Of a stretch of DNA of 64,000 nucleotides, positions 1-64,000 are shown one piece after another (the stretch's first letter is position 1; each line of letters starts with the position of its first letter). The stretch comes from Candidatus Bathyarchaeia archaeon (GTDB taxonomy: Archaea > Thermoproteota > CALKCG01 > B24): positions 192,001-256,000 of the forward strand of contig JAVZJD010000001.1 in the NCBI GenBank assembly GCA_038870975.1, in the 5' to 3' direction. Under the pieces are notes generated by a model, which saw only the letters and a list, made by a program, of their open reading frames with translations, was not told where the DNA came from and ran no database searches. Made by a program: the position numbers and the translations under genes.

Positions 1-49
1 CATCTAAACCTAAAACTCTTAAGAAACCCTCTGAACCAGTTTTAGACAA
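1..49 (-). CDS. rpl4: 50S ribosomal protein uL4, N-terminal part (runs off window)
   Basis: TTG start at 49 preceded by GGTGGT SD; reads MSKTGSEGFLRVLGLD(G); lies directly downstream of rpl3 as in the conserved archaeal operon. Confidence 0.65.
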   Translation of the reverse strand, partial: MSKTGSEGFLRVLGLD

Positions 50-65
50 GAGCGACCACCCTTCA

Positions 66-1061
66 TTAGATTTTTATGTATGTTACTTGTGGCGGCGTTT
101 CGGGAGTACCCTTATGTAAACGTGCAGCTACTCTGAGTCTTACAAGTCTTTTAACAGGACCAGGCACGCTACCCTTAATTAAGATATAGTCTCCTCTAAT
201 TACACCGTATCTGGTAAAGCCACCCTCGGGTGTGATTTCCTCCCCCTTCACACCTATCTTTATGATGCGTTTATTATGTTCAATTCTCTGGAAGAAGCCT
301 AATTGACCCGCTCTCGGAACAGTATGTAAAACCATTGCTGGAGACCAAGGTCCTAGTGTACCAACCTTTCTAACGCCCTTCCTCGACTTGTGAGGACGAC
401 GTTTTACACCCCACCTTTTTATAACTCCTTGAAAGCCTTTACCCTTAGAAACTGCTGAAACGTCGACATACATTCCCTCTTTTAAGATGCTTCCAGCCCT
501 GATTTCTTTGCCGAGGATGCTTAGACAGTATTCTAGCCTTTCTTCTATAGAACCCCCTCCGACGCCTATCTCAAATAGTTCAGGCGTCTTTTTTCTAAGA
601 CCTGAAAGCCGAGGTTGAGTACAAACTAGAACTCTTATTTCTGATACCTTATCAAGATTGCTTTTAATCTTTTTGATCATCTCATCGGTGTTGAATTTCT
701 CGGGAATTGTAAGAACTCTTTCGATATCTTTGGGAGGCTTTTCAACCCATATTTCGCTAAGTGTCTTTAAACCATAGGGAGTAGTTTCATAACATCTTAT
801 GGCAATTACATATAGTGGAGGAGCATCCAAAACTGTTACGGGAATGAGTACCTCTTTACCATAATGTGGAGAGCCACGTGTATCATCAATAATTGACACA
901 TGAGTCATACCTGCTTTGTAGCCAGCAAAACCAAGCAATCTGGGCTTATCATACAGTACACTAGGCCAAAAACTGATTCTCCCAACCATCGACCTAGCCC
1001 TAACTTTAGGAATATATGCTAATGAACCTCTCTTCGGTGCCTTTTTTTTCCTACGACCCAT
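66..1061 (-). CDS. rpl3: 50S ribosomal protein uL3 (archaeal type)
   Basis: PKRGSLAY, GFAGYKAGMTH, KGKGFQGVIKRWG, KGSVPGP motifs. Confidence 0.98.
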   Translation of the reverse strand: MGRRKKKAPKRGSLAYIPKVRARSMVGRISFWPSVLYDKPRLLGFAGYKAGMTHVSIIDDTRGSPHYGKEVLIPVTVLDAPPLYVIAIRCYETTPYGLKTLSEIWVEKPPKDIERVLTIPEKFNTDEMIKKIKSNLDKVSEIRVLVCTQPRLSGLRKKTPELFEIGVGGGSIEERLEYCLSILGKEIRAGSILKEGMYVDVSAVSKGKGFQGVIKRWGVKRRPHKSRKGVRKVGTLGPWSPAMVLHTVPRAGQLGFFQRIEHNKRIIKIGVKGEEITPEGGFTRYGVIRGDYILIKGSVPGPVKRLVRLRVAARLHKGTPETPPQVTYIKI

Positions 1062-1304
1062 CCACTAACCCTCGTTCTAAAGAGATACGTGAGAACACAA
1101 CTAGAAGAATTTAAATAAAAGGTTTTCGTCGACTATTCCCACCTTAATATAAACATCTAACCCTCTTCTCAAGAGAGAGTTTAAACTCTATGTCTTAGAT
1201 ATCTTTATGAGAAATTCCTTTTCCTAAGAATTTTAACCCCAGTTTCCACTATGGATATAATAAAATATTTTATCCAGTTGAAGGTTTTAATATTGATTGC
1301 GTAT

Positions 1305-3902
1305 ATGAATCGACTTATCGTTTATGAGGATAGAAAAACCTGGCAAATATCGTTTCCTTTAGGCGGTATTGGAACTGGTTGCATAGGTTTGGCTGGGAAC
1401 GGGAGATTAATAGACTGGGAGATCTTTAATAGACCCAATAAAGGAGGATTAAACGGATTTTCACATTTTGCTATAAAAGCTGAATCCGATGGAAAAGTGG
1501 TAGACGCTAGAATTTTAAATGGTGACTTGCCACCTCCTTATAATGGAGAGTTCTCTAAACCGCTATTTCAATCATTTGGCTTTGGTCCTCCTAGGGAATA
1601 TATGGCTGGTTTTCCCCACTTCAAGAAAACTAGATTTGAAGGGAGTTTTCCAATAGCGAAAATTGCATTTGAAGACGACAACTTCCCAGGAGAGGTGGAA
1701 ATGACGGCATTCAATCCATTTATTCCACTTAATGATAAAGATTCTAGCTTACCAGCAGCATTCTTTGAATTCAGAATACATAATCCAACCGAGGAAAGAA
1801 TAGCTTATACACTTTGCCTCTCCATCAAAAATCCACTATCTCCAGGTACGACGATAAATACATACGGCGAAGAAGCGGATGTTAAATTCATAAGACTTAG
1901 CTCATCAATACTTAAGGAAGATGACTTAAACTATGGTAATTTAACCATAGCTACAGATGCCTCAGATGTAAGTTATCAAGAGTACTGGTATCGCGGGTCG
2001 TGGTTCGATGAATTAGCCGTATATTGGAGAGATTTCTCCTCACCTGGTAGATTTAGAAATAGACGTTACGATAAATGTAAACCTAACGTTCAAGACCACT
2101 GTTCACTTGCAACCCATTTTCAAGTGAATCCACGCGAAGAAGAAAGCATTAGGTTCATAATAAGTTGGTTCTTCCCGAATTGCTACAATTATTGGAATCC
2201 TGACGAAGAGGGAAAAGTTAAGACTTGGAAGAACTACTACGCCACAGTTTTTAAAGACTCTACAGAAGTAGCCATATACGGACTTAAAAACTGGGTCAGA
2301 CTCTACGGTGAAACGTTAGAATTTAAAGAGGCATTATTCTCCTCAACATTTCCCATTTTCGTAATAGATGCTATATCCGCAAACATTTCCATTTTGAAGA
2401 CTCCAACACTACTACGTTTAGAAGATGGATCGTTATACGGATTTGAAGGGTGTCATCCGTCGTCCGGATGTTGTGAAGGAAGTTGTATGCACGTATGGAA
2501 CTATGCAGTTGCTACAGCTTACTTATTTCCCAACCTCGAACGTTCCATGTTAAACCTCTACTTTAAGTACTGTCAACGTGAAGACGGGAAACTTAGTTTT
2601 CGCCTTCAACTTCCCCTAGGTAGAGGATTATGGAAGTTTCCACACGCAGCAGTAGATGGACAGTTTGGTTGTGTAATTAGAACTTACAGACTCTGGAAAA
2701 TTTTAGGAGATGACCTTTGGTTGAAATCCATATGGGTCAATATTAAGAAAGCAATTGAATACGCTTGGGCTGAAACAAATGAAGATAGGTGGGATTTAAA
2801 CAGAGATGGTGTAATTGAAGGAAGACAACATCATACGCTAGATATGGAGCTTTTCGGTCCGAACTCATGGCTCACTGGGTTCTATCTTGCAGCTCTTAAA
2901 GCAGGGGCTGAAATGGCTAAATATTTGGGAGAAGAAGATAAAGCTGAAGAATATTTCAAAATGTTCATTAAGGGAAGGGAGTGGGTGGACCGGAATCTCT
3001 TTAATGGAGAGTACTATTGTCAGCTTATAGACCTAAACGATAGGAATATTCTTGAGAGATTTAAACAGGTAGATGAGAAAGTTGTAGAGACTTATTGGGA
3101 TGATGAACATTGTGAAATTAAGTATCAGATAGGTGAAGGTTGTGAAATAGATCAGGTTGTTGCCCAGTGGCATGCAAACATATCAGGACTTGGAGAGATT
3201 TTTGATAGGTCAAAAGTTAGAAAAGCGCTTGAAGCCATATACAGACACAATTTTAAAGAGGGCTTAAGAAAATTTGTAAATCCATGCCGTATATTCAGTT
3301 TAAACGACGAGGCGGGCGTTGTTATATGCGAGTGGCCTAGGGAGAAGCGTAAACCTGTAATACCAGTACCCTATGCTGAAGAGACTATGAGTGGATTTGA
3401 ATATGCTGTTTCAAGTCACATGATACAGGAGGGACTAGTCGAAGAGGGATTACGTATAGTGAAGGCTATTAGAGATAGATATGATGGAGAAAAGCGAAAC
3501 CCTTGGAATGAGTTTGAATGTGGGAGTAATTACGTTCGTTCTATGGCGTCTTACGCTCTTCTATTGGCTTTAAGCGGGTTTGAATACAACTTAGTTAGGG
3601 GGTACATTGCTTTTAATCCACGCATTAATGAGAATGGTAGATTTAGATGTTTCTGGTCCCTTGGATGTGGATGGGGAATTTTTGAATCAAATACATCTCA
3701 AGTTTTAATCCAGGTTAAATATGGACAGCTGAAACTCAGGGTATTAAAGTTTCCATTTCTAAAGGGGCGTAAAATCAAGTCCGTCTTAGTGGATGGGACA
3801 ACCGTCAAATTCAAAGAAGAAAACATGGAGATAGTACTGGATAAAGTATACCCCGTTTACAGAGAGCTTGTTATTCAATTCTTAACTAAAGAGTTAGGCT
3901 AA
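1305..3902 (+). CDS. GH116 family glycoside hydrolase (non-lysosomal glucosylceramidase-like)
   Basis: FPLGGIGTG, DWEIFNRP, FEGC...CEGSCMHVWNY, QHHTLD, NPWNEFECGSNY motifs; ATG 1305 preferred over 1251. Confidence 0.9.
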   Translation: MNRLIVYEDRKTWQISFPLGGIGTGCIGLAGNGRLIDWEIFNRPNKGGLNGFSHFAIKAESDGKVVDARILNGDLPPPYNGEFSKPLFQSFGFGPPREYMAGFPHFKKTRFEGSFPIAKIAFEDDNFPGEVEMTAFNPFIPLNDKDSSLPAAFFEFRIHNPTEERIAYTLCLSIKNPLSPGTTINTYGEEADVKFIRLSSSILKEDDLNYGNLTIATDASDVSYQEYWYRGSWFDELAVYWRDFSSPGRFRNRRYDKCKPNVQDHCSLATHFQVNPREEESIRFIISWFFPNCYNYWNPDEEGKVKTWKNYYATVFKDSTEVAIYGLKNWVRLYGETLEFKEALFSSTFPIFVIDAISANISILKTPTLLRLEDGSLYGFEGCHPSSGCCEGSCMHVWNYAVATAYLFPNLERSMLNLYFKYCQREDGKLSFRLQLPLGRGLWKFPHAAVDGQFGCVIRTYRLWKILGDDLWLKSIWVNIKKAIEYAWAETNEDRWDLNRDGVIEGRQHHTLDMELFGPNSWLTGFYLAALKAGAEMAKYLGEEDKAEEYFKMFIKGREWVDRNLFNGEYYCQLIDLNDRNILERFKQVDEKVVETYWDDEHCEIKYQIGEGCEIDQVVAQWHANISGLGEIFDRSKVRKALEAIYRHNFKEGLRKFVNPCRIFSLNDEAGVVICEWPREKRKPVIPVPYAEETMSGFEYAVSSHMIQEGLVEEGLRIVKAIRDRYDGEKRNPWNEFECGSNYVRSMASYALLLALSGFEYNLVRGYIAFNPRINENGRFRCFWSLGCGWGIFESNTSQVLIQVKYGQLKLRVLKFPFLKGRKIKSVLVDGTTVKFKEENMEIVLDKVYPVYRELVIQFLTKELG

Positions 3903-4817
3903 ACCCTCTATCTTTCTGAGTTCAGGATGATCCATCTCCTCATTTTGATACGCGTACGTGAAATCTTTGAGGCTCGTTGCAGCACCTACTAAACCCTTGT
4001 TATTTAACGCTAAAACCGCTATACCATTCTGAAAATTCCTACGATAGAGGGTTTCATGAATAGCTTTCTCACAAGCTTCTTGTGGATCTAATCCCATACC
4101 CATAAGGTCGCATACTCTCTTTGAGAGACAGTAATTCATAGCTATTTCGCCAACTCCGGTTGTAACGGCTCCACCTATCCTATTGTCAACGTATATACCA
4201 GCACCTATTATAGCAGAATCTCCAACTCTACCTGGCAATTTCATGAATAACCCAGTTGTGGAATTCCCTGCCGCCATGCAACCTTGTGCATCTAAAGCTA
4301 TGACGCTTACAGTGCCTTTCCAAGAAGTTCTCATAACCCTGAGAATCTTACCATAAAATGAGTCCTTCTCCAATGGTTCGTGTTTAACCTTCTCAAGTGT
4401 TTCCACAAACTTTTCTCTTACGCTAGGCTTCCAGAAAGATTCCCGTTTAAAACCGCATTTTAAAGCAAATTCTAAAGCACCTTCACCTACAAGGAGTATA
4501 TGCGGCGTAAGCTCCATAACCTTTCTAGCAACAGATATTGGATGCCTTATATGTTTTAAAGCCCCTACAGCGCCGCATTTAAGGGTCTTACCGTCCATTA
4601 TGGACGCATCCAACTCCACCTCACCCTTGAAATTCGGAAGCCCACCTAAGCCGACAGTTAAAACTTCTAAATCGTCTTCTACTACTTTTATGGCTTCTTC
4701 AATTGCGTCAAGGGCTGAACCCCCAGACTTTAAAACAGCAAATCCTTTTGCGACTGCTTTAAATCCGAAATCCCATGTAGCTACTACGGCTTGTTTCATC
4801 GTAATCTGAAAAACCAT
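3894..4817 (-). CDS. Ntn-hydrolase asparaginase 2 family (glycosylasparaginase / isoaspartyl peptidase)
   Basis: ATWDFG N-terminus, VGLGGLPN, ELDASIMDG, GT nucleophile site, KLPGRVGDS, TGVGE. Confidence 0.88.
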   Translation of the reverse strand: MVFQITMKQAVVATWDFGFKAVAKGFAVLKSGGSALDAIEEAIKVVEDDLEVLTVGLGGLPNFKGEVELDASIMDGKTLKCGAVGALKHIRHPISVARKVMELTPHILLVGEGALEFALKCGFKRESFWKPSVREKFVETLEKVKHEPLEKDSFYGKILRVMRTSWKGTVSVIALDAQGCMAAGNSTTGLFMKLPGRVGDSAIIGAGIYVDNRIGGAVTTGVGEIAMNYCLSKRVCDLMGMGLDPQEACEKAIHETLYRRNFQNGIAVLALNNKGLVGAATSLKDFTYAYQNEEMDHPELRKIEGLA

Positions 4818-4842
4818 TTAAACATATTCAGCCTTTTTAAAT

Positions 4843-5808
4843 TTGAGCTTGACTCTTAAGATTCCTAACATAGTATTAGGAGCACAACCTCTACTTGGAG
4901 AATCTTACCAGGGTGAGGAAAAGAATAGAATTTACAAGGCTAGATTTTCGAACGTACAATATACAGTTAAACTTTTACGTAAGGCGTATGAGTACGGTTT
5001 AAACACAATATCTATTATGAGTTTATTGGATAGCGAATTATTCAAGAAGCTTTTAGAGGCCATAAGAATTCTTAAGCGGCAGGGTATTATTTTCCAAGTT
5101 GCACCATGTATAAGTATACCGTTAAGACTTGGAAATTATCCTGTTGATGACTACAGAAGGTGGCTTACTTATTTCCACTATGAGTGCAGATTTTGCGATC
5201 CAAATGAACTAAAGGAGAAGTACTTGAATGACCCTATTCTACTAACAAGGCCAAAGTGGAGAGAGAACTTCCTCCGTATGCTAAAAGAAGGAGAACCATA
5301 TAGGCAGGAAGAGTATGAGAAGATTACAGTTGATTTTAAACTGTTGGAAAGTAAAATTGCTGTCTTTGAAGAATTCGAAAAAGCGTTCATAAATTTAGGT
5401 TCTGAATGCGACTTCTTAGCTATAGCGGGTAGATTGGATATTCTAAACACGATAATTGAATCGTTGAAGGCTAAAGGTTTTAGCTACATCTTTATATCTT
5501 CCCACCATGCTGGGTCTACGATACCGATTATTGAAAACTCGAATTTAAAAGTGGAGGGATATACGACTCCTGTAAACGCCATAGGCGCTTTAATGCTTCC
5601 AACATATGACGAGGCGATGAAAGCCATTAGACCCGTCGCTGAGAAAATAATAGCCATTAAACCTTTAGCGGGAGGAAGGGTGAATCCATATGTAGCTTTC
5701 ACTTTCCTCGTCAATAATAAGATTGAACATTTTATGCTGGGAATGGCTTCATTCGAAGAGCTTAAAGCAGATTTGGAAGCCGCTAGACGTATATTTCAAA
5801 ACACTTAG
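4843..5808 (+). CDS. hypothetical protein, aldo/keto-reductase-like TIM barrel
   Basis: 321-aa ORF; IAIKPLAGGR and LGMASFEEL resemble the AKR-like C-terminus. Confidence 0.55.
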   Translation: MSLTLKIPNIVLGAQPLLGESYQGEEKNRIYKARFSNVQYTVKLLRKAYEYGLNTISIMSLLDSELFKKLLEAIRILKRQGIIFQVAPCISIPLRLGNYPVDDYRRWLTYFHYECRFCDPNELKEKYLNDPILLTRPKWRENFLRMLKEGEPYRQEEYEKITVDFKLLESKIAVFEEFEKAFINLGSECDFLAIAGRLDILNTIIESLKAKGFSYIFISSHHAGSTIPIIENSNLKVEGYTTPVNAIGALMLPTYDEAMKAIRPVAEKIIAIKPLAGGRVNPYVAFTFLVNNKIEHFMLGMASFEELKADLEAARRIFQNT

Positions 5809-5964
5809 ATAGTCTAAGTTTACGCTTTGGAGTTAATTCATTTCCCTCAGAGGTTTTAACGAGTATGATTTTTACGTGTAAGCTTAGATAGGAACTTCTC
5901 CTAGAAACTTTTAAAGGTTGGATTGTTGTTCTAGGCATAGGTTTGAACATAAGCTTGTAGGAAG

Positions 5965-6705
5965 ATGGTGGCATTGAATAGCGCAAAGACCGTTCTAATC
6001 GAGCTCATAAACGTTTGTAAAGAGTATAGAGTGGAAGAAGTGATTACGACAGCTCTTAAGGATGTAAATTTTATAGTACGCGGGGGGGACTTAGTCGCGA
6101 TAATGGGTCCATCTGGTTCTGGCAAAACAACACTCCTTAACATGATAGGACTCTTAGATAGACCTACTAGTGGGACAATTATCTTCGACGGCCAAGATAC
6201 CTCAAAGTTAAGCGATAAGGAACTTGCAAACCTGAGGAATACAAAGCTTGGTTTCGTATTCCAAACCTTTAATCTAATCAACAGACTGACGGTTTTTGAA
6301 AATATAGAACTTCCATTAATACCTAGAGGTACTCCAAGAAATGTGAGGGCTGAAATGGTTAAAGAGGCTCTAGTGAAAGTCGGAGGTGAACTAGACTGGT
6401 TGAAGAAGAAGCCCAATCAACTTTCCGGAGGACAACAGCAGAGAGTTGCTATTGCAAGAGCCATTGTGGGAAGACCTACAGTAATACTTGCAGATGAACC
6501 GACTGGGAATCTAGATAGGATGTCAGCGAAGATAGTCATCAAAACTCTTTTAGAGCTGAATAAAGAAGGACATACGATTGTAATTGTAACACATGACCCA
6601 GAAGTTGCAAATTGCACACAGAAAATCTATGTGATTAGGGATGGAACCATTGTTAACGAATATGAGCCTAATCCAGACGAATCTCTTATTAAGAAGTTGC
6701 CGTAG
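5965..6705 (+). CDS. ABC transporter ATP-binding protein (LolD/MacB-like)
   Basis: GPSGSGKTT, LSGGQQQR, ILADEPTGNLD, VTHD. Confidence 0.95.
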   Translation: MVALNSAKTVLIELINVCKEYRVEEVITTALKDVNFIVRGGDLVAIMGPSGSGKTTLLNMIGLLDRPTSGTIIFDGQDTSKLSDKELANLRNTKLGFVFQTFNLINRLTVFENIELPLIPRGTPRNVRAEMVKEALVKVGGELDWLKKKPNQLSGGQQQRVAIARAIVGRPTVILADEPTGNLDRMSAKIVIKTLLELNKEGHTIVIVTHDPEVANCTQKIYVIRDGTIVNEYEPNPDESLIKKLP

Positions 6706-6745
6706 GATAAAATTAGTATTCCAACTGCCTAGAGGTGTATAGAAT

Positions 6746-9700
6746 TTGGGAGAGAAATCTACGAAACTGAATTTAATCTCTACGTTGTTTTTAACGACAC
6801 TAGTGTTAACGAGTATTACTTCTCTTAAAACAGATATACATTGTCAGCAGACTGTGTTCAATGTAATTGGAGTAAATGTTAAATCATCCTCAGGTTCATC
6901 AACCATATATCCTGGAAGTAGAAGAGTCAGCTTGAGGATTGAAACAGTCTACCTTGGTGCCGACATAGTAGAGGCAGTAGTAGGATATTTGAAGACTCCC
7001 ATAGGTATAGAGTTTAGTGCTGGAAGCGGTTCATTAGCAGTGGCAAAATTTTTAAATGGTTCCTTTGCATACAGGGTTGCAACTGGAGATTATATAACTT
7101 TCGATTACCTACTAGACATATCAAATTCACTACAACCTAAAACATATGATCTAACTTTGAATATAACCTACCGTTTTGGTCCGCATATTCTATTCGAGGA
7201 GCATAGTATAACTATTCGCATCTCCAGCTATCCCGCTATTTTATTGAGAACCGTCGACGCGTATTTGTCACCAGCCGCCTATCCAGGCTCAAGTGATACA
7301 AACTTCTACATCATGCTGGAGAATGCTGGTGACTCTGCAATAAATTCGGCAAATTTCTATCTTTCAATGCCAAAGGGTTTTACAATAGACAATCCAAGAG
7401 CGACTGTTGGACTGATTAATAAAGGTGAAAGATTTACTCTAACGTTTTCAGGTGTTTCAATACCAATTGGAGCATCAACGGGTACTTACGAAGCTGAAGT
7501 CCATGTGGATGCAAGCATGAGGACGGAAGACGGCGTTACGTATAACGAGGAATCAAAATTCAACGTACAGTTCATTATAACAAGTCCTCCACGTGAAGAC
7601 CCGATACTGATTTCATACATTTCCGTTATGTATCAAGGCAGGGCGGCTCCGCTACTCCCATCAGCAAGAGGAGTCACCATTAGAATTGGTTTAATTAACA
7701 GACTTTCTGACGTTTTAAGCGCTATGAGTATTACTCCCATACTTCCAGATGGAGTAAAGGCAACATCCATCTCTGGAACATACGCCAACGGAATGGGTGC
7801 TGGAGGCTCTTCTTTTATAGACATTACAGTTGATGTGGATCCTAATATAAAACCTGGTCAGTATGATGGTTGGTTAAGTATATCGTATGTTAAAATTGTT
7901 TCCGGAGCTTCCTTCATAGGGTATCAGAACTTGAGGTTTCAAATAGTCGTTGAGAGCTATCATAGCTATGTGCCAGAGCTCGCCATTTCATCTGCCTACT
8001 GGGGTACTCCGAGTCCAAACCCAGTATATGAAAATTCTCGGTATATTCCGTTAACTTTGAGTTTTCTCAACGAAGGACGCTATGATGTAGTTGGAGGTTT
8101 TGTTAACGTAAGCTCAGAATATTTAAGGACTATTAAAGGTTCGGAAACCCTACCGAGCAGGTTAACGCCCGGGTCTTCTGCATCTATCACCTTATACTTC
8201 GACGTAAATACTTCCGTTGAATCTATACCTATTGAAATCTCTGTGGACTACATTTTCGATGAATTCGGTACACATATGGAAGTAAGCCGCAGATTCGTAA
8301 TAATTCTTCCAGTCGAAAAATACCCAGCTTCAGATAGTAAGCTTTCAATAGTCAACTATGGCTGGCAGAACAATTACAGTGTTTTCCCCAGAACAGATAA
8401 TGCAACATATCAAGTGACTATTGCAAATCGAACGCCATTCTCCATAAGTGGTATAAACCTCATACTGAGGCTACCTAAAGGTATGACTTCAAACGGAGGG
8501 AGTGATGCCAATGCCTATGTTGAAGGACCCATAAGAAGTTTAAGCACTTTTTCCGCTTCATTTACAATCTCCGTCGGAGAAGTCCAGCCTGGAAAATATA
8601 GTGGGACTTTGATAGCGGATTTTATGATTTTATCTGGCGGGCCTGGAGTCAGATGTGTTGAAGAGTACAATTTATCTATAAATGTGCTTGATGATAGTCA
8701 AGCGGTTGAGTTTCTAGACAGTAGATGGTATGAGGGGGCGGTCGGACCCAATACCTATGGTGCACATTTGATTATCTCCATGAGAAACAACTACGTAGAT
8801 AGTATGAGAGGCGTCGTTTTAGAATTGAATCTGCCTAATGGCATATTCAATTCGCATGACAACTCATCTTACGTTAAAGTTACTCCGATATCTGTAGGAG
8901 CCACTGGTCTGAATCTGCAGGGACAAATTTCAACTCTAGAGGAGCTCTTAAAAATCTACCAAACTGGAATGCCTCAAAGTTTTTCGAGGGGTGACTTTTT
9001 AATATTCACCATTAATGTTAATATATTTGATTTGAACGTTGGACAGTACATTGCCAAAGGCGGAGTCTCTTACGTGGATCAATGGGGTACTAGAAGGACG
9101 GTGAATATTTCAATTCCAATTACGATTCTAGGAGGGACGAAGTATGTCGAAGTTTATATGAACGGAAGCTTAAACGTGAAAAAACGTTTTACAAATGCGT
9201 CGTTAACATTAGTGAACGTGGGGAGTTCCCCAATGTATAATGTCTATGTAGCAATATTGCCATACCAAGGAGCCGCTATTCTAATACCATCTCCTTCGAT
9301 GGTTTACGTTGAGTATATTGCTCCGAATAGTAAACATGAAATACCAATTACATTAGCGTACAATCCTCTGGGTTCAATAACACAGGCTGGAGGGACAGCT
9401 GTGATCACTTATGGTCCTGTTACATTTAGAATTTCGGTGATTTACAGAGATGCGAGCGGTACTCTTAAAAGTTTTAACAATACTGTGACTGTCATAGTCG
9501 AGCCATTTATAGACCTTCAGATAAGGGAAGTTAAAGCAACTGGGACGGCTTCGACTTCAACAGTTTCAGGTGTTGTTGTAAATTACGGTTCAGCTACAGC
9601 CTATAGAGTTGAGGCTAGCTTTATCGTCAACAATATAAGTAGGTCGACGATTGTTGGAGATGTAGACCCAGGTTCGGAAGTAGCCTTTAGAATAGATATC

Positions 9701-9955
9701 CCAGCTTATAATGAAACGGGAGTGCTACGGATAAGGTATTACAACATTTTCAATGAGTTAACCTCTATTGATACAATTGTAAGAATAGTTCTACGTGAAG
9801 AGGCTATTACACCAGCAGTCCAAGGTGGAGGAGTTGGTGTTGAAACTTGGATAATAGTAGTAGCTGTGACAATATTTTTGACCATTTCAGCACTCCTAAT
9901 ATACAGGTTTTTAAAAGTCCATTCAACTAGTAGAGTTCAACGGGATGCTCGATGA
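6746..9955 (+). CDS. large membrane-anchored surface protein (COG1361 S-layer-domain-like)
   Basis: Signal peptide, repeated beta-rich Ig-like modules (N.G...A motifs), C-terminal TM helix plus basic tail; lies between ABC ATPase and permease. Confidence 0.75.
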   Translation: MGEKSTKLNLISTLFLTTLVLTSITSLKTDIHCQQTVFNVIGVNVKSSSGSSTIYPGSRRVSLRIETVYLGADIVEAVVGYLKTPIGIEFSAGSGSLAVAKFLNGSFAYRVATGDYITFDYLLDISNSLQPKTYDLTLNITYRFGPHILFEEHSITIRISSYPAILLRTVDAYLSPAAYPGSSDTNFYIMLENAGDSAINSANFYLSMPKGFTIDNPRATVGLINKGERFTLTFSGVSIPIGASTGTYEAEVHVDASMRTEDGVTYNEESKFNVQFIITSPPREDPILISYISVMYQGRAAPLLPSARGVTIRIGLINRLSDVLSAMSITPILPDGVKATSISGTYANGMGAGGSSFIDITVDVDPNIKPGQYDGWLSISYVKIVSGASFIGYQNLRFQIVVESYHSYVPELAISSAYWGTPSPNPVYENSRYIPLTLSFLNEGRYDVVGGFVNVSSEYLRTIKGSETLPSRLTPGSSASITLYFDVNTSVESIPIEISVDYIFDEFGTHMEVSRRFVIILPVEKYPASDSKLSIVNYGWQNNYSVFPRTDNATYQVTIANRTPFSISGINLILRLPKGMTSNGGSDANAYVEGPIRSLSTFSASFTISVGEVQPGKYSGTLIADFMILSGGPGVRCVEEYNLSINVLDDSQAVEFLDSRWYEGAVGPNTYGAHLIISMRNNYVDSMRGVVLELNLPNGIFNSHDNSSYVKVTPISVGATGLNLQGQISTLEELLKIYQTGMPQSFSRGDFLIFTINVNIFDLNVGQYIAKGGVSYVDQWGTRRTVNISIPITILGGTKYVEVYMNGSLNVKKRFTNASLTLVNVGSSPMYNVYVAILPYQGAAILIPSPSMVYVEYIAPNSKHEIPITLAYNPLGSITQAGGTAVITYGPVTFRISVIYRDASGTLKSFNNTVTVIVEPFIDLQIREVKATGTASTSTVSGVVVNYGSATAYRVEASFIVNNISRSTIVGDVDPGSEVAFRIDIPAYNETGVLRIRYYNIFNELTSIDTIVRIVLREEAITPAVQGGGVGVETWIIVVAVTIFLTISALLIYRFLKVHSTSRVQRDAR

Positions 9956-11169
9956 ATCCATACATATTATTAGACTTCGTTAGATTATCGTTAAAGGCTT
10001 TAAGTGAGAGAAGGGCAAGGGCTCTTCTAACTACAGTTGGCATCTCTATAGGTCCCCTAGTGTTGGTCATGATGAGTTCCGTTGTAGGAGGGTATTCAGA
10101 CTACATAGTTGAAAGAGTGACATCCCTTGGACAGAATGCGATAGCTATTTTTCCAAGCGAGAATTATAAGTTGGGTGATGAAGAGTTGCAATTCATAAGG
10201 TCCATACCAGAGGTTGCGCGAGCAGAGCCGTTTTATTCGACTCAAGGAATCCTTAAAAGAGGTACTGAAGAAGTGAGGGTTTCAATTTTCGCCATAGATT
10301 ATACATTGCTCTTTGAGGCAATTGGAAGCCTGAAGATAAGCGAGGGGAAAATTCCACCTGAGACTGAGGTACTGTATTGTATAGTCGGCAGGAAAATAGC
10401 ATTCAAAGATAGTGGTGAACAATATTTCACATTGGACGATGTTCTAACGGTAGACATTCCGAAAATAGAAGGTGGAAAGATAACTGGTAAGAAGAGTCTA
10501 AACATGGTTATAGGTGCAATCTTGGAAGAGTATGGCGGAGCATTGATAGCCGACCCCGATTCAACAATCTTTATAAGCCAAGAGGCTGGTAGAAGACTGC
10601 TCGGCATGAAGGATTGGTCGGGAATCTTTGTACTCGCCAGAGACCCGTCGTTTGTTAAGTCGATCGTCTCAACATTAAGAAATAAGTATGAGGATAAGTT
10701 GCGAGTTATAGCATTCAGCGCAATTGCCGAAACAATATCTAGTGTAACTGGTGCGATAAATTTCATAAACTTTTCAACATCACTCTCCGCTTTCGCCGTT
10801 GCAATAGCAGGCACTGCGGCTACGATGATAACGGCTGTCATGGAGAGGACCCGAGAGATAGGTGTGATGAAGGCCATAGGTTATACGAATGGTCAAATCT
10901 TACTCATGATACTCTTAGAGTCAATAATGATGAGTTTAATCGGAGGAATTGTTGGCATCTCTTTGGGAGTACTCGGTGCGCATATCCTATCTTCCAGAGG
11001 GTTTATTATAAGAGGAATAGGATTGACATTCGTAGTAAATCCAAAAATAACTTCAGAATTAATCGCACAGACGCTACTACTAACGGTTGCAGTGGGTTTA
11101 ACTGGAGGAGCCCTACCTGCATATAGAGCATCTAAAATACCACCTATCGTTGCTTTAAGATACGAGTAG
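9952..11169 (+). CDS. ABC transporter permease (MacB/FtsX family)
   Basis: ERTREIGVMKAIG, PAYRASKIPPIVALRYE; ATGA overlap with upstream gene. Confidence 0.93.
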   Translation: MNPYILLDFVRLSLKALSERRARALLTTVGISIGPLVLVMMSSVVGGYSDYIVERVTSLGQNAIAIFPSENYKLGDEELQFIRSIPEVARAEPFYSTQGILKRGTEEVRVSIFAIDYTLLFEAIGSLKISEGKIPPETEVLYCIVGRKIAFKDSGEQYFTLDDVLTVDIPKIEGGKITGKKSLNMVIGAILEEYGGALIADPDSTIFISQEAGRRLLGMKDWSGIFVLARDPSFVKSIVSTLRNKYEDKLRVIAFSAIAETISSVTGAINFINFSTSLSAFAVAIAGTAATMITAVMERTREIGVMKAIGYTNGQILLMILLESIMMSLIGGIVGISLGVLGAHILSSRGFIIRGIGLTFVVNPKITSELIAQTLLLTVAVGLTGGALPAYRASKIPPIVALRYE

Positions 11170-11244
11170 AATTCTGGTAAATTAAAGAGTTATTTTAAAG
11201 AGAAAATGAATGGAGGTATTGTCTTGTTTAAATGCCAACACCTA

Positions 11245-12336
11245 TTAAACGTCGTATCTCCTTATCCATTCCCTCTTCTTCTTTAAATAGTAAAGATATG
11301 TTTGATACGAGACTTCCGGTGGACATCTATGGTCCACCATTGGTATATAGCCCCCCTCTTTAAGCAGCGGTGTGAGCCTTTCAAGTTCTTTGTCTATAGC
11401 ATTGCCTCCTGCTATTAAAGCCATTTTATTTACACCACCCATGAGTAGAATTCTATGCCCGTATTCTTCTCTAAGCTCATGTATATTCGTGCAACGCGCC
11501 TCCAAAGGAAACATGCAGTTTATTCCTCCTTTAAGCCACCCGGGAACGAGACGGGTTATATCTCCATCGCAATCAACTATGTTAATTGTAACTCCATACT
11601 CTTTAAGAACATCCGTCACTTTCTTGTATCTTGGAACCATAAATTCTTCAAAATGGCGGACCGATATCAATGGACCCTTATTGTAACACATATCTTCCCA
11701 CCAGGTTGCAAAGTCTACTTTAACGGTTCGTAAAGCTCTTCTAATAACAGCTATCCATAGATTGACTAAGGTATCCATCATCTCGGCAACCCAGTCTGGG
11801 TCTTTGTAAAAAGCGATAGATATCCCCTGGACGCCCATTAGATTTCTAAGCCATCCGTATAGACTGCCGATGCTAATTCCTAGTGGAGCTTCACGCTCTT
11901 TATACGTAGCCGCTATTTCATCCCAGTTTAGCGGGAAACGACCTGGCGTATTCGGGTCGAAGAATGGCTTTAGTTTCTCCCAATCATCCCTGGTTTTTAG
12001 AGGATATTTAATGTAATGGGGTGGAGAGGATGTACTTTTTGTAGCTAAGTATATGCCTCCCATTCCATCGTCAACTAAAACTCTGTCCTTTTCCTCTTTG
12101 ATTATCCTGCTCGGTAGAGGAGGCCAAAATCCCGTTACTACTGGTAGCATATCTATGCAATCCCATCCTTCAAGTCCAAGATACAGTTCAACGTCTCTAT
12201 TGGTTTTCACTTCAAATGGAAGACCTTCTCTATGCCATCTATCGATTGTTTCATTCCAATAACCGAACTCGTAATCTGGAACTCTATCGACTTCTTTAAA
12301 CTGGAAAACCCTATGAAAACGCTCTAAGTGGTTCAA
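11245..12336 (-). CDS. uroporphyrinogen decarboxylase (URO-D/MtaA-like) family protein
   Basis: ERF..VF.F.EVDRVP, WEDMCY..GPLIS, DCDG, MGGVNK, GGYIPMVDH. Confidence 0.82.
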   Translation of the reverse strand: MNHLERFHRVFQFKEVDRVPDYEFGYWNETIDRWHREGLPFEVKTNRDVELYLGLEGWDCIDMLPVVTGFWPPLPSRIIKEEKDRVLVDDGMGGIYLATKSTSSPPHYIKYPLKTRDDWEKLKPFFDPNTPGRFPLNWDEIAATYKEREAPLGISIGSLYGWLRNLMGVQGISIAFYKDPDWVAEMMDTLVNLWIAVIRRALRTVKVDFATWWEDMCYNKGPLISVRHFEEFMVPRYKKVTDVLKEYGVTINIVDCDGDITRLVPGWLKGGINCMFPLEARCTNIHELREEYGHRILLMGGVNKMALIAGGNAIDKELERLTPLLKEGGYIPMVDHRCPPEVSYQTYLYYLKKKREWIRRYDV

Positions 12337-12479
12337 GGGTCACACCATTATAATGACTGTTAGGAAAAGCTAATAAAATCTACTCCAAATCTTAAAGAGA
12401 ATATAACTGAAAATAAAATGTTATATACATAAGTAGAAAAGTATTTAAATAAGAGGAGGATCTGCTTTTACTGAGCTCC

Positions 12480-14819
12480 ATGATGAGGGCGAGGGATGAA
12501 TCGCTAATCGCCATGTTGGTCTTAATAGGTGTAACGCTCTATATAGGGTCTCAACTGTTCTCTGTTAAAGTTCAATGTGCGCCATACTATACAGTTTACG
12601 GTATAGTTGTGGATGAAGCTGGAGTGAAGCTAAGTGGTGTTTTAGTTCAAGTCTATAGTTCAAGCGGAGCATTCATTGACCAGAGTTCCACAGATTCAGA
12701 TGGGTATTTTGCATTGATGTTAGAAAGCGGTCAGCAGTATAAACTCTGTTTTTCAAAAGCAGGTTATGCCAAGGTTGAAAAAACCATCAATGTTGTAGGT
12801 AATATGAACGTGAGCACCATTACTCTACCCAGAGCCTTAAAATTGTACTGCTCGGCCCTAAGATTGGTGGTGAGTTTAGGCAGTAAAATCACCATCCCAT
12901 TCACGGTAAGCAATGAAGGAGATACCCTTGAAACAGTGGAGTTCATCGTGTATAAACCTAGCGACTGGTCTGCGAGGATTTTAGATCAGTATAACCACGA
13001 GATTACAGATATTTATCTACCACCCTCTAGTAAGCAGAATCTCCAGCTGGAGTTATGTACTCCTTCGACGGCATCTGTAGATACGGAGTATGGCATAGCG
13101 TTAGCAGCTATTGGAACGTTAAAATGTTATTTAACAATAACGGTATACGTCAAGCCGCCTGTTACAGTCTCTGGTAGACTGGTAGATGAAATGGGTAATG
13201 CTGTGGAAAATGCAATAGTAGACGTATATTCTTCCGATGGTTTCCTCGTTAAAAGCGCGACCAGTGGGATGGCTGGATATTTTACAATTGAATTAGGGTC
13301 ATCTAATAGCTACATGCTTTATTTCTCAAAACCAGGCTATGTTAAATATACCAAAAGCATCATGCTGGGGGATGAAAACTTAGATTTAGGCGAAATAGTA
13401 CTACAGAGGAAAATACAATTGTACAGTTCTACTCTAGAGCTAACAGTCGAACCTGGTAGGAGGCTATCCATTCCATTTACGATTAAAAACAGTGGAGAAG
13501 ATTATGAAACAGTGAAACTTTCAACGGAAAACCCTGAAGATTGGATTATACGAACCTTAACTCAGAATAATAGAGAAGCCTCAAGGTTTATATTGTCACC
13601 CAAAGAAAATTTGAATCTCCAACTTGAAGTTACAGTACCGTCTACCGTTTCTATTGGAGAATATACACTTAGATTAATAGCCACCAATTCAATAAATTCC
13701 TCGCTAGAGTTCAAAGTTAAAATACAACCTCTAAGTGAAAACATTGTATTCTGCCAGTTTCCAGGAAAAACTGTCACGCCTGGGAATACCGCTAAATTTC
13801 AAGTGAAGATCAAGAACCCTACAGATGTGGAGCAGAGGTTCAGCATTTCCATTAATCCACGACCGCCAGGTTGGGGGATATCAGTTAAAAGCAGTAGCGG
13901 TGAAGCCATATCAGATATAATGTTGGATGGCGGTGGCTCCGCTGACTTAATTGTTGAAGTATCAACACCTTCAAACGTAAACGACGGAGAATACAACTTC
14001 CTATTCACAGCTAAATCTCAAACTATATCCGGAGAACTGCTTATACGGTTAATAGTAGAAAGACCAAAACCATGCATCGAGTTAACGGCAGTACCACCCT
14101 ATCTTGACGTTTATGCGGGATCTAGCGCCCGATTTAAGATTAAAGTATCCAATACTGGAGGATATGACCAGCTACTGAATCTCACTGCTGAAGAAATACC
14201 TGATGGTTTAAGGGTTTGGTTTGAAGACGCAAATAAACAGGAGATTACGAGAATATATGTTGAAACTGGTAGCTCGAAAGAATTCTACGTAGCTGTTTCC
14301 ACACCCAAGGAGTATAAGTTAGGCCTGTACAGTTTTACAGTCTCAGTAGCCGATCTAAACGTGAGAAGTACAACAGATTTAACTTTAAATGTAATAGGAC
14401 TGTATAGGATCACTATAACCACTACAAACTTTTACACTTCGTTGAGCGTTGGAGGGGAAACGACATTTGATGTTACCGTTAAGAATGCTGGTACCCAAGA
14501 AATTACGAATGTTAGAGTCGTCGCTGTAACTGGAAGCATACCTGATGGATTTACTGTTGATGTTACGCCCAGTTATACGTCTTCTCTGAAGGCGGATGAA
14601 GACTACACGTTCACCGTAACTATTAAAACGGAGGCGGATGTTAATGCAGGTAATTACTACATCGATTTTAACGTTCTATCGGATCAAGCCGAATCTAAGA
14701 CGTTTACATTGAGGGTTGAAGTTTTCCATGGAACGAGTTGGATCATCTACGGAGGAGCCCTCATCGTGGTTGCTGTAATCGGTTTATTAGTAGTATATAG
14801 GAAGATTGGAAGGAGGTGA
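12480..14819 (+). CDS. membrane-anchored surface protein with repeated carboxypeptidase-regulatory-like and NEW3 domains (COG1470-like)
   Basis: Two internal repeats (G.VVDE.G...VYSS.G...FSK.GY), multiple N.G-type Ig/NEW3 modules, C-terminal TM plus KIGRR. Confidence 0.78.
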   Translation: MMRARDESLIAMLVLIGVTLYIGSQLFSVKVQCAPYYTVYGIVVDEAGVKLSGVLVQVYSSSGAFIDQSSTDSDGYFALMLESGQQYKLCFSKAGYAKVEKTINVVGNMNVSTITLPRALKLYCSALRLVVSLGSKITIPFTVSNEGDTLETVEFIVYKPSDWSARILDQYNHEITDIYLPPSSKQNLQLELCTPSTASVDTEYGIALAAIGTLKCYLTITVYVKPPVTVSGRLVDEMGNAVENAIVDVYSSDGFLVKSATSGMAGYFTIELGSSNSYMLYFSKPGYVKYTKSIMLGDENLDLGEIVLQRKIQLYSSTLELTVEPGRRLSIPFTIKNSGEDYETVKLSTENPEDWIIRTLTQNNREASRFILSPKENLNLQLEVTVPSTVSIGEYTLRLIATNSINSSLEFKVKIQPLSENIVFCQFPGKTVTPGNTAKFQVKIKNPTDVEQRFSISINPRPPGWGISVKSSSGEAISDIMLDGGGSADLIVEVSTPSNVNDGEYNFLFTAKSQTISGELLIRLIVERPKPCIELTAVPPYLDVYAGSSARFKIKVSNTGGYDQLLNLTAEEIPDGLRVWFEDANKQEITRIYVETGSSKEFYVAVSTPKEYKLGLYSFTVSVADLNVRSTTDLTLNVIGLYRITITTTNFYTSLSVGGETTFDVTVKNAGTQEITNVRVVAVTGSIPDGFTVDVTPSYTSSLKADEDYTFTVTIKTEADVNAGNYYIDFNVLSDQAESKTFTLRVEVFHGTSWIIYGGALIVVAVIGLLVVYRKIGRR

Positions 14820-14825
14820 AAACAG

Positions 14826-15770
14826 ATGAGTTATGCGATTGAAACACACGATTTAACGAAGATCTATAAATCTGAGGGGAAGACTGTAGTAGCTGTAGAC
14901 CATTTAAACCTAAAGGTTGAGAGAGGTTTGGTTTTCGGATTACTCGGTCCTAATGGTGCTGGAAAAACAACGCTAATTATGATGTTAACTGGGTTAACCC
15001 TTCCAACGAGTGGCTCGGGTAAAGTCCTCGGATACGACATAGTAAAAGAGTCATTGCAAATAAGGAGGAAAGTTGGGCTACTGCCAGATCCATTCGGCTT
15101 CTATGACCATCTTACGGCTGAGCAAAATCTAGAGTATATTGCGGCATTAAACGATATGCCTAAAGCTGAAAGGAGAAAACGCATTGAAGAAGTATTGACG
15201 ACAGTTGGATTGTATGAGGTTAAGGATAGGAAGGTTGGAGGTTTTTCTAGGGGAATGAAGCAGAGGCTTGGAATAGCTCAAGCTCTAATTAAAGACCCTG
15301 AGCTTTTAATATTCGATGAACCTACCGCTGGATTAGACCCAGAGGGAGCTAGAGCTTTCAGAGAACAGGTTGCTAAACTCAGTAAAGAGGGGAAGACCAT
15401 AATGCTCAGTACGCATCTGCTTTTTGAAGTGGGGCCTCTCTGTAACTTCATAGCTGTAATAAACCAAGGTAGATTGATAGTTCAGGGGAAGGTTAGAGAG
15501 CTCATAGAGAAAATGATGGCTGAAGAGGGCTATAAGATTCGTGTTAAAGTCGCCGGAAGTATACAGCCGCTGATCGCAAGTATAACACAGCTTAATGAAG
15601 TAAGTGAGGTTAAACGTGAAGACGACACAGTACTTATAAGAGCTAGTAGAGATATTAGGTCTGAGATAAGTAAGACTGCGTTAAGTCTTGGATTAGAGAT
15701 TTCAACCCTCCAAATAGAAGAGCCGACATTGGAGGATCTATTTATGAAATATTATAAGGGGGAGGTGTAG
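14826..15770 (+). CDS. ABC transporter ATP-binding protein (ABC-2 type)
   Basis: GPNGAGKTT, FSRGMKQR, FDEPTAGLD, STH. Confidence 0.95.
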   Translation: MSYAIETHDLTKIYKSEGKTVVAVDHLNLKVERGLVFGLLGPNGAGKTTLIMMLTGLTLPTSGSGKVLGYDIVKESLQIRRKVGLLPDPFGFYDHLTAEQNLEYIAALNDMPKAERRKRIEEVLTTVGLYEVKDRKVGGFSRGMKQRLGIAQALIKDPELLIFDEPTAGLDPEGARAFREQVAKLSKEGKTIMLSTHLLFEVGPLCNFIAVINQGRLIVQGKVRELIEKMMAEEGYKIRVKVAGSIQPLIASITQLNEVSEVKREDDTVLIRASRDIRSEISKTALSLGLEISTLQIEEPTLEDLFMKYYKGEV

Positions 15771-15773
15771 AAT

Positions 15774-16712
15774 ATGCCTAGCACACTCACAGTAGCGTTA
15801 AAGGAATTTTCCGATATAGTGAAGGGGAGACGATTCATAGTACTGGTAATCGTCTTCGGTTTACTGCTCACGGTGGCTATAGCATCAGTCTATCTCACAG
15901 TAATGCAGAACATAAACATACCTGGGATTGCCATGCCTCGAGGTTTCTTAGGTAGAGCGGCGTATACACTAATCACGATGATGTCATATTTTGCACCAAT
16001 AATAGGTTTAGCACTTGGTTTCGATGCTATATCGGGTGAGAAGGAGAAGGGTACGTTAAAGATCGTCCTCGCTCAACCTGTATACAGGGATATCGTTATA
16101 AACGGAAAATTCCTTGCAGCCCTTCTAGCAGCTTCTCTGGCAATACTTATAGCGTCTATCGTAAACATAGGAGGCGTTGCGTTTATCCTAGGTGTTACAC
16201 CCACGGGTGAAGAAGTCGCTAGGCTAGTCTTATTCATGGCATTCTCCATACTCTTCGCTATGACGTACTACAGCATAGCAGTATTATTATCGACTATTTC
16301 GAAGAGGACTGCGCAAAGTATGATTATTGGAGTCGTATTGTGGGCAATCTTCACTTTTGTCATACCTATAATAGCCTCCTTAGTCGCCTTCACAATTAGA
16401 CCAATCCGTATTGGCCAAAATATGACTAGAGAGGAGATGCAACGATTTATGGAGGAACTGAGAAGCCGTACAGCTATAACGGAAACTATAAACAGTTTCA
16501 CACCAAACTACCACTTCAGCAGAATCGCATATTACATCCTGAATGTTTATACTGGAGCGGCCATTGGACCTAGAAATCCCATAGAGACTAGGAACATCTC
16601 CATAATGGAGGGGTTAACATTGGCATGGCCTAATATTCTGGTACTAGTGCTGGTTACAGCCATAGCATTCATTGCGTCATACACGATATTTATGCGGCAA
16701 GAAATACGATGA
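15774..16712 (+). CDS. ABC-2 transporter permease (NosY-like)
   Basis: GFDAISGEKEKGTL..LAQPV.R....GK motif; several TM helices. Confidence 0.9.
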   Translation: MPSTLTVALKEFSDIVKGRRFIVLVIVFGLLLTVAIASVYLTVMQNINIPGIAMPRGFLGRAAYTLITMMSYFAPIIGLALGFDAISGEKEKGTLKIVLAQPVYRDIVINGKFLAALLAASLAILIASIVNIGGVAFILGVTPTGEEVARLVLFMAFSILFAMTYYSIAVLLSTISKRTAQSMIIGVVLWAIFTFVIPIIASLVAFTIRPIRIGQNMTREEMQRFMEELRSRTAITETINSFTPNYHFSRIAYYILNVYTGAAIGPRNPIETRNISIMEGLTLAWPNILVLVLVTAIAFIASYTIFMRQEIR

Positions 16713-17128
16713 GGCGGTTGGTCTACCCTTTTTTGCATAATCCTCTACTTCTCGGTGAAATTTTAAGGGGAAAATCCAAGTAACGAGAGGTATTTATTCT
16801 TTTCCTCGAAACAATTATGGATACGGCTTCCACCAAATCTTAATACTGTGGTAAGAATGATACTTAACCCTAATGGTATGATTACCTTCTTAGGACATTA
16901 ATCTACATCTAGACTTGATGCTCCAGAGAACCCAGTTTGAACTGGGGAGTGTAGAATCATTAACCAACTAACCGCTTATACGCTATAAACATCGTATAAC
17001 GACCGTAATCGCGTTTTAATATGCAACGCTTTTTACGTCTATATTCCCGAAAGTATGTAACTCCTTAATTACAGCATACTGCAAATTTATACCTGTTATT
17101 CGAGTATAGATATTGAGGTTGAAAACCG

Positions 17129-18202
17129 ATGGGTGAACGCGTAAGATTTGGATATGTGGGTTGCGGCTTTATGGCTCAGAAGGTGCATATTCCAAATTTC
17201 AAAAGTATACCTGAATGCGAATTTCTAGCTATAGCGGAAATTAGGGAAAAATTAGGGAGGAAAGTTCAAATGAGGTATGGAATTCCACGCTTCTATAGAA
17301 GCCATTTAGAGCTGGCCGACGACCCAGATATAGATGCAGTAGGTGTCTCAGCGCATTTCGCATTGCAGGGTGAAATAGCAAGAGACCTATTAAACGCTGG
17401 GAAGCACGTATTCATGGAGAAACCTATGGCGGTCTCAATCGAACAGGCTGAGAGAATACTTACTACAAGTAAAGCCAAAAAGAGCCGGCTAATGGTTGCC
17501 TATATGAAGCGTTATGATGCTGGAAATGAGCTAGTTAAAAACCTCATATCTAATTTTACCAAGACTAACGAACTTGGAAGAATAATCCTAGTTCGAAACC
17601 ACGGTTTCTGCGGTGAATGGATATGCAACATAGATACACCTATGGAGACGACTGATGAAAAACCACCTGAACCTCCGATTATAAAGCCTAAATGGCTACC
17701 AGATGAATATCTAAATTCATATATAGGCTATCTACAACAGTACACGCATAACGTTAATCTGTTAAGATGGTTCCTCGACGCAGATGATAAAGTAGTCGTA
17801 AAATACGTAGACTTCGATGGAGATGGAATGACTGGCATAGTGATTTTTAACATGAATGGTATAAGAGCAACCATTGAATCTGGTCAAATGTCACACTATC
17901 GATGGGATGAGGTGACTGAAGTATACTTCCAACACGGCTGGATAAAGACTTGGGCACCTCCATTACTACTAAAGAATACTCCAGCTGAAGTAGAGGTGTA
18001 TAAAGCTGGTGGAATCCAAGAGTTTATACGTCCTATACCTAAACCGATGTGGACATGGTCTTATAAACGAGAGGCAGAACACTTCATACATCGTATATTG
18101 AGTGGAGAGCCATTTCGCTCATCCGGCGAAGATGCTCTAATCGATGTTAGAGTTCTTGAGGATATTTACATTTTATATTTGAAGAGTAAAGGAGTACTTT
18201 AG
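17129..18202 (+). CDS. Gfo/Idh/MocA family oxidoreductase
   Basis: VGCGFMA Rossmann motif, GKHVFMEKP, AYMKRYD. Confidence 0.9.
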   Translation: MGERVRFGYVGCGFMAQKVHIPNFKSIPECEFLAIAEIREKLGRKVQMRYGIPRFYRSHLELADDPDIDAVGVSAHFALQGEIARDLLNAGKHVFMEKPMAVSIEQAERILTTSKAKKSRLMVAYMKRYDAGNELVKNLISNFTKTNELGRIILVRNHGFCGEWICNIDTPMETTDEKPPEPPIIKPKWLPDEYLNSYIGYLQQYTHNVNLLRWFLDADDKVVVKYVDFDGDGMTGIVIFNMNGIRATIESGQMSHYRWDEVTEVYFQHGWIKTWAPPLLLKNTPAEVEVYKAGGIQEFIRPIPKPMWTWSYKREAEHFIHRILSGEPFRSSGEDALIDVRVLEDIYILYLKSKGVL

Positions 18203-18456
18203 AGGCGCTTACCCATAATTTATCTTACCTTTTCATGGATTAATAGTCATTTATTTTCCACTTCTGAATTTTCTTGAAAATCCTAATAAATCGTTCATGG
18301 TTTTACGATATCTCCATAGATTATTGTAAATCTCAAAAGCAGAATTTTTCTAGGCTTAGATATGGTACCTATAGGACATTTTAAGCCGTTTTGTAAAAAA
18401 TCTTCGAAAACCTTAAAAGTGTAAAATTAGATTTTGCTTTTAAAAGTGAGTATGAG

Positions 18457-18948
18457 TTGGGATTAGACTTTATTTTTAGAAATTTTAGACCTCAGGACTT
18501 GGATGCAGTTATGCATATAAATTTAACGTGTCTACCCGAAAACTATACTCCTTCGTTCTACATGAGCCACTATGAAAGCTTTCCAAGAGCTTTCTTTGTC
18601 GCTGAAATAAACAATAGGGTTATAGGCTACGTGATGTCAAGAGTTGAGAGGGGGATGTCCAACCATAAACCGATAAGCATAGTTAAGAAAGGCCATATAA
18701 TCTCTATAGCTGTTCTACCAGAGTATAGACGTAAAGGTGTTGGAAGATCACTTATGATAAACTCTCTGAAAGGACTTAAAGAATATGGCGCTGAGGAATG
18801 TTATCTCGAAGTCCGTGTTTCAAATACGCCAGCCATAAACCTATATAGAAGCTTAAACTTTGAAATTATCCGTGTAATTAAAGGGTATTACTTAAATGGA
18901 GAAGACGCCTACCTTATGAGCAGAAAATTGGACTCATTAGACATTTAA
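18457..18948 (+). CDS. rimI: N-terminal acetyltransferase Ard1/RimI (GNAT)
   Basis: LPENY, GHIISIAV.PEYRRKGVG, YLEVRVSN, YY.NGEDA. Confidence 0.92.
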   Translation: MGLDFIFRNFRPQDLDAVMHINLTCLPENYTPSFYMSHYESFPRAFFVAEINNRVIGYVMSRVERGMSNHKPISIVKKGHIISIAVLPEYRRKGVGRSLMINSLKGLKEYGAEECYLEVRVSNTPAINLYRSLNFEIIRVIKGYYLNGEDAYLMSRKLDSLDI

Positions 18949-19047
18949 CTCTTTTCTCTATCCTAGGTTAAGCGGTTGAAAATTGTTACTATCAATATTT
19001 AAATGAGGAAAATGCTTTTCAGACAGCGAAGGAGAGTATAGGTACAT

Positions 19048-20220
19048 GTGAAACGCAACTGGATAACAGGTGTATATTTAGCTTTTATTTTTTCAAACTT
19101 AGGCTATTCACTATGGTATTCCCTACTCCCCATATACCTTAGAGGGCTTGGATTTGAAGCATGGCAGATAGGCTTTGTGTTTTCCCTTTTGAATTTAGCA
19201 ACGAGTTTATCCTACTTAACGTTAGTCTCATTTTCAGAAATTGTTGGTAGAGGGAGAACACTTATCATAGGCTTCGGTATGTCAGCTGCAGTACTACTAG
19301 TATTGGCATTTATAAAAAATCCATTCTGCATAGTTGCTTTGATTATCTTATACAGTCTCCTAGGGGGTTTGAAGACGCCGGTGGGTGAAGCAACTATAGC
19401 AGACATGGGTAGAAGTTTAGGATTCTCGCTATCAATATTCTACCTAGCGACTACGGCAGCAAGTATAGTTGGTTCTGCTCTTTCAGGCTATCTGGCTATG
19501 TCTTTGGGTTTTTCGATGCTTTTCATAATAGCAGGGGTTTTAACGGTTTTCTCAGTGACATTTATAGTTTTCACGTATGATTACTCTAAGAGATACTCTA
19601 AAATATCAAGCCAAACTCTAAAAAGGTCCTTTGAAAACATAAGATTAATGCTCTCAGATAAAACCATGGTGAATTTTACTACTGCTTTGATTTTCCATAG
19701 TTTAGGTTTCTCCATGATAAATCCGTTGGTTCAGCTTTACGCTAAGGAGGTTTTAAACTTCGACGAGCAGAGTATAGGTATAGTAATGGCTATGTGGAAT
19801 ATGGGGCTTTTACTAGCACAAATACCATCAGGTGGACTTACAGACAGATTCGGAGGGATGGCAATGTTAGCTGCACATATAACTCTTTCATCTGCCTCTT
19901 GGATTTTCTACTGTCTATCGAAGACATGGGGTGAGACCATATTTTCAGCTTTCATACTTGGAGTTGTAGGGGCTTTAGATATGCCTGCTAGAAGAAGTGT
20001 AATAGTTCAGCTCAAGAGACATATTGACTCCGCCTCTATCATAGGATATATAGATGCTCTAACAAATTTGACTTTCACATTGGGCTCATCTTTGGGGGGA
20101 GTACTATGGAGCACTTTGGGGTATAGCATGCCATTCATAGTAGGATCGGTTGTAAATATGTTTGCTTTAATCCCACTCATAACTCTTATCTCATCGAGAA
20201 GAGAATACTCTAGTATTTAG
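19048..20220 (+). CDS. MFS transporter
   Basis: About 12 hydrophobic segments, G.LTDRFG motif. Confidence 0.88.
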   Translation: MKRNWITGVYLAFIFSNLGYSLWYSLLPIYLRGLGFEAWQIGFVFSLLNLATSLSYLTLVSFSEIVGRGRTLIIGFGMSAAVLLVLAFIKNPFCIVALIILYSLLGGLKTPVGEATIADMGRSLGFSLSIFYLATTAASIVGSALSGYLAMSLGFSMLFIIAGVLTVFSVTFIVFTYDYSKRYSKISSQTLKRSFENIRLMLSDKTMVNFTTALIFHSLGFSMINPLVQLYAKEVLNFDEQSIGIVMAMWNMGLLLAQIPSGGLTDRFGGMAMLAAHITLSSASWIFYCLSKTWGETIFSAFILGVVGALDMPARRSVIVQLKRHIDSASIIGYIDALTNLTFTLGSSLGGVLWSTLGYSMPFIVGSVVNMFALIPLITLISSRREYSSI

Positions 20221-20229
20221 GGGACTGGT

Positions 20230-21576
20230 ATGGAGCTATTAATATGCGGTGGAAGCGTAGTTACAATGAGCGAAAAAGGCATAATTAGAGAGGGCGCTAT
20301 ATTAGTTGATGAAGATAGAATAATTGAAGTAGGTAAGTGTGAAGACGTTAAACGTAGAAGCCCGAGAGGCTGTGAAAAGTTAAATGCTAAAGGTAGAATT
20401 GTTCTGCCGGGACTTATAAATACACACCATCACTTAGCCATGAGTCTTCTTAGAGGGTATGCTGACGATATGCCTCTAAAAGAATGGCTTGAGGAAAAAA
20501 TATGGCCTGTAGAGTCGCTTATGACTAGTAGAGATATTTACCTTGGTGCAAAGCTTACGGCAGTCGAATCTGCACTTGGGGGATGTACAACAGTGAATAC
20601 CATGTACCACTATTCGACTGAATTTAATGAAGCTAAGGCAATAGCTGAAGTCGGTATTAGAGGAGTTGTTGGACATGTATGTTTCTCTTGGCGGAAAAAT
20701 GAAGATCTGAAACTCACAAGATCGTTGGTTGAAATGTGGCACGGGGCTGAAAATGGTAGAATAAGGGTTAGCGTAGATCCACACGCTCCTTACACTGTAG
20801 ATCCAAATTATATGGTTGAACTTTGGAATACTACATTAGAATTAAACGAAAAGTTTGGAGAGAAGGGATCGATTATATCGCATATACACTTGGCTGAGAC
20901 CGTGGATGAAGCTGATAAAGTTAGAAGTATGTTCAACGTCGACGTGGGTAATGGGGTCGTAGAATACCTCGATAAACTTGGAGTTTTAAGTGGGTTAACG
21001 TTAGCCGCACACTGTGTCCATCTTTCAGAAAGAGATATAGCAATACTATCTCATAGGGGTGTTAAAGTTTCCCACAACCCTATTTCAAACCTCAAACTCG
21101 GCTCGGGTATAAGTCCAGTACCTAGGCTTTTAGAGGCTGGTGTAAAAGTCGGCCTTGGAACAGATAGTGTATGTTCAAACAATAGCTCCGATATGTTTGA
21201 AACTATAAAGTTTGCAGCTCTAATACATAAAGGTGTACATATGAACCCGTCTATTATGAGCGCCTGGAAGGTTTTACAGATGGCTACTATAGATGGAGCT
21301 AAAGCATTAAACTGGGATTGTGAGATAGGTTCTATAGAGCCTGGAAAGAAGGCAGATATAGTGGTGGTTAATGTTATGAAACCACATACAATACCTATGT
21401 ACAGCGAGGTGAGCCATTTGGTCTACACGGTAAAGAGTAGCGATGTTGAAACAGTTATCGTAGATGGGAAGATTATCGTAGAGAATCGTGAGATCAAGAC
21501 CGTTAAAATCGAGGAATTGATGGAGGAATTTTTAAAAGCCAGAGATAGTCTTATAGAGAGAGCTGGCGTGAAATAA
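20230..21576 (+). CDS. mtaD: amidohydrolase, 5-methylthioadenosine/S-adenosylhomocysteine deaminase family
   Basis: PGLINTHHH, PHAPYT, HLAET, AHCVH, HNPISNLKLGSG, GTD. Confidence 0.82.
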   Translation: MELLICGGSVVTMSEKGIIREGAILVDEDRIIEVGKCEDVKRRSPRGCEKLNAKGRIVLPGLINTHHHLAMSLLRGYADDMPLKEWLEEKIWPVESLMTSRDIYLGAKLTAVESALGGCTTVNTMYHYSTEFNEAKAIAEVGIRGVVGHVCFSWRKNEDLKLTRSLVEMWHGAENGRIRVSVDPHAPYTVDPNYMVELWNTTLELNEKFGEKGSIISHIHLAETVDEADKVRSMFNVDVGNGVVEYLDKLGVLSGLTLAAHCVHLSERDIAILSHRGVKVSHNPISNLKLGSGISPVPRLLEAGVKVGLGTDSVCSNNSSDMFETIKFAALIHKGVHMNPSIMSAWKVLQMATIDGAKALNWDCEIGSIEPGKKADIVVVNVMKPHTIPMYSEVSHLVYTVKSSDVETVIVDGKIIVENREIKTVKIEELMEEFLKARDSLIERAGVK

Positions 21577-21723
21577 CCATAGCTAATGGCCGCTGACCTG
21601 TTTAGAAGTTCGATGAAATTGCTTGATTTTTGTTTAAAAATGGTGGAATTGACCGATTTTAAGTACAAATAAATAAATAAAAAAGTATATATTTTTGTAC
21701 ATCCACATGAATTTCTGATTCTC

Positions 21724-21990
21724 TTGAAGACGACGGTTTTCACAACTCCTAATTGTCCGAATTGTAAGCTCTTGAAAGACTTCCTAGAGAAATTGGGGAT
21801 TTCATACGACGAGAAGAACTTACTAGATTTAGATGTTCAAACAGAACTTATAATGATGGATATATTTACTATGTCAGCACCCATTTTGAAAATAGGGAAA
21901 CGTATACTAACATTTAAAGAGCTTTTCGAAGGAGGTAAATTGAATGAAAAATTGATAATTAACGTACTGGAGGCTGAGGAGAATGGTTGA
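21724..21990 (+). CDS. nrdH: glutaredoxin-like redoxin (NrdH-like)
   Basis: CPNC motif, SAP cis-Pro motif; overlaps the nrdD start. Confidence 0.75.
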   Translation: MKTTVFTTPNCPNCKLLKDFLEKLGISYDEKNLLDLDVQTELIMMDIFTMSAPILKIGKRILTFKELFEGGKLNEKLIINVLEAEENG

Positions 21991-24900
21991 TGTTGTTAAA
22001 CCTCTCCCAATGGTTAGGTCTTCCAGCGGACACTTTATCCCTTGGAATAGGCAGAATATCGTAAACTCTTTACTTAAAGAGACGAAGCTTGCAACTATGT
22101 TCTTCGGCGTTAGACCAATGACTGAAGAAGAGGCCGAATCCATAGCTTTAGAAGTCGAAGCAAAGATAAAAAGTATGGATTTAAAATTCATTTCAGGACC
22201 ATTGATAAGAGAAATAGTTAACACGGTTCTCCTTGAGAAGGGCTCTTTCAACCCTCTATACCGGATATACCGTAATGTTTACACACGTGTTGGAACACCT
22301 GTATACGATGCATATGAAATAGACGTCGGAAAAGGATTTGAAGCAAAGGAAAACGCCAATCTCCAGCCCAACGCAGAAACATCGCATAAGAAGAAGGCTG
22401 ATAAAACATCTAAAGAAGAGTACTTGCTTCTAATGCCGATAGAGCTTGCAGATGCGCATTTGAAAGGAGAAATACACATACACGATTTAGAATATTTTGG
22501 AACAAGACCCTTCTGCCAGGATTGGGATCTCAGATATTTCTTCTATTATGGTTTTATGCCCGATGGTATGGGTATTAAAACCTCTGTAGCCAGAGCCGCT
22601 CAAAGGGCTGAAGTTGCTGTTCTACATTCGGTCAAAGTTTTAGCAGCTGCTCAGACGAATTTCTCAGGTGGAGAAGGTTTCTATAACTATTTGGTCTTCC
22701 TTGCTCCATATGTACGCGGTTTGAATTACGATAACGTTAAACAACTTATGCAGATGATGTTTTACGAGCTAACCCAAATCTATGTAGCTAGAGGGGGGCA
22801 ACCCGTTTTCTCGAATATTCAGATAACTCCCGGTGTTCCGAAACTTTGGGAAGACGTCCCTATAGTGGCTAGAGGAAGAATTGGACCTGATAAATATGGA
22901 GATTATGAAGATGAAGTTAGAATACTTTACAGAGCATTAAATGAAGTAGCACTTCAGGGTGACTACTGGGGCAAACCTTTCAATTTTCCAAAGCTTGAAA
23001 ACGGTATAGTGCCTGAGCTTTTCAACAATGAATATGATGAAGAGTGGCTTTTAGCTCATAAAGTCGTTGCAAAATTTGGCTCACCATACTTCGATAATAT
23101 GATACCTGAGTACAGGGGGTACGGTAAAGGTGTTTCATGTTACCAGTGTCTACCAGGTGATGAACTTGTTGTGGTTAGGAGAAATGGCTCTATCACCGCT
23201 CTTGAAGTCAGAGAAGTGAAAACAGAGGATGAAATACTATCGTGCTCTATGAATTCTTTCAACGTAGAGTTTTCAAGTCCGAAGTCTATGTTGATTAAAC
23301 CATACAATGGCTACATGTACACGTTACAACTCGAAGGAGGTAGGAGGATAAGAGTTACAGAGGACCATCCAATACCTGTACTCAGAAATGGAAAACAAAT
23401 AACAGTCCCAGCATGTGAGGTCAGACTTGGAGACGGTGTATTCATAGTATTAAAGTTTCCAAGAAATACAGTCAATGAAATTAACGTAGATGAAAGTATC
23501 TTATCGTCGAAAGCCAGATACAAACTCCCAGGGAATATAGCAGTTAATAGAGGATTTGCCGAGCTTCTAGGACTCTATTTAGCTAAGGGGGATGCTAAAA
23601 AAGTCCCTAGAGGAGGCATAGTTAGGTTTTCCTTTGGGAAACATGAAGGAGAGCTGGCTGGGTATGTTAAAAAGCTTTTAGAGGACATCTTTCACGTTAA
23701 AGCGCATATATGTGAGTTTAAGACGGCGATCGTCGTTCAAGCTGGTAGCATACAGTTGTATCGTTTTCTAGTTGAACAACTTAAAGTTGGACGCACTTCG
23801 TCAGAGAAGGATGTACCAACAATAGTATTTCAATTTCCAAATGACGCCATATGGGCGTTTCTAAAGGGTGTTTTCAAAGGCGATGGGGGGTTGTTTATGG
23901 GCAAAAACCAGCGGGGTTATAAGACATACAGTTTACAACTACGGCTGTCTTCTAAGAAGGCTTGTCAGAAAATAGTTCTCTTATCTGGATTTGTTGGTCT
24001 ACCGTTAAACTATTATGAACATAGATACGGTATGAATAATAAGAAAATCTACGTATGTAGGTTAACCTCAAGAAGGGCTATCGAATGCTTTATGAGGGAG
24101 GAGCCAGTTGTAAAAGATTCTAGAATCACCTTAAAAGTTAAGAAAATTGACCGTGAGAAGTTTAATGGAATCGTCTACGATCCAGTTGAAATTAAGGGTA
24201 ATCATTTCGTTAATGCTCTTGGAGTTATAACACATAATTGTTGTGCATATAATTTTGTCGATACTCCGGATGGCGACCCCGAGTTTGAAGAAAAACTATA
24301 CTTTGTCGACGGTAAACATTTCAGTATGGGTTCTTGGCAGGTTGTCACTATAAACCTTCCGAGGGCAGCTTATAAATCTAAAGGTGAAGACGATAGGCTC
24401 TATGAGGAGGTTGAAAGACTTATGGATGCTTGCGTAGATGTATTCAAAACCAAGAATCAATGGATGACGCTGATGATTGAAAACAATAGAATACCATTTG
24501 CAACACAGAGGCCAAAAGATCCCGTTACGGGCAACCGGGGACCACCACCTGTGAATTTTGAAGAGCTGGTATGGACGATAGGAATAGTCGGAGTGAATGA
24601 AATGGTTCAATACCATACGGGATATCAACTTCATGAATCCGATGAGGCTGTTAAAGTGGCGGTTAGACTTATACTGGAGATGAAGAAGTATATTAAAGAA
24701 CTCGAAGAGAAGAGTGGCTTTAAACTAGCATTAGCACGTACACCAGCTGAGTCTTGCGCCCAGAGATTGGCTGTCTGCGACTTAATAGACCCAGAGTTTA
24801 AAGACGCTGCTAGAAAAGTCGTTAAAGGCGATTTAGAGGCTACTGAGAGGCTCTTAACTATGGGTGAACGCGATGTACCTATTTACTACAGCAATGGTAC

Positions 24901-25276
24901 CCATGTCTACGTAGGTGCTAGAATACCACTGTTGGAGAGGATGAGGATAGAGAACAAGTTCTTTCCGATTCTAAACGGAGGGAACATGTTCCACATTTGG
25001 CTGGGAGAAGCGACTTCAGACCCTGAGGCTCTTTATAAGTTTACTAAACGTATTGCATTTCAAACTCAAATAGGATATTTCGCATATACTAAAGACTTAA
25101 CGATCTGTGAAGACTGCAATAGAGTTTCAGGTGGATTAAATTCCTACTGTTTAGAGTGCGGTTCGACGAGAGTTAGATGGTGGTCTAGAGTCACTGGATA
25201 CTACCAGGAAGTCAAGGGCTGGAATAGAGCTAAAAGACATGAATTTTTTGAGAGATACAGAGTTTCAATAACCTAG
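21983..25276 (+). CDS. nrdD: anaerobic (class III) ribonucleoside-triphosphate reductase, intein-containing
   Basis: N-terminal ATP cone, HIHDL, TPAES, YSNG, CxxC..CxxC, glycyl-radical motif SRVTGYY. Confidence 0.96.
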   Translation: MVDVVKPLPMVRSSSGHFIPWNRQNIVNSLLKETKLATMFFGVRPMTEEEAESIALEVEAKIKSMDLKFISGPLIREIVNTVLLEKGSFNPLYRIYRNVYTRVGTPVYDAYEIDVGKGFEAKENANLQPNAETSHKKKADKTSKEEYLLLMPIELADAHLKGEIHIHDLEYFGTRPFCQDWDLRYFFYYGFMPDGMGIKTSVARAAQRAEVAVLHSVKVLAAAQTNFSGGEGFYNYLVFLAPYVRGLNYDNVKQLMQMMFYELTQIYVARGGQPVFSNIQITPGVPKLWEDVPIVARGRIGPDKYGDYEDEVRILYRALNEVALQGDYWGKPFNFPKLENGIVPELFNNEYDEEWLLAHKVVAKFGSPYFDNMIPEYRGYGKGVSCYQCLPGDELVVVRRNGSITALEVREVKTEDEILSCSMNSFNVEFSSPKSMLIKPYNGYMYTLQLEGGRRIRVTEDHPIPVLRNGKQITVPACEVRLGDGVFIVLKFPRNTVNEINVDESILSSKARYKLPGNIAVNRGFAELLGLYLAKGDAKKVPRGGIVRFSFGKHEGELAGYVKKLLEDIFHVKAHICEFKTAIVVQAGSIQLYRFLVEQLKVGRTSSEKDVPTIVFQFPNDAIWAFLKGVFKGDGGLFMGKNQRGYKTYSLQLRLSSKKACQKIVLLSGFVGLPLNYYEHRYGMNNKKIYVCRLTSRRAIECFMREEPVVKDSRITLKVKKIDREKFNGIVYDPVEIKGNHFVNALGVITHNCCAYNFVDTPDGDPEFEEKLYFVDGKHFSMGSWQVVTINLPRAAYKSKGEDDRLYEEVERLMDACVDVFKTKNQWMTLMIENNRIPFATQRPKDPVTGNRGPPPVNFEELVWTIGIVGVNEMVQYHTGYQLHESDEAVKVAVRLILEMKKYIKELEEKSGFKLALARTPAESCAQRLAVCDLIDPEFKDAARKVVKGDLEATERLLTMGERDVPIYYSNGTHVYVGARIPLLERMRIENKFFPILNGGNMFHIWLGEATSDPEALYKFTKRIAFQTQIGYFAYTKDLTICEDCNRVSGGLNSYCLECGSTRVRWWSRVTGYYQEVKGWNRAKRHEFFERYRVSIT
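23147..24238 (+). mobile_element. 364-aa intein with LAGLIDADG-type endonuclease domain in NrdD
   Basis: CYQ|CLPGDE (block A), RVTEDHP (block B), LLGLYLAKG and LKGVFKGDG (blocks C/E), GVITHN|CCAY (block G, +1 Cys). Confidence 0.93.
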
Positions 25277-25303
25277 CAGTATTTCTTTCTGGAGGCTTTT
25301 CCT

Positions 25304-26014
25304 GTGAATATCAAGGGATTTATCGATGTAAGCCTCATAGACTGGGATGGATATGTTGTCTCAGTAATTTGGACACCAGGTTGCAACTTCAGATGCCCAT
25401 TTTGCTTTAATAAAACGCTGGTATTGAATCCAGAATCGCTACAGAATATTCCCGAGGAAACAATCCTAGATTTTCTTGAAGAAAATAAAAATATTCTCGA
25501 CGGATTATGTATAACGGGTGGAGAGCCTACCATTCAAACAGATTTGGACTTATTCTGTTCCAAAGTTAAGAGGCTCGGTTTAAAGGTTAAATTGGATTCC
25601 AACGGTTCAAAACCAGAAGTCCTCAGAAGTCTAATTTTAAACAACCTCGTGGACTTTATCGCCCTAGATATTAAGGCACCCCTTAACCTAGAAAGCTATG
25701 AAAAAGCTTCTGGGGTACGATCTGAAGAATTGATTAAGAAGATTGTGGAGAGTATAAGACTCCTTATGACTTCAGGTGTAGATTATGAGTTCAGGACAAC
25801 TATTGTACCGAGTTTGCACAGCGAGTTTGAAGTTGAGCAAATCTGTAAAGCCATAAGGGGGGCTAAAAAATATGTTTTACAAGCTTACAACCCTAGGGAT
25901 CCTATTGATCCTAGGTTTAAAGACGTTGAAATACCTAGCCGAAGCTTTATGCTTCGACTAGCTGAAATAGCTTCAAAATATGTAGAGAAGGTATCTATTA
26001 GAGGGATATCTTAG
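25304..26014 (+). CDS. nrdG: anaerobic ribonucleotide reductase activating enzyme (radical SAM)
   Basis: GCNFRCPFC, TGGEP, KLDSNG, EFRTT; downstream of nrdD. Confidence 0.93.
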   Translation: MNIKGFIDVSLIDWDGYVVSVIWTPGCNFRCPFCFNKTLVLNPESLQNIPEETILDFLEENKNILDGLCITGGEPTIQTDLDLFCSKVKRLGLKVKLDSNGSKPEVLRSLILNNLVDFIALDIKAPLNLESYEKASGVRSEELIKKIVESIRLLMTSGVDYEFRTTIVPSLHSEFEVEQICKAIRGAKKYVLQAYNPRDPIDPRFKDVEIPSRSFMLRLAEIASKYVEKVSIRGIS

Positions 26015-27336
26015 GGCAGTATCCTTTCTGGATCTCTAGGTATTAAAGTAGCTTCTCTAATATTCTCGATTTTTAAAATGGTTGAGGTTAGTCTCTCAAG
26101 TCCAGTCCCAGACCCACCATGAGGTGGTACGCCACATTTGAAAAACTCTAGGTAGAAACTTAGGTCTTCAGGATTTAAGCCTTTCTCAATACACTGGTCA
26201 ATTAGCCTATGATATCTATGCTCTCTTTGACCTCCTGTAGTTACTTCTAGACCGCTCCATATGAGGTCGAAAGACCTAGTCCAATCAGGCTCTTCTTCAA
26301 TCCTCATCGTGTAAAATGGTCTAGGCTTCCAAGGGAACTCAGTTAAGAAGAACTGTTTATAACCGTATTCCCTCTCCACGATGTTTGAAAGTTTTCTCTC
26401 ACCTTCTGGGTTTAAATCTTCCATGTAATCTGGTTTAAAGCCTTCAGATTCCAACAGTTTATAAGCTTCACGCATCGGTAATCTCAGTATTGGCGTTTTA
26501 ATAGGTTGTACTTCAACATTCAATATCTCAAGTTCCTCTTTACACTTTTTCGAAACCACCTCACAGACTGAGCTAATCATCCCCTCGACAATCCTCATAA
26601 CATCTTCGTCACTCTCTATGTAACTCATTTCAAAGTCTATGCTTACATATTCGCATAAGTGTCTAGGTGTGTGATGTTTTTCAGCTCTGAAGACAGGTCC
26701 TATTTCAAAGACTTTTTCAAAACCAGCCGCCATGAGCATTTGCTTATAGAATTGGGGGCTTTGGGCTAGGAAGACTTTTCTCCCGAAGTAATCTACGGGG
26801 AAGACGTTGGCACCAGACTCTGTTGCCTGAGCTACGAGTCTAGATGTGTGAACTTCTCTGAAGCCTCGCTCCCTGAAGAAATTATCTAAGGCTTCACAAA
26901 TAGTACTTTGAATTTTAAATATGGCCGCTACTCTTGGATTTCTAAGGTCTAGAAATCTATACCTGAGCCTTTTGTCTAAACCCGTTTTAATTATGTCTGT
27001 TCTGTAGAATTCTATGGCCGGTTGTTCTACAGCTTCGCACAGGACTTCAACACGTCTAGGCTTTAGTTCCAACCCTAATTTAGCAATATCGCTTTGGAAG
27101 GCATAGCCTTCGACGGCAATGACGCTTTCACGTTTAATTTTCCTAAGCAACTCAAATACTTCATCTGGGACCGAGTCTTTCTTAGCGGTGATTTGTATGA
27201 GTCCTGAAGAGTCTCTCAGAATCACGAAAACTATATTTTTTAGATCTCTAACTTCATGTACGAAACCAGCTACCACTACATCTCCTTTGGCCTCTCTAAT
27301 GGAAACCCGTCTCCTAAGATCGATCAAATCAAGCAC
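26011..27336 (-). CDS. aspS: aspartate--tRNA ligase (archaeal type)
   Basis: OB-fold, LAQSPQFYKQ, FRAE, PPHGG.G.GLERL, PRDP. Confidence 0.95.
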   Translation of the reverse strand: MLDLIDLRRRVSIREAKGDVVVAGFVHEVRDLKNIVFVILRDSSGLIQITAKKDSVPDEVFELLRKIKRESVIAVEGYAFQSDIAKLGLELKPRRVEVLCEAVEQPAIEFYRTDIIKTGLDKRLRYRFLDLRNPRVAAIFKIQSTICEALDNFFRERGFREVHTSRLVAQATESGANVFPVDYFGRKVFLAQSPQFYKQMLMAAGFEKVFEIGPVFRAEKHHTPRHLCEYVSIDFEMSYIESDEDVMRIVEGMISSVCEVVSKKCKEELEILNVEVQPIKTPILRLPMREAYKLLESEGFKPDYMEDLNPEGERKLSNIVEREYGYKQFFLTEFPWKPRPFYTMRIEEEPDWTRSFDLIWSGLEVTTGGQREHRYHRLIDQCIEKGLNPEDLSFYLEFFKCGVPPHGGSGTGLERLTSTILKIENIREATLIPRDPERILP

Positions 27337-27363
27337 ACTCTTGACCCTTATACAATTTGACTT

Positions 27364-27996
27364 TTAACCGCTTCGCTTAATTTGTTTCAATATTGTCTTA
27401 TAATGTTCTTCATCTAATACGCCTAATTGGTAGAGGATTTTTGAAGCCTCTGTTATGGTTAACAGACTGAAAAGCCTTATACCCGATTTATCAAGAGCCT
27501 CTTTTCCACCCTCTTCTCTATCTATTAAGACCACCGCTTTATCTACAATACCACCTTCAGCTCTAACTATAGATGCTGCTCTGAGGATACTTTTACCCGT
27601 TGTTATAAGGTCATCTATAAAAATGACCCTATCTCCAGAATTCAAAACTCCTTCTATGTTTCTACCTGTGCCGTGGGCCTTTGCTTCTTCTCTCACATAG
27701 AGAAATGGCTTTTCAACCCTGAAGGCTATGACAGAAGCGAAAGGTATACCGGCTGTAGGTATGCCAGCTATTCTATCAAAGTTGTCTAGGCCTATACTTT
27801 CCTCGACCATCCTCACGTATATGTCACTTATTTTTTTAAATGCTTCAACATGACTTGGTATAAGCCTTAGATCGATATAGTATGGACTTATTTTACCACT
27901 TGTAAGTTTGAAAACTCCAAACTTCAAAGCTCCAAGTCTAACCAGTACATTGCAGACATATTCTTTGGCTTCGATCTTCCAGCTCAACGTTATCAA
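27364..27996 (-). CDS. pyrE: orotate phosphoribosyltransferase
   Basis: F.LTSGK.SPYYIDLR, KAHG, IDDLITTG. Confidence 0.95.
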   Translation of the reverse strand: MITLSWKIEAKEYVCNVLVRLGALKFGVFKLTSGKISPYYIDLRLIPSHVEAFKKISDIYVRMVEESIGLDNFDRIAGIPTAGIPFASVIAFRVEKPFLYVREEAKAHGTGRNIEGVLNSGDRVIFIDDLITTGKSILRAASIVRAEGGIVDKAVVLIDREEGGKEALDKSGIRLFSLLTITEASKILYQLGVLDEEHYKTILKQIKRSG

Positions 27997-28129
27997 ACTA
28001 GAAGATAGCTAGAAATACTAAATAAACTTAGTACCTTCTTTAGCATCTCAAAGACCATGATGCCCCTAGACTTCAGATAGTGTGGGAAAAAGAAGTTTAG
28101 AATGCTGTATTAAATGCATTTGACGGTCA

Positions 28130-28918
28130 TTAAATTAGACTTTTCAGGTATTTTACACACTTTGGAAGTTCTTTTTCTGGGTCTCCTGGAATTCCACATT
28201 CAAGAGCCATATAGTTCTTATAACCTATTTTCTTCAACGCGGCAAAACTAGATTTGAAGTCTGTATGCCCGTATCCTGGTAATAGACGGTTACTATCTGC
28301 TAGATGTACATGGAGTATGTATCCAGCTGCATCCTCAATACTCCTAGCCAAATCAGCTTCCTCGATGTTCATGTGAAAGAAGTCAGCCATTATCTTCACA
28401 TAGTCTCTCCCAGAGGCTTTACATATGTCAACTGCCTGTTGAAGCCTATTGATGAAGTGGGTTTCGTAACGATTTAAAGGCTCTAAAAGGATATAAGAAC
28501 CGACTTCTTCAGCGTAATCACCAAGTATCTTACATTCTTCTATTAAAACCTGCCTCTCGATATCCCTGACATTCGGATACCACGGATATAAATCTGAGAT
28601 TTTAGGTCCATTAAATGTCGGTACAGTTATAACACCAACACCTCCAAGCTCGGCACAAAGCCTAAGTCTCTCCTTTAACCCCTCAATAGCAATCTCCCGC
28701 GTCCGACGGTCAGCTCCTAATAAATCTCCACCATATCCTGCGCAGACGGTTGAAAGTCTAACCTTTGAAGTACTTAACGCATCTTTGACTTCCTTAAGTC
28801 TCTGAGGTAAGTCACTCCCCCATACTTCTAAACCCTCAAAGCCATATACTTCTATCTTAGCAAGCTTTTCAATTAATGTTTTGCCTGGAGCTAAATTCTC
28901 CTGAATAGCCAACTTCAT
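28130..28918 (-). CDS. sugar phosphate isomerase/epimerase (xylose-isomerase-like TIM barrel, ketose 3-epimerase-like)
   Basis: EPLNRYE, DFFHMNIEE, HVHLADSNR..PG.GH, ALEC. Confidence 0.88.
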   Translation of the reverse strand: MKLAIQENLAPGKTLIEKLAKIEVYGFEGLEVWGSDLPQRLKEVKDALSTSKVRLSTVCAGYGGDLLGADRRTREIAIEGLKERLRLCAELGGVGVITVPTFNGPKISDLYPWYPNVRDIERQVLIEECKILGDYAEEVGSYILLEPLNRYETHFINRLQQAVDICKASGRDYVKIMADFFHMNIEEADLARSIEDAAGYILHVHLADSNRLLPGYGHTDFKSSFAALKKIGYKNYMALECGIPGDPEKELPKCVKYLKSLI

Positions 28919-29189
28919 ATTAACACCATAACTTAATTAAAAGCAGGGATTTATTTAAAATAAACTAAATATACTTCCATACGTACCATCATTTCAACAA
29001 TTGGACACCAACATGTTAGAATATTTGGAGCGGGTTAGGAGATACTCTCGTGCACATCCATCACCTATATAAATAAAATCTGCTTTTTTAAGACATTCCC
29101 ACAGTTTTTCAAATGAGGGGGCAAAATTTCCATAAAATAGAATTAAAACCTAGATCATCTCCCCAGTTTTGTGAATAAAATTGTATGAC

Positions 29190-30242
29190 TTATCTCTTGA
29201 CTGGGTATCTTCCGTATTTTTCAGCTACGATATACATGGTTAATGCGTTTTCAGGAGGTACATACCTGGTTAATACGTTTGTTGTACTCAATATGTACCC
29301 TCCTCCTGGTGCTATTTCCCTTATCAATCTTTTAACCTCCGCTTTAACTTCTTCCGACGCCCCTAAGGGGAGTAGGTAGTCTAAGTCTAGGTTACCCATT
29401 AGGCATATGCGGTCTCCCCACTTCATCTTTATGGAAACTATATCTACACCAGCATTGGGTTGTAGGCTGTGCAACCCATCAAATCCCATATTTACAATAG
29501 CCTCTAAAAGGGGTGTTACATTTCCATCGCAGTGGAATACAATAGGTAAACTGAGCTTATGAGCCAATTTCACTTCTTGAGCTAGATATGGGAATACGAA
29601 CTCCCGTAGGTGGTTTAGAGATATGAATGGACCTTTATCGTAGGCTAGATCGTCGCCTAGAAGTATTACATGCGCACCTGAGTCTGCATACAGCTTTATA
29701 ACCTCTAGCTCGAATCTACATACCTCTTCAACCACTCTTCTGAGCAAATGCGGATGCTTATATAGTGCTTTCACGTAGTTTTCCAAGCCCATTAACGGGT
29801 ATACCGAATCAAAAGCCCCACCCACTTGAGCGAAAACACAGAAATCTGTCCTTTCAGACCATAATCTGACGCTATCTGCTTTGTACAATGAAATATCTGG
29901 CATCTTGAAATCTTTAAAATCCTCAGGATTTGCGAGTCCATGCTTTAAATATGTTCTCGTCTTTCCACTTTCCACCCATTCATTGCCAAAATAGTCTCTG
30001 TATACTGGATAGCCTTTCTCAGTTTTACCGATTACCTCAACTTTAGGTCCACCATTAAGCCCCACGTTTACTAAATCCATCTTCAACAGCTTTCTCACTT
30101 TAATATGCGCTTCAAACCAGTTTCTCAACGGTTCATTCAAAAGGGCGGATACGAGTTCATCGTGTATTTGAAGCTCACCCTTTGGTACTTTATCTGGTTC
30201 CTCAATACTTAAAGCCTTATAAACTCTCTCAACCTTATCCAT
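29190..30242 (-). CDS. uroporphyrinogen decarboxylase (URO-D/MtaA-like) family protein
   Basis: EPDKVP, GDDLAY..GPFIS, HCDGN, GNLD, GGGYIL. Confidence 0.82.
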   Translation of the reverse strand: MDKVERVYKALSIEEPDKVPKGELQIHDELVSALLNEPLRNWFEAHIKVRKLLKMDLVNVGLNGGPKVEVIGKTEKGYPVYRDYFGNEWVESGKTRTYLKHGLANPEDFKDFKMPDISLYKADSVRLWSERTDFCVFAQVGGAFDSVYPLMGLENYVKALYKHPHLLRRVVEEVCRFELEVIKLYADSGAHVILLGDDLAYDKGPFISLNHLREFVFPYLAQEVKLAHKLSLPIVFHCDGNVTPLLEAIVNMGFDGLHSLQPNAGVDIVSIKMKWGDRICLMGNLDLDYLLPLGASEEVKAEVKRLIREIAPGGGYILSTTNVLTRYVPPENALTMYIVAEKYGRYPVKR

Positions 30243-30626
30243 TCAATTCATCACGATAGTCGAATTCTAAAATATGACGTTCTTAAACATTATGTTCTCA
30301 CAGCCTCTGGGGAGATTTATGTTACGAGACGGTTTAAAATACAAATCGTGGCTTTATCAGTATTCTTGGTTTATTCGACTGACTTCTATTGCTATTAGCC
30401 TGCATCTGAGGGAAAAATGAAGGGGGCTTTTGAATCCTATCCACCATAGAAAGACTTCGTAAATTCCATCATAAGCTTAAGCAGACAACAGATAAAAGCC
30501 CACTACTACTCAAGATTTTTTTTAACATCAACGAGTATTATTAGACTAAATAGTGTAGAAACCAAGAACATAACCATTCTTTACCCAATTCCAGACTGGA
30601 ATACGCATAAAATACCCCCTAACATT

Positions 30627-30634
30627 TTTAAATA
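30627..30634 (+). promoter_or_regulatory. probable TATA box of the tRNA-Met gene
   Basis: TTTAAATA ending about 25 nt upstream of the tRNA 5' end. Confidence 0.55.
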
Positions 30635-30658
30635 ACGTTTTTCATAGTCAAAAACAGT

Positions 30659-30756
30659 GCCGGGGTAGCTCAGCGGGCTAGAGCGCCAGACTCATAATCT
30701 GGAGAACCCCGAAGCCCAGGGTCCAGAAGCCGAGGGTTCGAAACCCTCCCCCGGCA
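30659..30756 (+). tRNA. tRNA-Met(CAT), elongator, with a 24-nt intron at 45/46 (30705-30728)
   Basis: Acceptor GCCGGGG/CCCCGGC-A; D stem GCTC/GAGC; anticodon arm CCAGA-CTCATAA-TCTGG; T arm GAGGG-TTCGAAA-CCCTC; removing 30705-30728 restores a 5-nt variable loop AGGCC. Confidence 0.92.
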
Positions 30757-31025
30757 TCATCATATACTTCTGGATGAGCCTACTACGCTCCCAAGTGATC
30801 GCATCCTCTTCCTGAGGGGTAAGAAACCTACGCTAGCATACGTATTTGAAAATAGCCTCTATCGTTGAGCTGTCTTTTAAGGTTTCCGGCAGTTTTGCAG
30901 ATTCATTCTTCCTCCTTTAAACTCCCGATTCGTTGTAAGTGGGTGAACGTATTCTTGATACTCCTATATCCAACGCCTTCATAAAAAGGAGCATACTTTC
31001 TGCGTTATTTATATCCATTATAACT

Positions 31026-31970
31026 TTACTTGCAACTTAGAACAGCGTCTCTAATGGCTCTATGGCTTTCCACTATTGGCGCAGCCGTGTTAACAATATA
31101 TGTTTCCAATGATTGGAAGAATTCTCTGAAGAATTTTCGTCTTATTCTTGCTTTACGTTCGTCTTTCACAAGCAGATGCGGATTGCAAAAGTCGACGGAT
31201 TCTACGTAGCGCAATGCTTCATCTGATGAAAGTCTATCGATTATCAACTTATCTTCTGGATCTCGCTTGAGTAGTATAGCCTTCCTTAGGGTTGTCATAG
31301 GTAGGATTTTCTCTTTCCCAACAATCCATCTTATGTTTACAACAGCCCTACCCATGGAGTCAAACTCCGCCCTATCCACAAGCTTTTGATACTCGTTCCA
31401 AACATTAGCAATATCTGCCTGAATATAGAAGTTCTTCTCAGAGGCGAATGCCACGGCTCTATTACCCATCAAGCGGACAAAGAACCAGTCATCTGAGACT
31501 ACTCGTATACCTTCAAGCCTCAGAAGCCCATACGTATGCGTAGTCTTACCTGTCCCCGATGGAGCGATTAAACACACACCCTGCCCATCTATATCTACAC
31601 ATGCACCATGAACGGAGTTTATGTTATGCTCGTCTTCGAGTATATCTCCCGCAATACTCAAAGCTATAGATTTAATCCAACCATAATAATCTATATTGAT
31701 TAGAAACGCCGTCTTGGAAAGCTGGTCGTATAGAACCTGCTGCCTTTCACCAACATCATCTGTAACCACTAGTCTTCCATGGGAACGGATGCTTGCCGAC
31801 ATTGGATAGAAGCTTTCTTCCCAGCGTTCTTTCACATACCTTATATCTGTTAAGAGCTTAATGCAACATCCATATACATCTGCCTTCTCCTCATAAAGGA
31901 AGCGCTCGCCATATTTCCCCATCAACGCATCTTTCTCTTCAATAGAAATCAACTTAACCTCATACTTCAA
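31026..31970 (-). CDS. HPr-kinase/PEPCK-like P-loop protein
   Basis: HGACV, APSGTGKTT, VSDDW signature. Confidence 0.75.
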   Translation of the reverse strand: MKYEVKLISIEEKDALMGKYGERFLYEEKADVYGCCIKLLTDIRYVKERWEESFYPMSASIRSHGRLVVTDDVGERQQVLYDQLSKTAFLINIDYYGWIKSIALSIAGDILEDEHNINSVHGACVDIDGQGVCLIAPSGTGKTTHTYGLLRLEGIRVVSDDWFFVRLMGNRAVAFASEKNFYIQADIANVWNEYQKLVDRAEFDSMGRAVVNIRWIVGKEKILPMTTLRKAILLKRDPEDKLIIDRLSSDEALRYVESVDFCNPHLLVKDERKARIRRKFFREFFQSLETYIVNTAAPIVESHRAIRDAVLSCK

Positions 31971-32330
31971 CCTTAAACCTCCAATGAACCTGCATAGATT
32001 TATAGTTTTTTAGTTTAAAAACTCTTAAAGACGAACTCATCGTCCAAGTATGTAATAATCATTCTCAAAAGAACGGTAATAACGTTTCAACCTATAAAGA
32101 AAACATCCAAAAACAGTTAAATCTGGAAAATGGAGCATTATGTGGAATTTCACACATGCGTTGAGTACTCGAAATTCTCCTAACACCATAAATTGTTTCC
32201 CTCTTTCTTTCCTTATCTTAGTTAGAAAAGAAAGATTAACGATTACCTTAGCCGTTGTTTACAGGGGCTACTGGTTGCGTAAAAAGGTATTTTCCTCTTT
32301 GAAAGAATAGAATAAGGGGATAGAAGCTGA

Positions 32331-32664
32331 TTAATAGATGTACACGTCCATATACCTTTTTCAGGACTTGATGATATTGAAGTGACATTTGAGAAGTTAG
32401 TGAGAGCTACCGAAAGAGCTGGCATCGATAAGCAGGTTGTTCTAGATCTCTCCAGCAATAATGAGTATGTTAAGGAGCTGGTGGATAAATATCGACAAAT
32501 TAATAGGGTTTGCTAGAGGCTCTTGTACAGATCCCAACACGACAACAATTATAGAGAGATTCATAAGAGAATATGGCTTTAAAGGGGTGAAAATTCATGC
32601 CGAGCCAAACTGGCCTTTGTCAGGTTTACTTAGCACCCGTGCTATTTTATCATCAAACTCTTAA
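32331..32664 (+). pseudogene. amidohydrolase_2 family pseudogene (frameshifted and truncated)
   Basis: LIDVHVH...AGIDKQVV...NNEYVKELVDKY in one frame continues as DKLIGF...GFKGVKIH in another frame (shift near 32493); no start codon; ends after about 110 codons. Confidence 0.72.
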
Positions 32665-32691
32665 ATAGTTGAGAGAATTTAACTAAATACT

Positions 32692-33111
32692 ATGAATATG
32701 GGAAAGGAATTGAGTTTAACGTTGATCATCGTAGTGTTTTTGGCTTTAGGCAACATAGACCCTTGCTTAGCTGAAAATGGTGTTGATCTATCATCGTTAA
32801 TTTCAGAGATGATGTCCAATCCAATAGTACTCGCATCTTTCGCCGTAAAGTTTAGTCTAGGCTTAGCCTTAGGCTACTTTTCAGCTAAAGTGTTCAAATA
32901 TATTCTAGCTTTAGTGGCTATTGCGTTAATAGGACTACTTCTCGACTTATGGCAACTCGGCGGACTAGGAGAGTTCTTCTCAAAGACGGGTTTAGACTGG
33001 CAGAAGACCTACTCTCTAATTCAAACAATCATATCTGCATTAGGAGTACTGACGATTCTTCCAATAGGTGTGGGTTTTTTAATAGGGGTTATAATAGCAG
33101 TAAAACGTTGA
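32692..33111 (+). CDS. small membrane protein (FUN14-like)
   Basis: LGLALGYFSAK..K helix pattern and C-terminal GVGFLIG; several TM helices. Confidence 0.6.
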   Translation: MNMGKELSLTLIIVVFLALGNIDPCLAENGVDLSSLISEMMSNPIVLASFAVKFSLGLALGYFSAKVFKYILALVAIALIGLLLDLWQLGGLGEFFSKTGLDWQKTYSLIQTIISALGVLTILPIGVGFLIGVIIAVKR

Positions 33112-33215
33112 CTGCTATGGAGGTTGGAACTATTTAAGATGGATTTTCTCTTATAATAGTCAGAAATTTGTAAAAAAGGTTTATTTTTCTCATGTAGATT
33201 GACTAATCTACGTTA

Positions 33216-34625
33216 ATGGCGTCTCCAATGAGTCTTAGAGAGTCTTGCGGTGTCTTCTCTTTTTCATCCAATTCAGACGCTGTGAACGTTTCACCGATGA
33301 TATTTAGCGGTCTCTTAGCCTTACAACATAGAGGCCAAGAGTCGGCTGGAATATCTGTAGTTAAAAACGGAAAAATATTAACATTTAAAGGCCTAGGTCT
33401 TGTAATAGAGGTTTTTAACTGGAATATCATGCAGAGTTTGAGTGCCCCGATTGGAATAGGACATGTACGGTATTCAACTTATGGCTCTTCAGACCTCATC
33501 AATGCACAGCCAATGGAATTTAATTCAAAACCTAAGTTTGCCCTATGCTTTAACGGTACGATAGCTAATTATGAAGAGCTTAGAACCGAGCTTGAACGCG
33601 AAGGCTACACATTTAAAACAACGTCAGATGCAGAAGTTATGGGATTTCTAATATCTAAAGCTCTCAAACGTAGTTTAAGCCTAACCGACGCTATTGCACA
33701 GGCGATGGAGAGACTGAAGGGTGCTTATTCAGCACTCCTACTGGCTGAAGATGGGACAATAACGGCTTTTAGAGACCCGTATGGATTTAGACCATTATGC
33801 CTGGGATATTTGAAGGACTTAGAGGCATACGTATTTTCATCTGAAACATCTGGGTTAGATTCAGTAGATGCAACTTTTATTGAGGATGTACAGCCTGGAT
33901 CTATAAATGTTTTAAAAGGTGGGGAAGTGACACGGCTAAAAGTGTATTCAAGTAATCATGCTCACTGCATGTTTGAATGGGTGTATTTTTCACGTCAAGA
34001 TTCAGTAGTAGAAGGGGTAGATGTTTTCAGCGTGAGATGGAAACTTGGGGAGAAGTTGGCCGAGCTTAATCCAGTAGAGGCCGACTATGTGGTTCCAGTT
34101 CCAGAGACTAGTAGAATAGCTGCTCTAGGTTTTTCATCGAAATCAGGTATACCTATAATGGAGGGGTTTGGCGTTAATAGATATGCTCTCCGAACATTTA
34201 TAATGCCTAGAGATAGAGGATATTTCGCAAGACTTAAATTGAACCCTCTGAAGCGGGTTTTAGAAGGCAAGCGTATAATCCTCATAGATGATAGTATCGT
34301 AAGAGGAACCACTTCTAGAGCAATAGCCTCAATGCTTAGAAAAGTTGGAGTTAAAGAAGTACATCTTAGAATAACGTGCCCACCTTTAATTGCACCATGC
34401 TATATGGGAGTTGATTTTCCGACGTTCGAAGAGCTTATTGCCTATAAGAGGGGGGTAGAAGACGTTAGAAAGCTTATAGGCGTCGACAGTTTAACATACA
34501 TGACAATCGACTATTTAGTTGAGGCTATAGGTCTACCTAGGAACGAGCTTTGTTTAGCATGTCTAACTGGCGAATACCCCGAGGAAATCGAACAGTTTTT
34601 GAGAAAAGAGGCGATTAAAAGATGA
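33216..34625 (+). CDS. purF: amidophosphoribosyltransferase
   Basis: Propeptide then ESCGVF (Cys nucleophile), LQHRGQES, GHVRYST, DDSIVRGTT, CLACLTG. Confidence 0.96.
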   Translation: MASPMSLRESCGVFSFSSNSDAVNVSPMIFSGLLALQHRGQESAGISVVKNGKILTFKGLGLVIEVFNWNIMQSLSAPIGIGHVRYSTYGSSDLINAQPMEFNSKPKFALCFNGTIANYEELRTELEREGYTFKTTSDAEVMGFLISKALKRSLSLTDAIAQAMERLKGAYSALLLAEDGTITAFRDPYGFRPLCLGYLKDLEAYVFSSETSGLDSVDATFIEDVQPGSINVLKGGEVTRLKVYSSNHAHCMFEWVYFSRQDSVVEGVDVFSVRWKLGEKLAELNPVEADYVVPVPETSRIAALGFSSKSGIPIMEGFGVNRYALRTFIMPRDRGYFARLKLNPLKRVLEGKRIILIDDSIVRGTTSRAIASMLRKVGVKEVHLRITCPPLIAPCYMGVDFPTFEELIAYKRGVEDVRKLIGVDSLTYMTIDYLVEAIGLPRNELCLACLTGEYPEEIEQFLRKEAIKR

Positions 34626-35899
34626 GCGGTGTAATCGGAATATTTGCATTCGATGAAAATTGGCCTGTCTCCAGGTTTCTATATTATGGCCTCATGGGTT
34701 TGCAACATAGAGGTCAAGAATCCACAGGTATCGTAACGCTTCAGCATAATAGGTTTTATAGAAGACTCTGTAAAGGATTGGCTGAAGAGTCTTTTAAAGA
34801 GGAAGATCTTAATGAGCTTAAGGGTAATGTTGGATGCGGCTCGGTCTCGACAAGTTCAGATATATTGCAACCTATCTTAGTAAAGGAAAGTGATAAAAGT
34901 ATAGTGTTAGCGTTTTCAGGAGCTATAATAAATGGCAGTCTTGAAGACTTTGCTTCAACACTTCTCAAGGAATACTTAAGAAGTGATCTCGATCAAGCCG
35001 CTTTGACCGTTATGGAGAAGTTCAAAGGAGGATACAGTTTTATAGCTTTAACAGATTGTGGGAAAATGGTTTCTGGAAGAGACCCTATGGGCATTAGACC
35101 ACTTTGCGTCGGAGGATTGGGGTTTGACTTAGCTGTTTTTGCATCAGAATCTTCGGCATTAGACGTTATAGGCTCCGACTTATCTAGGGAGGTTGAACCT
35201 GGAGAGATTATAACAGTTGAATTATTCAGCGTGAAGAAGGCTTCCCTACATTCCTGTAGTAGAACAGCATACTGTAGTTTTGAATACGTATATTATGCGA
35301 GACCGGACTCAATAGTGAACGGTATACCAGTGTATGATGTGAGGAGGCGTATTGGATTGGCTCTCGCCAGAGAAGAATCAGTTGAGGCAGATGTAGTCAT
35401 AGGTGTTCCCGAAACGGCTATACCATTTGCGATGGCTTATTCACAGGCTACGGGTATACCTGTGGAGATGGGATTCGTTAGAACAGGCAGGTCTATTAGA
35501 ACGGCTATAAAACCGACACAATTCGAAAGGCTGGTAGGTGTTCAGCTAAAACTCAATCCGATACAAGCAAGTGTGAGAGGTAGACGCGTCATCCTAATAG
35601 ATGATAGCGTCGTTAGAGGAACTACTCTTAGGAATACTGTTTATCTTCTTAGAAAGAAGGGAGCTAAAGAAGTCCATGTGAAAATTGGAAGCCCACCTAT
35701 AGTCGCAAGATGCCCATATGGAGCAACCGTACCACCCGAAGACGAACTCATAGGTAGAGCATTAACGTCTGATGAAATAGCCCAAGTTATAGGAGCCGAT
35801 AGTTTCAGTTATTTGAGTATGAATGGACTCCTCAATGCCATTGGACTCCCCAGAGAGAAACTGTGTTTAGGATGTTTTACAGGAGAATACCCCGTTTAG
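34622..35899 (+). CDS. purF: second PurF-like protein lacking the N-terminal catalytic Cys
   Basis: Starts MSGVIG; LQHRGQES, DDSVVRGTT and CLGCFTG retained; GHVRYST and NG motifs lost; ATGA overlap with purF. Confidence 0.85.
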   Translation: MSGVIGIFAFDENWPVSRFLYYGLMGLQHRGQESTGIVTLQHNRFYRRLCKGLAEESFKEEDLNELKGNVGCGSVSTSSDILQPILVKESDKSIVLAFSGAIINGSLEDFASTLLKEYLRSDLDQAALTVMEKFKGGYSFIALTDCGKMVSGRDPMGIRPLCVGGLGFDLAVFASESSALDVIGSDLSREVEPGEIITVELFSVKKASLHSCSRTAYCSFEYVYYARPDSIVNGIPVYDVRRRIGLALAREESVEADVVIGVPETAIPFAMAYSQATGIPVEMGFVRTGRSIRTAIKPTQFERLVGVQLKLNPIQASVRGRRVILIDDSVVRGTTLRNTVYLLRKKGAKEVHVKIGSPPIVARCPYGATVPPEDELIGRALTSDEIAQVIGADSFSYLSMNGLLNAIGLPREKLCLGCFTGEYPV

Positions 35900-35978
35900 T
35901 TTTTACAAAAACTAATCAATAAAGATTAAAGGTATGCTTATTCTTGCACTAATATGTGCAATTAGAAGGTGAATTGTA

Positions 35979-37448
35979 GTGAAGGTCTTAGTTGTTGGCG
36001 ATGGCTCAAGAGAACAGGCCATAGCTGAGGCTTTTTCCAGAAGCACCAAACAGCCGAGGATGTATGCGATAATGAAACTTATAAACCCGGGTATAGCGAG
36101 AGTCTGCAACTCTACTGGCGGAGGATTCAAAAGGGGAGACCCGACAGACCCCGTGCAAGTTGCCAATTACGCCGAAAGTCTTAATGTTGATTTTGTATTT
36201 GTAGGTCCTGAAGAGCCGTTGTTCCACGGTGTGGCAGATGAGGTTGAACGGAGAGGTATATGCTGTATAGGAGCAAAGAAAGCCTTAGCGGAGATAGAGA
36301 TGTCTAAGGCTTTCATGAGACGTTTAATGTGGAAGTATGAAGTGCCAGGTAGGCTTCGATTCAAAGCATTTAAAAATATTGAGGATGCGTTAGCCTATAT
36401 AAACGAGTACGCTGAGAGTTTAGCTATAAAACCAGCTCGACAGGCCGGAGGAAAGGGTGTTAAAGTTATAGCGGATCTTCAAGCATATCTCTCCAAAGAA
36501 AAGAGGGATGTTAAAGCTAAACATGCTATCGCAGTGTTTGAAAAGTATATGAGTGAGTATTCTGACATTGAAGACCGTATACTTATAGAGGAGAAGGTTG
36601 AAGGCCCAGAGTACACACTACACTGTTTTTCCGATGGTAAAACTGTTCTGCCAATGCCTTTAGTTCAAGATAATAAACACGCTTTCAATGAAGATATAGG
36701 TCCCGAAACTGGTGGAATGGGCTCTATAAAGGGTAGGGGATTAACCCTTCCATTCATAACTATGGATGAATACAACCGTTCAGTAGAGATAGTGAAGAGA
36801 CTTGTTGAAGCCGTCCAGAGAGAGTCCGATGAAGAGTATAGAGGCGTCATAGCTGGACAGATGATGTTAACTGACAAGTGGGGTCCAACGATTATAGAAA
36901 TGTATAGCCGTTTTGGGCAACCTGAAGGTGAAAATATTCTACCGCTTCTTGAAACAGACATCGTTGAAATTTGCGAAGCCATAGCAAGTCAAAGCTTGGC
37001 TAAAGTAAAGCTCAAATTTAGAGAAGAGGCCACTGTGATAAAGTGTTTAGCACCGAGGGGATATCCAGACCATAGGGATCTCGCTAAGGGTCATCCAATA
37101 TGGATTGATGAAAAAAACATCGAAAAAATGGGAGGGAAAGTTTTCTGGAGTTCAGTAGATACTGTTAATGGGTCATATCTTACAGGCGGCTCTAGAGCAT
37201 GTGAGATCTACGCAGAAGCTGAAACGATAGAAGAGGCTTCTCAAATCGTAGAGAAGTGTATACCTTACGTGAGACTTTTAGATGGATGGGAATTATTTTA
37301 CAGGAGCGATATAGGTAGTCCCAGTCTTCTTGAGAAACGGAGGAAACTGGCTGAAATCGTTAGAGAAATCTATCAGTATAGGGAGAAGAAGAATATACTA
37401 GGTAAGACTATAGATTGGATTCCAGGTAGAGGAAAGATAGAGGTGTAG
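35979..37448 (+). CDS. purD: phosphoribosylamine--glycine ligase
   Basis: [32 protein letters not shown]. Confidence 0.93.
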
Positions 37449-37453
37449 AGCAT

Positions 37454-38710
37454 ATGAGCTTTTTAAGAAAACTAGATATTGTTGAGAAGATAGACCCAGA
37501 AATAGCTCAACTCGTATTAAGAGAGTTGGATAGGCAGGTTTATGGATTGGATCTGATAGCCTCTGAAAATTATGCCGATGAAGCAGTGATACAAGTTCAA
37601 GCATCGGTTTTGACTAATAAATACGCAGAGGGTTACCCAGGTAAAAGGTACTATAGCGGATGTGAAATATATGACCGGATAGAAAGTATAGCTGTAGAAA
37701 GAGCCAAAAGACTCTTTAACGCCGAACATGCAAATGTACAACCACACTCTGGCTCACAGGCAAACCTAGCCGTTTACTTGGCGTTTTTGAAGCCTGGAGA
37801 CACTGTTTTAGCTATGGATCTTGCTCAGGGAGGGCATCTTACACACGGTAGTCCCATAAATTTCTCGGGGATGATTTACAAGTTTGTACATTATGGTGTA
37901 GATAGGACTACGGAGCTCATAGATTATGATCGAGTTGAAAAACTGGCCTTAGAGTATAAACCTAAGATGGTGGTTGCTGGTGCAAGTGCATATCCAAGAG
38001 AGATAGACTTTAAAAGGTTTAGGGAGATATGTGATGAAGTTGGAGCATACCTCTTAGTAGATATGGCTCATATAGCTGGCTTAATAGCAGCTGGCCTACA
38101 TATGAGCCCTGTTCCCTACGCAGATTTCGTAACAAGTACAACGCAGAAGACACTTAAAGGCCCTAGAGGGGGATTTATACTTTGCCGTAAAGAGTACGCT
38201 GAAGCCATAGATAGAGCAGTATTTCCAGGTACACAAAGCGGCCCACTTATGCACATAATAGCAGCTAAAGCAGTAGCCTTCAAGCTGGCTTCTACAGAAG
38301 AATTTAAAGAGTATCAGCGCCTGATAGTTAGAGACTCTAAGGCTTTGGCCACATCATTGGACAGTAGGGGGTATAGAATTGTAAGCGGTGGAACGGATAA
38401 CCATCTTCTGCTTTTGGACCTTAGAGGGGTGGGGATTACAGGTAGGACAGCTCAGGATGTACTTGAAAAAGTTCGGATTTATGTAAATAAGAACTTAGTA
38501 CCTTATGACGAAAAACCGCCGTATATAACAAGCGGTATTAGGCTCGGAACACCATGCGTAGCTGCCAGAGGTATGAGAGAATCAGAGATGGATGTTATAG
38601 CTAGGTTTATAGACACTGCTTTAAAAAATAGACGTGATAGTCTTACACTGAAGAAGATTGAGGAGGAAGTTGTCGAACTCTGCAGAGAGTTTCCCATATA
38701 CGGGGATTAG
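37454..38710 (+). CDS. glyA: serine hydroxymethyltransferase (bacterial/THF type)
   Basis: [59 protein letters not shown]. Confidence 0.96.
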
Positions 38711-38712
38711 CC

Positions 38713-39570
38713 TTGAACAGACCTATAATCATGGATGGTAAATCATTATCATTAACTTTTATTGAGAAGTTTAAAGTGGAAATATCGCACTTAGCCGATG
38801 CTGATATAATTCCCAGTTTATCTATAATTATGGTTGGTGAAGACCCTGCTTCAAAAATCTTCGTTAGGAATAAGCTACGCCTTTGCGAAAACATTGGCGT
38901 AAATGCAAAAGTCTTGGCTAAGCCGAGCAACATAAGTGAGGAAGAACTATTGAAGGTTATAAAAGACCTTAACGAAGATGAAAAAGTTCATGGAATATTA
39001 GTTCAACTTCCGCTTCCACCGCATATAAACATATCTAGAATTTTAGCGGCTATAGAACCTTCTAAAGATATAGATGGATTAACTCCTCTAAACTTAGGTA
39101 GACTTATGCATGGTGATGAAACTTTAGCACCATGTGGTGCTAAAGCTGTTATGGAAATTCTAACAGCATATAGAGTCGATCTTGAAGGCCTCAATGTCTG
39201 CATTGTAAGCAATAGCATACTAGTTGGCAAACCTCTGGCAATAATGGCGACGAACAGATTTGCCACCGTAACAGTATGCCATGTAAAAACAAAGAATCTA
39301 AAAGAGTACACATCGACTGCGGACGTTCTAATTTCAGCTACAGGAGCCCCACACATCATCAAACCAGATATGGTTAAGGAGGGGGCTATTGTTGTAGATG
39401 TGGGAATAGCGAAATTAGGTGGAAAAACTGTTGGTGATGTAGACTTTGAAAACGTTAAAAATCGGGCATCTATGATAACTCCTGTGCCAGGTGGGGTTGG
39501 ACCTATGACAGTAGTAATGGTGATTGCGAACCTTTTAAATGCAGTAAAGCTTCAGAAGTGTTTAGTATGA
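38713..39570 (+). CDS. folD: methylenetetrahydrofolate dehydrogenase/cyclohydrolase
   Basis: HGILVQLPLP, KDIDG, VGKP, DVGI, GDVDF, TPVPGGVGPMT. Confidence 0.95.
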   Translation: MNRPIIMDGKSLSLTFIEKFKVEISHLADADIIPSLSIIMVGEDPASKIFVRNKLRLCENIGVNAKVLAKPSNISEEELLKVIKDLNEDEKVHGILVQLPLPPHINISRILAAIEPSKDIDGLTPLNLGRLMHGDETLAPCGAKAVMEILTAYRVDLEGLNVCIVSNSILVGKPLAIMATNRFATVTVCHVKTKNLKEYTSTADVLISATGAPHIIKPDMVKEGAIVVDVGIAKLGGKTVGDVDFENVKNRASMITPVPGGVGPMTVVMVIANLLNAVKLQKCLV

Positions 39571-40259
39571 GCTACGGTAACGTAGATACGACATATATAT
39601 TCCAACCTGTGAAGGATAGACCGATAAGGCTTATTGTGCTCGGATCAACTAGAGGAACAGACCTACAGGCAATAATAGATGCTATAACATCAGGTACTCT
39701 TAATGCTGAAGTGGTTTGCGTCATAAGTGATAGGAAGAACGCATACATCCTTGAAAGAGCTAGACAAAATGGGATTGAAGCCCTATTTATAAATCCTAAA
39801 GGTCTAACTAGAGAAGAATATGATAAGTTGATTATGGACGAGATTGAAAAACGTTCCCCAGTAGATCTTATACTTTTAATCGGGTATATGCGGATACTTA
39901 GTAGCCAATTCGTCAGAAAATACCGATGGCGGATAGTTAACATCCACCCGTCGCTCCTGCCAGCTTTTGCGGGAGGTATGGATCTTGATGTACATAAGGC
40001 AGTCTTAGATTATGGTGTTAAAGTTACAGGATGTACTCTACATTTTGTTGATGAAGGCGTAGATACAGGGCCGATTATTCTTCAAAAGCCAGTTATGGTC
40101 GATGAGAGTGACACGCCTGAAACACTTAAAACTAAAGTGCAGAAGGCGGAACAGGAGATTATCCTCGAAGCCATAAAGCTTTTTCAGCAAGGATTAATTA
40201 AAGTAGAGGGTAGGCGTGTGAGAATACTTAGAGACAGGATCTCATTTGAGCAATTATAA
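39567..40259 (+). CDS. purN: phosphoribosylglycinamide formyltransferase (folate-dependent)
   Basis: GYMRIL, NIHPSLLPAF, GCTLHFVDEGVDTGPII; ATGA overlap with folD. Confidence 0.94.
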   Translation: MSYGNVDTTYIFQPVKDRPIRLIVLGSTRGTDLQAIIDAITSGTLNAEVVCVISDRKNAYILERARQNGIEALFINPKGLTREEYDKLIMDEIEKRSPVDLILLIGYMRILSSQFVRKYRWRIVNIHPSLLPAFAGGMDLDVHKAVLDYGVKVTGCTLHFVDEGVDTGPIILQKPVMVDESDTPETLKTKVQKAEQEIILEAIKLFQQGLIKVEGRRVRILRDRISFEQL

Positions 40260-41583
40260 TGAGGTTACAGAATACATATACAATCTCAAAAGGCTCGGGT
40301 CTAAGTTAGACCTTAGAAACATTCGGAGACTTCTAAAATTAATAGGGAACCCCCAAAATTCGTTTAGATCTATACTTGTTGGAGGGACAAACGGTAAGGG
40401 TTCAACAGCCACGATGATAGCATCCATACTTATGGAAGAGGGATTTAGAGTCGGCTTGTTCACCAAGCCGCATCTCTCGAGCTACACAGAAAGATTTACT
40501 GTTAACGGTGTATCAATATCTGAGGGAGACGTTGTTAGAATATTCTATGAGCTTAAACCATACATGGAAAGAATGTCTCTATGTAAACGATATAGACATC
40601 CGAGTTTCTTCGAAGCAACAGTAGCTTTGGCGTTTAAGTATTTCTGTGAACAGAATGTAGATTTTGCTGTTGTTGAAGTAGGATTAGGAGGCCGATTAGA
40701 TGCCACGAATGTTTTGAACCCCTTGGTTTCGGTGATAACAAACGTTCATCTTGAACATACCAAAATCCTCGGAGATACCATTGATAAGATAGCTTGGGAG
40801 AAAGCTCATATAATAAAGTCTAACGGATTAGCTATAACAGCGACTGATAGGGAGGAGGCGTTTAGCGTCATAAGTAAAATCGCCCGGAGGAGGAGAGCAA
40901 GACTTTTCCGAGTCGGCTCAGATCTAACATTCAACATAAAGAGAGCAGATTTAAATGGAGAAAAATTTGATGTTAAAGGTTTAACAACGTATTACAAAGA
41001 CCTAGAGGTAAAAATGTTAGGGCTCCACCAGGTTGTTAACGGTACACTTGCTGTTGGAGCTGTCGAGCTATTAGAACTTAGAGGTTTAGACGTGTCTGAG
41101 AACGCTATCAGAAGAGGACTTAAAAGGGCTTTTATACCCGGAAGGTTTGAAGTCGTTCAGAAAAACCCTATGGTAATATTAGACTGCGCTAAAGATCCAG
41201 TAGCCGCATCGACTTTTAAAAGTGAATTTATGCGGTTATTTAACGGTAAAAAAGCTATTCTTGTCGTAAGTATATCATCTGATAAGGACTATAGAAGCAT
41301 GATGAGAGAGTTCTGTAGTTTCTCTGAAGTTATTATTACCTGTAAACATAAAGTCATGGAGAGGGGATTAAACCCTGATATTTTAGCTTCAGAGGCGGAA
41401 AAATACGGTAGAACCACCATTATAATGGACGACGTTAAAGAGGCTGTTAAAGAGGCTTTAAAAATAGCTTCAAAAGACGATGTAATAGTTGTTACAGGTT
41501 CAGTGTTCACCGTAGGTGAAGCGAGAGAACTTTGGTTTAATAAAGTGGGTTGGATTGGTAGAGAGTTTAATGAGTCAATTTAG
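40246..41583 (+). CDS. folC: folylpolyglutamate synthase / dihydrofolate synthase
   Basis: GTNGKGS, PHL, EVGLGGRLDATN, PGRFE, TGS. Confidence 0.94.
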   Translation: MSNYNEVTEYIYNLKRLGSKLDLRNIRRLLKLIGNPQNSFRSILVGGTNGKGSTATMIASILMEEGFRVGLFTKPHLSSYTERFTVNGVSISEGDVVRIFYELKPYMERMSLCKRYRHPSFFEATVALAFKYFCEQNVDFAVVEVGLGGRLDATNVLNPLVSVITNVHLEHTKILGDTIDKIAWEKAHIIKSNGLAITATDREEAFSVISKIARRRRARLFRVGSDLTFNIKRADLNGEKFDVKGLTTYYKDLEVKMLGLHQVVNGTLAVGAVELLELRGLDVSENAIRRGLKRAFIPGRFEVVQKNPMVILDCAKDPVAASTFKSEFMRLFNGKKAILVVSISSDKDYRSMMREFCSFSEVIITCKHKVMERGLNPDILASEAEKYGRTTIIMDDVKEAVKEALKIASKDDVIVVTGSVFTVGEARELWFNKVGWIGREFNESI

Positions 41584-41595
41584 GAGGTCATTTTC

Positions 41596-42081
41596 TTGAG
41601 AAAGAATTGGAGCATATGTATCCACTATAGAGATGAAACATTCGACCCGCTAAGCAGAAGAACAGCTTGGGAAATTCAGGATTTAGGTATTAGCGGGGTA
41701 GAGAGCGTTAAAACAGTTCAAGTTTTTCAACTAGTGGGGCAGTTAGACGACGAAGATATCAGAGTGTTATGTGAAGAGCTCTTACACGACCCTATAGTTC
41801 AGCAATATTACTATATTGAGGGGGTTGACGCATCCCCTCTTTTTAAGACCCCTAATACCTGGTCTATTGAAGTACGACTCAAACCCGGTGTATTCGACAG
41901 CTTGGCTGAAAGTGTTATTGAGGGCGCTAAAGTTATAGGTATCCATGATATTGAAAAGGTTGAAACCTACATGGTTTATCTCATACGCGGAAGCTTGAGC
42001 TATGAAAAGGTTGAGCTTATATGTAGAAGATGTTTAGCTAACCCTATAATCCACAATTATAAGATATATCCACCCTCCTAA
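41596..42081 (+). CDS. purS: FGAM synthase PurS component, tandem-duplicated domain
   Basis: Two PurS-like repeats (FDPL...LLHDPIVQQY; LKPGVFD...LANPIIHNY). Confidence 0.8.
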   Translation: MRKNWSICIHYRDETFDPLSRRTAWEIQDLGISGVESVKTVQVFQLVGQLDDEDIRVLCEELLHDPIVQQYYYIEGVDASPLFKTPNTWSIEVRLKPGVFDSLAESVIEGAKVIGIHDIEKVETYMVYLIRGSLSYEKVELICRRCLANPIIHNYKIYPPS

Positions 42082-42133
42082 ATTCTAATATTTATGTCGG
42101 AGGGACCTTAGAAAAACTCAACGTAGCGAAATT

Positions 42134-42991
42134 CTAGGGTGAAGATGAATTGTAGCTACGCCATGGCTCATGATTGCTTTCATACCATAGAAGATGTGCT
42201 CTAAGGAAAGTTATGAAAGCTAATAAAATTAAAAGTAGCAACCATATTATTGGAAGCTTTGAATAGAATCCTCTATCTATATTCTCGATAATTCTCTGAA
42301 AAACCATAGGGTTATTACTTTTGAAATTTGAAAGTAGATTTTTGACATCCTCTAAATTTTTATCAAGACTTAGAATCCTATTCTTTTCTACTTTTATTTT
42401 TTTAAATAAAATTGAGCCATCAATTCTTATAATTCCTTTTTCAGTTAAATGAGTTTCAACCAGTTTTAGTATAAAACTAGAGCTAGTGGGAATACCGAAA
42501 AATCCTGATACCCCTCTTAAATCTAAAATTTTCCGTGTTATATTGTAGACGCTCAGTGGCCTGTCTTCCATTAAAACCTTAGTCAAAATAGTGTTTTCGA
42601 GGCTATTGTCTCCTAGATCTGTTGAAGTTGCCTTGCGAACCACCACCACTGGGAATTTTATCAAACCACTGAAAATACTCTCCTCGGAAAGGTCCATGTA
42701 GACTAGACCTTTTTCTTCAAGTCATATAAGTGAGCCGGCTATAATCATGATAGAAACGCTTCTTTCATCAACACTCACATTTGAGGTTGGTGATTTAAAA
42801 CCTCTCACTCCAAACATGAGCTGCATAAGCCTTAGAGGTGGTAGAAAATGGTCTGGGAAAAGATATATAAGCGCTGAGGGGGCTGTTAAGCCTTCAACAT
42901 ACATGAAACGTATAGGCTTTCCACAGTAAGGACAGTAGTAAGCTCCACTTGGAATAGCCCTCCCACAATCAGGACAGTACAATTGATGCAC
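42134..42991 (-). pseudogene. zinc-ribbon membrane protein gene split by an in-frame TGA (42722-42724)
   Basis: ORFs 42722-42991 (CPDC...CPYC) and 42134-42697 share a frame and are joined by 8 sense codons (LEEKGLVY) after a single TGA. Confidence 0.62.
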
Positions 42992-43120
42992 TCCATCAAT
43001 TTCTTACGGTGAAACGACTTTAAAAGCTTTATAATAGTTATGGTTGACTAAGATGTTTTAAGTGTTTCAAATTAGTGGAGCTAGGGATAAACTTAGAAGA
43101 TAAACTAAAATAAGGTGTAA

Positions 43121-44254
43121 GTGCGAGGAATGAACCGTATGAAATCAGTGTCTGTAAAGATTAGAGCTCTAACTTTATACTTGAACCCAAACTCGTGGGA
43201 TTTTAAAGATATCATAGAATACGTTTCAAGAAGGGTAAGTAGGTTTCACAGTTTTCTGGATGATGCTGAATGGAAAAAAGCTGTGTGGAGTGTTAGAGTA
43301 TCTATACCTCCACCACCGGATGAATTGAATATTGTCAAGTTGGCTGAAGTTATCTACGAATCTTCATTTCGATCAGGGGTATCTCTCGTTTCCGGTTTTA
43401 CCATTAAATCTGAAAACATCGATTACAATATTGTTGAACAGCTTCTTCAAATAGGTGTATACGTTTGCATAGATGCCAATAATCAAAAGTATTTTAGAAG
43501 AATAGCTGAAGCTCTCCTCAGAATAGCTCAGAAAAACCCTGTACTATTGTCTAAAGTAGCTGTTAAACTTGGACAGTCCAAGAGGTTTTTAACTCCATAT
43601 TTTCCATTATCTTCAAATGTAGAATTTAGAGAAGGATTGGCGATAGCATTACTTTATTCAACAGACCTTCTTAAAGCATATCAATCTAATGGCATAAAGG
43701 GTTTAATCGATAAGGCTGGCGAATTAATGGTCTGTTCGGAAACTTACGGTTTAGAAGCTTCTTCAAACCTAGGAATAGATTTTTATGGTTTAGACTACTC
43801 TATTTCACCATGGATGGAAGATTCATCTGCAAGATTAGTCGAAGAAATATCAGGTGTCCCAATACCGGAACCCGGTTCAATAGCGGCAGTTGTTAAATTG
43901 AATGGGGCAATTTACAAGGCTGCTCTTAAAAGCAACATAAAGTCAACGGGATTCTGCGAACTTATGCTACCTGTAGCGGAAGATAATATTCTCAAGCAGA
44001 GAGTATTGGAAGGGAGACTCAGACTAAGAGACCTTACAGCTTTATCTATGGTGTGTGTGGCAGGAGTAGATATGGCTGTAATTCCAGCTGAAAACTCGAT
44101 GAAAACAATCGAGGGGCTTCTAAGAGATATGTCTAAAATTGCCAAAACTAAAGGTAAAGTTTTAGGAGTTAGGTTAATTCCATACTATCATGTAAAGTCT
44201 GGTGAATCTGTAGACTTAGGTTTATTTGGCACCGTACCTGTAATTTCCCCTTAA
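43121..44254 (+). CDS. DUF711 family protein
   Basis: KIRALT, TPYFP, GLDYSISP, GFCELMLPVAED, CVAGVDM, LGVRLIP. Confidence 0.82.
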   Translation: MRGMNRMKSVSVKIRALTLYLNPNSWDFKDIIEYVSRRVSRFHSFLDDAEWKKAVWSVRVSIPPPPDELNIVKLAEVIYESSFRSGVSLVSGFTIKSENIDYNIVEQLLQIGVYVCIDANNQKYFRRIAEALLRIAQKNPVLLSKVAVKLGQSKRFLTPYFPLSSNVEFREGLAIALLYSTDLLKAYQSNGIKGLIDKAGELMVCSETYGLEASSNLGIDFYGLDYSISPWMEDSSARLVEEISGVPIPEPGSIAAVVKLNGAIYKAALKSNIKSTGFCELMLPVAEDNILKQRVLEGRLRLRDLTALSMVCVAGVDMAVIPAENSMKTIEGLLRDMSKIAKTKGKVLGVRLIPYYHVKSGESVDLGLFGTVPVISP

Positions 44255-44330
44255 ATCCAAGCCACAACTTTTGAAAGTTTGGGGAAAAATTAATAGAATA
44301 CTCTCCTCTCATATCTTAGAGTTTCTAGAG

Positions 44331-46691
44331 ATGACTGCTGTTGAATATATCCGATTAAGATCTGCGGATGAGAAAAAGTTAATCGAGATCAGTCAAAAGT
44401 ATATGCTTTCACTATCTCTCGAAGAAATGAAAGCCATTCAAAACTACTTTCAGACTTTAGGTAGAGACCCGACAGACGTAGAGTTAAATACAATAGCTCA
44501 AACATGGTCTGAGCACTGTTACCATAAAACATTCAAGGGAATGGTAGAAACGCCAAGCGGTACAATAGATGGACTGTTGAAGACATTCATATTTAAAGCA
44601 ACGGAGACCCTAAGTAAACCGTGGTGTCTTGTCGTTTTCAAAGATAACGCTGGTTTGATAGCGTTCAATGAAGAGTGGGCAATAGCCGTTAAAGTTGAAA
44701 CACATAATCATCCAACAGCTTTAGATCCGTATGGTGGCGCTGGGACAGGTACAGGAGGGGTTTTCAGAGACGTTATGGGAGTAGGTGCTAAACCCATACT
44801 TTCGACAGATGTCCTGTGTTTTGGACCTTTAGATTATCCGTATGATAAACTCCCACCAGGCATTATGCATCCCAGGCGTTTAATGAGGGGGGCTATAGCT
44901 GGTATTCGAGACTATGGCAATAAAATGGGTATACCAACTGCATGTGGAGCTATATGCTTTGACGAAGGCTATCTATGCAATCCTTTAGTGTATGCAGGAT
45001 GCGTGGGCATTATTCCTACCAACAAATACGTTAGAAATCCTAAGCCTGGAGACCTTATTGTCTTAGCAGGAGGTAGAACTGGAAGGGATGGATTAAGGGG
45101 TGTTACTTTCGCAAGCATGGAACTGACACCAGAGTCAGAGCAAATATCAGCAGTATCGGTGCAAATAGGAAATCCCATAGAGGAGAAGAGATTACTAGAG
45201 GCTATTCTAAAGGCTAGAGATAGGTATGATAAACCTCTTTACTCCGCTATAACTGATTGTGGAGGGGGAGGACTTTCATCTGCCGTAGGTGAAATGTCAA
45301 AGGGGTTGGGAGCAAACGTTGAACTGGCGAATGTTCCTTTAAAGTATAGTGGTTTAAGACCTTGGGAGATCTGGCTTTCAGAATCTCAAGAACGTATGGT
45401 TTTGGCAGTCCCTAGGAGTAACATCGAAGAACTACTTGAAATTTTTAAAGATGAAAACTGTGAAGCCACAGTGATAGGAGAGTTTACTTCTACTGGGCGT
45501 CTATGCGTAAAATACCATGGTGAGCCAGTATGTGATTTGGACTTGAATTTCTTATTTGAAGGCATTCCAAGGGTTAAACGTAGAGCGTTATGGACTCAAT
45601 CACTCGAAGAGGAGATAGATACCCCCCAACCTGAAGACCTAATGGGCATCTTAAAGGAGATTCTTAAAAGCCCAAATGTTGCTAGTAAAGAGTGGGTAAT
45701 TAGACAGTATGACCATGAAGTTCAAGCCAGAATGATAGTTAAACCGCTTGTTGGCATTAATCAAGATGGGCCGAGCGATGCCTGTGTAATTAAGCCATTA
45801 AAAGACTCTTGGAGGGGTATAGTTATCTCTTGTGGTATAAACCCTAAATATTCAATAAATCCGTATAAGATGGCGCTATCCGCTATAGATGAAGCTATAA
45901 GAAATAACACAGCTGTTGGAGGACGTAGAATCGCATTACTCGACAATTTTAGTTGGGGCAACCCAGAAAGAGAAGAAGTACTCGGCGCATTGGTTGAAGC
46001 TGTGAAAGGATGCTACGATGGAGCGCTGGGATTCGACACACCTTTTATATCCGGTAAAGATAGTTTGTACAACGAGTATAGATTTCCAGATGGAAGGTAC
46101 CTCTCAATACCTGGAACTCTTCTAATTACAGCCGTGGGGATAATTCCAGATGTTAGAAATGCCGTGACGATGGATTTTAAAGAACCTGGAGACCCTATAT
46201 ACATATTAGGTCTTACTAAAAACGAGTTGGGAGGGTCACACTACTACACGGTTTTAGGTTTGAGGGGAGGAGTTATACCAAGTGTAGATGTAAAAAAGGC
46301 TAAATTCATAATGGATAGGCTGGTGGAAGCAATAGATTCAGGCTATGTTAGAGCTTGCCATGACTGTTCTGAAGGAGGACTGGCCGTAGCCTTAGCTGAA
46401 TCGAGCTTCTCTGGAGGATTGGGCGTTGAAATCTGGCTGTCTAAAGTTCCAGTAGATGGAGTAAATAGAGAGGATAAAATTCTGTTCTCAGAATCTAACA
46501 GCAGGTTCATAGTTGAAGTTTCAAAGTATAATTCTCAAGAATTTGAAAGCCTTATGATGGGGTTACCCTGTTCAAGAATCGGCTTTGTGAAACCCAATAG
46601 TAGTTTTATTATTCATGGTTTAAATGGAAAAATCTACGAGGAAAACATTTGGGAACTTAAAAAAGCTTGGAAGTCTACATTCGACTGGTGA
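44331..46691 (+). CDS. purL: phosphoribosylformylglycinamidine synthase subunit PurL
   Basis: QTWSEHC, KVETHNHP, GRTGRDG, DCGGGGL, SESQERM, QYDHEV, DNFSWGNP, HDCSEGG; ATG 44331 preferred. Confidence 0.96.
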   Translation: MTAVEYIRLRSADEKKLIEISQKYMLSLSLEEMKAIQNYFQTLGRDPTDVELNTIAQTWSEHCYHKTFKGMVETPSGTIDGLLKTFIFKATETLSKPWCLVVFKDNAGLIAFNEEWAIAVKVETHNHPTALDPYGGAGTGTGGVFRDVMGVGAKPILSTDVLCFGPLDYPYDKLPPGIMHPRRLMRGAIAGIRDYGNKMGIPTACGAICFDEGYLCNPLVYAGCVGIIPTNKYVRNPKPGDLIVLAGGRTGRDGLRGVTFASMELTPESEQISAVSVQIGNPIEEKRLLEAILKARDRYDKPLYSAITDCGGGGLSSAVGEMSKGLGANVELANVPLKYSGLRPWEIWLSESQERMVLAVPRSNIEELLEIFKDENCEATVIGEFTSTGRLCVKYHGEPVCDLDLNFLFEGIPRVKRRALWTQSLEEEIDTPQPEDLMGILKEILKSPNVASKEWVIRQYDHEVQARMIVKPLVGINQDGPSDACVIKPLKDSWRGIVISCGINPKYSINPYKMALSAIDEAIRNNTAVGGRRIALLDNFSWGNPEREEVLGALVEAVKGCYDGALGFDTPFISGKDSLYNEYRFPDGRYLSIPGTLLITAVGIIPDVRNAVTMDFKEPGDPIYILGLTKNELGGSHYYTVLGLRGGVIPSVDVKKAKFIMDRLVEAIDSGYVRACHDCSEGGLAVALAESSFSGGLGVEIWLSKVPVDGVNREDKILFSESNSRFIVEVSKYNSQEFESLMMGLPCSRIGFVKPNSSFIIHGLNGKIYEENIWELKKAWKSTFDW

Positions 46692-46696
46692 AAAAT

Positions 46697-47497
46697 CTAC
46701 AGAATGATGTTGTTGAGGAAGTCTAAAGCTCTTGGCACGGCTATTAGAGGATCATCTTTTCCCTCATACTCTAACGAAAGATACCCATTGTAGCCGTATC
46801 TCGCAATTATTTCAATTATCCTCCTATAGTCGAGTCTTTTTTCGATCCAATAGCTACTTAACCCATACCATTCTAATGCCAACTCGTATATTTTAGCGTG
46901 TATATGAACAGTATACGGCATAACAGCTTCTATACTTTCGTAGATATTTTCCCTAAAGTTGCCAAAGTCGAGGTTTACTCTAAACCAGTCGGAATCCACG
47001 GCTTTAATCAGTTTTAGAACTTGCTCCGCTGTAGAAGTTATACCTCCATGGTTTTCCACCACCACCATAAGTCCGTATTGTTCAGCATATTCTACAGAAT
47101 CCTTTATACATTTAACTGCTACTTCGAATACATCACTTTCTGAAACACCTTTAGGGGGCCATCCAGCGTTTATCCTCATAATCGGAGAGCCGAGTTTAAC
47201 AGTAGCATCTATCCAGTTTTTAACGAATTCCACCTCCCTCTTCCTTTCATTTGAATCCAGCTTGCAGAAATTGTTATCGACGGTTACACACGATAGATCT
47301 AATCCATACTCCAGTAGAGATTTCTTAATGGTTTTAATTCTATCGACCTCTGGTTTAAAATAGAGCTGATTTAACTCAACACCATCTACATCTTGTTCAA
47401 ACGCTTCATCTATGAAGTCCTCAATTGTCATACTTCCATCACTAAGGTATTTGTTATACGAATAGCTAGCTATACCCAATTTCACGACAGACCACAT
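46697..47497 (-). CDS. sugar phosphate isomerase/epimerase family (TIM barrel)
   Basis: VENHGG, NLDFGNF, HIHAK, SLEYEG. Confidence 0.85.
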   Translation of the reverse strand: MWSVVKLGIASYSYNKYLSDGSMTIEDFIDEAFEQDVDGVELNQLYFKPEVDRIKTIKKSLLEYGLDLSCVTVDNNFCKLDSNERKREVEFVKNWIDATVKLGSPIMRINAGWPPKGVSESDVFEVAVKCIKDSVEYAEQYGLMVVVENHGGITSTAEQVLKLIKAVDSDWFRVNLDFGNFRENIYESIEAVMPYTVHIHAKIYELALEWYGLSSYWIEKRLDYRRIIEIIARYGYNGYLSLEYEGKDDPLIAVPRALDFLNNIIL

Positions 47498-47548
47498 TTA
47501 GAAAATACCTAAAAACTCTTTTAACAGTTGTGCTTCCTTCAATAGAAT

Positions 47549-48352
47549 ATGATGAGCCTTTATACTGTTAAGGTATTAGTGCTCAGAGTTGAAGGCACGA
47601 ATTGCGACATAGAAACCGTTGAAGCTTTCCAAATGGTTAATGCAGAAGCAAAACTCGCACATTTAAATGAACTTTTAAAAAACGAAGTGGATTTAAATGA
47701 TTACCATATTTTCTGCATACCTGGAGGTTTCAGTTATGGGGATGACTTGGGAGCAGGTAAACTACTAGCAAATCAACTTAAGTATCGACTTAGAAGAGAA
47801 ATCGAGAATTTTCTAAGCGAAGGAAGAGCTATAATAGGAATATGTAATGGTTTTCAAGCCTTAGTTAAAGCGGGACTGTTACCAGCACTTAAGAAGCCTT
47901 TTTTGAAACAGGAGGCTACATTAGCTTTAAATGAAAAAGGCTTGTTTATAGATAGATGGATCTACGTTAAACATGAGGAAAATTGCAAATGTATATTGAC
48001 AAAAAATCTAAACGCAAAAATATTATACATCCCTGTGAATCATGCCGAAGGGAGATTTATTGCTTCAAAAGAAACTATTGAATTAATGGAGGAGGAGGGA
48101 TATGTAGTTTTTAGATATGTAGATCCAGGTGGTAGGATTGCTGGATATCCTTGGAATCCAAATGGATCTATGAACAATATTGCAGGGATATGTAACACTG
48201 ATGGAAATATTCTTGGTTTAATGCCTCACCCTGAGAAATATGTACACCATTATCTTCATCCAAGTTGGTCTAGGTTCCATTCTAACTCAGAGCCAGACGG
48301 TTTACTATTCTTTAAGACGGTGGTCGACAATGTGGCTAGGAGCCTCATGTAG
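47549..48352 (+). CDS. purQ: phosphoribosylformylglycinamidine synthase subunit PurQ
   Basis: GTNCD, PGGFSYGD, GICNGFQ, HAEG, MPHPE. Confidence 0.96.
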   Translation: MMSLYTVKVLVLRVEGTNCDIETVEAFQMVNAEAKLAHLNELLKNEVDLNDYHIFCIPGGFSYGDDLGAGKLLANQLKYRLRREIENFLSEGRAIIGICNGFQALVKAGLLPALKKPFLKQEATLALNEKGLFIDRWIYVKHEENCKCILTKNLNAKILYIPVNHAEGRFIASKETIELMEEEGYVVFRYVDPGGRIAGYPWNPNGSMNNIAGICNTDGNILGLMPHPEKYVHHYLHPSWSRFHSNSEPDGLLFFKTVVDNVARSLM

Positions 48353-48447
48353 AGAAACTAGCTTTACATTACTGCTTTAATGACCATCTTCTTATTTAAG
48401 AAAAGTTTATAAATAGAACTATTATTCAAATACCTAGATCTTTTAAA

Positions 48448-49956
48448 ATGGAAACTTATCTACCAGATGAAATGGCAGTTGAAAGTGGCTTATTGTCTAG
48501 ACTTATTCTAGACGGAAGAATAAAAGGTAAGATTTTGGTACATAATTCCATAATTAAGAGGCTTGAACATAAAGCTTTAAACGGCGACTTCAGAGGAGTA
48601 GAGGAGCTTGAAAATATCCGTAGATCTGCCGAAAGTCTGGGGTTAAGATTCGAAATTTTAAACGGAGATTCCAACATCGATCCAAAAGAGGCCTTAAGAG
48701 AAGTTGCCTTAAAAACAGATTCAATAATTGTTACACCAGACTATGTTTCAGCAGCTATTTCTAAAGCCTTGGGAATAAAAGTGTTACATGAAAGAGCACA
48801 AGTCGAAAAGCGGTTAGAAGATTTTTTCAATGATGGAACTATGTCCGTACATCTTAAAGAGGGGGTGCCTCCAAGGGTTAAAAAAGGTAAGCCTGGTAGG
48901 TGGACTTTTGAGGTGTTACATAGTAAGCCTTTATCTAGAAAAGACATCGAGGACATTGTAAATGACATTCTAAATAGAGCGAGGGCTGGAGAAGGCTTCA
49001 TAGAAACTGATAGGAATGGGTCTTCAATAATTCAACTTGGAACTTATAGGATCGTCATAACTAAACCGCCTTTTAGTGACGGTTTAGAGGTAACAGCTGT
49101 GAGACCGATAACCTATAGACACCTTGAAGATTACAATCTTCCAAGCAAGCTTCTGAAAAGACTCGCCGAGCAAGCTGAGGGAATACTTATCGCAGGAGCG
49201 CCGGGCATGGGAAAATCGACCTTCGCTCAGGCTTTAGCTGAATTTTATCTTAGAGGTGGAAAAATAGTTAAAACAATTGAAGCTCCTAGAGACCTTCAAC
49301 TTCCAGATGAAGTTACGCAATATTCTAAAGTCATGGGAGGGTCTCAAGAAATCCATGATGTTCTACTCTTAAGTAGACCAGATTACACGATTTTTGATGA
49401 AATGCGTGATACTGAAGACTTTAAATTATACGCAGATTTAAGGCTTTCAGGCGTAGGTATGGTCGGAGTGGTACACGCCACAACAGCCATAGACGCTATT
49501 CAACGGTTTATAGGTAGAGTTGAATTGGGTATGATACCTTCTATAATAGACACTGTTATATTTATGAAAGATGGTGAGGTTACCAAAGTTTACAGTGTGG
49601 AAAACGTAGTTAAAGTTCCGCATGGATTGAAAGAGGCAGATCTTGCAAGACCTGTGGTAGTTGTAAGAGACTTCTTAACGGAGGAGCCTGAATACGAGAT
49701 GTATGTCTTTGGTGAAAAGACATTTGTAGTGCCTATTAAACGTAAGAGTTCTAAGGAACAGATGATGTTAAATAGTATAAATACGTTATTACGGAAACAT
49801 ATAGATGATTATAGGGTTGAAGTAAACGAGGGAGTTTTAGAAATATATGTTTCTAGGGAATCCTATCCTATGATAACTAGGAAATATTTAAGAAAACTAG
49901 AAAGAATTTGCAGAAAAGCAGGGTTTGCAGAAGTATCCGTACATGTAATGAGTTGA
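48448..49956 (+). CDS. PIN-domain / AAA ATPase / KH-domain protein (PINA-like)
   Basis: TMSVHLKEG, GAPGMGKSTFAQAL, E.PRDL, RPDYTIFDEMR, GVVHA. Confidence 0.88.
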   Translation: METYLPDEMAVESGLLSRLILDGRIKGKILVHNSIIKRLEHKALNGDFRGVEELENIRRSAESLGLRFEILNGDSNIDPKEALREVALKTDSIIVTPDYVSAAISKALGIKVLHERAQVEKRLEDFFNDGTMSVHLKEGVPPRVKKGKPGRWTFEVLHSKPLSRKDIEDIVNDILNRARAGEGFIETDRNGSSIIQLGTYRIVITKPPFSDGLEVTAVRPITYRHLEDYNLPSKLLKRLAEQAEGILIAGAPGMGKSTFAQALAEFYLRGGKIVKTIEAPRDLQLPDEVTQYSKVMGGSQEIHDVLLLSRPDYTIFDEMRDTEDFKLYADLRLSGVGMVGVVHATTAIDAIQRFIGRVELGMIPSIIDTVIFMKDGEVTKVYSVENVVKVPHGLKEADLARPVVVVRDFLTEEPEYEMYVFGEKTFVVPIKRKSSKEQMMLNSINTLLRKHIDDYRVEVNEGVLEIYVSRESYPMITRKYLRKLERICRKAGFAEVSVHVMS

Positions 49957-50064
49957 TATATCTTCATGGGTTATTTTAAATATCAACATGGGAATTGGTA
50001 TTAGAATCTTTTATGTTCAAAAAATTTTTGAACACTTTACTATTCTTATTTGAGGTGTTTAAAA

Positions 50065-50553
50065 TTGCCAGACGTTCTAGTTGTTATAGGTAGCATGTCT
50101 GATAAAGAGTACGCTCTTAAAGCCGTCGAAATACTCACTACAATGGGCATTAAAGCTAAAGTGGAAATCGCCTCAGCTCATAGGACTCCGGATAGAGTTA
50201 AAACTATTATCGAGATGGCTGAAAAAGAAGGAGTTTACGCATTCATAGCCATAGCCGGGTTATCTGCGCTTCTACCCAGCTTAATCGCCGCATACACTAC
50301 TAAACCTGTTATAGGTGTTCCTGTTAAAAGAGCTTTAGATGGCTTAGACTCACTATTATCGATCGTGCAGACACCCCCGGGTGTACCAGTAGCTTGTGTG
50401 GGTATTGATAATGCTGTCAACGCCGCTCTTTTAGCTGCTGAGATAGTGGGTTTACAGAGACCTGAAGTGGTTGAAAAGCTTGTAAAATATCGCAATTCTT
50501 TAAAGTGTAATGTTGAACAATCGGCTGAAGAGCTTAGAAAGTTTTCGGAGTAA
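50065..50553 (+). CDS. purE: N5-CAIR mutase / AIR carboxylase
   Basis: GSMSD, SAHRTP, PVIGVP, PPGVPVA; TTG 50065 follows GAGGTG SD. Confidence 0.95.
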   Translation: MPDVLVVIGSMSDKEYALKAVEILTTMGIKAKVEIASAHRTPDRVKTIIEMAEKEGVYAFIAIAGLSALLPSLIAAYTTKPVIGVPVKRALDGLDSLLSIVQTPPGVPVACVGIDNAVNAALLAAEIVGLQRPEVVEKLVKYRNSLKCNVEQSAEELRKFSE

Positions 50554-50571
50554 AAGTTTGGAGGTGGCAGT

Positions 50572-51402
50572 TTGCGTCTTCTAAAACGAGGAAAAGTTAA
50601 AGATGTGTATGAGGTTGACGAACACACCCTGCTATTCCATTTCACTAATAGAGTTTCAGCTTTTGATGTAGTCCTCCCCTCAGAAATACCGTTCAAAGGA
50701 GAAGTTTTATGCCGCATGACTGGTTTTTGGTTTAAAACCCTTCATTATCCAAATCACATGCTTGAGCTTATACTTCCAGATAAAATGCTGGTTAAACGCC
50801 TAGAAATGATACCCATTGAGTTCATAGTTAGGGGTTATATCTACGGTGGTCTTTATGAGAGAATGTTGAAGGGGGAGACTCAAATTCCGGTTGAACCTAT
50901 ACTAGCCGCTAAACTTCCAGAACCCATGTTAGATCTAACCACTAAATTTGAGGCTAAAGATAGACCTCTAACTAAGGAGGAGGTGTTTTCAAGAGGATGG
51001 CTTACTTCAGATGAGTATAACATGCTTAAGGACGCCTGCATAGATATTTATCAATCTATGGCTTCTAGAGCTGAAGAGAAAGGATTCATACTGGCTGATC
51101 TTAAATTGGAATTTGGCCGTACCCAAGATGGAAAGATACTATTAGCAGATTCCATCGGCCCAGATGAATTCAGACTCTGGTTGAAATCCAAATATAGTCC
51201 TGGAAAGAGACAGGAAAGCTATGATAAGCAGCCAGTTAGAGATTGGTTGGAGAATGTAGGATATAGGAGGGCTTTAGAAGAGGCTGTTAGATTGGGTAAA
51301 CCAATACCGCCTCCTCCGAAGCTTCCGGAGCATATAATTGCTGAAGTAAGTAGGCGTTATATTGAAGCATTTGAAAAACTTACAGGTGAAAAATTCCGAT
51401 AA
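50572..51402 (+). CDS. purC: SAICAR synthetase
   Basis: GKVKDVY, RVSAFD, EFIVRGY, ADLKLEFG, YDKQ. Confidence 0.95.
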   Translation: MRLLKRGKVKDVYEVDEHTLLFHFTNRVSAFDVVLPSEIPFKGEVLCRMTGFWFKTLHYPNHMLELILPDKMLVKRLEMIPIEFIVRGYIYGGLYERMLKGETQIPVEPILAAKLPEPMLDLTTKFEAKDRPLTKEEVFSRGWLTSDEYNMLKDACIDIYQSMASRAEEKGFILADLKLEFGRTQDGKILLADSIGPDEFRLWLKSKYSPGKRQESYDKQPVRDWLENVGYRRALEEAVRLGKPIPPPPKLPEHIIAEVSRRYIEAFEKLTGEKFR

Positions 51403-51417
51403 TTGGGGGGTTGAACC

Positions 51418-52485
51418 ATGAGTATTCCTAAAGATTATCGTGAGGCTGGCGTAGATTTAGACGAAGTTTCTGAAATACATAGATTAGCGAAGAAGATTCT
51501 TGAAAGAACATTCATTTTCAGAAAAGGACGAGTTGGCAGTGTATTAACAGAAATAGGACATTATGCTGGTGTAATAGATTTAGATGGTAGTAAAGCAATA
51601 GCGGTTCACGTTGATGGTGTAGGTACTAAGGTTTTGATAGCTCAAATGATGGACAGGTATGATACAATAGGTATAGACTGTGTAGCCATGTGTGTAAACG
51701 ACTTGATATGCATAGGTGCAGAACCCATAGCACTGGTGGACTATCTTGCAGTTCAAGAACCTAGAAATGATTTGATAGAACCCATTATGGAGGGTATAGC
51801 TAGGGGTGCTGAGGAGGCTTCAATAGCCATAATAGGCGGTGAAACGGCGATTATGAAGGATGTAATTAAAGGCTTTAGAGAGGGGTATGGTTTCGACTTG
51901 GCCGCTATGTGTGTAGGAGTTGTAGATAAACGTAAGATAGTAACTGGTTCTTCCATCAAACCTAGGGATTGCGTAGTAGGTTTAGCTAGTACTGGTATAC
52001 ACTCTAATGGGTTGACTTTGGCTAGAAAAGTTCTACTATCCAAGTTTACAATCAATAGCTACATAAAGGAGCTTGGATGTACATTAGGTGAGGAGCTTTT
52101 AAAACCCACGCGAATATACGTTAAACCTATTCTGAAGATTTTAAGCGAATTTGAAGTTCATGGATTAGCGCACATAACAGGCGGCTCTTTTACAAAGCTT
52201 ATGAGGATAGGTCGTCTAGCCAATGTAGGTTTCGAACTTTATAATATGCCTGACCCGCTACCCATATTTAAACTCATACAGAGCATAGGTTTGATAGATG
52301 ATAAGGAAATGTATAGAACTTTTAATATGGGCATAGGTTTTTGTGTAATCGTTCCACCATATGAGGCAGACAGTGTAGTAGAGACGTGTAAAAAAATGGG
52401 GGTTGAAAGCTACATCATTGGAGAAGCTTCTGAAGATATGAAAGTTAAAATTAGACTTAATGATAGATCTTTTATTTTATATTAA
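51418..52485 (+). CDS. purM: AIR synthetase (phosphoribosylformylglycinamidine cyclo-ligase)
   Basis: AGVD, DGVGTK, GGETA, GIHSNG, AHITGG, TFNMGIG. Confidence 0.96.
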   Translation: MSIPKDYREAGVDLDEVSEIHRLAKKILERTFIFRKGRVGSVLTEIGHYAGVIDLDGSKAIAVHVDGVGTKVLIAQMMDRYDTIGIDCVAMCVNDLICIGAEPIALVDYLAVQEPRNDLIEPIMEGIARGAEEASIAIIGGETAIMKDVIKGFREGYGFDLAAMCVGVVDKRKIVTGSSIKPRDCVVGLASTGIHSNGLTLARKVLLSKFTINSYIKELGCTLGEELLKPTRIYVKPILKILSEFEVHGLAHITGGSFTKLMRIGRLANVGFELYNMPDPLPIFKLIQSIGLIDDKEMYRTFNMGIGFCVIVPPYEADSVVETCKKMGVESYIIGEASEDMKVKIRLNDRSFILY

Positions 52486-53020
52486 TTTTCTTGACCATAT
52501 TATTATTTGCCTCTAGATAACCTTTAGCATACTCTTGCGTAACTTTTTTCTCTGATATAGGTGCTTCTAAAATCTTAGGAATTAAACCAGTTTGAAGACT
52601 CTTTATAATTGGCGTCGCAAATTCTATTTCAACATTCATGTCCTTAAGTTTTGAAAGAATGTCATCTATTTCTTCTTTATTCCTGCCAACTACGAACAGT
52701 ATTCCCTCTGGTTTCCCTAGGGAGCTTACAACCATAGTGACTTGAGGTATTTCTCGAATTCTTTTCAAAAACTCGCTTCTAAACCTATGGTCTGGGAAGT
52801 TAATACCTATACACATGTACTCAGTTAAACCAAGCTTTTCTAGATCCAGCACGACAGTGTAGCCTTTTATAATACCCATCTCTTCAAGCTTGTTGATCCT
52901 ATATGCCACGACGTTGGGATGCATGTTCAATTTCCTACCTATATCCACGAGTGAAATGCTGGAATCCTCTATGAGCAGTGAAAGTATTCTCAGGTCTTTT
53001 TCATCTATTTCAGAGTTCAT
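52472..53020 (-). CDS. Lrp/AsnC family transcriptional regulator
   Basis: IDEKDLRIL..L, HTH, RINKLEEMGIIKGY; RAM-like C-terminal domain. Confidence 0.88.
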   Translation of the reverse strand: MNSEIDEKDLRILSLLIEDSSISLVDIGRKLNMHPNVVAYRINKLEEMGIIKGYTVVLDLEKLGLTEYMCIGINFPDHRFRSEFLKRIREIPQVTMVVSSLGKPEGILFVVGRNKEEIDDILSKLKDMNVEIEFATPIIKSLQTGLIPKILEAPISEKKVTQEYAKGYLEANNNMVKKINIK

Positions 53021-53033
53021 TTCTCCACCTCAT

Positions 53034-54155
53034 CTAAACGGCTTTAAATCTCTTCCACCACTTATCATAGAGCTGTACCATGTCTTCGGAGACACTGGGC
53101 ATCCTATTTTTAATGATTTCGATAAAGTCATCCATTGTTATCGCCCTAGCTTCGCTTTCATTATTCTCAAATACCTCTCGAACTACTCTGATCTGTGCTT
53201 CTTGAACCACATCCCTGATATCGCTACCTGTATAACCCTCGGTTAATCTAGCGAGCTGGTTAAAATCTACACTTTCATCAAGCTTTAACCGTTTACAGTA
53301 CAATTTAAATAATTCGACCCGTGCTTCGTAGTTTGGTGGAGGTATGTATATTCTCTTCTGGAACCTACGTATGAAAGGTTCATCTAAACTCCAAGGTTTA
53401 TTTGTGGCACCTATGACGTAGAGGTAGAAGTTTTTATTTTTATCGTAAAGACCATCCATCTCTTTGAGTAATTGATTCCTAGCTCTAACCTCTCCTCCGA
53501 CTTCATGATCCCTTATCCCAACTAGGGAATCTATTTCATCTATGAATATAATCGTGGGTCTCCCCTTAAGCGAAAGCTGCCTAGCATTGTCGAAAAGAGC
53601 AGCCACGTTTTTCTCAGATTCACCGAGCCATTTAGACATTATAGTAGCAGAATCCACGTAGAAGAAGTTTGCATCGATTTCATTAGCCACAGCAGCAGCA
53701 AGCATAGTTTTACCACAACCGGGGGGTCCGAAAAACAGTATTCCTCTTGGCCATCCAAGTGGGAAAAGGTCTGGCCTTTTAACTGGATACACTATTGCTT
53801 CTGTTATGGCCCTTTTAGCTTCTTCTAAGTCTGCAATGTCGTCCCACTTGACATTCGGCCTATCTTTATCTTCAAGTAGATTAGATGTCTGGGCTTTCCC
53901 TGCCGATTTTACGTCAAAGCCGGTTGTTTCTAAATTTAGACTTTGAAAATCCTTAGCCCTCCTCAAGTACTCTTCTGCTTTTTCAGCGTAAATCCTAGCT
54001 TGGGGAGATTGGGGATATAACGAGCATACAGTTAAAAGTATTTCAGCGGCCCTATGATATTTAACAGCTGCTAACCTAGTTGCTCCCTGCTTATCTAGGT
54101 TTATAGCCTCTAAAACATTCTTTTCAGCCATCTTTATGAGTTCTTCGTAGGCCAT
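53034..54155 (-). CDS. cdvC: cell division AAA ATPase CdvC (Vps4)
   Basis: MIT domain, LFPLGWPRGIL, GPPGCGKT, SKWLGESEK, FIDEID, ATNKPW, RRFQKR. Confidence 0.95.
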   Translation of the reverse strand: MAYEELIKMAEKNVLEAINLDKQGATRLAAVKYHRAAEILLTVCSLYPQSPQARIYAEKAEEYLRRAKDFQSLNLETTGFDVKSAGKAQTSNLLEDKDRPNVKWDDIADLEEAKRAITEAIVYPVKRPDLFPLGWPRGILFFGPPGCGKTMLAAAVANEIDANFFYVDSATIMSKWLGESEKNVAALFDNARQLSLKGRPTIIFIDEIDSLVGIRDHEVGGEVRARNQLLKEMDGLYDKNKNFYLYVIGATNKPWSLDEPFIRRFQKRIYIPPPNYEARVELFKLYCKRLKLDESVDFNQLARLTEGYTGSDIRDVVQEAQIRVVREVFENNESEARAITMDDFIEIIKNRMPSVSEDMVQLYDKWWKRFKAV

Positions 54156-54173
54156 GAATCCCCCCCGGTTAAG

Positions 54174-55004
54174 CTATATCACTTTTATAATACCCTTCTC
54201 CCTAAGACGTTTAATCGCATTTTTAACTTCATCAGTAGATAATCTAAGCTCGAGAGCACATTTACTAATGCTAATCTTACCCTGGTTTCTGACTATATAG
54301 TTGTAAACTTCTTCATCTATTCTTCTATTGATCCAATTTACAGTTCGTGTAGGAATAGAGGAGGATGTTGCGATACTGATCTCACCCTCTCCGAGTGGTT
54401 CACCTAGCTTGGGTAATTCTGGAAATCTCTCCTTAATCTTTTGTTCCGCGATTACCGAGGCTTCTTCAATTATATGCTGCGCTTCTTCGCTTAACACATG
54501 TGGCGTATCAAACCCTTGAGTAGAGACCCCGGTTTCGAGAACTGTTTGATTTAGAATTCTATGGATCTTATCAAGTTCATTTGAGACCTCGGGTACAATT
54601 CCAGAAAGCTTCTTACTGACCTCGCTGACGATTCCTATAACTGGAGATAGTTGAGCCATAATATCTCCAAATTCTTTGACAGTTTCAAGTCTTAGAATAA
54701 CACGTTCAATACTTAGCTGAGCGCTCATTATGAGTTTTGCCATATTTCTTATTTCTGCACATTCATTAGCGTACATCACGGCATGGGCTCTGTCGTTTGA
54801 AAGATGAGCACCTATACATTTCTCAAAAACTTGTCTATCTCTTCTCTGAAGCTTATTTAATGTATTTTCAAGCTTGTCCTTTTGAATCTGAAGGTTGTAA
54901 ATGGCCTTAACTATACGCTCCTTCAGAGGTTTATTTGATATCTTGAGCTTATCTTCAATCTTTCTCCAAAGGCTACGATCTTCGCTGGACCACCGTACCC
55001 TCAA
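54174..55004 (-). CDS. cdvB: ESCRT-III protein CdvB with C-terminal winged helix
   Basis: Snf7 core (YANECAEIR, LRLETV), MIM2-like FPELP, C-terminal wH domain. Confidence 0.9.
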   Translation of the reverse strand: MRVRWSSEDRSLWRKIEDKLKISNKPLKERIVKAIYNLQIQKDKLENTLNKLQRRDRQVFEKCIGAHLSNDRAHAVMYANECAEIRNMAKLIMSAQLSIERVILRLETVKEFGDIMAQLSPVIGIVSEVSKKLSGIVPEVSNELDKIHRILNQTVLETGVSTQGFDTPHVLSEEAQHIIEEASVIAEQKIKERFPELPKLGEPLGEGEISIATSSSIPTRTVNWINRRIDEEVYNYIVRNQGKISISKCALELRLSTDEVKNAIKRLREKGIIKVI

Positions 55005-55023
55005 AGATCACCCTCCTTCGATG

Positions 55024-55791
55024 TCACTCTACGATTTTTACATTTATCGGGGAACCCTCTTTCTTATCTTTAGTACCCTTATCCTCCGTCTTCGATTCTC
55101 CAATATTGGAGGGTGTAAGTCCGCTTCCAATTTCAATCTTCGGTATAACTGGTTTGACTTCTGGCTTTATGGCTGAAGGGGGTTTAAAATCAAGTTTTGA
55201 AAGCTTCATTATAGTATGTTCGAGTTGTTCTTTCTCATTGAAGGATTTTGTTAGACCGTCTTCAACTATGGATATTGCATCCTTGAATAGGTCCTCGCCG
55301 ATTTCACCAGTAGATTTCTGCATTTTAAGACTTGTTCTAAACATCTGGAGTTCTTTTATTTGGCCATTCAGTTTATCTACGCGGGTTTTAAGTCTCGTAA
55401 TTAAGTTGTCTCTCTTATCCTTGAGTTCTTTTAGAGAGGCTTCATGTGTTTTCTTGAATTCATCGTAGGTTTCAGTAGGAATTTCACCCATCCTGAATAA
55501 TTCATCTAATGCCTGTATTCGTTTAATTGCTAAGTCGAGGGCTTTAGCTATCTCCATCGATTCCAGTTCCCACGGATAAAGATATACCAACGCCCCAGAT
55601 TCTATGCTAAACTGTTTACTTGGACACCTTAGGAAGTCGCCGTTTCCAAATTCAACCTCTACGTCTGTAACCTGCTGATTTACATCCGCTATAAGCCCCA
55701 CTATTCGACCAAGAGTTCTTCCATAGCTATCTCTCACATGTTTACCCAAAAACTTCTTAAACTCATTCAACTCAAAACTCATGCATATCAC
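55024..55791 (-). CDS. cdvA: cell division protein CdvA
   Basis: PRC barrel (GKHVRDSYGR.LG), RIQALDEL...GEI coiled coil, C-terminal beta-strand PINVKIVE. Confidence 0.9.
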   Translation of the reverse strand: MICMSFELNEFKKFLGKHVRDSYGRTLGRIVGLIADVNQQVTDVEVEFGNGDFLRCPSKQFSIESGALVYLYPWELESMEIAKALDLAIKRIQALDELFRMGEIPTETYDEFKKTHEASLKELKDKRDNLITRLKTRVDKLNGQIKELQMFRTSLKMQKSTGEIGEDLFKDAISIVEDGLTKSFNEKEQLEHTIMKLSKLDFKPPSAIKPEVKPVIPKIEIGSGLTPSNIGESKTEDKGTKDKKEGSPINVKIVE

Positions 55792-56393
55792 CTCCTAACA
55801 CGTTCAGATTCAGGAGATGGGAGCTCAGGAAGTCTCTCTTTCAGTTTTTGCTCTGCCAAGGCAGATGCTTCAGCTAGTATTTTCTGAGCTTCGCTACTCA
55901 TCGGTTCTAAGTCCCATCTTTGACCTGAGGCCTCTCCAACCTCTACCACCATTTTACTCAATTCATCGCCTATACGGCCAAGCTCATAACTAACCTCTGG
56001 AACTATGCCTCCAAGCTGTTTCCTTAAAGCTGTTATAACCCCTGCAACGGGCCCCATAACTGTTATAACATCTCCGAATTCCTCGATAGTCTCAAGCCTT
56101 AAAAGGACGTGTTCTAACGCGAGTTTGCTTTTCAGTAGGATTTTTGAGATCTTCCTGACTTCTGCGCACTCATTTGCGTAAAGGGAGGCCCGGGCGTCAT
56201 CTCCCATAGCTTGAGCGGCGACACATTTCTCGAATAGTTCCTTTTCGTGTTGTTCCATTCTTATAGACGTCATGTCAAGCTTACTCAGTTGACCTTTAAG
56301 TCTATATATAGTCTCATCTATTCTCTCTTTGAGCGGCTTCTCCCGTTTGACTACCCCAGTTGGCTTATCCCAACCTTTCAGTTTTTTACTCAT
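55788..56393 (-). CDS. ESCRT-III (Snf7) paralog without wH (CdvB1/B2-like)
   Basis: YANECAEVRK, LRLETI, PEVS.EL, EAQKIL.EA, MIM2-like LPELP. Confidence 0.88.
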   Translation of the reverse strand: MSKKLKGWDKPTGVVKREKPLKERIDETIYRLKGQLSKLDMTSIRMEQHEKELFEKCVAAQAMGDDARASLYANECAEVRKISKILLKSKLALEHVLLRLETIEEFGDVITVMGPVAGVITALRKQLGGIVPEVSYELGRIGDELSKMVVEVGEASGQRWDLEPMSSEAQKILAEASALAEQKLKERLPELPSPESERVRR

Positions 56394-56729
56394 GGATTCA
56401 CCTCAAGTCGGCGGAAGTTATAACGTTCAGAACTGAACTTAAGGATAGTCTAAGATTTTTTAGTTAAACTTGACCTGTGAAGGTCTGAGTTTTTTCTTAC
56501 TCCAAAAACATCTTTTAAACTCACATATGCGAAGGTATTACGTACGTGTAGCTTTGCGTCTTATCCAGCGGAATACCATGATTAAAACTCACTTAATAAG
56601 TATCTTATTCATTATTCACATCTTAGATAATTACCAGCTCAAGACGCTTAGAATATATACGAGCATCAGTAATTTTAACCAAGCTCTTTCACCTATAGGG
56701 TTAGAATTCTCAAACTCTAAGGCGGGAGG

Positions 56730-57998
56730 TTACTTAGTTATGTTTGCTTCCTCTTCAAAGCATCTGATGTCTGTGAACAGTAGTGAAAGAGTTAGACATA
56801 GTGTCCCGAGAATACTACACCCTAGAAACAGATTAACTATACCCATGTAATCCGCTAATGGCCCCGAGATTATCATCCCCACGGGTGATGCGAGGTTGCA
56901 TAAAGTCATCATTACTGAGCTCACTCTACCGTATAGGTGTTTAGGGACGATTATTTGAACCAGTGTGATGAATGACACGTTTATAATCGGCAGACAGAAG
57001 TGTGATGCAAACATGGCAGATGCGATAAGCCAGAAGAAACCCTTAGGAGAAAGAGCTATAAGAGCATACATGGCGAAGAAGACGTAGAGAAAGTACATGG
57101 CAGTAAGCATCTTTCTTCTAAATCCTTTGATTACAGACATGAGTACTCCGCCAAGGAGCATTCCAATCTGGGAAGCCGCTACTATGAATGCTAACTCCGA
57201 TGCTTCACCTTGATGAGTAAATTTAATATAGTATGGAAGAAGGACGTCTAATGGCATGGCTAGGAAGTTAATCATCATAGCCATCATGAATACTGCCATA
57301 AAACCCTTAGTATGCTTTATGAAGGCTAAACCATCTATAAAATCTCTAGCGAAGGACGTTTTCTCCTCGCTGGTTTTTATTCTTCTAGTAGGTATTTTGA
57401 TCATCGTTAATGGAATTACGGCAATTAGAAAAGTTGTAACGTCAAGCCAGAGTATCTCATGAATCGCCCATATTTCCAACATCACAGCTGCTGTGATGGG
57501 CCCTATAAAGCCGACAGCACCGCCTAGTAAGAAGTTCAAACCATTTATACGGCTCAACTTATCGCTTGGAACCATAAGGGGGATTAAAGTAGATATTGCT
57601 GGTGCTTGAAAGGCTTGGAAAACACTTCTAACCGCGATTAGAACGATTAAAGTCCATACTGAGATTACGTTAAACCAGAACAGTAGTATAATCATCAGAG
57701 CGATTAAAGCCTGAAGAAAATCTGTAACACCTATCAGAATTTTACGGTTCCATCGATCAGCGAAGACGCCAGTGAAGGGTGTTAAAACTACGAAGGGTGT
57801 GAATGTTGCAAAAGATGCTATAGATAGGTATACAGTACTCCTAGTCTCAAGAGTTATCCACCATGTTATTACAAATTGAGCTACACTTGAACCTAGCATG
57901 GAGGTGAATTGTCCAGAGAGAAATATCAGATAGTGCTTAAAAGTTGTTTGAGATGGTTGTAAGTCCATAGCATCGCACCCTTCAACTTTAAATGTCAA
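56730..57998 (-). CDS. MFS transporter (DHA3 / macrolide-efflux-like)
   Basis: GQFTSMLGS, GVFADRWNRK, AFQAPA, GRV motifs; about 12 TM helices. Confidence 0.88.
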   Translation of the reverse strand: MTFKVEGCDAMDLQPSQTTFKHYLIFLSGQFTSMLGSSVAQFVITWWITLETRSTVYLSIASFATFTPFVVLTPFTGVFADRWNRKILIGVTDFLQALIALMIILLFWFNVISVWTLIVLIAVRSVFQAFQAPAISTLIPLMVPSDKLSRINGLNFLLGGAVGFIGPITAAVMLEIWAIHEILWLDVTTFLIAVIPLTMIKIPTRRIKTSEEKTSFARDFIDGLAFIKHTKGFMAVFMMAMMINFLAMPLDVLLPYYIKFTHQGEASELAFIVAASQIGMLLGGVLMSVIKGFRRKMLTAMYFLYVFFAMYALIALSPKGFFWLIASAMFASHFCLPIINVSFITLVQIIVPKHLYGRVSSVMMTLCNLASPVGMIISGPLADYMGIVNLFLGCSILGTLCLTLSLLFTDIRCFEEEANITK

Positions 57999-58166
57999 TA
58001 TAAATATCTATTGTACGACGGAATTAAAAATTAACGCACATAAAGAGATCATGAAGTGTGATGCAATCAAGTAGTTTCATGGCTAAAATTTGGATTTTCA
58101 ATTTAAATCATCGACTAGAAACGTAACTTCTCGATTTCAGTTAATTGAGATGCCTTCAAAGCTTAT

Positions 58167-59483
58167 TTACGGTATGTGCCAACACTCTATGAGTTTGTAT
58201 TTAATATCTTTCTTCTCCAAGCCGTACCTTGAAAGAGGCTTTGTAAGATGGCGTTGAGCCCTAGGAGGAGGAATGTATAAACCTGGTTTAATCTCTCTAG
58301 GCGTTTCAACTTCTAACTTATGCATGTTTGAATCTCTAAGTCCGCACTTTTCACACTTAAACCCTTTAGCACGGCCCATAGACTTCATAGTTGAATTGCA
58401 TTTGGGGCACTTAGGGTTGAAGTATTTAACATCCCTGGCAAGAGAAACTATTCTTATTTTTTCGAGGTTAATAGTCATAGTGCCGTTTAAAGGTCTAACA
58501 CCACCATAGATTTCTACTACATCGCCTGGGATAAGCTTTTTAACAGCTTCTCTGAAGCTACCAGTAGGCTCATAAGCAGCGCAATCGAAAAATCTATCTT
58601 TAAAGGCTATTTTAAAGATTACATGACCGCCAGGTACTACATGAGGCTTCTCACAGACAACTCCTTTAAATGCAACTGCTCTATACGGCTTAACATCCCT
58701 AGGATTTTCCACCCACTTAAGGTGGGCATCGGTACCTTGATTTGTTCTAAATATGACCCAGCGTTCTATGGGTTCATAGACATCGACTATTTTCATGGCT
58801 TTGACAAGCACAGTTGGGTCTTCTCCTCTAATTCCATACAATACAGGATCCGGCCCCCTGGGAGTTATAAGTATACGTCCAGTCTCGAGATCTAAGTTGT
58901 TAAAGGTCATAGGGCTTGTAACTCTATCCATTAAAAATACGCTTTCGGCAGAAACCATTCTAGGCATACCTCTGTAATCATCGGTCCTATAGGCTAGAAG
59001 CTCGTAGGTGTAATCATCCTGAAGTGTTTCACCTACTGCTGCTAATGCTCCGATAATTCCTTTAAGGCTTTTACTTGCATATACTTCAACGCCACATTTA
59101 CCAGCGACTTTTAAAGCGCAATCTACATTTAGAAAATCGTATAAAGCCATCTTAGAAAACATTTTAATTTTATTTGGAATAGTTCCGCTTAGGAAAACCA
59201 CCGCTGGATCTGCATCATGTTGAGAAAGCGTCTCAACCGTATGTAAGACCTCGTACTTAATTTTATCCATCTGTTCAACTTTAGTTTTCAATCTTATCGC
59301 AACAGCACCATTTCCCCTAGTTTTCCATGGGATATTAGGGTTTAACCTAATCAAAGCTGGGTAGTCTTGAAACTCTACATTTAGCTTTGTAAGCCTCTCA
59401 ATAAGCACGGCAGCAACATAAGTTGTACATCCCCCGTGTAAGGAGTCTGTATCGTCAATACCAATGTGCAGTGTAACGTCCAT
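58167..59483 (-). CDS. tiaS: tRNA(Ile2) agmatidine synthetase
   Basis: IGIDDTDS..GGCTT, RLNPNIPWKTRGN, GPDPVLYGIRG, TNQGTD, YEPT, Zn ribbon, RHLTKP. Confidence 0.96.
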   Translation of the reverse strand: MDVTLHIGIDDTDSLHGGCTTYVAAVLIERLTKLNVEFQDYPALIRLNPNIPWKTRGNGAVAIRLKTKVEQMDKIKYEVLHTVETLSQHDADPAVVFLSGTIPNKIKMFSKMALYDFLNVDCALKVAGKCGVEVYASKSLKGIIGALAAVGETLQDDYTYELLAYRTDDYRGMPRMVSAESVFLMDRVTSPMTFNNLDLETGRILITPRGPDPVLYGIRGEDPTVLVKAMKIVDVYEPIERWVIFRTNQGTDAHLKWVENPRDVKPYRAVAFKGVVCEKPHVVPGGHVIFKIAFKDRFFDCAAYEPTGSFREAVKKLIPGDVVEIYGGVRPLNGTMTINLEKIRIVSLARDVKYFNPKCPKCNSTMKSMGRAKGFKCEKCGLRDSNMHKLEVETPREIKPGLYIPPPRAQRHLTKPLSRYGLEKKDIKYKLIECWHIP

Positions 59484-59528
59484 AACATAGCCCTCGACAA
59501 ACCAAGGTGAAAATTCCAGCCTATCAAA

Positions 59529-60089
59529 TTAAGCCTTAAACCAGTTGAATAGCAAGTATACGACCCTATTTTCATCGAGTTTAGGTATGGCTACTATAAA
59601 CCTTTTTCTGACAGTTGTAGCCAATCTACCAGACCTAACAATTTCAGTAGCACTTATGGTTTCATTTAGCATTTTAACTTGAACAATGTAAGGAGCATGA
59701 TCTATACCTGGACCTCTTCTATAGACCGCAAAGTCTGAACCGAACTTTATGCCTGTAGTTACTACATAACCCTTCTCTCTCAAATCCCGGTAAACGAGGT
59801 ATTTTCCATCAAATCCTTCTATAGCAAGTCTACCGTACTTCTTAACATCTTCTGCGGTGAGCTCTAAATTCGTCAACTGATCCAAGACCCTTATGAATCC
59901 CTTCTCTAGCAGATATGTTCCTTCTAAAAGATCTAATATTAAAGGCTTATCGAATTCGGCTGTTTTAGGTTTACTTATACCTACTGGTTTACCGTAAAAG
60001 CCGAGTTTATAGAGTCTCGATCCTTCCTCAGGATTCCAAACTATAATTCTATCACCTGCTAAAGTAGTAGTTATTAAAGAAGCTTTCAA
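59529..60089 (-). CDS. endA: tRNA-splicing endonuclease catalytic (alpha) subunit with crenarchaeal-specific loop
   Basis: GFYGKPVGISKPK..F..PL loop, VYRDLREKG, GIKFG.DFAVY..GPG.DHA (Tyr, His), VRK (Lys). Confidence 0.94.
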   Translation of the reverse strand: MKASLITTTLAGDRIIVWNPEEGSRLYKLGFYGKPVGISKPKTAEFDKPLILDLLEGTYLLEKGFIRVLDQLTNLELTAEDVKKYGRLAIEGFDGKYLVYRDLREKGYVVTTGIKFGSDFAVYRRGPGIDHAPYIVQVKMLNETISATEIVRSGRLATTVRKRFIVAIPKLDENRVVYLLFNWFKA

Positions 60090-61834
60090 ATAAGCTCACC
60101 CAAGCTTTCAAATGGAATTTCACAGTTGAAGAAGCCTCTAAGCTTATTCTCAATACTGTCAAGATGTGTTCTAACTTGCCTCCAGCTATCTCTATTCCTT
60201 AACGTGACTGTATTATCTTGGAGAGTTTGATAGTCTACTGTTAATGCTAATGGTATTCCCATTTCATCAGATCTTACATACCGTCTACCTATGGAGCCGG
60301 AGTCATCATAATACACTTCGAAGCCGAATTTTAACAGATGTCTATAGATCTCTAAAGCTTTCTCTGGAATACCGTCTTTGGTTACGAGTGGATATACGGC
60401 TATCTGTATTGGAGCTACAGTTATGGGAAGCTTGAGAACGACCCTTCCCTCACGTTCGGTGTAGGCATACTCTAAAACAGCGTAGAATATTCTTTCTAAG
60501 CCAAAACTTGGCTCTATTACATGAGGTATAAACTTTTTACCTTTTTCTTCAATAATGGACTCGCTTAGTTTAATGTGTTCAGATTTAACTAAGAAATCTC
60601 TAAGTTTAATTGTTCCATTACTGGCCAAACTATTGACTAAAGTTTCAGGTTCTATGCTCATTATCAGCTTCGCGACTATATCAGATTGCTCTCCAAAATC
60701 TCTACGTATGGCTTCATATTCTGGCTCCACTCGAATCTTTCTCGTAGTAGTAGGCTTCTCAAATTGCTTGTAAACCGTCATGTCAACGCCGCTGAAGTTC
60801 ATATGTCTTTTCAAGTCATAATCAGTCCTGTAATTATGACCTGATACTTCAACCCAACCCCACCTGTCGAGGTATACTTCTTGGTCGAATCCCTGAGAAG
60901 AGTAGTGCGCCCTCTCCCATGGAAGCTTTTCTACAAATCTTTGATAATCGTGAGGGATACCGAGGTTTTCCATAAATTGCTTAGCTCTAACCATGAAGTA
61001 CGCGAGCCACTCCATACCTATGAGACCCTTATCCAGACACTCTCTAACGGTAAGATCTACGGGCTCCTCGCAACCCTTTATTCTCACACTACTAGATACT
61101 ATCCTCAAAGACTCGTTTTCAACTTCACTTATCTTAGGACACTTGGGATCTTCGGGGTCGATGAAAAGCTCAAACTCCATTATTGTAAATTCTCTTAATC
61201 GTATTGGTCCTTGTCTCGGCGATATTTCATTTCTTAACACTTTACCAACTTGAGCTATAGCGAATGGGAGTTTTCCACGCTTTAACTCTAGAACCCTCTT
61301 AAAGGCTAGGAACATACCTTGAGCAGCTTCAGGTCTACCATAGCCGATATTTTCCATGTAGGGTCCGATGAAAGTCTTAAACATCGTAGTAAAATAGTAC
61401 GGCTCACTTAGATCGCCCCCACATTCGGGGCATTTTAAACCTCTATCTAAGACGAGCTTTTGGAGTGCTTTCAAATCCATATTTTCTACCTCAATACTAC
61501 TTAAGCCTAGAGTTTCTTCAATCAAATGGTCGGCTCTAAATCGTCTATTGCATTTCAGACAGTTAAATGCTGGCTCTTTGAAACTGTCGATGTGGCCTGA
61601 GGCTTTGAAAACTACTTCGGGATTAATTATGGGCGTTTCAACCTCTATGAAGCCCTCGTTTTTCACAAACCATTTAATCCACATGTCTGAAATCCTACGT
61701 TTAAGTAGGACTCCTAACGGACCATAGTCTAGAAAGCCACTAACACCACCATATATTTCAAAGGCCTCCCAGAAAAACCCTCTACTTTTAGCGAGCTTAA
61801 GTACCTTCTCGTACTTATCTGCCTTAAAATTCAT
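60086..61834 (-). CDS. glyS: glycine--tRNA ligase (archaeal/eukaryotic homodimeric type)
   Basis: IYGG..G..DYGPLG, ASGH, RPEAAQG, RNEISPRQG, ERAHY, HVIEPSFG, GSIGRRY; ATG 61834 preferred. Confidence 0.96.
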   Translation of the reverse strand: MNFKADKYEKVLKLAKSRGFFWEAFEIYGGVSGFLDYGPLGVLLKRRISDMWIKWFVKNEGFIEVETPIINPEVVFKASGHIDSFKEPAFNCLKCNRRFRADHLIEETLGLSSIEVENMDLKALQKLVLDRGLKCPECGGDLSEPYYFTTMFKTFIGPYMENIGYGRPEAAQGMFLAFKRVLELKRGKLPFAIAQVGKVLRNEISPRQGPIRLREFTIMEFELFIDPEDPKCPKISEVENESLRIVSSSVRIKGCEEPVDLTVRECLDKGLIGMEWLAYFMVRAKQFMENLGIPHDYQRFVEKLPWERAHYSSQGFDQEVYLDRWGWVEVSGHNYRTDYDLKRHMNFSGVDMTVYKQFEKPTTTRKIRVEPEYEAIRRDFGEQSDIVAKLIMSIEPETLVNSLASNGTIKLRDFLVKSEHIKLSESIIEEKGKKFIPHVIEPSFGLERIFYAVLEYAYTEREGRVVLKLPITVAPIQIAVYPLVTKDGIPEKALEIYRHLLKFGFEVYYDDSGSIGRRYVRSDEMGIPLALTVDYQTLQDNTVTLRNRDSWRQVRTHLDSIENKLRGFFNCEIPFESLGELI

Positions 61835-61913
61835 GAATCTTCCCACTGAAGAATATAGAAAACACAATAGCCGTATATTATCCTTTTCTTTCACACGTGT
61901 CTATATAAAACAG

Positions 61914-62072
61914 CTAAACGGCTTTTACCTTTTTGACAACGGGAGGTCTTACCTTTGTTAAGATTTTACATCCACATTCAGGGCATTTAAGGTCTGGACT
62001 TAACTTCAGCCTTCCATATGGTATTAAAGTGCCGCATTTAAAACACTTGTAGAATATTTCACTTGAAGCCAT
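61914..62072 (-). CDS. rpo12: DNA-directed RNA polymerase subunit Rpo12 (P)
   Basis: 52 aa, below the ORF-track cutoff: MASSEIFYKCFKCG...KCPECGCKILTKVRPPVVKKVKAV. Confidence 0.9.
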   Translation of the reverse strand: MASSEIFYKCFKCGTLIPYGRLKLSPDLKCPECGCKILTKVRPPVVKKVKAV

Positions 62073-62321
62073 TAGCTTCTATTGTAAATAGACTCAGCTT
62101 AAAACTTTTCTATAATCTTCATTTATGGAGTTTTAAGCCTTTCAGCATAACCGTTAGTTTAAGACTTAGATTTTTCTATATCAGATAGAAGATACCATTA
62201 GATCGACGTTAGATACCCAGTTAAAGGCTTATCGTCTTTGACGCCTTAATATTAATTTGAAGTACCCCGCTAATGAAAAAATTTGAAGAGTTTAGAAGAT
62301 ATTTCATAAAGAAGTAAACCC

Positions 62322-63665
62322 TCACTTTTTGAAGAAGAGCGGTAGATACTGTGCATGAGCATTGAGAAGGTCATCTAAGAGTTTACCAACTTCATCCGGT
62401 TTCAGTTTCGAGGCAACTTGTGGATCTTGAAGGAGCGCTTGAAACGCTAAACTTCTATCACCAGTCAAAGCAGCTTCAACTGTAAGTCTCTGAACTTCAA
62501 TATGATTACTTAACACTGCTGCCAATGGCGGTGGAAGTTTACCCACGTGTATTGGAATTATTCCATAACCTCCTACTACAGAGGATACTTCTACAATGGC
62601 ATCGAACGGAAGGTTTTCTATCGCTCCTCTGTTGAGAGTATTGACTACAAATACTTCGTTCCTGTTCTCCAAGAGTGCTTCAATTATATCTACTACTAAT
62701 ACGGCTTCTCCGCTAGGTAAAACATCGAGGCTTAAATCCCTCATGCCAGTAGCCATATCTTCGACAAGCTTCTCCCATTTAGCTGTTCGTTGTTGCTCCT
62801 CCACCATATCATGGACTTTCAAACCAAATTTCATTTTGAGCCCCTGTAATCTACCCTTATACTCCTCTTCTAAGCCACATAGAAATGGGAAGAATTCGGT
62901 CCAGTGGGACCAGCAGTATGGAAGCACACCATAGTTTTCTACAAATAGCTTCTCAACTAGGTTTGAAGATCTTTCCTTTACTAATTGAAGACCGTCTCTC
63001 CCATCTTTGAGTTTTAAGCTTAATATAGCCGCACAATGGTTTATACCTGCTGCTGGTGCAGGTGTTAAAATATCCTCAGGATTTACGCCTACAATTTCAG
63101 CTAAATAGTTGGGATTTGACGGTATTGAAGAACACGTGCAAAGACCTACGACTTTTATCTTTGAATTCCTAACCATAGCCATACAGTTGGTGGGCACTGG
63201 ATTGGTATAGTTGAAGACCCAAGCCTTTGGAGACACCTCCTCCAATTCTTTTGCCATTCCCACTAGAACAGGTATGTGACGAAATGCACGCATTATACCG
63301 CCTGGACCTACTGAATCACATATGGCCATGTAAACTCCATATCTTGCGGGTATCTCTATATCGTACTCCCAAGCTTTTAAACCGCCGACTGCTATAGCGG
63401 TTATAACAAAGTCTGCGTCTGTTAATGAGTCTAACCTATTTGTCGTAGCTTCGACTTTCAGAGAAGCATTTGTCTTTTCGATCAGTCTTTGGGAGAGCCG
63501 GAACATTACGTTAAGCCTATGCTCATCTATGTCCATTAGACATATTGTACTATCCTGTAGAAGCCTAGACTCGATAAACAACCTCATGAGCTGAGGTGTG
63601 AAAGTACTGCTTCCACCACCTACTATAGTTATTTTGTAGCCCATATTGAGAGTATATTCAATCAA
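62322..63665 (-). CDS. GH4 family NAD-dependent glycoside hydrolase (alpha-galactosidase/glucosidase-like)
   Basis: KITIVGGGS, DSVGPGG..RA.R.IP, NYTNP, GLC, AGINH, N.GAI.NLP. Confidence 0.9.
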   Translation of the reverse strand: MIEYTLNMGYKITIVGGGSSTFTPQLMRLFIESRLLQDSTICLMDIDEHRLNVMFRLSQRLIEKTNASLKVEATTNRLDSLTDADFVITAIAVGGLKAWEYDIEIPARYGVYMAICDSVGPGGIMRAFRHIPVLVGMAKELEEVSPKAWVFNYTNPVPTNCMAMVRNSKIKVVGLCTCSSIPSNPNYLAEIVGVNPEDILTPAPAAGINHCAAILSLKLKDGRDGLQLVKERSSNLVEKLFVENYGVLPYCWSHWTEFFPFLCGLEEEYKGRLQGLKMKFGLKVHDMVEEQQRTAKWEKLVEDMATGMRDLSLDVLPSGEAVLVVDIIEALLENRNEVFVVNTLNRGAIENLPFDAIVEVSSVVGGYGIIPIHVGKLPPPLAAVLSNHIEVQRLTVEAALTGDRSLAFQALLQDPQVASKLKPDEVGKLLDDLLNAHAQYLPLFFKK

Positions 63666-63703
63666 CAGCGACTATTTATAGGTTTTGACGGATCTAATCT
63701 GAC

Positions 63704-63767
63704 GCGGCTCAGACAAATGCCTTACGTTCATAGATTTGTCACAGTAACTTTGACTCATCACAGCCGC
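63704..63767 (-). ncRNA. box C/D guide sRNA (double guide, predicted 23S rRNA targets)
   Basis: Minus strand reads GCGGC-UGUGAUGA(C)-GUCAAAGUUACU-GUGA(D')-CAAAUCUAUGAA(degenerate C')-CGUAAGGCAUUUGU-CUGA(D)-GCCGC; terminal stem; both guides complementary to conserved 23S segments. Confidence 0.85.
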
Positions 63768-63789
63768 TAGATTGATTATACTTGAACTA

Positions 63790-63797
63790 TTTTAAAA
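63790..63797 (-). promoter_or_regulatory. probable TATA box for the C/D sRNA
   Basis: Minus strand AAAAACC-TTTTAAAA (BRE-TATA-like), 23-30 nt upstream of the sRNA stem. Confidence 0.45.
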
Positions 63798-63861
63798 GGT
63801 TTTTACATGTAAACGGTAAAGATTTATTTAAGAAAGCATTTTCATAGTCTCTGAGGAAGTC

Positions 63862-64000
63862 TTGACCCTAGAAAGCCTAGGAAGATCCCTTAGAGACGCA
63901 TTAAACAAAGTTTTAAAGGCATCTAGGATGGATAAGGATCTAGTAAAAGGTCTAGTAAATGATCTTGTCAGAAGCCTTCTTCAGGCCGATGTCAAAGTAG
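63862..64000 (+). CDS. srp54: signal recognition particle protein SRP54, N-terminal part (runs off window)
   Basis: TTG start; MTLESLGRSLRDALNKV...LVRSLLQADVKV matches the Ffh/SRP54 N-domain LLxADV motif. Confidence 0.85.
   Translation, partial: MTLESLGRSLRDALNKVLKASRMDKDLVKGLVNDLVRSLLQADVKV

Follow-up and report, generated by a model that had tools for sequence, protein, structure and literature searches.

The minus strand at positions 63767-63704 of the window (the whole 64-kb stretch of DNA analyzed here, from a hot-spring Bathyarchaeia archaeon) very probably carries a separately transcribed gene for a 64-nt box C/D sRNA, a dual guide whose predicted targets are two adenosines of the host's 23S rRNA, A2090 and A2065. 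Read from 63767 to 63704, the element runs GCGGC-U-GUGAUGA-GUCAAAGUUACU-GUGA-CAAAUCU-AUGAACG-UAAGGCAUUUGU-CUGA-GCCGC (Table 1). The 64 nt from stem to stem fall within the ~50- to 70-nt range of archaeal box C/D sRNAs, and the size of the element, its spacings, and the 12-nt length of both guides are canonical for archaea. A full box C/D layout on the minus strand had been described in the first-pass annotation of this DNA, and we find the stem and the C, D', and D boxes where it placed them, together with a C' box that it left unnamed. Folded as a single strand, the RNA forms the terminal stem alone (z = -0.66), the outcome expected for a guide RNA that is scaffolded by proteins.

The genes for those proteins are present in the host genome, which encodes fibrillarin (G000:C2:668838-669497, 313 bits), Nop5 (G000:C1:606499-607176, Nop match of 252 bits), and two open reading frames of the L7Ae family. 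Fibrillarin and Nop5 genes are adjacent in many archaea; here, they are on different contigs.

Table 1. Coordinates of the predicted sRNA gene and of the promoter-like block upstream of it
Feature	Position in window	Strand	Basis or remark
Promoter-like element, ACC + UUUUAAAAUAG	63787..63800	-	Direct sequence reading
TATA-like core, UUUUAAAAUA	63797-63788	-	Centre ~26 nt upstream of first stem base
Terminal stem, 5' arm, GCGGC	63763..63767	-	Partner 63708-63704
Box C, GUGAUGA (consensus RUGAUGA)	63755..63761	-	UGA core invariant in 22 homologs
D' guide, GUCAAAGUUACU	63743..63754	-	Pairs with 23S 2061-2072, helix 69 loop; CA-AGUUAC core invariant across homologs
Box D', GUGA	63739..63742	-	UGA invariant in 22-sequence alignment; 12 nt after box C
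D'-C' linker, CAAAUCU, loop of the K-loop	63732..63738	-	Length and sequence free to vary among homologs, unlike the guides
Box C', AUGAACG, degenerate, UGA core kept	63725..63731	-	Exactly 12 nt upstream of box D
D guide, UAAGGCAUUUGU	63713..63724	-	Pairs with 23S 2087-2096; AAGGCAUUUG invariant in 22 homologs
Box D, CUGA	63709..63712	-	Sequence and homolog alignment
Terminal stem, 3' arm, GCCGC	63704..63708	-	Pairs with 63763-63767

Gene setting

The sRNA element lies between a divergent srp54 gene, which starts at 63862, and a downstream gene resembling glycoside hydrolase family 4 (GH4-like), 40 to 60 nt away. The promoter-like block upstream of the stem (Table 1) would work as an archaeal BRE/TATA promoter; three congeners have a block of the AAA(R)CCTTTTAGA type at an equal distance upstream, amid neighboring bases that diverge. 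The GH4-like gene has a TATA-like box of its own, located after the sRNA element, and its start is most likely the ATG at 63644, as in relatives. Together, the TATA-like block, the separate TATA-like box and start of the GH4-like gene, and the divergent start of srp54 suggest that the sRNA is an independent small gene. No T-run terminator was found after the stem.

Some further observations concern the flanks. The mechanical open reading frame of the GH4-like gene has a TTG start at 63665 (minus strand, 63644-63665), and the proteins of relatives start MG(Y/F)KITI...; the ATG at 63644 follows a TATAAATA box by ~28 nt, which suggests a leaderless mRNA. Just upstream of the TATA-like box of the sRNA element, the A-run at 63800-63804 has one A fewer in two independent hot-spring DNA assemblies, a difference that comes either from variation between strains or from a homopolymer error made in assembling the window. 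The DNA runs that contain this stretch are hot-spring metagenomes.

The same setting leaves some room for a different reading, in which the sequence between srp54 and the GH4-type gene is no guide RNA but either a box-like motif that arose by chance or a K-turn with a regulatory role. L7Ae-bound K-turns in mRNAs have reportedly been described, the distance to the GH4-like gene is short, and the adjacency to srp54 is kept within the organism's family. Contigs of the two metatranscriptomes among 23 sequencing runs cover the flanking genes, up to 63620 and from 63892, and show no transcript of the element, although contigs of this sort are uninformative for a 64-nt RNA. Against this reading stand the TATA-like box that the GH4-like gene has after the element, as well as the guide pairing and the phylogenetic distribution described below, and we judge it highly improbable.

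Guide pairing with the host 23S rRNA

The host genome (1.85 Mb, 2 contigs) has a single 16S gene and a single-copy 23S gene (G000:C1:501119-504203, minus strand), the latter on the same contig as the window. Against CAAAUGCCUU (LSU 2087-2096), the D guide makes 10 contiguous Watson-Crick pairs at guide positions 2-11, plus a terminal G.U at position 12, and its position 5 (63717) stands opposite A2090, which is thus the N+5 target. The D' guide is paired with AGUAACUCUGAC (LSU 2061-2072) at 11 of 12 positions; its position 5 (63747) stands opposite A2065, the corresponding N+5 target, and an A.C mismatch at position 8 (63750) divides the contiguous pairs into 7 + 4. The proposal of a double-guide box C/D sRNA is therefore borne out on both arms by the host's own 23S rRNA. 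The complementarity that had been proposed for the D' guide, to AGUAACU(U)UGAC, was right as to the helix 69 loop but not in every base, as the host has a C where the "(U)" had been put, and this C gives rise to the mismatch.

Alignment with E. coli rrlB (NC_000913) identifies A2065 with A1913 (helix 69 loop, second A of GUAAC) and A2090 with A1938, the A immediately before m5U1939, in agreement with the sites that the first-pass annotation had derived from the D+5 rule. Using random 12-mers from the host genome, we estimated the chance of a D-type match at p = 0.004 and that of a D'-type match at p = 0.009; for both to fall less than 100 nt apart by chance, the probability is ~1.5e-6. Chance is thus unlikely as an explanation, and matches of both guides in the correct register also count against a regulatory K-turn.

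A further possibility is that the guides act on some other target (tRNA, 16S rRNA, or mRNA) and that the 23S matches are secondary, given that tRNA targets and orphan guides are common among archaeal sRNAs (PMC4644070). The host genome offers little to sustain this. A perfect complement of the D' guide core was found nowhere else in it besides the antisense of the sRNA gene itself, the three other sites that complement the D guide 10-mer are neither rRNA nor predicted tRNA genes, and the 16S rRNA is without a match to either guide. We therefore find this possibility scarcely credible and take the 23S rRNA to be the probable target of both guides.

We also looked across the genome for similar elements. 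A strict scan for the full layout over all 1.85 Mb returned 4 candidates including the window sRNA and is too strict to serve as a census. A relaxed "half-unit" scan, tried as an sRNA finder, was set aside: it gave 116 rRNA-matching units versus 75 with reversed rRNA, and the extra units that we spot-checked were in apparent coding regions. No second guide for A2090 emerged from this relaxed scan of the genome. Outside the window, on the minus strand at G000:C2:585656-585717, there is a second clean C/D layout (GGGAUGAUGA, guide, CUGA, UUUGAUGG, guide, CUGA), whose D' guide makes at least 9 pairs with the 16S rRNA near position 1630; it is probably another sRNA gene.

How the RNP would act can be outlined from the general scheme for box C/D RNAs. 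L7Ae would bind the C/D K-turn, closed by the GCGGC/GCCGC stem, and the C'/D' K-loop, after which Nop5 and fibrillarin would assemble on both C/D and C'/D'. Each 12-nt guide would then pair with the nascent 23S rRNA, and fibrillarin would 2'-O-methylate whichever target nucleotide faces guide base 5, counted upstream from box D or D'. Methylation would in this way fall on A2090 for the D guide (E. coli A1938 and yeast A2281; H70/H71 junction) and on A2065 for the D' guide (E. coli A1913 and yeast A2256; helix 69 loop, bridge B2a). As the two sites are 25 nt apart, one RNP would be able to hold both strands at once, and it probably aids the local folding of domain IV. We deduce transcription, assembly of the RNP, methylation of both adenosines, and chaperone activity from sequence.

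Conservation across Thermoproteota

BLAST searches against relatives returned copies 93 to 94% identical in three congeners and an 84% identical copy in another family, in which the stem is GGCGAC/GUCGCC instead of GCGGC/GCCGC. The exact pattern of the two guide cores in their correct registers occurs at 21 loci among 185,579 species genomes, all of them in Thermoproteota; these loci span Bathyarchaeia, Nitrososphaeria, Nitrososphaerales, Aigarchaeota, and Thermofilaceae, and three are those of the congeners. A covariance model (R1) built from 22 homologs was searched in 151 genomes sampled across the phylum. It matched 92 of the 151 (83 of the 133 high-quality genomes and 50 of the 78 genera), among them all 19 genomes of family f5, which has AT-rich flanks. 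Almost always, a matched genome has exactly one copy, a distribution that speaks against a chance or regulatory motif.

Among the homologs, variation is found in the linker, the flanks, and the last three positions of C', and none in the guides or the box cores; within box C', UG is invariant and the next A nearly so. In 23 homologs, 91% of the cells of the stem are paired and 5 of the 6 pairs show changes on both sides; none of 500 shuffles reached the observed covariation score, and pairing collapses when the partner strand is slid. We also considered a compensatory pairing between C' position 6 and D' position 1, which three sequences fit and others fail, and we make no claim for it.

The two guides differ in their constancy. 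The D guide is almost fixed, and the D' guide stays on helix 69 with a shifting register. The register UCA(A/G)AGUUAC + N + NUGA, directed at A1913, is found in Bathyarchaeia, most Nitrososphaeria, Aigarchaeota, and Thermofilaceae. In the AT-rich family f5, the register is CAGAGUUAUAU + CUGA, with a one-base insertion, and points to A1912; in families f7, f16, and f20, it is GAGUACUCCCGAC and points to roughly G1906. Family f12 has a D box that seems to be shifted by two bases. Such drift agrees with the literature, in which conservation is described as stronger for the region than for the individual site (PMC6009581).

Adjacency to srp54, which the first-pass annotation had suggested as a place to look for homologs, holds within the window organism's family only (genera g1 and g2); the homologs that we retrieved from other families had no srp54 next to them. 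Those homologs keep both guides even though they are away from srp54 and from the GH4-like gene, which argues further against a regulatory element tied to either neighbor.

Relatives of the window organism also provided a side observation on the 23S gene. Some have an intron between ...CUCUCAA and GGUAGCC, a position that falls exactly between the sRNA's two targets; the window genome is without it. The intron is 47 nt long in the congener G002 (L085, G002:C49, ~1454-1500) and ~560 nt long in G006 and G007 of the sister genus (L084, G006:C66, and L083, G007:C5, ~940-1500). GGGAG at its 3' end is a mimic of the H69 stem's 5' strand, and a bulge-helix-bulge structure would therefore be in competition with H69. 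All three intron-bearing genomes keep the sRNA with both guides, and an improbable but interesting reading is that in them the sRNA holds the two exons together and releases the 3' strand of H69 for the bulge-helix-bulge splice structure.

The fixed A.C mismatch in the D' duplex

The A.C mismatch is not peculiar to the window. Bathyarchaeia-type homologs all read CAAAG, with A at D' guide position 8, and the 23S rRNAs recovered from those lineages all read CUCUG, not CUUUG, a reading made in 12 genomes (given as five families, f1-f4, f17 and f22). The mismatched C of the 23S rRNA is the equivalent of E. coli 1916. Other classes have a perfectly matching CAGAG, with G at position 8. No alternative target that would explain the mismatched A was found in the host genome.

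One explanation would be that the element is a real C/D sRNA of which the D guide alone methylates, at A2090, and that the mismatched D' guide serves as a tether or folding chaperone on the helix 69 loop without methylating A2065. The persistence of CUCUG in every 23S rRNA recovered from the lineages that carry the mismatch is compatible with this, as is the drift of the D' register and boxes among lineages next to a nearly fixed D guide; moreover, dual guides have been described whose one weakened arm is proposed to help with folding only (PMC4644070, PMC6009581). Several features nonetheless favor a functional D' arm. Watson-Crick pairing is perfect over positions 1-7, which comprise the methylation site and six neighboring pairs, the GA of the D' box and the 12-nt spacing are retained, and the mismatched A is conserved across several families, which argues for selection on the D' guide. 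In vitro, archaeal sRNPs tolerate single mismatches away from the target nucleotide. Single mismatches were likewise accepted for double guides in the survey of PMC4644070. On this balance, we consider a D-only methylation guide unlikely. With its contiguous pairs split into 7 + 4, methylation of A2065 is less certain than that of A2090, yet with the target pair and its neighbors intact it is still favored, and we retain the dual-guide reading, with less confidence in the D' arm than in the D arm.

Relation to known archaeal sRNAs

The arrangement of the window sRNA has ample precedent. In the survey of Dennis et al. 2015 (PMC4644070), 262 of 489 sRNAs are "double guides," with two guides to sites within 100 nt of each other, and in Pyrobaculum the share is ~45% (Lui et al. 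2018, PMC6009581). One RNA serving two nearby sites is thus normal in archaea and no special state. The location is familiar as well, since helices 68-71 are an archaeal methylation hotspot with dense predictions near E. coli A1912, which is A2178 in that alignment (PMC4644070). The dual-guide families of Pyrobaculum have the same architecture, with two sites less than 100 nt apart and helix 69 named as a clustering region; an exact site seldom persists outside the genus there (PMC6009581), in contrast to the window family, in which the guides are retained from class to class within the phylum.

The closest described relatives are sR125 of Sulfolobus acidocaldarius (Sac) and sR109 of Ignicoccus hospitalis (Iho), which are colinear box C/D sRNAs like the window sRNA and were detected by RNA-seq. 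Their predicted targets are listed as 23S A2204 (D) and G2172 (D') (PMC4644070, supplementary tables). In that alignment, A2179 is E. coli A1913, and A2204, 25 nt further on, is E. coli A1938. Their D guide, (A)AGGCAUUUGU (also given as AAGGCAUUUGU), is base-for-base identical to that of the window sRNA and has the same predicted target. Their D' guides are in helix 69 too, making them double guides on the same rRNA patch, but these guides (GAGUACUCCCG / UUACCCCCG) target G2172, on the 5' side of the H69 stem (~E. coli 1906), and not A1913. The window D' guide lies 7 nt further 3', on the H69 loop, and this A1913 register is the one that it shares, in distinction to Sac sR125 and Iho sR109, with most homologs from Bathyarchaeia, Nitrososphaeria, Thermofilaceae, and Aigarchaeota. 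The G2172-type guide GAGUACUCCCG is itself present in families f7, f16, and f20 of the phylum. Sac sR125 further differs from the window sRNA in that its D box is CAGA and it lacks a clear terminal stem. The colinear layout and shared D guide indicate that the window sRNA is an ortholog or a variant of this described group.

For the second site, Iho sR91 has a predicted target at 23S A2179 (PMC4644070), the A1913 equivalent, as does the window D' guide. Iho sR91 is, however, a separate sRNA, and its second guide is directed to G2211, not to the A1938 equivalent, so that Ignicoccus would serve the two sites with two RNAs. Both targets have accordingly been predicted before in Crenarchaeota, never in a single RNA among the seven species of PMC4644070.

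Rfam searches of the 64-kb window at gathering thresholds gave no match to a C/D family; the sole hit was a 98-nt tRNA at 30659-30756 (+), long enough to contain an intron. At E <= 10, the sRNA element drew generic sub-threshold SNORDs only (best 21.9 bits versus 38) and no archaeal sR family, those of Pyrobaculum and Pyrococcus included. No Rfam family covers this RNA. Its novelty is limited by the sRNAs already described for the sites, Sac sR125 and Iho sR109 (A1938) and Iho sR91 (A1913).

Eukaryotic equivalents and ancestry

Both predicted sites have well-described eukaryotic equivalents. In yeast 25S rRNA, this region carries Am2256 (guided by snR63), m5C2278, and Am2280 and Am2281 (both guided by snR13), as confirmed by snoRNA deletions (PMC5199042), and the equivalents across eukaryotes are Am2522/Am2547 in Dictyostelium, Am2256/Am2281 in yeast, and Am3739 (U46)/Am3764 (U15A/B) in humans (PMC8817022). 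The yeast sites and their guides, which the first-pass annotation had named, are thus correct. The distance between the two sites is 25 nt in yeast, humans, Dictyostelium, E. coli, and the window archaeon (A2065/A2090), and it is on this constant offset, along with known H69 correspondences, that the equivalence of A2065 and A2090 to the yeast sites rests. The table of a 2024 review lists a Pyrococcus abyssi counterpart for neither site (PMC11542601).

Yeast snR13, human SNORD15 (U15A/B), and Arabidopsis AtU15 guide the Am equivalent to the window's D target. The Rfam alignment of SNORD15 to the element covers the D guide and box D only (63709-63722), with 13.3 bits against a gathering threshold of 75, so homology beyond the guide is undetectable. 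snR13 also directs Am2280, and snR13/SNORD15 are eukaryotic, longer, and effectively single-site, unlike the window sRNA. The helix 69 loop Am equivalent to the window's D' target is guided by yeast snR63 and human SNORD46 (U46). SNORD46 gave no match even at E <= 10, and its gene is separate from that of the A2281 guide, unlike the dual guide found here. We know of no fixed A.C mismatch in the eukaryotic snR63/SNORD46 guide duplex.

The window sRNA had also been offered as a possible ancestral state. In its fullest form, this idea would take the sRNA as a phylum-wide, vertically inherited dual guide and would have the methylation pair, at exactly the two eukaryote-wide Am sites that flank bridge B2a, predate eukaryotes, with one RNA possibly split later into snR63/U46 and snR13/U15. 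What speaks for it is the coincidence of the sites. Short guides can converge, however, and the D' register drifts; the exact two-guide pattern is confined to Thermoproteota among the species genomes searched, with no link to the eukaryotic stem. We regard the ancestral-state idea as unsupported and this scenario as quite improbable.

Significance

The window sRNA is a good annotation of a known kind of RNA and leaves the understanding of C/D RNPs as it was. Its value is in large part one of annotation: it provides a well-supported C/D sRNA for Bathyarchaeia, a lineage with essentially no curated guide RNAs, and a covariance model that finds one copy in ~60% of the genomes sampled from the phylum. 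The family, whose guides persist across classes, is also a counter-example to surveys that stress how rare conservation beyond the genus is. The fixed A.C mismatch raises a mechanistic question about its role that is directly testable. Finally, both predicted sites are near-universal eukaryotic Am sites at the subunit interface, which makes them good positions at which to ask which ribose methylations are ancient.
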